The notes under the pieces were generated by a model. It was not told where the DNA came from. It worked only from the letters and a program-made list of their open reading frames with translations, and ran no database searches. The position numbers were made by a program, and so were the translations under genes. Shown one piece after another: positions 1-12,057 of a stretch of 12,057 nucleotides of DNA. Positions within the stretch are counted from its first letter, which is position 1, and each line of letters opens with the position of its first letter. Source of the stretch: a virus (taxonomy: Duplodnaviria; Heunggongvirae; Uroviricota; Caudoviricetes); IMG/VR virus record IMGVR_UViG_2558860274_000002; one strand, 5' to 3'.

Positions 1-219
1 TTACATCCACATAATTTGCTGCCCTGACGGCAACGGGTGCGGCCTTACGGCGTGGACTTCTCCCGGCTTCACGATGTATCGCTGTACCGACTCATAAGTG
101 ATGAACGTGGCGCTGCAATTCACGTTCTGGCACTGGTGATAACGCTCTTTTGTCGTGTCAGTGATATAGCGGCTTGTACGCGCATGTGCGGCATGCTGGC
201 ATAAAGGACAATGAAACAT
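1..219 (-). CDS. ogr: Ogr, P2-type late-gene transcriptional activator (Cys4 zinc finger), 72 aa
   Basis: Minus-strand ORF; translation from the internal Met (MFHCPLCQHAAHARTSRYITDTTKERYHQCQNVNC...) gives 72 aa, the length and N-terminus I recall for P2 Ogr. Has the C-x2-C...C-x4-C zinc-binding pattern. RBS-like GGAAGAGG lies 8 nt upstream of this ATG. The 93-aa extension to nt 282 is probably not translated. Confidence 0.9.
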   Translation of the reverse strand: MFHCPLCQHAAHARTSRYITDTTKERYHQCQNVNCSATFITYESVQRYIVKPGEVHAVRPHPLPSGQQIMWM

Positions 220-300
220 CGCGAGCACCTCTTCCGGTTTTGTTGATGGTGCCATTTTAGTTAATTTATCCTTATAAAACAAACAGATAAATAAAAGATA
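220..300 (-). promoter_or_regulatory. Candidate ogr promoter in the D-ogr intergenic region
   Basis: 82-nt AT-rich spacer between D stop (301) and ogr start (219). On the minus strand there is a possible -35 TTGTTT (282..277), 17-nt spacer, and -10 TAAAAT (259..254). Hexamers picked by eye only. Confidence 0.3.
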
Positions 301-1464
301 TCACTCATCATCTTCTGTTTCGTACTCCACATCAGAAAGCCTTACCTCAAGTTCTAAGGACGTCGTGAAGCCGCTATTATTCAGAAAATGTGTCACCTTA
401 GTGATTGTCCAGTCCTGCTCGTCTATGACGCGCTTAAAGCCTGATACTTTGACCGGCGTTTCCGTGTAAATATCTGCCCGACCAGTAGCCAGACTGATGG
501 AGAACTCCGCAACGCCCCGTTGCAGCTTATCCCACTTCGCCTGAGCGGCGCGCATGGCCTGCGCTTTCGTGGCATATACCGTGGTCAGGGCAAAAACGTT
601 GTCAGCCTCACCTGCCATGTATTCACCTTCGCGCGCTTCCGGTACTTTTGGCGCTTTCTTCTGCGTGACTGGTTTCGCTTTCGGGTGTTCCAGTGCGCGC
701 AGGTGTTTCTCTTTCTTTTTGCGTTTCAGTTTTACCTTCTGCTTTTGCGGCTTCGGGTCTTTGGTGTGTAACCACTTTGCCGTTACGCCGGTGTAAGCTC
801 CACGGTCAGCAATCGCAAAATGATGACGGTCGCCGTCGCTGCGGGTGATGGTAATCTGCGGGATTTTTTTACCACTGGCCGTCACCCCCTGCCCCGCTTT
901 GAGAAACAACAGTTTTCCCATTTTTACAGAGACCTCACCGCCGTTGCGTTCTGCAAGACGGGTCAGGAATTTCGCATCAGACTCCTGCGACTGGTCGATG
1001 TGCGGGATTTTAATTCCGGCCAGTGACGGAGCGACACTGGCTTCCAGTCTGTTACGGGAGGCTATCGCCTCAACAATCGCACCGAGCGTGGTGTCATGCC
1101 AGGAGCCTTCACGGCGGGAATTGAGCGTCCCGCGGAAATCTGCACTCCGGGCGCGGATGGTAACCACATCCGGCGCGCCCCGGTGTTCAACCTCATCAAC
1201 GGTAAATTTCCCTTTGCATACCAGGGCAAAACCTTTCCAGCCGATATACACCGTCAGGACAGCGCCACGAACCGGCAGCCCGACCTGCCCGTCGGCATCG
1301 TTCAGTTCAATATCAAGCTGGTCAGCCTCAAAGCCCCGGTTATCCGTCAGGGTCATGCTCATCAGACGGTCGCTGATATTGCCGGTAATATCCCTGCTGT
1401 CGAGCATCAGCATGTAATCCGGTGTCAGCGTACTGCCTGCATCAAATGTCAGCGCATCCAGCAT
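301..1464 (-). CDS. D: Tail protein gpD (P2 late gene D family), 387 aa
   Basis: Minus-strand ORF; start at the internal Met (MLDALTFDAGSTLTPDYMLMLDSRDITG...) gives 387 aa, the length I recall for P2 gpD. Contains the lysine-rich stretch KDPKPQKQKVKLKRKKKEKH. G-rich RBS-like run directly upstream of the ATG at 1464. Immediately followed by ogr, as in P2. Confidence 0.9.
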   Translation of the reverse strand: MLDALTFDAGSTLTPDYMLMLDSRDITGNISDRLMSMTLTDNRGFEADQLDIELNDADGQVGLPVRGAVLTVYIGWKGFALVCKGKFTVDEVEHRGAPDVVTIRARSADFRGTLNSRREGSWHDTTLGAIVEAIASRNRLEASVAPSLAGIKIPHIDQSQESDAKFLTRLAERNGGEVSVKMGKLLFLKAGQGVTASGKKIPQITITRSDGDRHHFAIADRGAYTGVTAKWLHTKDPKPQKQKVKLKRKKKEKHLRALEHPKAKPVTQKKAPKVPEAREGEYMAGEADNVFALTTVYATKAQAMRAAQAKWDKLQRGVAEFSISLATGRADIYTETPVKVSGFKRVIDEQDWTITKVTHFLNNSGFTTSLELEVRLSDVEYETEDDE

Positions 1465-1489
1465 TATCCCGCCCCCGTCATACCCGTGA

Positions 1490-1759
1490 ATGAAAACCGC
1501 AATGGTGCTCAAGGCAAAAGACGTTATTCGCCGTGGCTGTCTGGAATATGACGTCAGCGCCACCGACATCACCAGCTCGTTTATGGCTATCCGCAAGACC
1601 ATGACCAGCAGCGGACGCAGCGCCACCTATGAGGCCAGCCGCAGCGAGGAAGCCAGCCACGCCGACCTCGCCTGGGCGACCATGCACGCCCTGTTAAATG
1701 AGCCACTCACCGCCGGTATCAGCACCCCGCTGACATCCACCATTCTGGAGTTTTACTGA
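1490..1759 (+). pseudogene. Probable 3' remnant of terminase ATPase gene P (truncated, 89 codons)
   Basis: ORF directly upstream of Q on the same strand, with its TGA stop (1757-1759) overlapping the Q ATG (1759-1761) in an ATGA arrangement, as expected for P-Q coupling. The frame is closed by a TGA at 1487-1489, so at most 89 codons remain versus roughly 590 expected for P. Identity as P is inferred from position only; I cannot recall the P C-terminal sequence. Confidence 0.4.
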
Positions 1760-2793
1760 TGAGCAAGAAAAAAGGGAAAACACCGCAACCTGCGGCAAAA
1801 AAAATGACCGCCAGCGCCCCGAAAATGGAGGCATTCACCTTTGGTGAGCCGGTGCCGGTGCTCGACCGCCGTGACATTCTGGATTACGTCGAATGTATCA
1901 GTAACGGCAGATGGTATGAGCCGCCGGTCAGCTTTACCGGTCTGGCAAAAAGCCTGCGTGCTGCCGTGCATCACAGCTCACCGATTTACGTCAAACGCAA
2001 TATTCTGGCTTCAACGTTTATTCCGCATCCGTGGCTTTCCCAGCAGGATTTCAGCCGCTTTGTGCTGGATTTTCTGGTGTTCGGCAATGCGTTTCTGGAA
2101 AAGCGTTACAGTACCACCGGTAAGGTCATCAGACTGGAAACCTCACCGGCAAAATATACCCGCCGTGGTGTGGAAGAGGATGTTTACTGGTGGGTGCCGT
2201 CCTTCAACGAGCCGACAGCCTTCGCGCCCGGCTCCGTGTTTCACCTGCTGGAGCCGGATATTAATCAGGAGCTGTACGGTCTGCCGGAATATCTCAGCGC
2301 CCTTAATTCTGCCTGGCTGAATGAGTCGGCCACGCTGTTCCGCCGCAAGTATTACGAAAATGGCGCACATGCCGGATACATCATGTACGTCACTGATGCC
2401 GTGCAGGATCGCAACGATATCGAAATGCTACGCGAAAACATGGTTAAGTCGAAAGGCCGCAATAACTTTAAAAATCTGTTTCTCTATGCCCCACAGGGGA
2501 AAGCCGACGGCATTAAAATTATCCCCCTCAGTGAAGTGGCGACGAAGGACGATTTTTTTAATATCAAAAAAGCCAGCGCCGCTGACCTGCTGGACGCGCA
2601 CCGCATCCCCTTTCAGTTGATGGGTGGCAAGCCGGAGAACGTCGGGTCGCTGGGTGATATAGAGAAAGTGGCAAAGGTCTTTGTCCGCAATGAGCTTATC
2701 CCGTTACAGGACAGGATCCGCGAGATAAACGGCTGGCTCGGTCAGGAGGTCATCCGCTTTAAAAACTACTCACTGGACACTGACAACGGCTGA
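1759..2793 (+). CDS. Q: Portal (capsid vertex) protein gpQ, 344 aa
   Basis: 344-aa ORF, the length I recall for P2 gpQ, transcribed toward the cos site as in P2. Start ATG overlaps the upstream ORF stop. Followed by a strong intrinsic terminator. Confidence 0.9.
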   Translation: MSKKKGKTPQPAAKKMTASAPKMEAFTFGEPVPVLDRRDILDYVECISNGRWYEPPVSFTGLAKSLRAAVHHSSPIYVKRNILASTFIPHPWLSQQDFSRFVLDFLVFGNAFLEKRYSTTGKVIRLETSPAKYTRRGVEEDVYWWVPSFNEPTAFAPGSVFHLLEPDINQELYGLPEYLSALNSAWLNESATLFRRKYYENGAHAGYIMYVTDAVQDRNDIEMLRENMVKSKGRNNFKNLFLYAPQGKADGIKIIPLSEVATKDDFFNIKKASAADLLDAHRIPFQLMGGKPENVGSLGDIEKVAKVFVRNELIPLQDRIREINGWLGQEVIRFKNYSLDTDNG

Positions 2794-2798
2794 ACATC

Positions 2799-2820
2799 GC
2801 CGCCTGTGGGCGGCTTTTTT
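2799..2820 (+). terminator. Rho-independent terminator downstream of Q
   Basis: GCCGCC (2799-2804), loop TGTG, GGCGGC (2809-2814), then a run of six T (2815-2820), starting 6 nt after the Q stop codon. Confidence 0.65.
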
Positions 2821-2962
2821 ACACCCCGCCATCACGCCCTCACACGCTCACCACCGCACAAAACAGCCCGCATACACACCAACGCCCCGGCGAACAATCT
2901 AAACGCCATCACAACGCGCTCAGACGCTGAAAAAATAAAATCAGCACCACCGCCAGCGCGCA

Positions 2963-2981
2963 GTGCTTTCCCCACCTCGCC
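2963..2981 (-). other. cos site: 19-nt P2/P4-type cohesive-end sequence (terminase cleavage site)
   Basis: Minus strand reads GGCGAGGTGGGGAAAGCAC, one mismatch from the P2/P4 cohesive end as I recall it (GGCGAGGCGGGGAAAGCAC). The flanking C/A-rich sequence 2821-2962 also resembles my recollection of the P2/P4 left-end sequence. Position between Q and the right-end genes is as expected. Confidence 0.7.
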
Positions 2982-3004
2982 CGCCCGCTTCGTGGGGCGG
3001 TTTT
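2981..3004 (+). terminator. Terminator-like GC hairpin abutting cos
   Basis: CCGCCC (2981-2986), 8-nt loop, GGGCGG (2995-3000), followed by TTTT (3001-3004). Function not established; may be part of the terminase recognition region instead. Confidence 0.3.
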
Positions 3005-3138
3005 AATGCAGGTGTAAATTCAGTCTAAATACATACCTGTCGGGTCATCAAGCTTGTGCGCTCACTCAATAAAACACATGCAAATAAATGCATATAGACA
3101 TGCGCTACCAACTTGCACTAGCCATGTACATCAGGTAA

Positions 3139-4971
3139 TTAACAACGTAATTCTGTACAATTAGCCCATTCTTCAGAAAAAACAGCATCTGAAGATTTTG
3201 GCCCTGGCCTTGCTTGATTAATTGAAATTCTTACAGGCAAATTAAATGCAGAACCAAATGCAACAGCATCACCTCTTGGTAAACCTGATATTTGTTTTAA
3301 GATTTGTTCATTACCGCTTTCCATTGCATATCTGAGAGCCTGTAAATCTCTTTCATTAGTCAAACGTAACGAAAACCAGTTTGAACACATTGCCAAAACA
3401 GTAGGAGAAAGCTCTGAGGGTCGCTGAGTACTGACAATTAAAGAGCATTTGAATTTCCTACCTTCTTTAGCAAGTCGTTCATATGCTTTAATCTGTGAGT
3501 CAATTTCAGCATAAGGGTCACGCAGGTAATGATGCGCTTCTTCCAACAAAAGTACCGTAGGATACGAACGTTCCTGCCCACGTCTAAATAGTATCTCAGC
3601 AAACATCTCCAACAATGCACTAAGTAACATTGGAGCATGATCTTGTGCCAAATTTTTCATATTAACTATATGAACATTCCAATCATTTTCTTGTCCTTTT
3701 TCCTTACCAAAGAAGTAATCAACTTCATCACTCATAGCTTTATCCCAATGCGTTCCACCATCTGCTAGCTCACCCCCTCCATTTAAATTAACAATAGATT
3801 TAAATCTTATATCCTCTGCAAGTTGTTGTATGATTTTTACCAATGGCAACACGTTACTAAAACCAAACGCGTCACGTTTACTTCCATTAGAACGGTCAGC
3901 AGCTACACATCCAAATTCAGCAACCAAAGTCGCTAAACTTTTAAACGGCGGCCATACATTCGTTCTTTTAAGACGTCTACGCCTTAATAAATCCAACCAC
4001 TCAGCCAATTTACTTTGATTTGTGTCACGACAATCATCATACAAAAGAAAAGTTTCACCATCATTTTTTTCCAAGTAAATATTACGGCTTTTAAAATGAG
4101 TCCGATTAATTGCACTTAATGCATTTCTTAATGCGGGCAATTGTGTTTTATCACTTGGTCTTAATAATTTAATTAACCCAGCAAAACCTAATGCCTGATA
4201 TGGTATCTTTTTATAACAATAATACTCTTCACTATATAGCTCACCCTTTTGCTGATTTTTTTCCAAACTATCAACATTTGGGGATTCCCCTAGAATAGTG
4301 TGCTTTACATTTGGAATACCTGTAAAAGCTTGCGCGTATTCACCATTTATGTCAAAAATAACTATTCTTGAGTTAGGGTATTTTTCAGAAACCTTCCTCG
4401 TTAACAAAGCATTGAAATTTGATTTACCATATCCTGTACTACCAAGAACGGCTAAGTGTCGCGACAATAATTTATCAACACTTGCAAATATCTTAACGGT
4501 TTTAGTTCGAGAATCCACACCTAATTCAACCGCTTTTGGGAGTTCTTCTTTATCAATACTATAAATGATGTTCAAAAAATCTGAAGTCAAAGGAACAGCA
4601 GAAGAACCCAATGCAGGTAAGCGCCAATCTTCTGATATAAAAACATAACCATTTAACTCCCTTTTCACAAAGCCAATTGCATAGGCGATAATTTGTCTTA
4701 GAGGTATATCAGCTAAATCAGATGTGCCTACATTTGCCTTATGCGCTTTATCCGCTTCAACAAATGCCATATCTGTCACTCTTGCGACAACTAATATATT
4801 ACCTGCATCGAACCCAATAAGATCTCCTGGTTGCGTTACTGAGCTCACCCCCTTTCTATGCGATGCTAATCTGCCTTGCAACCCCTCATGCAGGTTTATC
4901 CTAATTCTTTCCCCTTCTAATCCTACAACGTATCCAATAGCCGAGATTTCAGTAAGTTTAAAAAGGGACAT
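3139..4971 (-). CDS. herA: HerA-like (FtsK/HerA superfamily) ATPase, 610 aa; second gene of a SIR2-HerA-type defence operon
   Basis: Walker A LAVLGSTGYGKSN, Walker B TVLLLEEAHHYL, and the HerA/FtsK-typical LIVSTQRPSEL motif. Start taken at the internal Met (MSLFKLTEIS..., ATG at 4971) because AGGAGA lies 5 nt upstream and the ATG sits just inside the 3' end of the sir2-like gene. The ORF track's start at 5022 has no such support. AT-rich relative to phage core genes. Confidence 0.85.
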   Translation of the reverse strand: MSLFKLTEISAIGYVVGLEGERIRINLHEGLQGRLASHRKGVSSVTQPGDLIGFDAGNILVVARVTDMAFVEADKAHKANVGTSDLADIPLRQIIAYAIGFVKRELNGYVFISEDWRLPALGSSAVPLTSDFLNIIYSIDKEELPKAVELGVDSRTKTVKIFASVDKLLSRHLAVLGSTGYGKSNFNALLTRKVSEKYPNSRIVIFDINGEYAQAFTGIPNVKHTILGESPNVDSLEKNQQKGELYSEEYYCYKKIPYQALGFAGLIKLLRPSDKTQLPALRNALSAINRTHFKSRNIYLEKNDGETFLLYDDCRDTNQSKLAEWLDLLRRRRLKRTNVWPPFKSLATLVAEFGCVAADRSNGSKRDAFGFSNVLPLVKIIQQLAEDIRFKSIVNLNGGGELADGGTHWDKAMSDEVDYFFGKEKGQENDWNVHIVNMKNLAQDHAPMLLSALLEMFAEILFRRGQERSYPTVLLLEEAHHYLRDPYAEIDSQIKAYERLAKEGRKFKCSLIVSTQRPSELSPTVLAMCSNWFSLRLTNERDLQALRYAMESGNEQILKQISGLPRGDAVAFGSAFNLPVRISINQARPGPKSSDAVFSEEWANCTELRC

Positions 4972-6205
4972 TACCTTCTCCTTTAGAAAGATTAGCAATT
5001 GCTTCAACCAACTCATCAACAATATTATCTCGTGGAAAGAGCACAGGGTATGGTAGATGTTCTACGAAACTATTAAAATATGCCTTGCTTCCTCCCCCAA
5101 CTACAGTTACTTGATTGAAAGCCATATTTTTTAAAGTAACAATAGCTTTCTCAGCTTCCGAACCGCCACCCTTACTTACTTTGGCAATTGCTTCTTTCAA
5201 TTCAGGATAATATATAACAACATGGAAAGATGGATTCAGTAACGCGCCTAATATTATTCTATTTATATGATAATCACCGAAACCAAACCCATTTATGAAC
5301 AACGCTGTTTGAGGTTTCGAAATAAACTCCCCAAAACGTCTAAACATCTCTCCATAAACGAAGCCGATTGTATGGCTATATTTATTCGCCCCTGGATAAA
5401 TCAAATGTTGACCGCGATAAAAGTCATCTTTATTGATTATGTCATTAATATATTCATCATATGCTTGAGATGCACTAACTTCGTTAACAGTCAAGCTATC
5501 ATTTTGATACCACGTAAGTGAGCCATGTAATTTATAGAGATACGCATGATAATGTCCGAATCTTGCTTCGCCCTTCGCATTTACATTTCTGAAAGCCAAA
5601 TCAAAATTCTGGGGATAAAACTGCCGTGTATGTAGCCCAGAAAAACCATTAAACAACTGTATTCCTAAATCTTCTGCAGCCCACTCTAAGGCCAAATCAT
5701 AATTTGTTGTGAAAATTGCCGGAGCCGACTGACCGGGCTGTCTATTTGAAATTAATTTTGAAATTAACTCTTTGTGATATTTAAACGCATCTTTTTTACC
5801 CTGATTTTTCTCTCTAAACTGCTCTCCTGTTAATAATGCAGCCTTCGTAACCTCTTTATATAATGAACTTAATATCTTCCTGAATTCCTCCTCTTCATCT
5901 TCACATCGTCTAGTTTTAGCTACAGAAAGAAATTTAGTTGCTTCATCTATCAAAAGTTCAACATTGACCAAATTGTTATCAGAATCAATTTGCGAAACCA
6001 GAAGATATTTATCAATAAGTGCTCCCAAAAGCTCAGGGTAGTTTTGCTTAAACGATTTCCATACATCTTTCATCGTTTTCCCACCACAACCGACAGAAGC
6101 ACCAGCACCTAACAGAACGCCAACATTATCTAATTGACACAAGGAATAAACGTGAGAACGAAAATCATCCTCATTTAACTTGTTACCACCTTGATAAATC
6201 GACAT
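4958..6205 (-). CDS. sir2: SIR2-like domain protein (predicted NAD+-consuming effector), about 415 aa; first gene of the SIR2-HerA-type operon
   Basis: Rossmann-type glycine motif VLLGAGASVGCGG, then IFTTNYDLALEWA (Asn/Asp motif typical of prokaryotic defence SIR2 domains) and YLYKLHGSLTW (catalytic His-Gly). About 180 aa C-terminal extension. Start placed at the second ATG (6205) because AAGGA lies 5 nt upstream; the first ATG (6211) is an alternative. AT-rich. Confidence 0.85.
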   Translation of the reverse strand: MSIYQGGNKLNEDDFRSHVYSLCQLDNVGVLLGAGASVGCGGKTMKDVWKSFKQNYPELLGALIDKYLLVSQIDSDNNLVNVELLIDEATKFLSVAKTRRCEDEEEEFRKILSSLYKEVTKAALLTGEQFREKNQGKKDAFKYHKELISKLISNRQPGQSAPAIFTTNYDLALEWAAEDLGIQLFNGFSGLHTRQFYPQNFDLAFRNVNAKGEARFGHYHAYLYKLHGSLTWYQNDSLTVNEVSASQAYDEYINDIINKDDFYRGQHLIYPGANKYSHTIGFVYGEMFRRFGEFISKPQTALFINGFGFGDYHINRIILGALLNPSFHVVIYYPELKEAIAKVSKGGGSEAEKAIVTLKNMAFNQVTVVGGGSKAYFNSFVEHLPYPVLFPRDNIVDELVEAIANLSKGEGNVPF

Positions 6206-6211
6206 AAACAT

Positions 6212-6326
6212 CCTTTTACAAATTTTAAAATTAGCTAAGTTACTACATTAAAAATCAAATATTAGAAAAAGTCATTACTCATAATCACACAATAGATTCA
6301 TAGGGTTAGCATAGTCACAATAGCTA
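6212..6326 (-). promoter_or_regulatory. Probable promoter region of the SIR2-HerA operon
   Basis: 115-nt very AT-rich spacer between the A stop and the sir2 start. One candidate on the minus strand: -35 TTGATT (6258..6253), 17-nt spacer, -10 GCTAAT (6235..6230). Not validated. Confidence 0.3.
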
Positions 6327-8450
6327 TCATTGTTGATTATCAGCATCCTGTACATTGAAAATCGCGGTTGACTCGCCAACTATGCCTGCTCGTGTGTCTC
6401 CTTTGTTTGTACATTTACGTGATGCTTCTATTTTCAATGCCAGATTAAGCACTTTCAAGACCTCCGGGTCATTCCATTCGATAACACCGTCATCTACCAG
6501 ATTAAGCACTGCTGCGGCGTGCTCAGAAGGTGTGGGAGCCGGTAACGAAGTATCGCCACAGGTGAGCTTTCCACAGTTATTGACAGGACTCCGAGGCGCG
6601 GCGATGCCGCTTTTTAAAGTCAAAGGCTCAACGACCGGAACTTTCGACACAATGCGCCAGTCCGTCGTTCTGGTGATATGAATATGACGCGCGCCGAGAT
6701 GCGGCGCGTAAATGCCGACCACTCTCTCGACTTCTTCCTCGTACTCGTTAACTTCATCCGACGGACTACGGGCGACCCTGACAGTCTGACAATCGCGCGG
6801 GACATTTGCCCCACCCTGCGCGCTGATATACAACGCAAAATCACCACTGTCTGCGGCGGCGCGTGCAGCCTCGACGCGCTCGTCAAACTCATCAGCAATG
6901 CTGACGCCGCGAGGCAATTTGCGTAGTTCACGGTAAGCCCCCATTGTCGGCAGACCAACCGTTTTAAATTGTGGGATGCGCCACGTTGACGCCCATGCGG
7001 TAACAGCCGCAGCAGTGTCTTTCAGCGGTCTGCCGGTATCGTTATCGAGCTGACCATCCAGTGCATAGCCATCGATGTTTTTTGAGATGTATTTCGCGAT
7101 ATACCCCGCAGCACCGCCCTGGTTAAGGTGTTTTGCCTGAAAACGGTTTCGCGCGGCTCCTCTTTCGTCGCCATCCTCTTTGAGCGCATAGCGACGCATG
7201 ATTTCGATAATCTGGTTACGCTGGCGTGGATTACAAAAAAGCATCATATGCCAGTGCGGCGTTCCGTCGTGGTGTGGCTCGACGACACGCAAACCGTAGA
7301 CCTGTAAATCATTATCCTTGAATGCCGTGCGCATCAGGCTCCAGATATGGCAGAGATAACGCTGCGCATCCTTTGGATTAAATGCCTCATCGTTCCAGCC
7401 GTGATTTAGCTGGACGGTTTTACTTTCGCCTTTTCCGACCTGACGTGTCGGGTGATACTTTGACGGCGCGGTAAGCGTGATAAACATCCCCACATCACCC
7501 TCTGCGGCGGCGTAACGCTCAATACCGGCAATGGTGTTCATCAGCTCCATCCGGCGAATTTCAGGATTAGAAATACTGCCCATCACCTTACTGATAAGGT
7601 CGATGCGCTCGCCGGTTTCCCTGTTTTCAAGGTCACACGATTTAAGAAATTCCAGATTTGCCTGGCGGCGTGCACGCACATCACGAATGGCATGTTTACT
7701 GGCATAAGGAGAACGGTCTTTATTCACCTCCCCGACAGCAATCAGTAACGCCTCATGCCAGCGCATACGCTGGCCTTTGAGCTGATGAGTCCACCACTCA
7801 TCGTTAAACAGACGGGCAATGGCAGAATATGCCTGCCTCGTGGTCATCTGTCCTTTACGGTATTTTTTCCAGTAAAGCGGGGAAATATTGAAAGCACGTG
7901 CAGCGCCAGCAACATGACCATAGAGGTGAGCCTGCGCCTCATCCGTAAACAGCGATTCTTTTTCGCCATGTGCATCCACCCAGGCATCGCTGAGTTCCTC
8001 ATACATCATGAAAAGCTGCGATGAGATACGGGCGGCAAACTTTTTCAGCTCCTTGTCATTCATTCCCGGCAGGCGCGCATAGTGGTCACGCTCTGCCAGA
8101 AACAGCAACGACGCGTCGGTGTTCATTTCATGGCGCTGATTCACGCGCTCAATGCGCGGCCATAAACGACGCTGAAAAGTGGATGTGAGGAAATAAAACC
8201 CGTGCACCGGGCTTTTATTGCGCCGGATGTAGTCATAGCGTGAAGTAAACAGCGAGCGCAAAAAGTAAGGCAGGCGGTTAATCGTGGATAAAACACCTTG
8301 CACCTGACGCATCTCGTCACGTGTAAGAGGTCTTTCGCGCCCGACAGCCTCGCGTGGCGCGTTCCATGCATAAGCACCGGTAAACGCCTTACCGGTGCCT
8401 GCGGCAAATGCTGACGGAGGGACAAAACGCCCGGAGGCTTTAACGGCCAT
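6327..8450 (-). CDS. A: Replication initiation endonuclease gpA (rolling-circle HUH-type initiator), 707 aa
   Basis: Start at the internal Met (MAVKASGRFVPPSAFAAG..., ATG at 8450), which I recall as the P2 gpA N-terminus. HUH-type metal-binding motif PHWHMMLF and paired-tyrosine motif GYIAKYISK typical of rolling-circle initiators. My recollection is that P2 gpA is about 761 aa, so the C-terminus here may be shorter or divergent. Confidence 0.9.
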   Translation of the reverse strand: MAVKASGRFVPPSAFAAGTGKAFTGAYAWNAPREAVGRERPLTRDEMRQVQGVLSTINRLPYFLRSLFTSRYDYIRRNKSPVHGFYFLTSTFQRRLWPRIERVNQRHEMNTDASLLFLAERDHYARLPGMNDKELKKFAARISSQLFMMYEELSDAWVDAHGEKESLFTDEAQAHLYGHVAGAARAFNISPLYWKKYRKGQMTTRQAYSAIARLFNDEWWTHQLKGQRMRWHEALLIAVGEVNKDRSPYASKHAIRDVRARRQANLEFLKSCDLENRETGERIDLISKVMGSISNPEIRRMELMNTIAGIERYAAAEGDVGMFITLTAPSKYHPTRQVGKGESKTVQLNHGWNDEAFNPKDAQRYLCHIWSLMRTAFKDNDLQVYGLRVVEPHHDGTPHWHMMLFCNPRQRNQIIEIMRRYALKEDGDERGAARNRFQAKHLNQGGAAGYIAKYISKNIDGYALDGQLDNDTGRPLKDTAAAVTAWASTWRIPQFKTVGLPTMGAYRELRKLPRGVSIADEFDERVEAARAAADSGDFALYISAQGGANVPRDCQTVRVARSPSDEVNEYEEEVERVVGIYAPHLGARHIHITRTTDWRIVSKVPVVEPLTLKSGIAAPRSPVNNCGKLTCGDTSLPAPTPSEHAAAVLNLVDDGVIEWNDPEVLKVLNLALKIEASRKCTNKGDTRAGIVGESTAIFNVQDADNQQ

Positions 8451-8715
8451 ATGAGCCAAAAGCCTCAGAACAACGCTTGCTGAGTTGCTCAACCTGCGCG
8501 TTTAAATCAGCAAAAGACTTTGCGCTTCCGGTCAGAATATCGTGATGCATCAGGCCGGAAACGAGCTGGATTAATTTCGGGTAATAACCAACCACCGCCA
8601 GCCATTCCTGACCGGCGTTTTTACCGCTTTCCGCTCTCTTTTTCTCGTGGAGAATAAACTGAAAGCTGTCACTGGTAACGACATAACGTTCGCCAATTTC
8701 AATACGAATACTCAT
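8440..8715 (-). CDS. P2 orf83-like small protein (function unknown)
   Basis: 91-aa ORF in the orf80-83 position between B and A. Its stop overlaps the A start by 11 nt and its start overlaps the upstream gene's stop. Confidence 0.6.
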   Translation of the reverse strand: MSIRIEIGERYVVTSDSFQFILHEKKRAESGKNAGQEWLAVVGYYPKLIQLVSGLMHHDILTGSAKSFADLNAQVEQLSKRCSEAFGSYGR

Positions 8716-8936
8716 GCCGTTCTCCGGTAATGCTTGTTTTTTGCTTCAAAGACTGACTGGCAGGAAACACAACGCGTGGCTGACGGATAAGCTGCACGAC
8801 GGGCAGCAGGTATTGGCGCGTCACACTCTTCGCAAACCAGCGCAGAAACACCGCTATGTTTTACCCTTGCCGCGTTAATCTGGCGCTCCAGTAATTCAGC
8901 CTGTTGTTCCTGAATAAAATCTATGTTGTCCGGCAT
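8712..8936 (-). CDS. TraR/DksA-family C4 zinc-finger protein (P2 orf82-like)
   Basis: 74-aa ORF with CEEC-x17-CVSC, the C-x2-C-x17-C-x2-C spacing typical of TraR/DksA-family proteins. Start and stop codons overlap those of both neighbours. Confidence 0.7.
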   Translation of the reverse strand: MPDNIDFIQEQQAELLERQINAARVKHSGVSALVCEECDAPIPAARRAAYPSATRCVSCQSVFEAKNKHYRRTA

Positions 8937-9241
8937 TACCAGCTCCTTTTGTCGTTCAGCTTCTTAAATTCATCAGCGCAATAGCTGGCGATTTCTGTCG
9001 TTAATTTTGTCAGTTCATCCACGGATGAAATTTGCTTATGAAATACAGCGCGTTTAACAAGTAAATTGACCACATCAGACAGGAGGTTTAATTCATTCTG
9101 ATAAATCGCGATAACAGATTCAGTTATGTCGCGTTTTTCTTTATCAAGACAAAGTTGAATAAGAGACAAATCGCCATTTTTCATAACGGCGATTTTTAAG
9201 GCGTTATTCAGTAATACAACTGAATGAGAACAGGACATCAA
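8936..9241 (-). CDS. P2 orf81-like small protein (function unknown)
   Basis: 101-aa ORF, tightly coupled to both flanking ORFs in the early operon. No recognisable motif. Confidence 0.55.
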
Positions 9242-9462
9242 AGCACCTCCCCGCGAGACAATCCGATATTGTGAAATTTTTCCGACTCCTGACTGAGCAG
9301 CTCGACTATCTCCACGCGGGATAACTCCGCCTTTGTGATATGGCGAATCATGGCGTCAAGATGAGAAGAAAAGCGCGTCGCAGCGTCGGCCTGTGCTTCG
9401 GTTCTGGCCTGTTGCAGCAGTAATGCGTATTTACCGCACTGATTTTCAGAAACTGTATGCAT
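9238..9462 (-). CDS. P2 orf80-like small protein (function unknown)
   Basis: 74-aa ORF, first gene after B in the early operon. Its stop overlaps the start of the next ORF. Confidence 0.55.
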
Positions 9463-9525
9463 GACTTTCTCCAGGCAAAAAGAAGCCCCGCACGATTAAG
9501 TGCGTTAAAAACTCTGGTTAATTAC

Positions 9526-10026
9526 TTAATGCAGATATTGCTCTGGTTTTACCGACGTCAGAATTGTCGGTGCATACTCAAACAGGCTGAATAATTCACG
9601 TAATGCACGGAATAAAGCATCACGCCAGTAACATGACTCTTCATTAATTCGCCAGTATGGCTGGTTGAATTCTTTTTCAGTCAATCCGGCATGCATAAAT
9701 AAAGTACGACGCTGACTGACTGTTAAAAAACTAATATATGCATACTCACTTGCGCCAACCTGACGGCGTTTTGAGAATGCCCCACGCAATTCATCAATTG
9801 CACAAACCAGCCGTTCACGTTCGACGTCGTTCATTTCTTCAAAACGCATCGTTGCGTGACGCTGTTTTAACTGCGCATGAAAGCAAACCGTTAACCGTTC
9901 GCGCTCCATCATCTGATTATAATAATCACATGTATCCTGCCAGCGAGGGACGGCCAGATGCTTACCAATTATCCGGCGCATAGTTGCTGGCTGTTTTTCG
10001 ACGAGATTGAGCGTCATCACTGTCAT
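9526..10026 (-). CDS. B: Replication protein gpB (helicase-loader-type early protein), 166 aa
   Basis: 166-aa ORF, the length I recall for P2 gpB, in the expected position between orf78 and orf80. Confidence 0.85.
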   Translation of the reverse strand: MTVMTLNLVEKQPATMRRIIGKHLAVPRWQDTCDYYNQMMERERLTVCFHAQLKQRHATMRFEEMNDVERERLVCAIDELRGAFSKRRQVGASEYAYISFLTVSQRRTLFMHAGLTEKEFNQPYWRINEESCYWRDALFRALRELFSLFEYAPTILTSVKPEQYLH

Positions 10027-10259
10027 TTCCAGAACCTCCGGCTTTTCAGAAAGGTCAGAGCCTTTTTTAACGGACTCTGTTTTTTGGTGCGGATAATGAT
10101 TCCCTTGCGACCCTTCCCGTGGGTGATGGTGAAGTCAATCGCCCTGGGGCTTTCGTTACGCAATAACTGAGCAATACAACGAGGCTCGTTCATCCTTTCC
10201 ACCTTAAGCCGCACGGCCATGTCTTGATTTGCTGTAACTAATGCGATTTTTCCAGTCAT
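10023..10259 (-). CDS. P2 orf78-like small protein, 78 aa
   Basis: Starting at the internal Met (MTGKIALVTANQDMAVRLK...) gives exactly 78 aa. Stop overlaps the B start (ATGA-type). The longer 96-aa form in the ORF track would overlap cox even further. Confidence 0.6.
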   Translation of the reverse strand: MTGKIALVTANQDMAVRLKVERMNEPRCIAQLLRNESPRAIDFTITHGKGRKGIIIRTKKQSPLKKALTFLKSRRFWK

Positions 10260-10575
10260 GCCATTCTGTCGGAGCTTCATCAACCAGTTGGGCTGCGTAC
10301 TTGTCCCACTCACGGCGATTAATCCATAATTCAGCTTTCCCTCTTGGTTTTAATGGGTCTGTCATGTAGAAGGCTGGCAGCTTTCCTGCTTTAGCCATTT
10401 CAGCCACCGCGCGTGGTGTCTTACCGATGTAAAGAGCAAAACCTTCTTTCGACAGCAAATCAGATGGGCGCTCTGAAATCTGAATGCTTTTACGTTTGGC
10501 TTCATTTTCGAAACTTGCCTCATCGCTAGTTGGACAAGAAATTTCTACATTTGTCGTCACTTTGCTATCCTCCAT
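10204..10575 (-). CDS. cox: Cox-like excisionase / early transcriptional repressor (winged-HTH)
   Basis: First gene of the leftward early operon, divergent from C. The segment GFALYIGKTPRAVAEMAKAGKLPAFYMTDP resembles the Cox DNA-binding region as I recall it. Start uncertain: the ATG at 10575 has no RBS, whereas an in-frame GTG at 10560 is preceded by GGAGGA with a 7-nt spacer (118 aa). The ORF is longer than P2 Cox (91 aa) and overlaps the orf78 start. Confidence 0.65.
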   Translation of the reverse strand: MEDSKVTTNVEISCPTSDEASFENEAKRKSIQISERPSDLLSKEGFALYIGKTPRAVAEMAKAGKLPAFYMTDPLKPRGKAELWINRREWDKYAAQLVDEAPTEWHDWKNRISYSKSRHGRAA

Positions 10576-10668
10576 AAGATTTGCGATTCACCAACTGGAG
10601 CCATCTAGAGCCTTTTTGAGTGAATCACAAATTGCCAAGTAGCAATATAATTGGAGATTAGCAAAATT
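10576..10668. promoter_or_regulatory. Immunity switch region (divergent Pe/Pc-type promoters and operators) between cox and C
   Basis: 93-nt spacer between the divergent cox and C starts. Contains a 7-bp inverted repeat GATTCAC (10585-10591) / GTGAATC (10620-10626) and a TATAAT hexamer (10646-10651) on the plus strand. Operator assignment not made. Confidence 0.5.
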
Positions 10669-10968
10669 ATGTCAAGTGAACAAAGTGAGAAACTAAAGCT
10701 CATCCGTGAATCCGAACGCCTTAAAACTAAGGAACTTGCTGAATTAATTGGAATTAATTACTACACATATCATGGATATGAATCAGGAAAATCAAAAATG
10801 CCTATGGAAGCAGGTATGAAGCTGTTTAAGCATCCACGCTTTCGCAAGTATCGTGACTGGTTCATGTTTGATGAAACAGATCCAGCAGCTGGACAAATAG
10901 CCCCGGCTCTCGCACACATTGGGCAAGACTCAACAACCTTGCACCACTCAGACCAGAAGACTGGCTGA
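10669..10968 (+). CDS. C: Immunity repressor C (P2 C family), 99 aa
   Basis: From the ATG at 10669 the ORF is 99 aa, the P2 C length. C-terminal DPAAGQIAPALAHIGQD...SDQKTG closely resembles the P2 C C-terminus as I recall it. The ORF track's start at 10651 is a TTG and less likely. Confidence 0.85.
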   Translation: MSSEQSEKLKLIRESERLKTKELAELIGINYYTYHGYESGKSKMPMEAGMKLFKHPRFRKYRDWFMFDETDPAAGQIAPALAHIGQDSTTLHHSDQKTG

Positions 10969-11061
10969 CGATTTATTCAGCATATGTGTGTAGTAAATGT
11001 ACGAAAGAAAATTGCATTAATTTTCAAGTAGTAGAAGTAAACAGCGTCATCGGAGGGCTTT

Positions 11062-12057
11062 ATGTCTATTAAAAAGCTCGATGATGGTCGTTATGAAGTG
11101 GACGTCAGACCGCAGGGTGCAGATGGAAAACGTATCAGGCGGAAATTTAAAACTAAAGGTGAAGCTCAGGCATTCGAACGTCATGTACTGGTTAACTACC
11201 ACAACAAAGAGTGGTTGGAGAAACCAGCCGACCGCCGAACTCTTACAGAGTTGTTAGGTAGATGGTGGATATATCACGGAAAATCACATGAGCGTGGAGA
11301 TATTGAACGGGGGCGTTTAACGACAATAATCGCCAAATTTGCAGAAATGGGAGTGTCCAGAGCTGACCAGCTAACAAAGAAAACGATAACTGATTATCGC
11401 GTTGTAATGATGAACGATGGTCTAAAACCAGCCAGCGTAAATCGACATCTGGCAATAATGAGCGGGATGTTCACCAAGTTAATTGACGCCGGTGAATACC
11501 ACTCCCACAACCCGTTCCGTGAGATTAAACGGTTACGTGAAGCTGTTACGGAAATGGCTTTTTTGTCCAGTGAAGAGATTACGCGGCTGTTATCCATGCT
11601 TGATGGTGATGAATTAAATGCAACTCTGGTCTGCCTTTCTACTGGTGGACGCTGGAGTGAAGTGTCTAATTTAAAAGCTGAACACATCATTAACCAGATG
11701 GTTACGTTTATGAAAACTAAAAACGGAAAACGCAGGACAATTCCCGTTTCGCAGGACCTGATTAAACGGATCAAGACCAAAAATTCAGGCAGGCTTTTTA
11801 ATGCCAGTTACTACAAAGTGCGTAACGCTCTCAGGGAAGTAAAACCCGATTTACCTGACGGACAAGCAGTACATGTTTTGAGGCATACATTTGCCACACA
11901 TTTTATAATGAATGGAGGTAACATAATCACATTGCAGCGCATCCTGGGTCATTCTAACATTCAGCAAACTATGACCTACGCACACTTTGCACCGGATTTC
12001 TTACAAGATGCTGTGACTCTTAACCCGGTGTCAGGAATGTCCATAATGCGTCCATAA
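11062..12057 (+). CDS. int: Tyrosine integrase (P2 Int family), 331 aa
   Basis: N-terminus MSIKKLDDGRYEVDVRPQGADGKRIRRKF resembles P2 Int. Tyrosine-recombinase motifs HVLRHTFATHF and the catalytic Tyr context QTMTYAHF are present. GGAGGG RBS 4 nt upstream. Downstream of C on the same strand, as in P2. The stop codon is the last 3 nt of the window. Confidence 0.9.
   Translation: MSIKKLDDGRYEVDVRPQGADGKRIRRKFKTKGEAQAFERHVLVNYHNKEWLEKPADRRTLTELLGRWWIYHGKSHERGDIERGRLTTIIAKFAEMGVSRADQLTKKTITDYRVVMMNDGLKPASVNRHLAIMSGMFTKLIDAGEYHSHNPFREIKRLREAVTEMAFLSSEEITRLLSMLDGDELNATLVCLSTGGRWSEVSNLKAEHIINQMVTFMKTKNGKRRTIPVSQDLIKRIKTKNSGRLFNASYYKVRNALREVKPDLPDGQAVHVLRHTFATHFIMNGGNIITLQRILGHSNIQQTMTYAHFAPDFLQDAVTLNPVSGMSIMRP

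Follow-up and report, generated by a model that had tools for sequence, protein, structure and literature searches.

A defective P2-like prophage of the pro483 lineage at pflA of Escherichia coli, probably now a fixed immunity and defence island

The 12,057-nt stretch of DNA analysed here (the window) carries the early and immunity genes of a P2-like prophage together with a few of its late genes, and raises the question of whether such an element is still a phage, a satellite waiting for a helper, a remnant on its way to loss, or a part of the host's own defences. Our comparisons make it highly probable that it is a pro483-lineage P2-like (Peduovirus) defective prophage, lying at the 5′ end of pflA and now acting as a fixed immunity and defence island.

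Alignment against P2 (NC_001895) shows that the window is an E. coli P2-family prophage that matches P2 in four colinear blocks (93.8-98.1% identity), except for one missing block at P2 nt 1492-22763 (21.3 kb) that takes in most of P and O through nearly all of U. An earlier note, made from the sequence alone, had read the gene order as that of the P2 prophage map and asked for such an alignment to find the deletion endpoints, which are now placed at these nucleotides; the order int-C-cox-B-A-(hotspot)-cos-Q-P...D-ogr is indeed present, in protein identities as in P2 nucleotide homology. The Pfam families Ogr, GPD, Terminase_6C, portal, GPA, Cox and integrase are all matched, non-overlapping ORFs of at least 90 aa are all explained by P2 genes or by SIR2-HerA, and no Rfam family was matched in the window. 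By the P2 alignment the complete virion and lysis set (P, O, N, M, L, X, Y, K, lysABC, R, S, V, W, J, I, H, G, FI, FII, E, T and U) is not in the window, and all four P2 late promoters fall in the deleted block. Since nothing in the window corresponds to the missing block, we class the element as a defective prophage and not as a phage. It retains int, cox, A, B, ori, cos and ogr (Table 1), and the expectation that regulation, replication, cos and a defence island had been kept is borne out by Pfam, PADLOC and the P2 alignment. The claim that morphogenesis had been lost is right for the late block and wrong if taken literally, as Q (portal) and D are complete. Similarly, the window does start at the ogr stop codon and end at the int stop codon, as the note stated, but it does not span the whole element, whose att cores lie ~110 nt beyond the ogr side and ~95 nt beyond the int side.

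Table 1. Features of the window, with position (nt), strand and supporting evidence.
Feature	Position	Strand	Evidence
ogr, late-gene activator, 72 aa, stop at 1-3	1..219	-	Pfam Ogr_Delta, E=1.1e-21
D, tail/baseplate hub gene, 387 aa, complete	301..1464	-	Pfam Phage_GPD
U, last 27 nt, sole remainder of tail operon upstream of D	1465..1491	-	P2 and L004 alignments extend to 1491
Deletion junction, U 3′ end joined to P codon ~501	1488..1491	.	P2 alignment
P′, terminase large subunit, last 89 codons (tail of nuclease domain)	1490..1759	+	Pfam Terminase_6C, profile positions 93-154 of 155
Q, portal protein, 344 aa, complete	1759..2793	+	Pfam Phage_portal; 100% identical to pro483 Q
tQ-like intrinsic terminator after Q	2799..2814	+	P2 tQ annotated at same relative position
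cos, 19-nt cohesive-end sequence GGCGAGGTGGGGAAAGCAC (read on - strand)	2963..2981	.	1 mismatch to P2
Low-GC cargo, no P2 homology	3011..6454	-	GC profile and P2 alignment
HerA-type ATPase, 610 aa	3139..4971	-	PADLOC HerA, E=2.5e-277
SIR2-family NADase, 415 aa	4958..6205	-	PADLOC SIR2, E=1.2e-189
A, rolling-circle replication initiator, 707 aa	6327..8450	-	Pfam Phage_GPA, E=1.9e-124
ori, 41-mer around A nick site, nick at ~6592	6572..6612	-	Identical to P2 29872-29912
orf83	8440-8715	-	ORF list; colinear with P2
orf82, zinc-finger	8712-8936	-	ORF list; colinear with P2
orf81	8936-9241	-	ORF list; colinear with P2
orf80	9238-9462	-	ORF list; colinear with P2
B, replication protein, 166 aa	9526..10026	-	98.2% identical to pro483 B; homologues bear PF26815 Phage_RepB
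orf78 homologue, 56 aa ORF	10023..10193	-	Colinear with P2 26291-26461
cox, excision factor and Pc repressor, 123 aa	10204..10575	-	Pfam Phage_Cox, E=3e-29; 100% identical to pro483
Divergent promoter-like pair, cox/C interval, Pe/Pc position	10624..10675	.	Sigma-70 matches, 10/12 each
C, immunity repressor, 99 aa	10669..10968	+	100% identical to pro483 ORF2
int, tyrosine integrase, 331 aa, pflA-specific type, stop at window end	11062..12057	+	Pfam Int_N and Phage_integrase; 100% identical to pro483

At the deletion, window 1-1491 (P2 24254-22764, 96.7% identity) meets window 1489-2981 (P2 1491-1, of which P′ is 1491-1221), so that the two arms share a 3-nt microhomology, AAT, at window 1489-1491; across cos, window 2963-3010 is P2 33593-33546. 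Q and D are divergent neighbours with 294 nt from start to start, the spacing already given in the earlier note, and both are without their late promoters, pP having been deleted and pF, the promoter of D, belonging at P2 17555-17628 inside the missing block. The exact D protein sequence is present in 7,144 collection blocks. At the level of their sequences Int, C, Cox, B, A, ori, cos, Q and D are all intact, A with a replaced C-terminus: over residues 1-675 of P2 A the identity is 98% (blastp), and the remodelled 3′ end of the gene supplies 32 unrelated aa in place of the last 86 aa of P2 A, so that the protein may or may not be competent for replication. The region orf83-orf80 (8440..9462) is a 98.1% colinear P2 match whose homologues bear DUF5405, zf-dskA_traR and DUF2732, and the promoter-like pair between cox and C comprises two of the window's four best sigma-70 matches, in the same place as P2 Pe/Pc.

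Among the closest known relatives is Escherichia phage pro483 (NC_028943, Peduovirus pro483), which matches the window at 100% identity in Int, C, Cox and Q, at 98.2% in B and at 96.6% in A over aa 1-678, with a tail of A that differs too; its cargo is a DUF4238 protein, as opposed to SIR2-HerA in the window. A complete prophage of E. coli A17 shares the integrase, the pflA site and the SIR2-HerA cargo, and is 98.6% identical over window 1489-12057. Compared with these two, the window is without the N-terminal 501 codons of P through U.

The cargo (GC 33-39% against ~52% in the flanks) stands in place of old/tin/orf91 and the last 290 nt of A, between A and cos/Q, and thus occupies the gpA-gpQ region, which has been described as a P2 defence hotspot (Rousset et al. 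2022, PMC9122126); other prophages carry different cargos at this position. Its two genes are adjacent in one operon with a 14-nt overlap, similar to the overlapping-gene operon of the E. coli SIR2-HerA systems of known structure (PDB 8J4U, 8SU9 and related entries). Both products are near-identical over their full length to the chains of PDB 8J4U (HerA to chain M, 610/610 aa, 1373 bits; SIR2 to chain A, 415/415 aa, 944 bits), and these matches, together with the full-length PADLOC hits and Pfam, identify the cargo as the structurally solved E. coli SIR2-HerA anti-phage system. We found no difference from the solved system other than that the pair here sits in a defective prophage. By analogy, SIR2-HerA of the window would act through abortive infection, in which a phage-triggered depletion of NAD+ protects the population.

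The att core GTCAGTTATTGGT was identified as the 5′ end of pflA by comparing the empty site of K-12 with a sister remnant in E. coli O157:H16 98-3133, which lies between pflB and pflA with both att junctions present. Of the att sites and host gene for which the earlier note had wished to see evidence, an intact attL, with this core, and pflA adjoin int in the isolate contig L028; the ogr-side junction, with the D-ogr arm and pflB flank, is confirmed only in the sister element. In A17, 98-3133 and L028 alike pflA begins 31 nt after int. The deletion junction of the window recurs in L028 (100% identity over window 1423-12057) and in the metagenome scaffold L027 (98.9% identity, 0 gaps), both flanked by pflA, and was not found in IMG/VR, in GTDB representative genomes or in 5,426 complete E. 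coli genomes. It is extremely improbable that the junction is an assembly or windowing artefact, in which D-ogr was wrongly joined to P′ and the source holds a complete prophage. The junction contigs do end 52-66 nt past the junction on the D side, which suggests a D-ogr repeat in those genomes; however, an isolate and a metagenome assembly that are 1.1% divergent elsewhere read through the identical junction, a 3-nt overlap cannot make an assembler join contigs, and similar deletions occur in closed genomes. The identical junction in two independent assemblies therefore shows that the deletion is real, as the earlier note had supposed.

Loss of this kind has precedents. The K-12 remnant of ogrK and a D fragment we take to be a defective P2-like prophage with the same kind of decay. 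The element of E. coli B (REL606) at yegQ-yegS has decayed similarly, with int-C-cox-B-A-cargo-cos kept and late genes partly deleted, but unlike the window it has another att site and integrase, an S′|Q′ junction with P wholly lost and Q truncated, and several tail genes still in place. Published work also describes 'uncharacteristic genomic regions' of defective P2-like type in which defence genes are conserved (NAR 2026, PMC13586616); similar to the window, the elements described there and in PMC9122126 have cargo between A and cos/Q, incomplete mobility functions and defence genes nearly identical to the copies in intact prophages. The window element is thus a further case of a known type, in keeping with the domesticated defence island that the earlier note had offered as its alternative. 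We suggest that one illegitimate deletion at the 3-nt microhomology joined the 3′ end of U to P, or that a remnant resembling the one in 98-3133 underwent a further small, nested deletion. By either path the capsid, lysis and tail genes and the late promoters were removed, leaving an element presumably unable to make particles or to lyse the cell, with Q and D as probable silent leftovers. The C repressor would still confer immunity to homoimmune P2-like phages and SIR2-HerA would still deplete NAD+ in infected cells, so that what is left would be an immunity and defence island fixed in the chromosome, and one that likely keeps swapping sequence with other P2-like phages by homologous recombination.

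The other use to which such a set of genes might be put is that of a helper-dependent 'mini-P2', which the earlier note had floated as a mobilisable satellite. Once a complete P2-like phage had infected the cell, the element's Int and Cox would excise it, A and B would drive replication from ori, and the terminase of the helper would cut cos for packaging, whether of multimers into full-size heads or of monomers into heads of P4 size. The cis and trans parts for this (int, cox, A, B, ori, cos and ogr) are present, and the element shares with satellite P4 a P2-type cos, an integrase, the need for a P2-like helper for any packaging and a similar size, ~12.3 kb including the att arms against ~11.6 kb for P4. 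Moreover, one architecture, ogr-D-|P′-Q-cos-cargo-A...int, is seen at three different att sites, in the window, in 98-3133 and in K_EC180 (11.2 kb). Even so we found no sign of satellite behaviour and regard this reading as very unlikely. Unlike P4, the window is without alpha primase, sid, psu, delta, epsilon and the P4 immunity RNA (the lack of a sid-like gene, already remarked upon, agrees with the ORF list and Pfam), its replication and immunity genes are P2's own, and its early operon is under its own C repressor; to our knowledge P2-type prophages are not SOS-inducible. The absence of the junction from IMG/VR also counts against it, no copy was found at a second host site, and over 1,102 nt of host flank the only two copies known show 0 mismatches. 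The recurrent architecture itself reflects independent deletions with different left ends and not one spreading element. The sizes of remnants of this design spread over 10 to 20 kb without concentrating at that of P4, and ~12 kb is merely what removal of the late genes leaves.

A somewhat unlikely account, though one that several observations suit, is that the element arose by a recent deletion, is selectively neutral and is heading for loss, with nothing in it maintained and its genes intact by reason of the short time since the deletion. There are no indels relative to complete prophages over 10.5 kb, P′ and Q are identical to those of an intact prophage (L154), and the junction is rare (0/5,426 complete genomes; two draft or metagenome contigs). 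Retained genes as intact as those of complete prophages do imply that the deletion may be recent and that their retention may not reflect selection. However, the two same-junction copies differ at 113 positions, so the element in its deleted form has lasted long enough for several recombination patches to accumulate. The mismatches between the window and L027 lie only in Q and A-to-B, which points to gene conversion from other P2-like phages, with none in the cargo, cox-C-int or the flank. The cargo is thus invariant between these copies, and survey work has found that defective P2-like regions conserve their defence genes (PMC13586616), both of which speak against the neutral account.

A separate observation concerns terminase gene P. 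In at least 13 P2-like remnants of independent origin, which among them have three types of integrase and many different cargos, the sequence picks up exactly at |TACAC(G/A)CCGG (P2 nt ~1502). The partners on the left are all different (lysC, S, M, J, I, H, FI, T, U and P), and the crossovers are always inside the 4 nt TACA. The junction of the window itself lies 11 nt to the right of this recurrent breakpoint. Neither PMC13586616 nor PMC9122126 reports a preferred breakpoint. At present we can only speculate, with more doubt than confidence, that it marks a site-specific DNA break and not chance decay, the proposed position being between C and T of ...ATCCGC|TACACGCCGG (P2 nt ~1502). Crossovers confined to TACA would fit a 4-nt staggered or protein-capped end, and the maker of the break could be a host enzyme, for example at a type II topoisomerase site, or the nuclease of a rival element. 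Such a break would repeatedly disarm P2-like prophages and spare everything from Q/cos through the defence cargo to int, and would in this way make fixed defence islands out of phages. The junction of the window might then derive from this break by trimming, or from a further deletion in a remnant of this kind.

The window element is one more example of a temperate phage ending as a fixed host defence island, in which one deletion removes everything lethal or structural and leaves cos, a repressor, an integration and replication module that looks functional, and a characterised abortive-infection system. The nucleotide-precise breakpoint common to unrelated remnants is a more useful lead than the element itself: should a particular enzyme or feature of the DNA prove to be its cause, the 'domestication' of E. 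coli prophages would be partly directed and not random decay. The shared breakpoint would also give an easy means of counting how often prophages in genome collections have been disarmed independently.

Alignment of the window to the P2 reference (NC_001895), combined with an ORF map, agrees with the earlier note in its gene order, in its 294-nt gap between D and Q and in its remark that the window ends at stop codons, which are those of ogr at the start and int at the end. It also maps the deletion endpoints, as the note had proposed: P2 nt 1492-22763, or 21.3 kb, are absent, taking with them most of P, O through U and all four late promoters. Moreover, because the promoters of Q (pP) and D (pF) both fall inside the deleted block, we take these two genes to be silent leftovers. 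P', the last 89 codons of terminase gene P, starts with an in-frame ATG immediately following the junction, and 794 blocks of the public collection have it annotated as a gene. In what is kept, the 19-nt cos (window 2963-2981) has a single mismatch to P2 and a 41-mer spanning the A nick site of ori has none, while identity to P2 is just 66-70% for cox, C and int.

Features of the window, from an ORF listing, Pfam and PADLOC, followed by its blocks of alignment to P2
Feature	Window	Strand	P2 nt	Remark
ogr	1-219	-		ORF listing, Pfam/PADLOC
D	301-1464	-		complete
P'	1490-1759	+		89-codon 3' fragment of terminase gene P
Q	1759-2793	+		portal gene, complete
HerA	3139-4971	-		PADLOC, full-length
SIR2	4958-6205	-		PADLOC, full-length
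A	6327-8450	-		
small early ORFs (n=4)	between A and B			
B	9526-10026	-		
orf78 homologue	10023-10193	-		
cox	10204-10575	-		
C	10669-10968	+		
int	11062-12057	+		
aligned block	1-1491		24254-22764	ogr, D, last 27 nt of U
aligned block	1489-2981		1491-1	3' end of P, Q, cosL
aligned block	2963-3010		33593-33546	cosR
aligned block	6455-10207		30029-26277	A to end of cox

The exact junction had 0 matches in 5,426 complete E. coli genomes, IMG/VR and the GTDB representatives, and the D and Q alleles (in 7,144 and 21,017 collection blocks, respectively) were too common for tracing it. An exact look-up of the SIR2 protein, however, returned two contigs that read through it, namely the isolate contig L028 (GCA_027566075.1, 11,737 bp; 100% identity to window 1423-12057) and the metagenome scaffold L027 (98.9% identity, no gaps). 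Because assemblies differing at 113 positions have the same junction, these two independent contigs rule out an assembly artefact, and the internal deletion that the earlier note had proposed is real. On the D side both contigs extend for just 52-66 nt, probably owing to a repeat of D-ogr in their genomes, and past int both enter pflA. Comparison of the empty K-12 site with 98-3133 (O157:H16), a sister remnant at pflB/pflA, places the att core GTCAGTTATTGGT at pflA codons 2-6. In L028 (reverse complement) pflA and attL are present, the latter ~95 nt beyond the window end; the junction on the ogr side, ~110 nt outside window position 1, was observed in 98-3133 only. Since the att junctions fall outside the window, the whole element is ~12.3 kb, slightly larger than the window that the note had equated with it. 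The insertion swaps out the ATG and upstream region of pflA and parts it from pflB (3860-3895 and 16912-16990 of locus L023), and PflA annotated with the insertion has 265 aa, with a 20-aa phage-derived N-terminus, versus 246 aa.

The element belongs with Escherichia phage pro483, whose Int, C, Cox and Q match those of the window at 100% identity, with B at 98.2% and A at 96.6% over residues 1-678. A complete prophage in E. coli strain A17 has the same integrase, cargo and insertion site, and matches window 1489-12057 at 98.6% with zero indels. The A protein differs from that of P2 in its tail, at the cargo boundary, where 32 unrelated residues stand in place of the last 86 of P2. As pro483 has yet another A tail, such that the three C-termini all differ after about residue 675 (window 6327-6454), the variable boundary of the hotspot and its cargo appears to include the 3' end of A. 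Even in A17, whose prophage is otherwise complete, PGAP marks this allele of A as incomplete. Between the window and L027, all 113 differences lie in Q and A-to-B (window 1500-3000 and 6500-10000), with 0 in the cargo, cox-C-int and 1,102 nt of host flank. This pattern fits one deletion, vertical descent in closely related hosts and patchy gene conversion by other P2-like phages; it points to repeated conversion of a defective prophage by such phages.

The core reading of the earlier note, of a P2-like remnant in which a defence island was retained, is supported. The SIR2-HerA stretch has 33-39% GC against ~52% in its flanks, and both proteins are near-identical over their whole length to the structurally solved SIR2-HerA complex of E. 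coli (PDB 8J4U, 8SU9 and related entries). The cargo is already characterised. It lies between A and cos/Q, the defence hotspot of P2 (Rousset et al., PMC9122126), where many different cargos occur in other prophages that share the Q allele. How the element works, beyond its structure, we can only infer. Particles and lysis would be impossible without capsid, tail, lysis and terminase genes. C could still confer immunity to homoimmune phages, and SIR2-HerA could still act in abortive infection by NAD+ depletion. A recent survey describes defective P2-like regions in which defence genes remain nearly identical to those of intact prophages, and leaves open whether such regions are domesticated or still exchange cargo (PMC13586616).

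In principle Int, Cox, A, B, ori and cos would permit excision, replication and packaging by a helper, and the earlier note had speculated that the element might be mobilised in this way. We found nothing for this satellite reading. The ORF listing and Pfam gave no P4-type genes in the window, and no Rfam family matched it. No copy turned up at a different site in complete E. coli genomes, nor in IMG/VR among viral collections, and the host flanks of L027 and L028 are identical. Remnants of this architecture occur at three att sites (the window and 98-3133 at pflB/pflA; K_EC180, 11.2 kb, at fieF/cpxP), and they arose by different deletions. An argument for packaging from size clustering is likewise rejected, as remnants in the wider set spread over 10-20 kb; ~12 kb is what is left over once the late genes go.

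A side observation concerns a recurrent breakpoint close to the deletion junction of the window. Starting from the 89-aa P' ORF in those 794 collection blocks, with their many different left neighbours, we identified at least 13 distinct deletions with the same right end in P, all resuming at TACAC(G/A)CCGGAAATG (A17 locus 18990, P2 nt ~1502; loci L003-L007, L010-L012, L023, L152, L163-L167 and L169; window 1478-1491). Each has a different left partner, the set comprising lysC, S, M, J, I/J, H (two alleles), FI (two positions), T, the T/U spacer, U and P itself. Microhomology is 0-4 nt and always within TACA, and in 98-3133, with zero homology, the break falls between C and T. The prophages concerned represent three integrase types and att sites (yegQ-yegS, pflB-pflA and fieF-cpxP) and many cargos. 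A single origin of the right-hand side is rejected, and as judged from the sequences the deletion events are independent, because P'+Q of the remnants are not monophyletic. Part of this sample was ascertained via the 89-aa ORF; BLAST, applied with no such filter, recovered 98-3133, K_EC180 and seven other genomes. When, as a control, 201-nt windows were compared with complete E. coli genomes, 20 of the 1,617 records matched at the site (A17 locus 18890-19090) were partial (<80% coverage), versus 3 of 1,528 at 300 nt upstream (18590-18790) and 5 of 1,550 at the P/Q boundary (19150-19350). Deletions ending elsewhere in P also occur (FG92-1, L008, L037/L148 and 700481), and the classical defective prophage of E. 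coli B differs in having an S'/Q' junction rather than the P site. In this E. coli B prophage (REL606; L193, 15410-37348) we observe two internal deletions, D'/FII' and S'/Q', and an ABC-three-component-type cargo in the same hotspot. The junction of the window itself lies 11 nt right of the recurrent site. It may have arisen independently, by trimming of the same break, or through a second deletion, of 466 nt, in a remnant like that of 98-3133 at the same att site. Several remnants (L011, L005 and L165) carry further internal deletions beside that at the P site. For example, L011 has one that joins D/U' to the sheath gene, and L005 has another junction, 86 nt to the left of the site. Decay therefore proceeds in several steps.

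Several candidate causes of the breakpoint are rejected. Nicking by the HUH protein gpA is rejected, since the site is unlike the P2 ori nick (GCGCCTCG, then GAGTCC after the nick) and shares no k-mer of 9 or more with the A region. A mosaic or recombination boundary fails, as among divergent P genes the degree of divergence is the same on either side of the site. No IS element lies at the junction, the 975 nt beside the site in L010 being another tail-fibre allele, and a strong hairpin is likewise rejected, with ACACGCCG pairing with CGGCGTGT, 53 nt upstream, no better than in shuffled sequence (z = -1.3 and +0.3). The fixed, unresected end, with crossovers within 4 nt, would fit a 4-nt staggered or protein-capped break, for example by type II topoisomerase subunit exchange. 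Gyrase cuts leave 4-bp 5' overhangs (PMC6379681); the breakpoint lacks a G after the cut, whereas quinolone-type gyrase cleavage prefers one. The pattern would also fit a transposase-like or restriction-like cut, or a polar fork stall with template switching. In 22 Enterobacteriaceae species representatives of other genera with the motif, too small a sample for conclusions, P was intact in all, and we found no description of a P-gene deletion hotspot in the literature. The sole feature here that could surprise a specialist is a breakpoint common to unrelated remnants, and testing it would cost little.

Follow-up and report, generated by a model that had tools for sequence, protein, structure and literature searches.

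Scar of an internal deletion in a P2-like prophage beside a recurrent breakpoint in the terminase gene P

With little doubt, the region studied here is the scar left when a P2-like (Peduovirus) prophage underwent one internal deletion, in which the end of gene U was joined to the end of gene P at a three-nucleotide AAT microhomology, without long homology between the ends. The window, i.e. the whole 12,057 nt stretch of DNA that was analysed (IMG/VR record IMGVR_UViG_2558860274_000002), corresponds in layout to a P2-like prophage in reverse orientation, with ogr, D, a remnant of U, the junction, a remnant of P (P′), Q, cos, HerA/SIR2, A, B, cox, C and int in that order. Its ends are the ogr stop (position 1) and the int stop (position 12057). 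The features that bear on the junction and its surroundings are as follows.

1–219, minus strand: ogr, late-gene activator, 72 aa, intact; translation identical to P2 Ogr
301–1464, minus strand: tail gene D, 387 aa, intact, without its promoter pF; 98.5% DNA identity to Wphi D
1465–1491, minus strand: 3′ remnant of U, the last 8 codons (FTGMTGAG) and stop; aligns with Wphi 20948–20975 and P2 22764–22791
1489–1491, no strand: deletion junction, 3-nt microhomology AAT; last base of the U/D block at 1491, first base of the P/Q block at 1489
1490–1759, plus strand: P′, codons 502–590 and stop of the large terminase gene P; 100% identity to P2 gpP, PF17289 only
1759–2793, plus strand: portal gene Q, 344 aa, intact, without its promoter pP; about 97% DNA identity to Q genes of P2-like phages
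2799–2814, plus strand: terminator tQ of the P-Q operon, a terminator-like hairpin followed by a T run at the position of the tQ annotated in P2
2963–2981, no strand: cos, the 19-nt cohesive-end sequence; one mismatch to P2
3139–6211, minus strand: SIR2-HerA cargo, two overlapping genes of 627 aa and 417 aa, identified by PADLOC
6327–8492, minus strand: gene A; P2 gpA residues 1–675 matched at 98%

Within this layout, 72 of the 73 bases of the ogr promoter region annotated in P2 are kept at 219–291. The exact D protein is present in 7144 blocks of the assembly collection, and a longer 441-residue open reading frame at D is a mere upstream extension over the junction. The stop of the U remnant overlaps the D start, and Q has the same length as its counterparts in P2 and Wphi. 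The window cos reads GTGCTTTCCCCACCTCGCC against GTGCTTTCCCCGCCTCGCC for the reverse complement of P2 cosL; the single-base difference between them (2963–2981) is GGCGAGGTGGGGAAAGCAC versus GGCGAGGCGGGGAAAGCAC. An exact 32-mer across the gpA origin nick site lies at 6576–6607, within 61 nt identical to P2.

The gene order is that of P2 (AF063097), Wphi (NC_005056) and the genus Peduovirus, with 96–100% identity for ogr, D, the U end, the P end, Q, cos, ori and the early genes; DNA identity is 96–98.5% on the junction flanks and 97% over the early region, and both the 19-nt cos and the gpA nick site are in the window. In contrast to P2 and Wphi, the window lacks the morphogenesis and lysis block (P codons 1–501 through U codon 151), has another int type, carries SIR2-HerA in place of old/tin and has a replaced gpA C-terminus. 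The SIR2-HerA anti-phage system is complete (PADLOC, E = 2.8e-277 for HerA and 5e-190 for SIR2); it lies between cos and gene A, where P2 carries old and tin, and the same cargo is found in many P2-like prophages, intact and defective. The C-terminal 86 residues of gpA are replaced by 32 unrelated ones (window 6327–6460 especially). The same gene A variant occurs in strain FG92-1, where it is annotated ‘incomplete, missing C-terminus’, and in other SIR2-HerA carriers A has 770 aa.

The deletion itself is defined by a megablast search of 50,697 phage records, in which the sequence around the junction matched as two blocks and never in one place in any phage. Window 3–1491 matches ogr, D and the U end (Wphi 22436–20948, 98.5%), and window 1489–3014 matches the P 3′ end, Q and cos (96–97%). 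The AAT that both blocks contain sits inside a stretch where six of nine positions are alike (CCCGTGAAT for U, GCCGGAAAT for P). Compared with Wphi the window lacks 19,458 bp (1490–20947), and compared with P2 it lacks 21,275 bp (1489–22763). Lost with them are P codons 1–501, O, N, M, L, X, the lysis genes, R, S, V, W, J, I, H, G, the variable G-FI region, FI, FII, E/E′, T and U except for its last 8 codons. Since Wphi 1490–20947, the complete morphogenesis and lysis module, is absent, the element is a defective remnant.

The sequence-only reading had placed the excision of the morphogenetic module at this point, and the two collinear blocks that meet at 1489–1491, with P through U missing between them, confirm it. 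It had also described the left flank as the upstream region of D. The start of D is indeed on the other strand and 1465–1491 does map to the U/D junction of P2-like phages; the segment is not intergenic, however, as it consists of the last 8 U codons and their stop. The joint would fit RecA-independent joining, by microhomology-mediated end joining or template switching, and the P-side break may derive from a hotspot 11 nt upstream, with 8–11 nt trimmed before joining. As an object the scar is of a known and ordinary kind; the junction itself is new.

P′ is a leftover and not a working terminase. Its frame opens at ATG 1490–1492, is closed upstream by an in-frame TGA at 1487–1489, and runs for 89 sense codons to a final TGA at 1757–1759, which has one base (1759) in common with the ATG of the 344-codon Q frame at 1759–2793. 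These coordinates, including the stop/start overlap with Q and the closure at 1487, agree exactly with what had been read from the sequence, as does the assignment to a truncated terminase, the alignment to the P2 large terminase giving a C-terminal match only. The 89 residues are identical to residues 502–590 of the 590-residue P2 gpP (E = 3e-60) and the only Pfam family recorded for the product is PF17289, Terminase_6C. The frame is not a chance one. The ATG at 1490 already exists in native P as the codon for Met502 and is not a start made by the junction, and the closing TGA derives from U antisense. P′ has neither the ATPase nor most of the nuclease domain: the families PF06056/PF03237, which mark the N-terminal DNA-binding and ATPase parts, are carried by intact or longer P fragments, and a full nuclease domain is lacking in P′.

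The proposal that Q and D have lost their native late promoters is borne out by the P2 map. In the P2 record the P operon starts at 3016, with a shared pO/pP activator site at 3057–3087, and the F operon starts at 17626, with an activator site at 17555–17583. Both pP and pF thus fall inside the deleted interval (P2 1489–22763), which leaves Q and D without Ogr-dependent promoters. D and P′-Q now stand divergent, head to head and 25 nt apart. No credible promoter was found between them; window 1–3150 contains a single sigma-70-like match against 2.3 expected, and this match overlaps the D start codon. From the sequence we reasonably infer that Q and D would be silent or expressed by read-through only. 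Read-through into D would need minus-strand early or cargo transcripts that cross Q antisense, and read-through into Q would need transcripts from host DNA that cross ogr and D antisense.

The exact junction was found nowhere else. There was no contiguous match to a 401-nt junction query in 5,426 complete E. coli genomes, and the junction-spanning 27-mer is absent from the GTDB species representatives and from IMG/VR. Hence this looks like a private and recent deletion in a prophage that is decaying in the ordinary way. Strain A17 (H56) has an intact prophage with this cargo and int, which matches window 1489–12057 at 98.6%. Complete E. coli genomes carry the arrangement ogr-D-U(′)/P′-Q-cargo-A...int with other breakpoints, and ogrK is annotated in all the remnants that were fetched. 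Two genomes, O157:H16 98-3133 (pflB/pflA) and K_EC180 (fieF/cpxP), cover the junction query in two pieces. Both hold ogr-D-U(′)/P′-Q remnants whose U-side ends differ (Wphi 20489 and 20593) and whose common P-side end lies 11 nt upstream of that in the window. Remnants of like layout, about 11.4–12.9 kb long, sit at three different att sites.

Other fusions and truncations were seen in the same surveys. In protein P0171 (137 aa) D residues 1–78 are followed, in the same frame, by the C-terminal part of gpP starting near residue 537. In strain W13-16 (hit H200) a P′ fragment starting at Wphi 1399 lies directly beside ogrK. A Q truncation near Wphi 1048 recurs in the sampled census rows (H137–H139, H318, H319) and is likely to be one event that spread clonally.

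Defective P2-type prophages that keep ogr and D sequence beside attR have a precedent in E. coli K-12, where Barreiro and Haggard-Ljungquist reportedly described in 1992 a cryptic P2 remnant, ogrK with a truncated D, next to yegQ. The K-12 remnant reportedly spans a few hundred bases and is without cos, Q and the early region, whereas some 12 kb remain of the window element, with int, immunity, replication, cos and a defence system among them. That content invites comparison with the satellite P4, which likewise has a genome of about 12 kb, cos, an integrase, replication functions of its own and an activator of the Ogr/Delta family. The element could on this basis be a helper-dependent ‘mini-P2’ that excises, replicates, switches on the late genes of a helper and is packaged together with SIR2-HerA. 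Consistent with such a life cycle, cos, the ori nick site, most of A, B, cox, C, int and ogr with its promoter region are all kept, the size is that of P4, the cargo is a complete SIR2-HerA pair, and remnants of similar layout (~11.4–12.9 kb) are present at three att sites. We nevertheless consider a satellite unlikely. The deletion simply did not reach the retained genes, gpA has a replaced C-terminus (86 aa), and genes for capsid size or helper derepression, such as analogues of sid, psu or epsilon, were not seen. Unlike P4, the element arose by deletion from the helper phage itself. The same junction did not occur at several loci or in several hosts; its absence from the 5426 complete E. 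coli genomes, the GTDB representatives and IMG/VR gives no sign of spread and no evidence of mobility.

Near the P side of the deletion lies an unexpected pattern, which the sequence-only reading had not noted. At least 16 other remnants, from E. coli, Yersinia and one divergent lineage, have independent junctions in which the P side starts at one and the same TA (loci L002, L003, L006–L012, L015, L016, L148, L149–152, L169, L183 and L187). This TA belongs to codon Tyr498, at Wphi 1502/1503 (P2 1501/1502), 11 nt upstream of window 1490. Its partners on Wphi are 2091, 2537 (L183), 2653 (inverted), 5592, 8947 (L006, in S), 10444, 11884 (L187), about 13310, 16214, 16660 (L169), 16940, 20489 and 20593, with three more that are unplaceable on Wphi. 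At L148, from a lineage 74% identical in protein, the D 3′ end is fused to P′; L149–152 come from a Yersinia lineage that is 72% identical. Two P alleles, TACACG and TACACA, and three int/att types are represented among the hotspot junctions. The P-side end therefore cannot have been inherited from one ancestral event, since no later deletion could meet an old junction to the nucleotide. A literature search found no paper on this breakpoint.

Gene calls in 794 blocks of the assembly collection include the exact 89-aa frame. In eight of the ten places listed for it, P homology begins at Wphi 1503/1502 and reads TACAC(G/A)CCGGAA ATG from the joint onwards. The partners of these eight are all different: J 10444, H/G ~13310, FI/FII 16940, M 5592, FI 16214, P 2091, an inverted P piece ending at 2653, and unplaced DNA. 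A look-up by this frame is biased towards ends within a zone of roughly 48 nt that runs from the first in-frame GTG upstream to the ATG; inside that zone the ends sit on a single dinucleotide. Scans of IMG/VR for junction patterns gave 3 (+1) at the hotspot against 0, 0 and 0 at three other P positions that start with TA. By record count in the complete E. coli genomes the hotspot does not dominate, with 24 partial records versus 45 and 97 in neighbouring windows of 400 nt each, the 97 appearing to be largely one recurrent Q truncation near Wphi 1048. A census by protein length was dropped, being confounded by fragments at contig ends.

Two further observations concern gene P. In the complete E. 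coli genomes, records at least 99% identical to Wphi number 573 for 1304–1703, the 400-nt window that holds the hotspot, against 11 and 32 for the flanking windows; synonymous-site analysis of the IMG/VR loci showed no matching excess of conservation at Wphi 1304–1703. In the 5′ part of P three rearrangements end within 26 nt, at Wphi 2628, 2637/2653 and 2652 (L004, L010, L013), and Wphi 2653 is a motif site, CGGTTAGC. Wphi 2628–2653 may be a second recurrent site.

The repeated survival of the same 89 residues might suggest that P′ is itself selected as a small protein, either because this C-terminal terminase fragment binds the portal and so disturbs packaging by incoming P2-like phages, or because translationally coupled expression of Q requires it. 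Besides the 794 blocks, one could cite for this the retention of the same segment in remnants of divergent lineages and the preserved stop/start overlap with Q. We think it even less probable than a satellite. The junctions pile up on one dinucleotide instead of spreading over the permitted zone, which points to mechanism and not to selection, and other remnants cut deeper into P′ or Q (Wphi 1399, 1048 and 754). There is no promoter, the sole Shine-Dalgarno-like bases are GGA 2–3 nt from the ATG, and synonymous-site diversity is ordinary. That the junction is an assembly or chimera artefact joining two parts of an intact prophage is highly improbable: the exact 27-mer is absent from every collection searched, but a 3-nt overlap is not used by assemblers to join contigs, the same kind of U/P′ fusion occurs in closed genomes and, outside the junction, the window runs collinear with real prophages.

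At the hotspot joints, zero to three bases are common to both sides (TA, TAC, A or AC), and one event (L010) is an inversion with fold-back. The partner sites are non-random. For 11 sites with reference sequence, aligned on the common TA, the enriched positions (a slash marks the joint or nick here and below) were:

position −6: C in 8 of 11, p = 0.0016
position −5: G in 7 of 11, p = 0.007
position −4: G in 10 of 11, p = 5.5e-5
position +2: C in 10 of 11, p = 8e-5

The consensus, CGGKTA/NCSG, is roughly two-fold symmetric about T/A, and a partner site of the motif type is written CGGGTAGC. Wphi contains 15 CGGKTANC octamers, five of them used as partners. The opposite strand of the hotspot, CGTGTA/GCGG, fits nine of the ten consensus positions; the fit of the direct strand, CCGCTA/CACG, is poorer. 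Ordinary microhomology of 0–10 nt, without the motif, is seen at junctions located off the hotspot (L004, L005, L013). The window joint is intermediate, with 3 nt of perfect homology, no motif and a position 10–11 nt inside the hotspot. Since its partner, GTGAAT/TTAG, is without CGGKTA and its P-side end is off the hotspot nucleotide, what ties it to the hotspot is proximity. Whether the P-side break of the window belongs to the recurrent fragile or cleavage site 11 nt upstream, with 8–11 nt trimmed before joining, is in our judgement evenly balanced.

Most of the candidate causes that we considered for the hotspot were rejected. Mis-termination by gpA at a pseudo-origin does not fit, the ori nick site (GCGCCTCG/GAGTCC) being unlike both the hotspot and the partner consensus. 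Int acting at secondary att sites was set aside as att cores differ among int types that all bear hotspot junctions; the two derivable cores, P2-type CCCTTACACGGG and Wphi-type CCCCCACATCATGTGGGGG, are unrelated, and the pfl-type int of the window itself yielded no core repeat. CGTGTA, complementary to the hotspot hexamer, does occur in the P2 core, which is insufficient for a reading based on Int. A hairpin or palindrome at the hotspot is not supported (fold z = −1.0 and −0.2 for the two strands, not significant). Neither is a mosaic or homologous-recombination boundary, divergent lineages being equally diverged on either side, nor a hidden cis element, third-codon-position diversity and identity being ordinary around the site. 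For self-targeting by type I-F CRISPR, no spacer to the CC-flanked 32-mer was found in the 5426 complete E. coli genomes, the apparent matches being repeats. There is no canonical type I-E PAM to the left of the junction, as read from the sequence. The 4-bp stagger of gyrase would not fit joints that share exactly TA. An IS-anchored deletion was rejected too, with no IS at any junction and a hotspot common to several genera. A pseudo-cos motif for terminase, in the relaxed form GCGNGYR/G, is not specific, with 24 occurrences in Wphi versus 22 expected. The cos nick contexts CGCGCA/GTGC and CGGGCG/GGCG resemble the partner consensus at the transition level only, and terminase nicking at cos-like half-sites is a weak lead.

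Judging by the nick strand annotated in the P2 record, P2 replication would leave ori in one direction and pass cos before it enters Q and P. That the cos-proximal side is the one retained appears compatible with this direction and would suit template switching after a nick or a stall. For M13 and pC194, Michel and Ehrlich are said to have described in 1986 deletions anchored at the nick site of a replication origin. They resemble the hotspot class in that one end is fixed to the nucleotide, the other varies among sequences with a short motif, and the joint has little or no homology. They differ in where the fixed end lies: the P2 ori nick site (29892, GCGCCTCG/GAGTCC) is elsewhere, inside gene A.

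It is possible, though doubtful, that the P-side end reflects a conserved and previously undescribed hotspot of site-specific breakage and rejoining, cut by an enzyme at the Tyr498 TA of the P2-like terminase gene. In such a scheme a sequence-specific, probably dimeric enzyme would cut the hotspot and partners resembling CGGKTA/NCSG and rejoin them through the common TA; the phage terminase nuclease, acting on half-sites like the cos nicks, or another recombinase or nuclease would be candidates.

The scar itself records the conversion of one P2-like prophage into a harmless carrier of a SIR2-HerA defence system. A single step took every lethal and structural gene, and immunity, integration, replication, cos and the cargo stayed. 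Its own interest is low to moderate, and the adjoining recurrent breakpoint with its partner motif is the part worth following. If that site is what we tentatively propose, whole prophages would repeatedly be reduced to remnants without lysis genes in which cos, ori, int and the defence cargo are retained, and prophage domestication in this family would be partly channelled by a specific DNA transaction as opposed to random decay.

Follow-up and report, generated by a model that had tools for sequence, protein, structure and literature searches.

Gene content of the locus

The window, i.e. the whole stretch of DNA analysed here (12,057 nucleotides; IMG/VR record IMGVR_UViG_2558860274_000002), was mapped by BLAST against P2, Pfam and PADLOC, and its plus strand reads from ogr to int. 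The features are the following, with the basis for each assignment in brackets.

1-219, minus strand: ogr, late-gene activator, 72 aa (Pfam Ogr_Delta)
301-1464, minus strand: D, tail/late-control protein, 387 aa, full length (Pfam Phage_GPD; BLAST to P2 22791-23954)
1489-1491, no strand: deletion junction with the 3-bp microhomology AAT, P2 1491 joined to 22764 (BLAST against P2)
1490-1759, plus strand: P', the remaining part of the large terminase gene P, its final 89 codons (Pfam Terminase_6C, matched over profile positions 93-154 alone; BLAST to P2 1-1491)
1759-2793, plus strand: Q, portal protein, 344 aa, full length (Pfam Phage_portal)
2799-2820, plus strand: tQ, rho-independent terminator of the P-Q operon (hairpin GCCGCC-TGTG-GGCGGC and T-run)
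2821-2955, minus strand: cos-Q intergenic spacer of the P2 type, G+T-rich on the P2 top strand (identity to P2 and fiAA91-ss)
2956-3010, minus strand: 55-bp cos core, with the 19-mer between a right-end flank of 29 nt and a left-end flank of 7 nt (alignment with the joined ends of P2 and P4)
2963-2981, minus strand: 19-nt cohesive-end sequence (future 5' overhang), GGCGAGGTGGGGAAAGCAC (18/19 to P2 cosL and P4 1-19)
2981-3006, plus strand: stem-loop inside the core, 6-bp G+C stem CCGCCC/GGGCGG followed by TTTTAAT (terminator-like prediction)
3139-6211, minus strand: SIR2-HerA anti-phage system in the cos-adjacent hotspot (PADLOC; G+C 33-42%)
3139 to about 4971, minus strand: HerA (PADLOC, E=2.8e-277, full profile length)
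4958-6211, minus strand: SIR2 (PADLOC, E=5e-190, full profile length)
6327-8450, minus strand: A, replication nickase, 707 aa (Pfam Phage_GPA; alignment with P2 A and the A of the relative L146)
8440-10575, minus strand: early operon with cox, an orf78-like gene, B and orf80-83 homologues (ORFs; 98.1% identity to P2 26277-30029)
8440-10193, minus strand: orf83-80 homologues, B and the orf78-like gene (ORFs, annotation of relatives)
9526-10026, minus strand: B (annotation of relatives)
10204-10575, minus strand: cox (Pfam Phage_Cox)
10651-10968, plus strand: C-type repressor (comparison with P2 and relatives)
11062-12057, plus strand: integrase (comparison with P2 and relatives)

This gene content identifies the window as what a large deletion has left of a P2-family (Peduovirus) prophage, 12 kb in length. 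The original prediction had spoken of a gutted prophage, and indeed P2 coordinates 1492-22763 (21,272 bp) are absent. The N-terminal ~500 codons of P are deleted, and O, N, M, L, X, Y, K, lysABC, R, S, V, W, J, I, H, G, Z/fun, FI, FII, E, T and most of U are lost as well, which leaves neither terminase subunit. The window is thus not a complete P2-like prophage, as terminase P/M, scaffold O, capsid N and the lysis and tail genes are missing. A microhomology-mediated deletion of 21.3 kb would account for the loss of nearly all morphogenesis and lysis genes. The junction was not found as a contiguous sequence in the complete E. coli genomes (101-nt probe) or in IMG/VR (junction 32-mer).

The retained ORFs are all full length except for A, which has an altered C-terminus in the SIR2-HerA cargo lineage: in place of the final ~95 aa of P2 A it has ~35 unrelated residues, and the proteins of the relatives are annotated as 'missing C-terminus'. 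The ori nick sequence is kept, at around window position 6592. The SIR2 and HerA genes are adjacent and on the same strand, with an overlap of 14-65 nt, as expected for a system of this type. On the Q side of cos, identity to P2 is 96.6% over 1.5 kb, and the exact Q protein was found in over 21,000 sample blocks, where the matches listed are all in intact prophages. The immunity and integration type is unlike that of P2 (66-70% nucleotide identity), and is the same as in the E. coli A17 prophage located next to pflA.

The cohesive-end sequence and the cos core

The minus strand at 2963-2981 reads GGCGAGGTGGGGAAAGCAC, and matches the cohesive ends annotated in P2 and P4 at 18 of 19 positions. 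The canonical GGCGAGGCGGGGAAAGCAC occupies positions 1-19 of P2 (NC_001895), where it is annotated as cosL, the left cohesive end, and positions 1-19 of P4 (NC_001609) as well. Both the 19-mer with its single substitution inside the overhang and the canonical sequence were therefore given correctly in the original prediction. The sole difference from the canonical 19-mer is a C>T transition on the minus strand at overhang position 8, corresponding to a plus-strand A at window position 2974. A pattern search with GGCGAGGCGGGGAAAGCAC allowing up to 3 mismatches returned a single match in the whole window, against an average of 0.01 in shuffled sequences, i.e. a chance expectation of ~0.01 per window even at 3 mismatches.

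The match extends beyond the 19-mer. With the record ends of P2 and P4 joined for comparison, the core at 2956-3010 reads TGCATTAAAACCGCCCCACGAAGCGGGCG, then the 19-mer, then TGCGCGC, and the flanks expected of a cos core, TGCATTAAAACCGCCCC..AAGCGGGCG upstream and TGCGCGC downstream, are both present. The 36 core bases flanking the 19-mer also match, apart from two loop bases that differ from P2 (GT>AC), so that with the C>T the identity to the P2 core is 52/55. In the passages of later papers that cite Ziermann & Calendar 1990 (PMC9594776, PMC2231350, PMC9122126), the 55-bp core is given as the only homology between P2 and P4. The conservation of each column was computed over 107 unique IMG/VR cos regions; the columns between about -35 and +26 are strongly conserved, and conservation drops sharply beyond them. 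The window has the consensus base at all in-core flank positions that are at least 90% conserved in this set, and its only other core departure from consensus besides the C>T is at loop position -11, a freely variable column (loop positions -12 to -10 are variable among these regions). Just outside the core, at position -34, the window shares with A17, FG92-1 and L133 an A, which is the minority base there.

The stem of the predicted stem-loop inside the core covers the top-strand nick position, while its loop bases are the variable core positions. The folding energies of the core DNA were no better than those of shuffled sequences (z from -0.4 to +1.1 for the cos core together with the deletion hot-spot region described below), and an Rfam scan of the whole window gave no family at the gathering score.

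The position of the site is also that of a P2 cos. The linear P2-like phage records (fiAA91-ss, L-413C, P24A7b, S164, HQ103 and others) start exactly at the point corresponding to window 2981, which is where cosL is annotated in fiAA91-ss, and the core lies between Q/tQ and the SIR2-HerA hotspot cargo, downstream of gene A. By sequence, flanks and position, 2956-3010 is a genuine P2/P4-type cos site, the cleavage of which is predicted. The type assigned by the original prediction is accordingly borne out by the alignment to P2, P4 and P2-like cos regions that it had proposed, over the full 55-bp core and not only the 19-mer.

The variant 19-mer was found at no unrelated enterobacterial position in a scan of the GTDB species representatives. 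The scan gave 2 matches, in an alphaproteobacterial and a bifidobacterial metagenome-assembled genome (MAG), both without cos flanks, where ~4 are expected by chance. An occurrence of the same 19-mer at unrelated chromosomal positions, which had been named as a result that would speak against cos, is thus limited to these two chance matches.

The spacer between cos and Q

The C/A-rich flank (2821-2962) had been likened to the P2/P4 left-end packaging region, and this is right for P2 but not for P4. The plus strand of this flank is 77% C+A, and P2 20-159 is 73% G+T on the top strand; the spacer is identical to P2 at 148/169 positions (88%) and to fiAA91-ss at 166/169 (98%). The corresponding P4 flank has only ~48% identity to that of the window and no strand skew. 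Since the flank is unrelated to P4 and conservation across P2- and P4-like elements ends at +26, it is not a packaging region common to both. P4 is packaged by the same terminase without a P2-type spacer, which makes it unlikely that such a spacer is required for terminase recognition. On the Q side the spacer is bounded by tQ, homologous to P2 160-181 (annotated tQ), so the flank as originally delimited, starting at 2821, begins just past the terminator.

Distribution of the T allele

The frequency of the substitution was surveyed in complete E. coli genomes using a 33-mer across the overhang and megablast, with a 28-nt word that forces the queried allele to match, while exact patterns or short probes were used for the other collections. 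The canonical 33-mer was found at 2763 places in 2071 of the 5426 genomes, and the T allele at one place in one genome. IMG/VR contains at least 120 canonical sites and none with the T allele, nor with any other non-C base at overhang position 8. The T allele is absent from 50,697 phage records; a 40-nt probe made of the variant 19-mer and left flank matched 57 P2-like phage records, with the single C mismatch among the matches listed. No virion-derived sequence with the T allele was thus found in IMG/VR or the phage records. In JGI/ENA metagenome contigs, where the canonical allele was not counted, the T allele is present on 2.

The single E. coli genome with the T allele is S1-ZIM-01-A (NZ_CP145671.1). 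Its prophage is apparently complete from int to ogr, has no pseudogene flags, and carries a different cargo (a PP2C phosphatase and two kinases). A human-gut metagenome contig combines the T allele with the same SIR2-HerA cargo as the window and with P2 1-5299 undeleted. The T allele is found on two different Q-side haplotypes, and the nearest cargo relative of the window, FG92-1, carries C, from which it follows that the T arose repeatedly or was moved by recombination. Ten other defective P2 prophages were examined, and all ten have the canonical 19-mer. The change is therefore not general to such remnants, and could be a first decay mutation. Elsewhere in the prophage the lineages diverge by 2-4%, so the invariance of the base at overhang position 8 indicates a strong constraint.

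Deletion endpoints in gene P

Searched by exact sequence, the 89-aa P' ORF is a predicted gene in 794 sample blocks, and its sequence is present on 490 contigs. Among ten diverse places listed for it, eight are defective P2-like prophages, at three chromosomal loci and with different internal deletions. Their right endpoint is identical in 8/8, directly before ACAC(G/A)CCGGAAATG. In P2 coordinates this common endpoint is at ~1501/1502, where there is a Tyr codon (TAC), and the junction in the window lies 11 bp downstream of it. Six left partners map to P2 2090, 5591, 11317, 12159, 18030 and 18756, and two more lie outside P2 homology; the microhomologies at these junctions are of 2-4 nt (TA, TAC, TACA, CAC). 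The O157:H16 98-3133 remnant has a partner at P2 22302 for the same site, and two more partners are indicated by ORFs of the same protein cluster with an N-terminal extension (ME|YTPEM and ...VIG|YTPEM). One of these junctions is seen again on one IMG/VR contig. This amounts to at least 10 independent deletions with the common gene P endpoint. Ascertainment through the ORF would accept endpoints across at least ~50 nt, and the single-nucleotide coincidence is therefore not explained by the search method.

The endpoint falls at the 5' boundary of the right-hand arm of a perfect 8-bp inverted repeat, CGGCGTGT-45 nt-ACACGCCG. The folding of this region was unremarkable compared with shuffles, within the range of z given above for both regions. 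The sequence at the fixed endpoint resembles neither the ori nick site of P2 nor attP, and no IS element or filler was found at the gene P deletion junctions.

The junction in the window is a separate event, close to this hot spot. Descent from a remnant of the O157:H16 98-3133 type was considered, as it is found at the same locus and the endpoints of the window are nested inside its own, but the two are only 96-97% identical, and direct descent is therefore not supported.

Discussion

Effect of the substitution

Since both ends of one molecule carry the change, self-annealing and circularisation would not be affected by it. The suggestion that annealing with heterologous ends could be affected holds in so far as the mismatch is real, but the effect is small: the nearest-neighbour Tm calculated for the 19-mer duplex is 71.5 °C for the canonical pair, 65.9 °C with a T.G mismatch and 61.9 °C with a C.A mismatch, i.e. 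a drop of only 6-10 °C. What the substitution would do to cleavage by the terminase is a different question, on which the distribution of the allele bears. The surveys show strong purifying selection on position 8, and a harmful change would give such a pattern.

One reading of the C>T is that it is a decay mutation, acquired after or independently of the loss of the terminase, which blocks or strongly reduces recognition or nicking by P2-type terminases, so that the site would not be packaged even with a helper. It is consistent with the invariant C at position 8 in 2763 E. coli sites, at least 120 IMG/VR sites and, among the matches listed, 57 probe-matched P2-like records. It is also in line with the four differences in 300 nt between the cos-Q region of the window and that of fiAA91-ss, three of which are transitions towards A/T, and with the C in FG92-1, the closest cargo relative, which makes the T look derived. 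However, the T is also present in the apparently complete prophage with another cargo and in the undeleted metagenomic prophage with the same cargo, and thus need not be a sign of decay. A lethal lesion would likewise be difficult to square with the two Q-side haplotypes, unless those prophages are dead too. In addition, the overhang of phage 186 differs from that of P2 at two positions and 186 can nevertheless act as a helper for P4. We consider a dead site possible, but the less probable reading.

The T allele is, by our estimate, somewhat more likely to be a tolerated polymorphism than an inactivating lesion. The modest preference for tolerance is due to the complete prophage with T and the multiple haplotypes, while the appreciable weight left to impairment is due to the extreme rarity of the allele and its absence from virion-derived sequences.

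Possible packaging and mobilisation by a helper

As both terminase subunits are lost, the cos of the window cannot act in cis. It is a relic, and could work only with the packaging machinery of another P2-like phage. It was most likely kept because the deletion is young and the site lies between Q and the defence cargo, and not by selection.

In the presence of a suitable phage, the gpM+gpP terminase would recognise cos on the closed circular genome and cut it with a 19-nt stagger, giving cohesive ends, and the end produced from the T allele, if it is cut, would begin GGCGAGGTGG. The P2 terminase prefers covalently closed circles (PMC2231350). An excised circle of the remnant, supplied with terminase and capsids by a heteroimmune P2-like phage, could in principle be cut and packaged, and the retained int, cox, A, B and ori could in principle allow excision, replication and cutting in trans (the att sites lie outside the window). 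The ~12 kb remnant would fit P4-size heads, and a trimer would fit the P2 head. When P2 and P4 infect together, P4-size capsids take up cos plasmids of 5-10 kb (PMC2231350), a P2 head can accommodate three P4 genomes, at low efficiency (PMC6893505), and a helper-dependent packaging and transduction assay with cos plasmids has been described (PMC2231350, PMC9594776).

Mobilisation by a helper is plausible, although unlikely to be efficient. It requires excision, which is poor in P2-type prophages, and in this lineage the C-terminus of the A protein is not the normal one. There is also no sign of horizontal spread, since the junction is absent from the other genomes searched.

These considerations weigh on a stronger proposal, according to which the remnant is a functional, satellite-like and helper-dependent 'mini-P2' that has kept integration, immunity, replication, ogr, cos and the defence cargo, with cos under selection for mobilisation by P2-like helpers. 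The full-length retained ORFs, a size near the 11.6 kb of P4, the packaging of 5-10 kb cos plasmids by P2+P4 and the many independent gutted P2 prophages that retain P'-Q-cos-cargo with a canonical cos would all fit with it. Still, the remnant has no anti-repressor and no gene for capsid-size redirection or helper exploitation, its junction is in no other genome searched, it is absent from virome and phage collections, and young remnants retain cos without any need of selection. We regard this proposal as improbable. Its extension to a whole class is slightly more so: the gutted P2 prophages (int-C-cox-B-A-cargo-cos-Q-P' and ogr) would then be recurrent P4-sized helper-dependent elements produced by site-preferring deletions in gene P and mobilised via cos, proto-satellites spreading defence cargos, with a T allele that is tolerated or alters specificity.

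Two further explanations concern the observation itself. An error of sequencing or assembly behind the source record, the real site being canonical, would fit a difference of a single base, but is very improbable given that the same T occurs in three independent assemblies and that the surrounding sequence has no signs of low quality and intact ORFs. A chance resemblance of the 19-mer in unrelated DNA is ruled out by the core flanks and the synteny with Q and the hotspot. The reading that we hold with good confidence is that of a P2-family cos relic in a deletion remnant, with a T allele that is more likely tolerated and for which packaging in trans is conceivable.

What is described here is a known kind of site, an ordinary P2 cos, with a new and rare allele in one more cryptic P2 prophage. 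On its own, a textbook cos site in a defective prophage is of little importance. The C>T allele is however a natural probe of the sequence freedom of the P2 terminase inside the overhang, as position 8 does not vary in the ~2800 prophage sites or in the P2-like phage records that were checked, and yet the T is found in an apparently complete prophage. If such remnants were packaged in trans, defence cargos could travel in this way, and the remnants would be a plausible origin for the evolution of satellites. The hot spot of deletion endpoints in gene P is a more unusual observation than the cos site itself.

Comparison with known systems

Compared with P2 (NC_001895; cosL 1-19, cosR 33575-33593), the window has the same 19-mer (18/19), core (52/55), tQ and G+T-rich spacer (88%), and cos has the same place next to Q. 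It differs by the C>T at position 8, the two loop bases (GT>AC) and the deletion of the cognate terminase genes, and to the right of cos it carries SIR2-HerA, transcribed towards cos, in place of the old/tin of P2. The closest left-end haplotype is that of fiAA91-ss (KF322032), which is identical at 296/300 positions from the first overhang base into Q and has cosL in the same place, while it carries the canonical C and a complete phage genome.

With P4 (NC_001609), the window shares the 19-mer (18/19) and the conserved core from about -29 to +26, but outside the core the two are unrelated, the flank having ~48% identity and no skew in P4, and the window has no P4 genes. The P4-type genes considered were the alpha primase-helicase, sid/psu/delta, epsilon and a P4 integrase next to cos. 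All of the ORFs tested were P2 homologues or SIR2/HerA, and the rest of the window aligns to P2 or P2-like prophages. As the P4 genes are absent, the window is not a P4-like satellite.

Other cryptic P2 remnants (FG92-1, O157:H16 98-3133 and L144-L153) also have large internal deletions and have kept ogr, and most of those examined have P'-Q-cos-cargo as well. The remnants examined keep a canonical cos, however, and the P2 1491|22764 junction is unique to the window among the sequences searched. In E. coli K-12, ogrK/yegZ is a cryptic P2 remnant from which cos has been lost altogether. The cargo corresponds to the cos-adjacent defence hotspot of P2, in which variable anti-phage cargo is found between A and cos and for which systems of the SIR2/HerA type are listed (Rousset et al. 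2022, PMC9122126). It departs from the hotspot as described there in that the insertion boundary of this cargo lineage lies inside gene A, the last ~95 codons of which it replaces.

Decay of the SIR2-HerA cargo lineage

The cos-adjacent hotspot of the window is filled by a SIR2-HerA anti-phage system (3139-6211, minus strand), which has a low G+C content (33-42%) and is transcribed towards cos. Another version of this system, just 72-76% identical, occupies the equivalent place in three other P2 remnants (L146, L147 and L149). Nearly the same cargo as that of the window, with 5 mismatches in 3.6 kb, is carried by another defective prophage, in E. coli FG92-1 (NZ_CP142677.1, 1724317-1737383), the cos of which is canonical. 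Its deletions are unlike those of the window: an N-terminally truncated P is joined to a piece of the tail-sheath gene, and a shortened tape-measure gene lies next to ogr. Because the two prophages share an almost identical cargo while differing in their deletions, the comparison shows that this cargo lineage has decayed repeatedly and independently.

In the same lineage, the hotspot boundary falls within gene A (window 6327-6460, minus strand), where about 35 unrelated residues stand in for the last ~95 residues of P2 gpA, giving a protein of 707 aa compared with 761. This A retains its HUH/Tyr motifs, and the ori nick sequence is still there at ~6592. RefSeq gives the same gene A the flag "missing C-terminus" in prophages including that of E. 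coli A17, where P, O and N are still present in the examined stretch.

A common deletion endpoint in gene P

Among defective P2-like prophages, which occupy three or more chromosomal loci, the same right endpoint recurs in at least 10 distinct internal deletions. It is located directly 5' of ACAC(G/A)CCGGAAATG, at a Tyr codon (TAC) of gpP, corresponding to P2 coordinate ~1501/1502 and lying 11 bp upstream of the window's own junction (1489-1491). The junction was located in the comparison loci as follows:

~9989/9990 of each locus, L144-L148 and L151-L153, endpoint junction
~12538, L075, endpoint junction
~9509, L156 (E. coli O157:H16 98-3133), endpoint junction

The left partners vary (P2 2090, 5591, 11317, 12159, 18030, 18756 and 22302, plus others), with microhomology of 2-4 nt at the deletions, and P'-Q-cos-cargo, where P' is the C-terminal part of P, is retained in all of these prophages. 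Immediately next to the endpoint is the right arm of an inverted repeat of 8 bp. The common endpoint resembles neither ori nor attP, and no IS elements were found at junctions of deletions ending in gene P.

The complete prophage with the T-allele cos

The sole complete E. coli genome carrying the T allele of cos (C>T at overhang position 8) is that of S1-ZIM-01-A, in which the site lies in a P2-like prophage that is complete and occupies the yegR/yegQ locus:

NZ_CP145671.1, 5173911-5177482 plus 1-30130, prophage (loci L126, L154 and L155)
5924-5942, cos

Its hotspot cargo consists of a PP2C phosphatase and two Ser/Thr kinases; the Z/fun position is taken by a gene with an FRG domain.

Mosaicism, cos-core stem-loop and comparison with P2 and P4

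The integrase and repressor of the window (10651-12057) have only 66-70% nucleotide identity to those of P2, and identity to their counterparts in the A17 prophage is 99.9%. The integration site of this type lies between pflB and pflA (A17 and 98-3133). The nearest relative differs by segment (fiAA91-ss on the Q side, FG92-1 for the cargo and A17 for int/C), which is typical P2 mosaicism.

The cos core contains a conserved stem-loop, CCGCCC...GGGCGG followed by TTTTAAT (window 2981-3006, plus strand). It scores as intrinsic-terminator-like on the Q-coding strand, making it a second such site about 160 nt after tQ, the terminator following Q, and is also conserved in P4. Bounded by the ogr and int stop codons (1-12057), the remnant measures 12.06 kb, which is about one third of the P2 genome and close to the 11.6-kb genome of the satellite P4.

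What the first reader, a model, noticed from the sequence alone, without database searches (positions are those of the whole stretch)
3004..6370. Sharp compositional island between cos and the 3' end of A
By eye the region from just right of the cos hairpin to the last codons of A is markedly AT-rich (sampled 60-nt lines are roughly one-third G+C), while flanking phage core genes are over one-half G+C. This indicates horizontally exchanged cargo at a fixed locus. The AT-rich tract appears to include the final 10-15 codons of A, suggesting the recombination boundary lies inside the A 3' end and that the A C-terminus here may be island-derived.
Basis: seen in the sequence. Interest (0 to 1): 0.45.

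Follow-up and report, generated by a model that had tools for sequence, protein, structure and literature searches.

The report
SIR2–HerA defence cassette in P2 hotspot
The AT-rich block is a known two-gene anti-phage system (SIR2–HerA, "Nezha") in the well-documented variable slot between gene A and cos of a P2-like prophage, and it arrived with a foreign, now decayed, end of gene A.

Summary
G+C drops from about 0.54 to 0.37 between maximum-likelihood change points 3000 and 6458. These coincide with the points where homology to P2-like phages stops (3010–3017 and 6448–6455).

The island holds one operon on the minus strand:
- sir2 (4958–6205) is 414/415 identical to PDB 8J4U.
- herA (3139–4971) is 608/610 identical to PDB 8J4U. 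This is the characterised E. coli "Nezha" NAD-depleting abortive-infection system.

The locus is the known gpA–gpQ, cos-adjacent defence hotspot of P2-like phages. Rousset et al. 2022 already list SIR2+HerA as its 14th most common cargo.

The last 43 codons of A (6327–6454) and the spacer to sir2 are the decayed 3' end of a different-lineage A gene that travels with the cassette. That end carries a 120-nt in-frame deletion and two 1-nt deletions. A therefore lacks the conserved C-terminal ~90 residues.

This segment occurs only in the 20 of 5,426 complete E. coli genomes that carry the island.

The whole window is a 12-kb prophage remnant, with about 23 kb (estimated) of morphogenesis genes deleted at 1489–1491.

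Verdict: real, explained and essentially already known. The junction anatomy is a modest new detail.

The parts
2963..2981 (.). cos, the 19-nt cohesive-end sequence. It has one mismatch to P2 at 2974.
   Evidence: This stretch aligns to both the left end (1–19) and the right end (33575–33593) of the P2 record.
2981..3010 (+). Conserved cos-flanking segment, including the GC-rich hairpin at 2981–3000. It is the last sequence shared with all P2-like phages before the variable region.
   Evidence: The hairpin was found. P2 homology ends at 3010, 11W at 3014 and OU784746 at 3017. All SIR2–HerA carriers with a continuous match there resume P2 homology at the same P2 coordinate, 33546.
3011..3138 (-). 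Non-coding 3' end of the cassette, downstream of herA.
   Evidence: G+C is 0.41. It has no homology to P2, 11W or OU784746.
3139..4971 (-). herA: a HerA-type hexameric ATPase/helicase of 610 aa. The true start is M18 of the listed ORF. The Walker A motif is GSTGYGKS.
   Evidence: PADLOC HerA E=3e-277. Pfam DUF87 / HerA central domain. 608/610 identical to PDB 8J4U chain M.
4958..6205 (-). sir2: a SIR2-family NADase effector of 415 aa. It overlaps herA by 14 nt, so the two form one operon.
   Evidence: PADLOC SIR2 E=5e-190. Pfam SIR2_2. 414/415 identical to PDB 8J4U chain A.
6206..6326 (-). Spacer upstream of sir2. It holds the out-of-frame remnant of the ancestral last codons of the cassette-linked A gene (...DSYCDYANPMNLLCDYE**, ancestral stop about 6277–6275). 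It also holds the sir2 ribosome-binding site and a probable promoter.
   Evidence: It is about 80% identical to the last 30 A codons plus spacer of L009. Conserved blocks, a −10-like CATAAT/TAATAT and the Shine-Dalgarno AAAGG(G)A appear across carriers. The promoter is inferred only; the promoter scan was not enriched.
6327..6454 (-). Cassette-derived tail of the A reading frame, 43 codons: LKVLNLALKIEASRKCTNKGDTRAGIVGESTAIFNVQDADNQQ*.
   Evidence: It is not P2-like. It is present only in the 20 island-carrying genomes and in no phage record. It is homologous to L009-type A, with a 120-nt in-frame deletion followed by two 1-nt deletions.
6455..8450 (-). P2-type core of replication gene A. The Phage_GPA domain, the active-site Tyr450/Tyr454 and the ori nick region (about 6580–6600) are retained.
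   Evidence: 98.5% identical to P2. Pfam Phage_GPA E=2e-124. Alignment A1. The P2 nick site at 29892 maps to about 6592.
6440..6510 (.). Exact 14-nt direct repeat CCAGATTAAGCACT at 6440–6453 and 6497–6510, bracketing the crossover point.
   Evidence: One copy is native to A (codons AVLNL). The other lies in the cassette-type A segment (KVLNL).
1489..1491 (.). Deletion junction of the prophage remnant. The last 27 nt of gene U are fused to codon ~500 of terminase gene P, with 3 nt of overlap.
   Evidence: Window 1–1491 matches ogr–D–U' of 11W, and 1489–2981 matches P2 1491–1. Pfam finds GPD, Ogr_Delta and Terminase_6C.

Best explanation
The AT-rich block (about 3011–6454) is a horizontally exchanged defence cassette. 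It occupies the cos-adjacent gpA–gpQ hotspot of a P2-like prophage, the slot where P2 itself carries old and tin.

The cassette is the two-gene sir2–herA operon. It is transcribed in the same direction as A and is essentially identical to the biochemically and structurally characterised E. coli 'Nezha' system. [quoted passage not shown] These activities are held in check by ATP and are unleashed during phage infection. NAD+ is then depleted and the infection aborts. The prophage thereby protects its host from other phages.

Shown here:
- the compositional step;
- the gene identities;
- the locus;
- a cos-side boundary fixed at the same P2 coordinate in all but two of the mapped carriers (in those two the weak match breaks into pieces);
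- an A-side boundary that lies inside A.

Inferred: the cassette moves between P2-like phages by recombination. One end is anchored at or next to cos. The second is a homologous crossover within the 3' part of A, so the last codons of A hitch-hike with the cargo.

In this lineage the crossover lay about 290 nt before the P2 A stop. The imported A 3' end later suffered an in-frame 120-nt deletion and two 1-nt deletions. The resulting A' (707 aa) keeps the catalytic tyrosines and ori but lacks the conserved C-terminal ~90 residues.

Inferred, not shown: A' is impaired, the prophage lineage is immobilised and decaying, and the defence cassette is being kept by selection.
For: Composition. The change points at 3000 and 6458 match the homology breakpoints at 3010–3017 and 6448–6455.

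Gene identity:
- PADLOC SIR2 5e-190 and HerA 3e-277.
- 414/415 and 608/610 identity to PDB 8J4U.
- 8J4U is named as Nezha, with its activities described, in PMC13434337.

Locus:
- P2 has orf91, tin and old between A and cos.
- Rousset 2022 describes the gpA–gpQ hotspot with 1,650 arrangements in 18,150 loci. It lists 'SIR2 | DUF87 = SIR2+HerA' as system 14, with 188 loci.
- The listed E. coli genomes with conserved flanks carry varied other cargo.
- Only 20 of 5,426 genomes have this island, at 99.5–99.9% identity.

Exchange between backbones:
- SIR2–HerA relatives (69–88% aa) sit at the same place in P2-like contigs whose A is only 47–97% identical to P2 A.
- The cos-side boundary is at P2 33546 in all carriers with a continuous match there.
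- The A-side boundary lies inside A in every carrier where it could be mapped precisely: −71 nt in L017–19, −184 nt in L021 and −290 nt here.
- The A terminal ~24 codons (..FCDDxNSLNxW..) track the cargo rather than the A backbone, and are AT-rich at 0.31–0.41 G+C.

Origin of the tail:
- The tail plus spacer is 77–80% identical to the L009 A 3' end.
- The ancestral terminal codons are still visible out of frame.
- The tail is exclusive to island carriers.

Decay:
- PGAP calls A a pseudogene missing its C-terminus in FG92-1, O121 and O18.
- Four different internal configurations share the same A' and cassette: O121 looks complete, while O18, FG92-1 and the window each have a different deletion.
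- 83 of 86 deposited phages keep at least 80% of the A C-terminal 119 aa.
Against: - No activity, expression or phage-resistance test was possible here. Function rests on near-identity to published proteins.
- The promoter is not established. The σ70 scan shows no enrichment.
- The recombination mechanism is inferred from boundary positions only.
- That A' is non-functional is unproven. The catalytic tyrosines and ori are intact.
- One structurally complete-looking prophage (O121) carries A'.
- Up to about 20% of E. coli P2-like A genes lack a megablast-detectable P2-type distal segment.
- At least one deposited phage (pro483) has a shortened or divergent A end.
- No progenitor with this cassette allele and an intact A was found.
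Confidence: 0.88

Rival explanations
1. The island was inserted by a discrete mobile element (transposon, IS-mediated insertion or site-specific integration) that landed in the 3' end of A. The A tail would then be fortuitous read-through into unrelated inserted DNA.
For: A 14-nt exact direct repeat (6440–6453 and 6497–6510) sits at the A-side junction. The composition changes abruptly.
Against: - The island has no transposase or integrase. Only sir2 and herA exceed 110 aa.
- There are no terminal inverted repeats, and no copy of the 14-mer at the cos-side end.
- The cos-side boundary is the same nucleotide used by unrelated cargo in P2, 11W and OU784746.
- The 'read-through' sequence is demonstrably a diverged A 3' end.
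- The 14-mer reflects an internal similarity of A (AVLNL and KVLN[LG]) that is also partly present in L009.
Confidence: 0.03
2. The low G+C is not a mark of foreign origin. It would be an intrinsic or selected property of this part of P2-like genomes, for example AT-rich regulatory DNA or mutational drift of non-essential DNA that evolved in situ.
For: Other parts of the early region are also lower in G+C: 0.36–0.40 at 8851–9300 and 10501–10800. Defence genes are commonly AT-rich.
Against: - The same cassette family has 0.36–0.41 G+C in every host. It matches its flanks in Vibrio, Photobacterium and Shewanella but is 9–15 points below them in enterobacterial P2-likes.
- The cassette is present in only 20 of about 1,680 E. 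coli genomes with a P2-type A.
- It occurs in unrelated A backbones.
Confidence: 0.04
3. A' is a fully functional natural variant of the replication initiator, because the C-terminal ~90 residues are dispensable. The carrier prophages would then be ordinary, inducible phages, and the deletions seen would be unrelated decay.
For: - The catalytic Tyr450/454, the Phage_GPA domain and ori are intact.
- The O121 prophage looks structurally complete.
- Two other carrier lineages (L021 on a 31-kb contig, L015 on a 35-kb contig) also have short A genes.
- pro483 has a shortened A end.
- Up to 20% of E. coli loci lack the P2-type distal segment.
Against: - The lost segment (…SARLTRSERLQITRIRVDLAQNGIRPQRWELEALARGA…) is conserved across A proteins that are only 58–75% identical overall.
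- It is kept in 83 of 86 deposited phages.
- The tail shows frameshift-type decay rather than a clean alternative ending.
- All viral and metagenomic contigs with this allele whose whole length could be judged as a phage are short remnants of 12–23 kb.
- Three independent internal deletions occur among the four carriers examined.
Confidence: 0.3

Closest known systems
E. coli Sir2–HerA 'Nezha' anti-phage system (PDB 8J4U; also 8SU9, 8SUB, 8SUW, 8UAE, 8UAF)
   Same: The two-gene operon has sir2 followed by an overlapping herA. SIR2 is 414/415 identical (one A/T substitution at residue 341) and HerA is 608/610 identical (N/K at residue 239 and N/D at residue 303) to the solved chains. It hits the same PADLOC families.
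   Different: There are three conservative or surface-type substitutions only. The genomic context described here (a decayed P2-like prophage with a chimeric A) is not discussed in the papers I could read.
P2 gpA–gpQ (cos-adjacent, 'old/tin' or TO) defence hotspot of P2-like phages (Odegrip 2006; Rousset et al. 2022, PMC9122126)
   Same: The position is the same, between replication gene A and cos/portal gene Q. The flanks are conserved and the cargo varies. SIR2+HerA is already catalogued as system 14 of this hotspot.
   Different: The representative SIR2+HerA in their table is a different allele. Its HerA begins MSHFKLSELS…, like the ~76–78%-identity clade of L011–L021. Here the A-side boundary cuts unusually deep into A (−290 nt) and A is truncated.
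P2 old and tin lysogenic-conversion genes
   Same: They occupy the same slot. They are AT-rich, non-essential genes of a prophage that exclude other phages.
   Different: The proteins are unrelated. The P2 record places the old–tin mRNA start near cos, reading towards A. sir2–herA is transcribed away from A, towards cos.
Sir2–HerA homologues of Vibrionaceae and Shewanella (e.g. the V. cholerae classical-biotype Nezha, PMC11559045)
   Same: They are homologous two-gene systems: 57–61% aa identity for SIR2 and 57–61% for HerA. Their G+C is about the same, around 0.39–0.41.
   Different: They are not in P2-like phages, with no A or Q nearby. Their upstream region is unrelated.

Membership tests
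SIR2–HerA (Nezha) defence system | A SIR2-family (SIR2_2) effector protein | tested here: met
   PADLOC SIR2 E=5e-190, Pfam PF13289 E=3e-10, and 414/415 identity to 8J4U_A.
SIR2–HerA (Nezha) defence system | An adjacent HerA/DUF87 P-loop ATPase in the same operon | tested here: met
   PADLOC HerA E=3e-277, Pfam PF01935, Walker A GSTGYGKS, 608/610 identity to 8J4U_M, and a 14-nt overlap with sir2.
SIR2–HerA (Nezha) defence system | NAD+ depletion and protection against phage (abortive infection) | not testable with these tools
   Reported for the 8J4U system in the literature summarised in PMC13434337. Inferred here from more than 99.5% identity.
P2-like gpA–gpQ defence hotspot | Located between replication gene A and cos / portal gene Q of a P2-like element | tested here: met
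   A lies at 6327–8450, cos at 2963–2981 and Q at 1759–2793.
P2-like gpA–gpQ defence hotspot | Conserved flanks with different cargo in related phages and prophages | tested here: met
   P2, 11W and OU784746 share the flanks but not the island. The E. coli genomes listed carry retron RT, Old-like ATPase, S8 peptidase+AAA and others. Rousset reports 1,650 arrangements.
Intact P2 A (GPA) rolling-circle initiator | Phage_GPA domain with the two active-site tyrosines, and ori inside the gene | tested here: met
   PF05840 E=2e-124. Y450 and Y454 are invariant in alignment A1. The ori nick region at about 6580–6600 matches P2. Calling these residues the active-site tyrosines rests on my own knowledge of P2 A.
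Intact P2 A (GPA) rolling-circle initiator | Full-length conserved C-terminal region (P2 residues ~676–761) | tested here: not met
   It is replaced by a 43-codon decayed heterologous tail. The protein is 707 aa against 754–770 aa. PGAP annotates it as a pseudogene.
Transposon or IS-borne insertion | Transposase or integrase, terminal inverted repeats, target-site duplication at both ends | tested here: not met
   No such gene or repeats were found. The 14-nt repeat is present at one end only.
Intact P2-like prophage | A complete set of head, tail and lysis genes | tested here: not met
   The window runs ogr–D–U'|P'–Q. Everything between U' and P codon ~500 is absent.

The most novel reading that the evidence does not exclude
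Cassettes at the P2 hotspot are exchanged as 'A-3'-end + cargo' modules. One end is fixed 29 bp from the cos cut and the other is a homologous crossover inside A. In this lineage the imported A end decayed, crippling the replication initiator and locking the prophage in the chromosome. The Nezha system is then being domesticated as a host defence locus while the rest of the phage erodes by independent deletions. A further speculative step is that carrying a replication- or ATP-sensing abortive-infection system selects for loss of the prophage's own replication: 3 of about 9 carrier lineages have a decayed A 3' end.
Probability: 0.3. Interest if true: 0.4.

Novelty: already known. Interest (0 to 1): 0.2.

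Why it matters
The main point is a clean negative. The 'sharp compositional island' is a catalogued defence system in a catalogued phage hotspot, so it needs no new biology.

The junction anatomy has modest value. Rousset et al. left open how cargo is swapped at this hotspot. They speculated that one event occurs at the cos ends and a second by homologous recombination. The following observations are the footprints that model predicts, and they could guide a systematic test:
- an invariant cos-side boundary;
- A-side boundaries that always fall inside A;
- A terminal codons that co-vary with the cargo.

The window also illustrates a defence cassette outliving its phage vehicle.

Tried and rejected
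- **Transposon or target-site-duplication reading of the 14-nt repeat at the A junction.** Rejected. There is no partner at the other end, no IRs and no transposase. The repeat reflects an internal similarity of A.
- **Search for a progenitor with this cassette allele and an intact A.** I used the viral, species-genome and metagenome collections. Every copy has the same A' junction.
- **Test of whether A truncation is enriched among SIR2–HerA carriers.** Three of about 9 lineages are truncated. The base rate of E. coli loci lacking a P2-type distal A segment may be as high as about 20%, so no claim can be made.
- **σ70 promoter scan.** Eleven sites were found against 11.1 expected. It is uninformative.
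- **Rfam scan of the whole window.** No family matched.
- **Upstream region of sir2 compared with non-phage homologues.** No similarity was found, so the A-terminal block is specific to the P2-borne clade.
- **Odegrip et al. 2006.** This is the original description of the variable locus. It is not held in the library, so I could not check what it says about the borders.

Full report
**1. The observation**

The G+C profile shows a plateau of 0.50–0.59 from about 450 to 3000. A trough of 0.33–0.42 follows from 3000 to 6450, and G+C returns to 0.47–0.59 up to about 8850.

A two-breakpoint likelihood segmentation places the steps at 3000 and 6458. The support intervals are 2996–3067 and 6339–6514, and the gain is 108 nats over a single composition.

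Segment values are 0.540 (1–3010), 0.366 (3011–6454) and 0.535 (A core). Third-position G+C is 0.25–0.28 in the two island genes against 0.56–0.64 in A and Q.

**2. What the window is**

Pfam and BLAST against P2 (NC_001895) and phage 11W identify the following, from left to right:

| Coordinates | Strand | Feature |
|---|---|---|
| 1–282 | − | ogr |
| 301–1464 | − | D |
| to 1491 | − | last 27 nt of U |
| 1490–1759 | + | last 90 codons of terminase gene P |
| 1759–2793 | + | portal gene Q |
| 2963–2981 | . | cos |
| about 3011–6454 | − | the island |
| 6327–8450 | − | A |
| 8440–10026 | − | orf83–orf80 and B |
| 10204–10575 | − | cox |
| 10651–10968 | + | C |
| 11062–12057 | + | int |

The window is thus an entire P2-like prophage remnant, running from the ogr stop codon to the int stop codon. 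About 23 kb (my estimate from the P2 map) of head, lysis and tail genes are removed at a junction with 3 nt of overlap (1489–1491).

**3. What the island is**

Only two long ORFs lie in the island, both on the minus strand and overlapping by 14 nt.

- The upstream one (4958–6205, 415 aa) hits PADLOC SIR2 at 5e-190 and Pfam SIR2_2.
- The downstream one (3139–4971, 610 aa) hits PADLOC HerA at 3e-277 and Pfam DUF87/HerA, with a GSTGYGKS Walker A motif.

They are 414/415 and 608/610 identical to the chains of PDB 8J4U, and to 8SU9 and related entries. A 2026 NAR paper names 8J4U as the E. coli Sir2–HerA 'Nezha' system. [quoted passage not shown] These are masked by ATP and released when ATP falls during infection (PMC13434337).

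No Rfam family is present in the window.

**4. The locus**

In P2 the same interval holds orf91, tin and old. Rousset et al. 2022 describe the region between gpA and gpQ, next to cos, as a hotspot with 1,650 gene arrangements in 18,150 E. coli loci. Their Table S5B lists 'SIR2 | DUF87 – SIR2 + HerA (Gao et al., 2020)' as the 14th most frequent system, with 188 loci.

My own searches agree:

- 2,151 of 5,426 complete E. coli genomes match parts of the window.
- Only 20 carry this island, all at 99.5–99.9% identity.
- No deposited phage carries it.
- Genomes sharing both flanks show retron reverse transcriptases, Old-like ATPases, S8 peptidase+AAA (ietAS), lone SIR2 proteins, DprA, methylases and IS elements instead.

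**5. The boundaries**

*Cos side.* Homology to P2 ends at 3010, to 11W at 3014 and to OU784746 at 3017. This is 29–36 nt beyond the cos cut and just past the GC-rich hairpin at 2981–3000. Eleven other SIR2–HerA-carrying loci, one of them a copy of the window's own allele, were compared with P2. Nine resume homology at exactly this P2 coordinate, 33546. The other two start one base away and then break off.

*A side.* DNA identity to P2 (98.5%) stops at 6455, which is 290 nt before the P2 A stop. The protein is identical to P2-type A through …VIEWNDPEV. It then reads LKVLNLALKIEASRKCTNKGDTRAGIVGESTAIFNVQDADNQQ*, where P2, 11W and OU784746 share a conserved stretch of about 97 residues.

The 161-nt segment 6300–6460 is found only in the same 20 genomes that carry the island, and in no phage record.

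**6. Where the A tail comes from**

SIR2–HerA relatives with 69–88% aa identity occur between A and Q in at least 13 other viral contigs and in a Scandinavium genome. Their A proteins range from 47 to 97% identity to P2 A.

In most of these carriers:

- A is full length (754–770 aa), and sir2 starts 54–73 nt after its stop.
- In L017–19, whose A is 95–96% P2-like, P2 homology ends 71 nt before the A stop. In the diverged carriers L010, L011, L014 and L023 it ends 62–106 nt before the stop.
- The last ~24 codons (…F/S-C-x-D-x-N-S-L-N-x-W…) resemble each other whatever the A backbone.
- Those codons are AT-rich, at 0.31–0.41 G+C against 0.48 in P2.

So the A-terminal codons travel with this cargo.

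The window's tail and spacer align to the A 3' end of L009 as follows:

- 6520–6433 is 77% identical.
- The next ~17 codons resemble L009-type A (VVKVLNGALKAGAPRKN) more than P2-type A.
- There is a net 120-nt in-frame gap. It removes the conserved …SARMTKSERDRVAKISFDLAQKGISPERWELDAL… segment.
- 6372–6206 is about 80% identical to L009's last 30 codons plus spacer.
- Two 1-nt deletions shift the frame. A therefore stops at 6327, while the ancestral ending (…DSYCDYANPMNLLCDYE** against L009 …DSSCDCNNSLNLWCDHER*) is still legible out of frame, with its stop at about 6277–6275.

The tail is a decayed heterologous A end rather than cargo, and it is 43 codons long rather than 10–15.

The upstream block is not shared with the non-phage homologues in Vibrio, Photobacterium or Shewanella.

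**7. State of A and of the prophage**

A' keeps the Phage_GPA domain, Tyr450/Tyr454 and the ori nick region at about 6580–6600. It lacks a C-terminal region that is conserved among A proteins only 58–75% identical overall. That region is retained in 83 of 86 deposited phages. PGAP annotates the gene as a pseudogene missing its C-terminus.

The same A' and cassette occur in several configurations:

- a prophage that looks complete over the ~20 kb fetched upstream, in E. coli O121;
- a copy with a J-to-O deletion, in O18;
- a copy with a sheath-to-P deletion, in FG92-1;
- the window, with a U-to-P deletion.

They are also linked to two different immunity/integrase modules. The window and strain A17 have an 11W-type module. 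The yegQ–yegR copies have another module that is only 66–70% identical over the short stretches that still align.

Every further viral or metagenomic copy of this allele has the same junction. The three viral contigs that carry it are short, at 12–23 kb.

I infer that A' is impaired and that the lineage is eroding while the cassette is maintained. This is not demonstrated. Two other carrier lineages (L021, L015/16) have independently decayed A ends. However, up to about 20% of E. coli P2-type A genes lack a recognisable P2-type distal segment, so no enrichment can be claimed.

**8. Origin of the low G+C**

The cassette family has 0.36–0.41 G+C everywhere. It equals the flanks in Vibrionaceae, Shewanella and a low-G+C P2-like contig (L020). 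It lies 9–15 points below the flanks in enterobacterial P2-likes. This supports foreign origin rather than in-situ drift.

**9. Mechanism of exchange (inferred)**

Three features fit the two-event model that Rousset et al. proposed as speculation, with one event at the cos ends and one homologous recombination:

- a fixed cos-side edge;
- A-side edges scattered within the A 3' end;
- hitch-hiking of the A terminal codons.

The alternative of transposition is rejected. There is no transposase, no inverted repeats and no target duplication. The 14-nt repeat at 6440–6453 and 6497–6510 is at one end only, and it reflects an AVLNL/KVLNL similarity within A.

**10. Verdict**

The feature is real and fully explained by known biology. 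It is a known defence system, more than 99.5% identical to solved structures, in a known phage hotspot where that system is already catalogued.

The new elements are the chimeric, decayed A 3' end and the evidence that the A terminal codons co-transfer with the cargo. They are of modest interest.

Noticed in passing
window 1–1760 (junction 1489–1491): The window is a whole 12-kb prophage remnant, running from the ogr stop codon to the int stop codon. The last 27 nt of U are fused to codon ~500 of terminase gene P with 3 nt of overlap, which removes about 23 kb (estimated) of head, lysis and tail genes. No complete E. coli genome or fetched contig has this exact junction.
   Followed up: partly
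window 6440–6453 and 6497–6510: An exact 14-nt direct repeat (CCAGATTAAGCACT) lies 57 nt apart and brackets the crossover point in A. It corresponds to the codons AVLNL (native) and KVLNL (cassette-type). It could have served as microhomology for the crossover or could result from gene conversion.
   Followed up: partly
window 2963–2981: The 19-nt cos sequence differs from P2 at one position (2974: A here, G in P2 on this strand).
   Followed up: no
window 10207–12057 vs L002/L033/L034: The immunity (C) and integrase module of the window is 11W/A17-type. Only short stretches of it align, at 66–70% identity, with the module of the yegQ–yegR prophages that carry the identical cassette and A'. 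The A'+cassette block has therefore been recombined onto at least two prophage backbones and integration specificities.
   Followed up: partly
window 8851–9300, 9451–9750 and 10501–10800: Further, smaller low-G+C patches (0.36–0.40) lie in the early region (orf81/82 area, B region, C–cox intergenic). They suggest additional mosaic segments.
   Followed up: no
window ~8423–8482 vs L004 (OU784746) 4199–5281: In OU784746 a cysH-like PAPS reductase gene sits between A and orf83, at a point where the window has nothing. This is a second small variable site in P2-like early operons.
   Followed up: no
L020 ~480–1367: A low-G+C P2-like contig carries an extra ORF of roughly 270 aa with predicted transmembrane helices between A and sir2. 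It is clearly homologous to system 12 of Rousset's P2-hotspot table. Two hotspot systems are thus stacked in one locus.
   Followed up: no
L015 5450–5985; L021 5600–5945: Two other SIR2–HerA-carrying P2-like contigs (35 kb and 31 kb) have independently truncated A genes (690 and 706 aa). Decayed A 3' sequence is still present between the premature stop and sir2.
   Followed up: partly
L002, L033, L034 (E. coli FG92-1, O121, O18): The three carrier prophages examined sit between yegQ and yegR/yegS, the site of the K-12 ogrK P2 remnant. Each has a different internal deletion state. FG92-1 also has an IS1 and a ParDE toxin–antitoxin pair next to the site.
   Followed up: partly

What the first reader, a model, noticed from the sequence alone, without database searches (positions are those of the whole stretch)
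3139..6205. Two-gene SIR2-like + HerA-like defence operon in the A-cos cargo slot
The upstream gene carries the SIR2 catalytic signature (GAGAS Rossmann motif, TTNYD, HGS) and the downstream gene is a HerA/FtsK-type ATPase (GSTGYGKS, LLLEEAHH, STQRPS). From the literature as I recall it, SIR2 paired with HerA is an anti-phage system that depletes NAD+ on infection, and the A-to-cos position in P2-like phages is a hotspot for defence cargo, occupied by tin/old in P2 itself. This is the most probable function of the cargo. Novelty of this variant cannot be judged without searches; the C-terminal ~180 aa of the SIR2 protein and the N-terminal ~170 aa of HerA carry no motif I recognise and may be specificity or sensor regions.
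Basis: partly seen in the sequence, partly recalled or inferred. Interest (0 to 1): 0.8.

Follow-up and report, generated by a model that had tools for sequence, protein, structure and literature searches.

The report
Known SIR2–HerA (Nezha) phage-defence operon

Summary
Window 4958-6205 (-) encodes a 415-aa SIR2 protein and 3139-4971 (-) a 610-aa HerA ATPase.

- Top PADLOC hits are SIR2 (5e-190) and HerA (2.8e-277).
- The proteins are 414/415 and 608/610 identical to PDB 8J4U/8SU9, the E. coli Sir2-HerA "Nezha" complex.
- The DNA is 99.7% identical to the cassette of E. coli NCTC11129, the strain whose system is reported to block phage lambda.
- The cassette (3011-6454, 36.6% GC against 49.8% elsewhere) replaces P2's orf91-tin-old between gene A and cos. 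Rousset et al. 2022 catalogued this hotspot and list "SIR2 + HerA" there (system 14, 188 loci).

The verdict is that this is already known and of low interest.

One thing seen in passing is less ordinary. The host element is a 12-kb P2 remnant lacking all morphogenesis genes. Its deletion ends 11 nt from a nucleotide-precise recurrent breakpoint in terminase gene P (P2 coordinate 1501/1502). At least seven other remnants share that breakpoint, each with a different partner sequence, and the cause is unexplained.

The parts
4958..6205 (-). SIR2-family NADase gene (415 aa). Catalytic N168 is the codon at 5704-5702 and H227 the codon at 5527-5525. It differs from PDB 8J4U chain A only at residue 341 (A here, T in the PDB sequence).
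3139..4971 (-). HerA-family ASCE ATPase gene (610 aa). Walker A K183 is the codon at 4425-4423 and Walker B E477 the codon at 3543-3541. It differs from PDB 8J4U chain M at residue 239 (N here, K in the PDB sequence) and residue 303 (N here, D in the PDB sequence).
4958..4971 (-). 14-nt overlap between the SIR2 stop codon (4960-4958) and the HerA start codon (4971-4969), with GGAGAAGG just upstream. The arrangement suggests translational coupling (inferred).
6206..6326 (-). AT-rich 121-nt spacer between the gene A stop and the SIR2 start. It is the presumed site of the native promoter, but it holds only weak sigma-70-like matches (for example TTTAAT-19-TAAAAT at 6252-6222). The one 9/12 match lies at 6458-6430, inside the 3' end of A. 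No promoter is demonstrated.
3011..6454 (.). Whole foreign cassette (36.6% GC against 49.8% for the rest of the window). It replaces P2 coordinates 30030-33545, which hold the last 290 nt of A, orf91, tin and old. Its left edge supplies a new 42-codon C-terminus to gene A (6327-6454).
2963..2981 (-). cos cohesive-end 19-mer GGCGAGGTGGGGAAAGCAC (18/19 identical to P2 cosL/cosR). The cassette begins 29 nt beyond it.
6327..8450 (-). P2-type replication initiator gene A (707 aa, against 761 aa in P2). It forms the upstream border of the hotspot. The position equivalent to the P2 ori nick site (P2 29892, about window 6592) is retained.
1759..2793 (+). Portal gene Q (344 aa), which forms the other border of the hotspot beyond cos.

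Best explanation
This is a functional copy of the Escherichia Sir2-HerA ('Nezha') abortive-infection defence system, carried as accessory cargo in the gpA-cos hotspot of a P2-like prophage (here a defective one).

The mechanism below is taken from published work on proteins 99.7-99.8% identical to these. It was not tested here.
- Twelve SIR2 subunits form a two-layered ring. A HerA hexamer docks into it through its N-terminal barrel domains and the SIR2 C-terminal extension.
- Assembly switches on SIR2 NADase activity, and the complex also has ATPase, helicase and nuclease activities.
- Physiological ATP keeps these activities inhibited.
- During infection ATP falls, the inhibition is relieved and NAD+ is hydrolysed to ADP-ribose and nicotinamide. 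The infected cell stops growing and the phage cannot replicate.

What is shown here is gene integrity, catalytic residues, near-identity to the solved complex and genomic position. What is inferred by identity is complex formation, NAD+ depletion and phage protection. The phage-derived trigger for this allele is not known from any source I could read.
For: Family assignment:
- PADLOC SIR2 model PDLC02186 matches at 5e-190 over residues 2-414, and HerA model PDLC02185 at 2.8e-277 over 24-622 of the long ORF.
- Pfam SIR2_2 and DUF87/HerA both score above their curated cutoffs.

Identity to characterised proteins:
- SIR2 is 414/415 identical to 8j4u_A, a sequence also in 8su9, 8sub, 8suw, 8sxx, 8uae and 8uaf. 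HerA is 608/610 identical to 8j4u_M.
- PMC13434337 names 8J4U as Nezha and cluster 1 of E. coli Sir2-HerA systems.
- Catalytic N168 and H227, Walker A K183 and Walker B E477/E478 are all present. The three substitutions lie outside these motifs.
- The cassette DNA is 99.7% identical to that of E. coli NCTC11129 (H9). PMC11514289 reports that this strain's Sir2-HerA protects against lambda.

Published mechanism:
- NAD+ depletion and an abortive-infection phenotype for a SIR2-HerA system are reported.
- The multi-enzyme, ATP-inhibited mechanism is described.
- The roles of the SIR2 C-terminus and the HerA N-terminus in assembly are described.

Genomic position:
- The hotspot location is established.
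- The identical SIR2 protein is also found in apparently complete P2-like prophages, with gene order A-SIR2-HerA-cos-Q-P-O-N-M-L and onward.
Against: - No experiment was done on this exact allele. It carries A341 in SIR2 and N239 and N303 in HerA, where the PDB sequences have T, K and D.
- No convincing sigma-70 promoter was found in the 121-nt upstream spacer, so expression in this host is assumed, not shown.
- The carrier prophage is decayed, so the cassette could in principle be silent.
- The primary papers for the E. coli structures (Tang 2023, Shen 2023) and Gao 2020 were not readable here. Their content is cited second-hand.
Confidence: 0.93

Rival explanations
1. The cassette is an inactive relic. 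Its sequence is intact, but it is transcriptionally silent or functionally impaired in this decayed prophage, for example through loss of a promoter or one of the three substitutions, and it contributes nothing to the host.
For: The prophage has lost about 21 kb of morphogenesis genes. Gene A has a replaced C-terminus, and RefSeq flags A as incomplete in one related strain. No strong promoter match lies upstream.
Against: Both ORFs are full length with no frameshift, and all catalytic residues are present. The same 707-aa A and the same upstream spacer occur in apparently complete prophages. The same remnant is kept at 98.9-100% identity in other samples. The three substitutions lie outside the motifs.
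Confidence: 0.05
2. The pair serves a non-defence role for the prophage or host, for example DNA-end processing like archaeal HerA-NurA, or protein deacetylation like CobB-type sirtuins.
For: HerA homologues act in DNA repair, and SIR2 proteins are classically deacetylases (background given).
Against: The best matches are the defence-specific PADLOC models, not generic families. The proteins are near-identical to ones shown to be an NADase/ATPase defence complex. The location is a defence hotspot.
Confidence: 0.01
3. It belongs to one of the other E. coli Sir2-HerA subtypes (types I-III). Type III uses a HerA nickase triggered by phage SSB proteins rather than the Nezha logic.
For: E. coli carries several diverged Sir2-HerA lineages.
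Against: Types I-III share only about 13-22% identity with Nezha. This pair is more than 99.6% identical to 8J4U.
Confidence: 0.01

Closest known systems
E. coli Sir2-HerA / 'Nezha' (PDB 8J4U, 8SU9, 8SUB, 8SUW, 8SXX, 8UAE, 8UAF; Tang et al. 2023 and Shen et al. 2023, Mol Cell; system first tested by Gao et al. 2020 from E. coli NCTC11129)
   Same: It has the same two genes, order and lengths (415 and 610 aa). Identity is 414/415 and 608/610 at protein level and 99.5-99.9% at DNA level to 20 complete E. coli genomes, including NCTC11129. The catalytic residues are the same.
   Different: There are three conservative substitutions: SIR2 has A341 where the PDB sequence has T, and HerA has N239 and N303 where the PDB sequence has K and D. 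The exact proteins are recorded under both E. coli and Escherichia albertii names, on a 4.70-Mb contig. The carrier is a 12-kb defective prophage rather than a full one.
Second SIR2-HerA allele of the P2 hotspot (for example loci L010, L011 and L013; representative sequence in Rousset et al. 2022 Table S5B, system 14)
   Same: It occupies the same slot between A and cos, in the same orientation and operon structure, with a 415-aa SIR2.
   Different: Identity is only 81% for SIR2 and 77% for HerA. HerA is 606 aa, and the cassette follows a full-length 770-aa A gene.
Paenibacillus sp. 453MF and S. aureus SIR2-HerA systems (PDB 8W9L/8WLD; PMC11472057, PMC11514289)
   Same: They share the two-component architecture, HerA-dependent activation of the SIR2 NADase and ATP inhibition.
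   Different: Identity to the E. coli proteins is about 28% and 23%. PsSIR2 switches to a 14-mer on HerA binding. SaSir2 is a dimer and lacks the C-terminal helix. The E. coli type uses a unique SIR2 C-terminal extension together with the HerA N-terminus as the interface.
P2 old/tin lysogenic-conversion genes
   Same: They are cargo in the same cos-proximal slot and exclude other phages.
   Different: The proteins are unrelated. In P2, old and tin are transcribed toward A from a promoter next to cos. SIR2-HerA is transcribed away from A toward cos.

Membership tests
SIR2-HerA (Nezha) defence system | Adjacent, co-directional genes for a SIR2-family protein and a HerA-family ATPase | tested here: met
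   The ORFs lie at 4958-6205 and 3139-4971 on the minus strand with a 14-nt overlap. Pfam SIR2_2 and DUF87 are both above cutoff. The system-specific PADLOC SIR2 and HerA models match at 5e-190 and 2.8e-277.
SIR2-HerA (Nezha) defence system | SIR2 NADase catalytic Asn and His | tested here: met
   N168 (in TTNYD) and H227 (in HGS) are present. PMC11559045 names N168 and H227 of V. cholerae A103 SIR2 as the conserved NADase active-site residues, from alignment to E. coli SIR2.
SIR2-HerA (Nezha) defence system | HerA Walker A and Walker B ATPase motifs | tested here: met
   GSTGYGKS (K183) and LLLEEAHH (E477/E478) are present.
SIR2-HerA (Nezha) defence system | Membership of the Nezha cluster (cluster 1) rather than E. 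coli types I-III | tested here: met
   Identity to 8J4U chains is 414/415 and 608/610. Types I-III are only 13-22% identical to Nezha.
SIR2-HerA (Nezha) defence system | Assembly of a SIR2 dodecamer with a HerA hexamer that activates the NADase | not testable with these tools
   Inferred from near-identity to the solved complex. Described second-hand.
SIR2-HerA (Nezha) defence system | Protection against phage with NAD+ depletion (abortive infection) | not testable with these tools
   Reported for the NCTC11129 allele against lambda and for a homologous SIR2-HerA. The cassette here is 99.7% identical in DNA to that of NCTC11129.
P2-like phage gpA-gpQ (cos-proximal) defence hotspot cargo | Non-core genes located between replication gene A and cos/portal gene Q of a P2-like element | tested here: met
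   Alignment to annotated P2 places window 3011-6454 in place of P2 30030-33545, which holds orf91, tin and old. cos lies at 2963-2981. The hotspot is defined, and SIR2+HerA is listed in it.
P2-like phage gpA-gpQ (cos-proximal) defence hotspot cargo | Compositional signature of horizontally acquired cargo | tested here: met
   GC content is 36.6% in the cassette against 49.8% in the rest of the window.

The most novel reading that the evidence does not exclude
The cassette itself is known, but its carrier may not be ordinary decay.

The window is a 12-kb P2 remnant with the order int-C-cox-B-A(ori)-SIR2-HerA-cos-Q-P'|U'-D-ogr. Its 21-kb deletion ends at P2 coordinate 1491. That is 11 nt from a nucleotide-precise breakpoint (P2 1501/1502, inside terminase gene P) at which at least seven other remnants join to seven different partner sequences through 2-3 nt of microhomology.

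The most novel reading is that a site-specific DNA break occurs in gene P. One weak lead is that the site is one of the three best cos-like 19-mers in P2, which could point to terminase. Another nuclease is equally possible. Such a break would repeatedly convert P2-like prophages into small elements that carry cos and a defence cassette. These might be immobile 'domesticated' islands, or they might still be mobilisable by a helper phage.
Probability: 0.15. Interest if true: 0.55.

Novelty: already known. Interest (0 to 1): 0.15.

Why it matters
As it stands, this adds one more genomic instance, probably in Escherichia albertii, of a defence system whose structure, enzymology and hotspot location are already published. 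It is useful for annotation and not for discovery.

It does show that the scan's first stage can recognise a defence operon and its mobile-element context from motifs alone.

The side observation could matter more. If a fixed break site in the terminase gene drives P2 prophage decay while sparing cos and the defence slot, it would give a concrete mechanism for how prophage-borne defence cargo becomes fixed in bacterial chromosomes.

Tried and rejected
- Megablast of the cassette against 50,697 deposited phage genomes found no match. tblastn of HerA found only distant ATPase or terminase hits at 24-36% identity. This allele is therefore not in a sequenced free phage in that collection.
- An Rfam gathering-threshold scan of the whole window found nothing.
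- The promoter and terminator consensus scan, and my own relaxed -35/-10 scan of 6190-6480, gave no convincing promoter for the operon. Promoter-like hits across the region were no more frequent than in shuffled sequence.
- A literature search by PDB identifiers returned only irrelevant papers. Shen et al. 2023 (PMC11418745) and a 2026 H-NS preprint were not held.
- I considered that the pair might be one of the other E. coli Sir2-HerA subtypes. I rejected this on identity.
- For the recurrent breakpoint I tested several ideas:
  - Cryptic cos: the ungapped match is 13/19, one of three such sites in P2. A gapped alignment of the 139-nt cos region to the site is unremarkable, scoring 16 against a genome maximum of 26.
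  - Similarity to the P2 ori nick site, judged by eye: none.
  - Similarity to the attP core: only a CGTGTA-centred 11/17 match, and the breakpoint occurs with two different integrase types.
  - IS insertion or a reciprocal junction at the site: none in 227 loci anchored on the other side.
  - Chi or EcoP15/EcoP1 sites near the breakpoint, checked by eye only: none.
  - A literature search for a prior description found none.
Full report
**1. The observation**

The ORF table shows two long, co-directional minus-strand ORFs that fill the reported interval.

The upstream gene runs from ATG 6205 to the stop at 4960-4958 and encodes 415 aa. An in-frame ATG two codons earlier (6211) is an alternative start, but RefSeq annotation of the same gene and the PDB constructs begin at MSIYQ.

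The downstream gene is listed from a TTG at 5022, but its real start is ATG 4971 (MSLFKL; 610 aa; stop at 3139), as in RefSeq and the PDB. The HerA start overlaps the end of SIR2 by 14 nt and is preceded by GGAGAAGG. That is typical of a translationally coupled operon.

- SIR2: GAGAS at 33-37, TTNYD at 166-170 and HGS at 227-229.
- HerA: GSTGYGKS at 177-184, LLLEEAHH at 474-481 and STQRPS at 514-519.

The coordinates 3139-6205 are exact.

**2. What it is**

Pfam places the proteins in SIR2_2 and DUF87/HerA, both above the curated cutoffs. PADLOC gives end-to-end matches to its SIR2 model (PDLC02186, 5e-190) and HerA model (PDLC02185, 2.8e-277).

A sequence search of the PDB is decisive. SIR2 is identical at 414 of 415 positions to chain A of 8J4U, a sequence also found in 8SU9, 8SUB, 8SUW, 8SXX, 8UAE and 8UAF. 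HerA is identical at 608 of 610 positions to chain M of 8J4U.

The three differences are A341 in SIR2 (T in the PDB sequence) and N239 and N303 in HerA (K and D in the PDB sequence). All lie outside the catalytic motifs.

PMC13434337 identifies 8J4U as the 'Sir2-HerA/Nezha' system and as cluster 1 of eight E. coli Sir2-HerA clusters. It reports that the other active subtypes (types I-III) share only about 13-22% identity with it.

At the DNA level, the cassette with its flanks (window 3000-6330) is at least 99.5% identical to 20 of 5,426 complete E. coli genomes. One of them is NCTC11129, at 99.7%. PMC11514289 names NCTC11129 as the source of the EcSir2-HerA system reported to protect against lambda.

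The exact protein sequences are on record under both E. coli and Escherichia albertii names, on a 4.70-Mb contig. The window therefore probably comes from an E. albertii chromosome.

**3. Context**

I aligned the window to the annotated P2 genome, AF063097. The correspondence is:

| Window | P2 coordinates | Content |
|---|---|---|
| 1-1491 | 24254-22764 | ogr, D, last 27 nt of U |
| 1489-2981 | 1491-1 | last 89 codons of terminase P, portal Q, cosL |
| 2963-3010 | 33593-33546 | cosR plus 29 nt |
| 6455-10207 | 30029-26277 | A back to cox |

The cos 19-mer is at 2963-2981 with one mismatch.

The foreign insert is therefore 3011-6454. It replaces the last 290 nt of A together with orf91, tin and old. 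It gives A a new 42-codon tail, so A is 707 aa here against 761 aa in P2. Its GC content is 36.6%, against 49.8% for the rest of the window.

This is the gpA-gpQ hotspot described by Rousset et al. 2022. Their Table S5B lists 'SIR2 | DUF87 - SIR2 + HerA (Gao et al., 2020)' as system 14, with 188 loci. Their representative is a second allele, also found in my loci L010, L011 and L013. It is 81% (SIR2) and 77% (HerA) identical to the window's proteins.

The window's exact SIR2 protein also occurs in apparently complete P2-like prophages at the yegR/yegS locus, with the same 707-aa A.

Unlike old and tin, which are transcribed toward A, the SIR2-HerA operon runs in the same direction as A, toward cos. 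No terminator-like site lies between A and SIR2, and no convincing sigma-70 promoter lies in the 121-nt AT-rich spacer. How the operon is transcribed was not established.

**4. How it most likely works**

This section rests on published work with near-identical proteins. None of it was tested here.
- EcSIR2 forms a dodecameric ring that binds an EcHerA hexamer.
- The E. coli-specific SIR2 C-terminal extension bridges neighbouring SIR2 subunits and stabilises the HerA N-terminus.
- HerA N-terminal barrel domains insert into the SIR2 ring.
- Assembly activates the SIR2 NADase, and the complex also has ATPase, helicase and nuclease activities.
- ATP at sub-physiological concentration inhibits the NADase. 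ATP drops during infection of cells carrying Nezha, which is proposed to release the activities and cause abortive infection.
- NAD+ depletion on infection has been measured directly for a homologous SIR2-HerA.
- Phages can counter the system with NAD+-regenerating enzymes.

That is not supported, because these regions are the assembly interface. The phage trigger for this allele is unknown in the sources I could read.

**5. Comparison, membership and novelty**

Every sequence-level defining feature of the SIR2-HerA/Nezha family is met: gene pair, catalytic Asn and His, Walker motifs, and cluster identity. The same is true for the P2 hotspot features of position and composition.

Complex formation, NAD+ depletion and protection could not be tested here. 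They are inferred from 99.7-99.8% protein identity.

The finding is already known. It is another genomic copy of a structurally and biochemically characterised system in a catalogued location.

**6. Noticed in passing**

*The carrier is a remnant.* The window begins exactly at the ogr stop codon and ends exactly at the int stop codon, and it is a 12-kb remnant of a P2-like prophage. P2 coordinates 1492-22763 are missing. These hold most of P, then O through U, which covers all the capsid, lysis and tail genes. The junction has 3 nt of microhomology. The same junction is present in two other sources, at 100% and 98.9% identity.

*The deletion endpoint recurs.* I looked up the 89-aa terminase fragment as an exact protein, and it turned out to be very widespread. 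In six different remnants the homology to P begins at the same nucleotide (P2 1502, or 1501 in one), but the sequence joined to it differs each time. The partners are P2 5591 in M, 11317 in J, 18030 and 18756 in FI, and two non-P2 tail-fibre regions. Each junction has 2-3 nt of microhomology.

That look-up is biased toward endpoints near the ORF's ATG, so I repeated the survey without the bias. I anchored on a 30-mer inside the fragment and scanned three collections. Of 255 classifiable loci:
- 183 had full-length P homology.
- 45 ran into a contig or locus edge.
- 27 lost P homology with at least 100 nt of non-P sequence upstream.

Of those 27, 11 were high-identity truncations in the newly collected loci. 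Three of the 11 end at 1501/1502, and one of these has a seventh partner, P2 12757 in H. The other eight end at 1458, 1852, 1915, 1958, 2117 (twice, with two different partners), 2123 and 2189.

All 227 loci anchored on the other side of the site read straight through it. I therefore saw no insertion and no reciprocal junction.

*Possible causes.* The site GGCGTGTA|GCGGATATCAC matches the cos 19-mer at 13/19 positions on the same strand, and only three such sites exist in P2. However, a gapped alignment of the wider cos region to the site is unremarkable. I could not establish a cause. A site-specific break with one protected end, followed by microhomology joining, would fit the pattern, but that is speculation. 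I found no paper describing it.

**7. Verdict**

The novelty class is 'already known' and the interest is low (0.15). The recurrent terminase-gene breakpoint is the one thing here that may deserve its own follow-up.

Noticed in passing
window 1-12057 (junction at 1488-1491): The window starts exactly at the ogr stop codon and ends exactly at the int stop codon. It is a 12-kb defective P2-like prophage with the order int-C-cox-B-A-SIR2-HerA-cos-Q-P'(last 89 aa)|U'(last 27 nt)-D-ogr. P2 coordinates 1492-22763 (all capsid, lysis and tail genes) are deleted, with 3 nt of microhomology at the junction. The same junction occurs in L006 (100% identity) and L005 (98.9% identity, a metagenome contig). 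At about 12 kb with cos, ori and int retained, it is close to the size of satellite P4 as I recall it (about 11.6 kb, not checked here). Whether a helper phage could mobilise it was not tested.
   Followed up: partly
window 1478-1502 (equivalent to P2 1491-1513); loci L008-L012, L015, L072, L093, L181: There is a nucleotide-precise recurrent deletion endpoint inside terminase gene P of P2-like prophages (P2 coordinate 1501/1502, sequence ...GGCGTGTA|GCGG...). At least seven different partner sequences are joined to it through 2-3 nt of microhomology, always keeping the Q/cos side. The partners are P2 5591, 11317, 12757, 18030 and 18756, plus two non-P2 regions. In a survey not biased by ORF calls, 3 of 11 truncations end there. 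The window's own endpoint (P2 1491) is 11 nt away. The site matches the cos 19-mer at 13/19 positions (one of three such sites in P2), but an extended alignment is unremarkable. No insertion or reciprocal junction was seen in 227 loci. The cause is unknown.
   Followed up: partly
loci L089 and L214 (P2 coordinate 2117); L123 (P2 coordinate 2123): A second possible recurrent endpoint lies in gene P. Two remnants join P2 2117 (...AACGGGTA|GGCG...) to different partners (P2 19399 and 21532), and a third ends 6 nt away. Like the 1502 site, the retained end finishes in GTA and is followed by G.
   Followed up: no
window 6327-6454: The cassette's left boundary lies inside gene A. The last 96 codons of P2 gpA are replaced by 42 unrelated, AT-rich codons, giving a 707-aa A. 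The ori nick position (P2 29892) is upstream of the breakpoint and is retained. The same 707-aa A occurs in apparently complete prophages that carry this cassette. The second SIR2-HerA allele instead follows a 770-aa A. RefSeq flags A as 'incomplete' in strain FG92-1.
   Followed up: partly
window 11062-12057 and loci L005, L006, L012: The integrase here is a 331-aa type only about 66-70% identical in DNA to P2 int. In L005 and L006 it lies next to a radical-SAM gene. L012, whose locus ends before int but has the same 118-aa cox type, has ogr next to focA and pflB. Together these suggest, but do not show, integration between pflB and a pflA-like gene. The E. coli copies of the same cassette sit in prophages with the 337-aa P2-type Int at the yegQ/yegR (ogrK) locus. 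The cassette has therefore moved between P2-like backbones with different integration specificities.
   Followed up: partly
window 2981-3000 and 2799-2814: Two GC-rich hairpins followed by T runs lie on the plus strand. One sits right after the portal gene Q stop, matching P2's annotated tQ terminator position. The other abuts the cos 19-mer. No equivalent terminator was found for the SIR2-HerA transcript before cos, apart from a weak candidate at 2959-2944 on the minus strand.
   Followed up: no

Follow-up and report, generated by a model that had tools for sequence, protein, structure and literature searches.

Bacteriophage P2 (AF063097 / NC_001895) carries P, Q, cos, cargo, A, orf83 through B, cox, C and int in that order, and the same order is found in the window, by which we mean the whole 12,057-nt stretch of IMG/VR record IMGVR_UViG_2558860274_000002. 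The nick-site sequence inside gene A is identical in the two, as is one copy (copy 2) of the 14-mer that is the subject of this report, and gene A is 98.9% identical to that of P2 at the nucleotide level from position 6455 onward. The window differs from P2 in that gpA ends in an unrelated-looking tail of 43 residues where the P2 protein has its last 96, in that SIR2 and HerA genes stand in place of orf91, tin and old, and in having two copies of the 14-mer instead of one.

The P2-like A-Q (tin/old) defense hotspot was defined between genes by Rousset et al. 2022 (PMC9122126). The window resembles it in carrying a SIR2 and HerA-type cassette between A and the portal gene Q, by cos, and in the swapping of varied cargos on a conserved backbone. 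It departs from the hotspot as described (PMC9122126) in that the exchanged module begins inside A, 43 codons ahead of the stop. More generally, different cargos go with different sequences at the very C-terminal end of gpA.

The ENT4-like lineage comprises Enterobacter phage ENT4 (PV844615) and E. coli prophages, for example that in NZ_AP021944. In the second of two helices predicted near the gpA C-terminus its members have V(V/M)KVLNGALKAGAPR(K/N), the closest match to VLKVLNLALKIEASRK of the window, and several of them are linked to SIR2-HerA relatives. Unlike the window, these phages have a full-length gpA (~760 aa), with Gly instead of Leu encoded at the critical position, and carry their own diverged copy 2 (GGTGTTAAATCTGA); there is therefore no perfect repeat in ENT4-like phages. 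A pair of short, identical direct repeats that lies close to an origin and inside an initiator gene also recalls iterons. The present pair differs from these in comprising two repeats only, in lacking conservation in relatives, and in that one repeat falls outside the conserved ori footprint and the second is specific to one allele. Rolling-circle initiators of the gpA class act at a nick site and not at iterons.

Coordinates and chance expectation of the repeat

Gene A, the rolling-circle replication initiator gene of this P2-like prophage (Pfam PF05840 Phage_GPA, E = 1.9e-124, and the P2 annotation), occupies 6327..8450 on the minus strand; its open reading frame spans 6327-8492, with the probable ATG at 8450. 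The 14-mer CCAGATTAAGCACT has two exact plus-strand occurrences in the window, at 6440-6453 (copy 1) and 6497-6510 (copy 2), near the 3’ end of A. The copies are 57 nt (19 codons) apart and in frame, and each encodes VLNL on the minus strand (...AAAVLNLVDDGVIEWNDPEVLKVLNLALK...), as the first-pass annotation had read from the sequence. Copy 2 (A GTG CTT AAT CTG G) is ordinary P2-type A coding sequence and specifies the VLNL of predicted helix 1; copy 1 specifies that of predicted helix 2, in a variant, cargo-linked A tail. Both segments were placed within helices by single-sequence AlphaFold2 of the C-terminal 114 residues, a low-confidence model (pLDDT 42) that served no other use. No further match with up to 2 mismatches was found on either strand of the whole window.

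Identity between the copies is confined to the 14 nt, and the flanks are unrelated, including the 43 nt after each copy. With 14 nt only in common, tandem duplication is ruled out; the similarity across a repeated unit or its flanks that a local tandem or segmental duplication would bring is absent. The suggestion that a local duplication arose when cargo was exchanged fails on the same 14-nt limit and on the orthology of copy 1 to the helix-2 codons of a second P2-like lineage, here called the donor lineage.

At least two matches to this particular word were found in 0 of 200 shuffles. As a fairer test of chance we scored any exact 14-mer direct repeat at most 100 nt apart, and 15 of 2,000 dinucleotide-preserving shuffles of the window (0.75%) contained one; with the distance unrestricted, 559 of 2,000 did. 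This shuffle null disregards the similar helical peptides that are encoded at both positions in all relatives. Within other lineages, 4-8 of 14 bases are identical between the copy 1 and copy 2 positions. The repeat is unusual, not extreme.

Distribution of copy 1 among relatives

The A genes of other P2-like phages were compared at their 3’ ends, as the first-pass annotation had proposed, and the additional copy is not conserved. Among 122 loci, selected solely on the presence of copy 2 and its flank, both copies occur in 4 (the window included), each of them the SIR2-HerA allele; P2 and the remaining 118 have one. Neither the copy number nor the spacing is thus conserved in the manner of iterons. 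At the copy 1 position P2 reads GGCGCTCAGGGGCG, which is identical at 6 of 14 bases. Copy 1 is also absent from ~900 of the 922 E. coli genomes that match in this region. The variant tail was detected in 20 of 5,426 E. coli genomes and the whole cargo-plus-tail segment likewise in 20; the tail query is nested in the cargo-plus-tail query, and the two 20-genome lists were not compared accession by accession. Copy 1 is confined to one rare, shortened A-tail allele, found in every case with the SIR2-HerA cargo. The single copy in related A genes is what had been expected of an incidental duplication, with the qualification that the repeat marks one particular mosaic junction. A search of IMG/VR and the 5,426 E. 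coli genomes for a 57-nt deletion product between the copies found none.

The nick site and copy 2

As the first-pass annotation had stated, the P2 origin is located within the A coding region: the AF063097 rep_origin at 29892 maps to a nick at ~6592 in the window. The nick falls in a 27-nt ori core, the nick-site block GCGCCTCGGAGTCCTGTCAATAACTGT (6573..6599, minus strand); the extent of ori given here is based on the GenBank annotation together with the conservation profile. In 7 lineages whose A genes are ~80% identical, all codons of the block are identical, with one codon per position, whereas each codon of the 14-mer occurs in 1-4 variants, similar to the background. Along the direction of A transcription, copy 2 comes 82 nt and copy 1 139 nt after the nick site, and neither contains or adjoins it.

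Copy 2 is unchanged in P2 (L001 3045-3058) and in every P2-type A gene examined from E. coli. In diverged lineages the position reads GGTGTTAAATCTGA or similar and is 8-11/14 identical, which is synonymous drift; its Leu codon alone has 4 variants among lineages. Across lineages the 14-mer shows no DNA conservation beyond coding constraint. The idea that gpA itself recognizes the 14-mer is not supported by this comparison, in which copy 2 drifts synonymously and the nick-site block is invariant; identity with ori or a gpA site was rejected for the distance from the nick site and for that drift. A PDB sequence search with gpA returned no matches.

Cargo and the usual hotspot boundary

The cargo island that had been noticed beside A is real, and PADLOC identified its genes as SIR2 (4958..6211, minus strand; E = 5e-190; Pfam SIR2_2) and HerA (3139..5022, minus strand; E = 2.8e-277; Pfam DUF87). 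The true start of HerA is probably downstream of 5022. With Q at 1759-2793, A at 6327-8450 and a P2-like backbone, the locus is a P2-like prophage with defense cargo in the A-Q hotspot. An AT-rich intergenic region (6212..6326, minus strand) aligns with the sequence upstream of SIR2 in loci L125 and L153 and is part of the cargo module; by gapped global alignment, an approximate measure given that the method inflated tail identities, it is 76-77% identical to L125/L153 and 62% to P2.

Most of 114 translated tails are full length and divergent solely in the last 5-25 codons of A, which puts the usual cargo boundary ~270-290 nt beyond copy 1; about 8 of the 114 end or diverge earlier, 5 of them at the helix-2 point. 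Truncated or decayed gpA tails are recurrent in prophages. The position of the repeat is not that of a general A-Q hotspot recombination boundary. A scan for a cos-side copy of the 14-mer with up to 2 mismatches found none, and both copies are on the A side of the cargo; the cargo is not bracketed as it would be by a target-site duplication or att-like flanking repeats. A hotspot recombination target or flanking repeats are ruled out by the lack of copy 1 in most loci, the usual boundary elsewhere and the missing cos-side copy. Of the proposed link between the repeat and the cargo boundary, what stands is that copy 1 is at the junction in the SIR2-HerA allele only; its role as a general hotspot recombination target does not.

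A mosaic junction within gene A

Alignments by megablast to P2 and ~900 E. coli prophages end at 6448-6464, and in P2 and all 72 matching phage records homology is lost at 6448-6455. The mosaic junction was placed at 6455..6462 (minus strand), with P2-type backbone to the right and donor-lineage tail, intergenic region and cargo to the left, from the megablast stop, a codon switch and a GC step. GAG is the last P2-type informative codon and AAA the first donor-type codon, and the GC content drops from ~55% to 40%. Down to ~6459 the window is 97-99% identical to the P2 type; over 6459-6760 the backbone is 97% identical to the P2 type vs 78-81% to the donor type. The collapse of P2-type identity falls within 1-8 nt of copy 1. 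The identity step, the switch in affinity and the linkage to cargo are those of a mosaic junction between two P2-like lineages. Three records whose homology runs 7 nt longer (P24C9, 10W and 11W) have ordinary long tails with VVRVLRGALK. Three rare tail alleles diverge at nearly one point, just past PEVV.

The shortened, decayed gpA tail (6327..6458, minus strand) has 43 codons and a stop vs 96 residues over this stretch in P2. Gapped global identities of the tail were inflated and non-discriminating, and ungapped codon-aligned comparisons were used instead: over the first 48 ungapped nt the tail shares 29-34 positions with donor-type alleles and 21-25 with those of the P2 type. A MAFFT alignment shows that it has deletions of ~16 nt and ~103 nt, that its middle part is frame-shifted and that its stop comes 15 codons before that of L125. 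The end of the tail, the intergenic region and the start of SIR2 can be aligned with L125; the middle of the tail aligns poorly, and its donor-type origin is supported by the two ends and by the adjoining intergenic region and cargo. A search for the source of the tail with the tail peptide alone returned one trivial fragment.

Donor-lineage codons at copy 1 are AAG/AAA GTG CTT AAC/AAT GGN G (KVLNG), so that donor-type alleles (A/G GTG CTT AAC/T GGN G) are identical at 10/14. Where SIR2 relatives (81-88% amino acid identity) have a long-tailed A gene upstream, that gene encodes VVKVLNGALK, with GTG CTT AAY at copy 1. Both parental lineages are present in E. coli. Scans of viral, genome and metagenome collections, in which the SIR2 protein was also traced, found donor-type long tails; they found no intermediate allele with a donor-type KVLNG tail on this cargo (>88% identity) and no KVLNL tail on a donor-type backbone. 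From viral contigs, a degenerate DNA pattern for KVLNLALK retrieved the same allele, three chance matches outside A genes and nothing else.

Origin of the repeat

We consider the repeat probably an incidental by-product, without a function of its own, of a diverged and decaying cargo-linked tail spliced onto a P2-type A. This reading of the sequences builds on the observed coordinates, single copy in relatives, cargo linkage, junction, tail affinity, drift and usual boundary. From its start codon to ~6459, A would be an ordinary E. coli P2-type gene, nick site and copy 2 included, and the last 43 codons, the intergenic region and the cargo would come from a second P2-like lineage that resembles Enterobacter phage ENT4, also occurs in E. 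coli and has an A gene ~80% identical to that of P2. All lineages are predicted to encode two short helices here, ...AAAVLNL... and ...PEVV(R/K)xLxxALK.... The donor helix 2 would natively be VVKVLNGALK (AAG/AAA GTG CTT AAC/AAT GGN GCN) and would bring 10 of the 14 copy 1 bases by ancestry. The imported tail would then have decayed, with ~30% of its positions substituted, two deletions, a stretch out of frame and a premature stop, and a change of the Gly codon to CTG (Leu), together with AAA and AAT states that are seen among donor alleles, would have given the perfect 14-mer. As the scans yielded no intermediate allele, we infer the order of these events, and likewise that the final substitutions were untemplated.

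The observations that sit least easily with drift are that an exact 14-mer repeat so close arises in so few of the shuffles and that every difference from donor alleles within the 14-mer goes toward copy 2, including the 2-3 nt change GGN → CTG; by a rough estimate, the chance that all would point to copy 2 is a few percent. These differences, 2-4 in number and including a multi-base change in a single codon, are what would be expected if a short-patch event templated by copy 2, through misalignment or gene conversion, perfected a 10-12/14 quasi-repeat in one step. Such a patch may have accompanied the recombination or the rolling-circle replication that created the mosaic, with the repeat as its exchange scar. 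Copy 1 lies close to the junction and, as leading-strand synthesis proceeds, 139 nt past the nick site, and a misalignment seed of up to 10 identical bases (AGTGCTTAAT) is possible if the ancestor joined the AAA of L153 with the AAT of L130/L154; any single sampled donor allele offers 8-9. Set against this, the flanks are as diverged from the donor (~30%) as the interior, and no clean patch stands on an unchanged background. With 2-4 substitutions in 14 positions inside the 14-mer vs ~11/34 in the flanks, the density is not higher inside, and a patch signature is therefore unneeded. The helix position tolerates G, D, N, V and L, and CTG is the commonest Leu codon of E. coli, so that an untemplated change is plausible; no sister allele with the before-and-after state was present among the alleles searched. 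We regard one-step templating by copy 2 as unlikely, and it is equally doubtful that copy 1 is a molecular scar, a short tract copied from copy 2 over the quasi-repeat when the module was joined to A just downstream of the rolling-circle origin. If it were, template switching or short-patch repair would be part of cargo exchange at the hotspot.

Two readings that give the sequence a role fared worse. The AT-rich tail, copy 1 included, might be an internal sigma-70 promoter that drives SIR2-HerA in the lysogen, where the early operon is repressed; the tail sequence would be kept for the promoter, and the identity to copy 2 would be coincidental. Cargo genes in a repressed P2 prophage need a promoter of their own, and a weak sigma-70-like site (TTGAAA-17 nt-GAAAAT, 6430..6458, minus strand), whose spacer holds most of copy 1, is the sole promoter-like site of a scan of 6100-6700 and faces the cargo. 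Donor-type alleles lack both hexamers and have GTGAAG and TTAAAAGCT instead. This site, which we take as a lead only, matches 9/12 of the consensus, and one site in 6100-6700 is below the expectation of 1.6 +/- 1.2 from shuffles; the 115-nt intergenic region, conserved with L125 and L153, is a more obvious place for a cargo promoter, and a promoter gives no account of a spacer equal to copy 2. We consider it very improbable. The remaining reading, a functional DNA site that would act as an accessory element in gpA binding or at ori, or else as a recombination target that defines the hotspot boundary, and whose function the second copy would double, appears to us the least probable of all and is largely refuted by the comparative sequence data. 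It could appeal to copy 2, near the nick site and unvarying among the E. coli P2-type A genes examined, and to the three rare tail alleles, all of which diverge close to one point; yet the copy 2 14-mer is conserved at only 8-11/14, with 4 variants of its Leu codon, where the 27-nt nick-site block stays perfect, and copy 1 is missing from 118 of 122 loci and from ~900 of the 922 matching genomes. The conserved coding block TGGAAYGANCCNGANGT and the helix after it, retained in every allele, account for the shared point of divergence, and the distance to the usual cargo boundary, the lack of a cos-side copy and the lack of a recombinant between the copies all speak against a recombination target.

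Extent of the exchanged unit and the ori footprint

The repeat itself is of little weight, beyond being an example of an unusual exact repeat that would have no function and could arise where two similar helix-coding segments are juxtaposed at a mosaic junction. Of wider interest, cargo exchange at the A-Q defense hotspot can take along the 3’ end of the essential gene A. What is exchanged at the hotspot appears to extend into A, and the C-terminal 65-95 residues of gpA appear dispensable. The recurrent decay of gpA tails hints either at dispensability of these last 65-95 residues or, alternatively, at prophages that are replication-defective; in P2, the tail in question is the portion of gpA after ...PEVVRALRGALK.

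The comparison also mapped an ori footprint in the window, made up of the 27-nt nick-site block, which is invariant, and a conserved stem-loop beside it. The latter, a GC-rich GCGGC-NNN-GCCGC at 6598..6610 (no strand assigned), was picked up by a scan for terminator-like structures. Its loop is variable and its stem retained, with one compensatory change (GCGGT..ACCGC) in L142.

The 14-bp repeat in gene A

Relative to P2 the window, a P2-like prophage, is inverted; it contains P (partial), Q (1759-2793), cos, a two-gene cargo, A, orf83 through B, cox, C and int. The gene A ORF (6327-8492, minus strand; Pfam Phage_GPA, E = 1.9e-124) probably starts at the ATG at 8450 (MAVKASGRF...). The cargo, SIR2 (4958-6211; PADLOC E = 5e-190) and HerA (3139-5022; PADLOC E = 2.8e-277), lies in the A-Q hotspot for defence genes of P2-like phages (Rousset et al. 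2022, PMC9122126). None of gene A, its internal origin or the defence hotspot is new. SIR2 and the longest HerA ORF (TTG at 5022) share 65 nt at the SIR2 end (4958-5022); HerA probably starts downstream of 5022, since residue 24 is the first in the PADLOC match.

As the first-pass annotation had stated, CCAGATTAAGCACT occurs exactly at 6440-6453 (copy 1) and 6497-6510 (copy 2), in frame and 57 nt (19 codons) apart, and each copy encodes VLNL (...AAAVLNLVDDGVIEWNDPEVLKVLNLALKIEASRK...). Allowing up to two mismatches, both strands of the window gave no further match. Among 2,000 dinucleotide-preserving shuffles of the window, 15 had an exact 14-mer direct repeat within 100 nt and 559 had one at any distance; the repeat is thus uncommon, though not extremely so.

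Copy 1 marks a rare, mosaic allele of gene A

From 8600 down to 6455 the window is 98.9% identical to P2, and the match ends there. P2 carries copy 2 only, its coding strand reading GGCGCTCAGGGGCG at the copy 1 position (EVVRALRGAL versus EVLKVLNLAL in the window). We compared the A 3' ends of 120 IMG/VR loci, selected solely for copy 2 and its conserved flank, together with P2 and the window; both copies were present in 4 of these 122 loci, each time as the window's allele. No phage record in the collection searched covers the window's variant gpA C-terminus (the tail, 6327-6458). Part of 6212-6520 was matched in 922 of 5,426 complete E. coli genomes, only 20 of which cover the tail, and the whole 2800-6520 segment with SIR2-HerA was also found in 20 E. 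coli genomes, an agreement by number and not by accession. The single copy in relatives and the association with cargo show that copy 1 is specific to one rare, cargo-linked A-tail allele.

SIR2 relatives at 81-88% amino-acid identity lie downstream of full-length A genes in other P2-like phages. One group among these, the donor-type group (L125, L127, L130, L153, L154 and L157), has an A gene 91% identical to that of Enterobacter phage ENT4, and 51 E. coli records carry related alleles at 90-95% identity. Over 48 ungapped nt from GTC, the window matches donor-type alleles at 29-34 positions and P2-type alleles at 21-25. To the right of 6459 its identity is 97% to P2-type sequence and no more than 78-81% to donor-type. 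In a MAFFT alignment the tail end (GAGTCAACCGCGATTTTCAATG with GGGGCAACGATGGTTTTCAATG), the entire intergenic region and the SIR2 start align to the donor-type locus L125, with two deletions (~16 nt and ~103 nt), a frame shift over the middle part and a stop that comes 15 codons before that of L125. GC content falls from ~55% to ~40% at 6440-6460. The identity switch, the alignments and the GC drop indicate that gene A is a mosaic, in which a decayed donor-lineage tail, intergenic region and cargo were joined to a P2-type backbone at ~6455-6462, 1-8 nt from copy 1. The repeat thus lies at a demonstrable mosaic junction.

The same gpA tail is present on a 7-kb contig labelled 'MAG: Bacillota bacterium' (JAEYGZ010000011.1), whose SIR2 is 99% identical to that of the window-type E. 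coli P2-like prophage segment; mis-binning or contamination probably explains the contig. A perfect 10-nt inverted repeat, CATTGAAAAT / ATTTTCAATG (6353-6362 and 6430-6439), brackets most of the tail, its right arm adjoining copy 1; by our estimate, chance alone would give roughly one pair of this kind in 12 kb.

The repeat and the origin of replication

The annotated nick site of the P2 origin (AF063097, record position 29892) maps to ~6592 on the minus strand, inside GCGCCTCGGAGTCCTGTCAA, in agreement with the first-pass annotation, which placed the origin within A. In the direction of A transcription, copy 2 follows the nick site at 82 nt and copy 1 at 139 nt. Among seven lineages with A genes ~80% identical, the 27-nt block GCGCCTCGGAGTCCTGTCAATAACTGT (6573-6599, minus strand; GCG CCT CGG AGT CCT GTC AAT AAC TGT) uses a single codon at each position in 7/7, and so marks out the ori core clearly at the DNA level. 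In contrast, the codons of copy 2 are as variable as background, CTT having four variants, which argues against the proposal that the repeat is a site recognised by A; the copies also lack the defining features of an ori element and of iterons. A GC-rich stem-loop, GCGGC-NNN-GCCGC (6598-6610), lies directly 5' of the nick site and overlaps it. Homologues occupy the matching position in L125, L157 and the Scandinavium locus L142; the loop is ATC, TCT, CTT or ATT by lineage while the stem is retained, in Scandinavium with one compensatory pair change (GCGGT...ACCGC). The stem-loop may belong to the functional origin.

Origin of the perfect repeat

The first-pass annotation had linked the repeat to cargo exchange, and this stands loosely, in that copy 1 is cargo-linked and at the junction; none of the mechanisms offered for it is supported. 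A local or tandem duplication is ruled out since identity between the copies is confined to 14 nt. As flanking repeats or a target-site duplication the copies are misplaced, both being on the A side of the cargo with no copy on the cos side in the window. A recombination target at the hotspot boundary fares no better: most of 114 translated gpA tails are full length, with divergence confined to the part after ...TVNYDGKKFTYPVADEWPGF, ~270-290 nt past copy 1, and no 57-nt deletion product was found in IMG/VR or E. coli genomes. The extreme C-terminus after ...DEWPGF is hypervariable (L002-L121; homologous to P2 30240-30319) and seems to vary with whichever cargo follows, so the hotspot boundary is usually inside the A ORF and not after its stop. 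The rare short tails of L067 and L074 also diverge directly after PEVV, a point best explained by a conserved coding block upstream, as all alleles keep the ...LK helix pattern.

The two copy positions encode the cores of successive predicted helices in every lineage (AlphaFold2 single-sequence model, helices at PSEHAAAVLNLVD and PEVLKVLNLALKIEASR; low confidence, pLDDT 42), and within other lineages 4-8 of 14 bases are already equal between them. The second helix, at the copy 1 position, is VVK(V/I)LNGALKAGAPRK in L125, L127, L130, L153, L154 and L157, and VMKVLNGALKAGAPRN in the related E. coli prophage L170. Its codons are AAG/AAA GTG CTT AAC/AAT GGN GCN TTA AAA in five of the six donor-group alleles, L127 having ATA instead of GTG, and 10 of 14 positions equal E. 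coli copy 2. All copy 1 states except the Leu codon exist among donor alleles combined (AAA in L153; AAT in L130 and L154; GGG in L125 and L157). An ancestor A GTG CTT AAT GGG G would need only GG → CT (Gly → Leu), at a helix position that is variable (G, D, N, V or L); the commonest Leu codon of E. coli is CTG. On either side of the 14-mer the window departs from donor alleles at ~30% of positions, no less than within it, and ordinary sequence change in a weakly constrained tail is therefore sufficient to account for the repeat. We consider the repeat probably incidental, the 14-mer having been completed by such change. The main rival, less likely, is a short patch templated by copy 2 that made copy 1 perfect in one step; no intermediate between a donor-type tail and copy 1 was found in any collection searched.

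The AT-rich tail also creates a weak sigma-70-like site (TTGAAA-17 nt-GAAAAT, 6458 to 6430, minus strand) directed towards SIR2-HerA, with copy 1 in its spacer; a single hit agrees with the 1.6 +/- 1.2 that chance would give. Shortened or decayed gpA tails are recurrent, being found in the window (6327-6458) and in L023, L030, L040, L067, L074, L136 and L132/L156, and in ~7% of the 114 A genes sampled the product stops 43-63 residues after AAAVLNL. Either gpA can do without its last 65-95 residues or the prophages carrying such tails are replication-defective.
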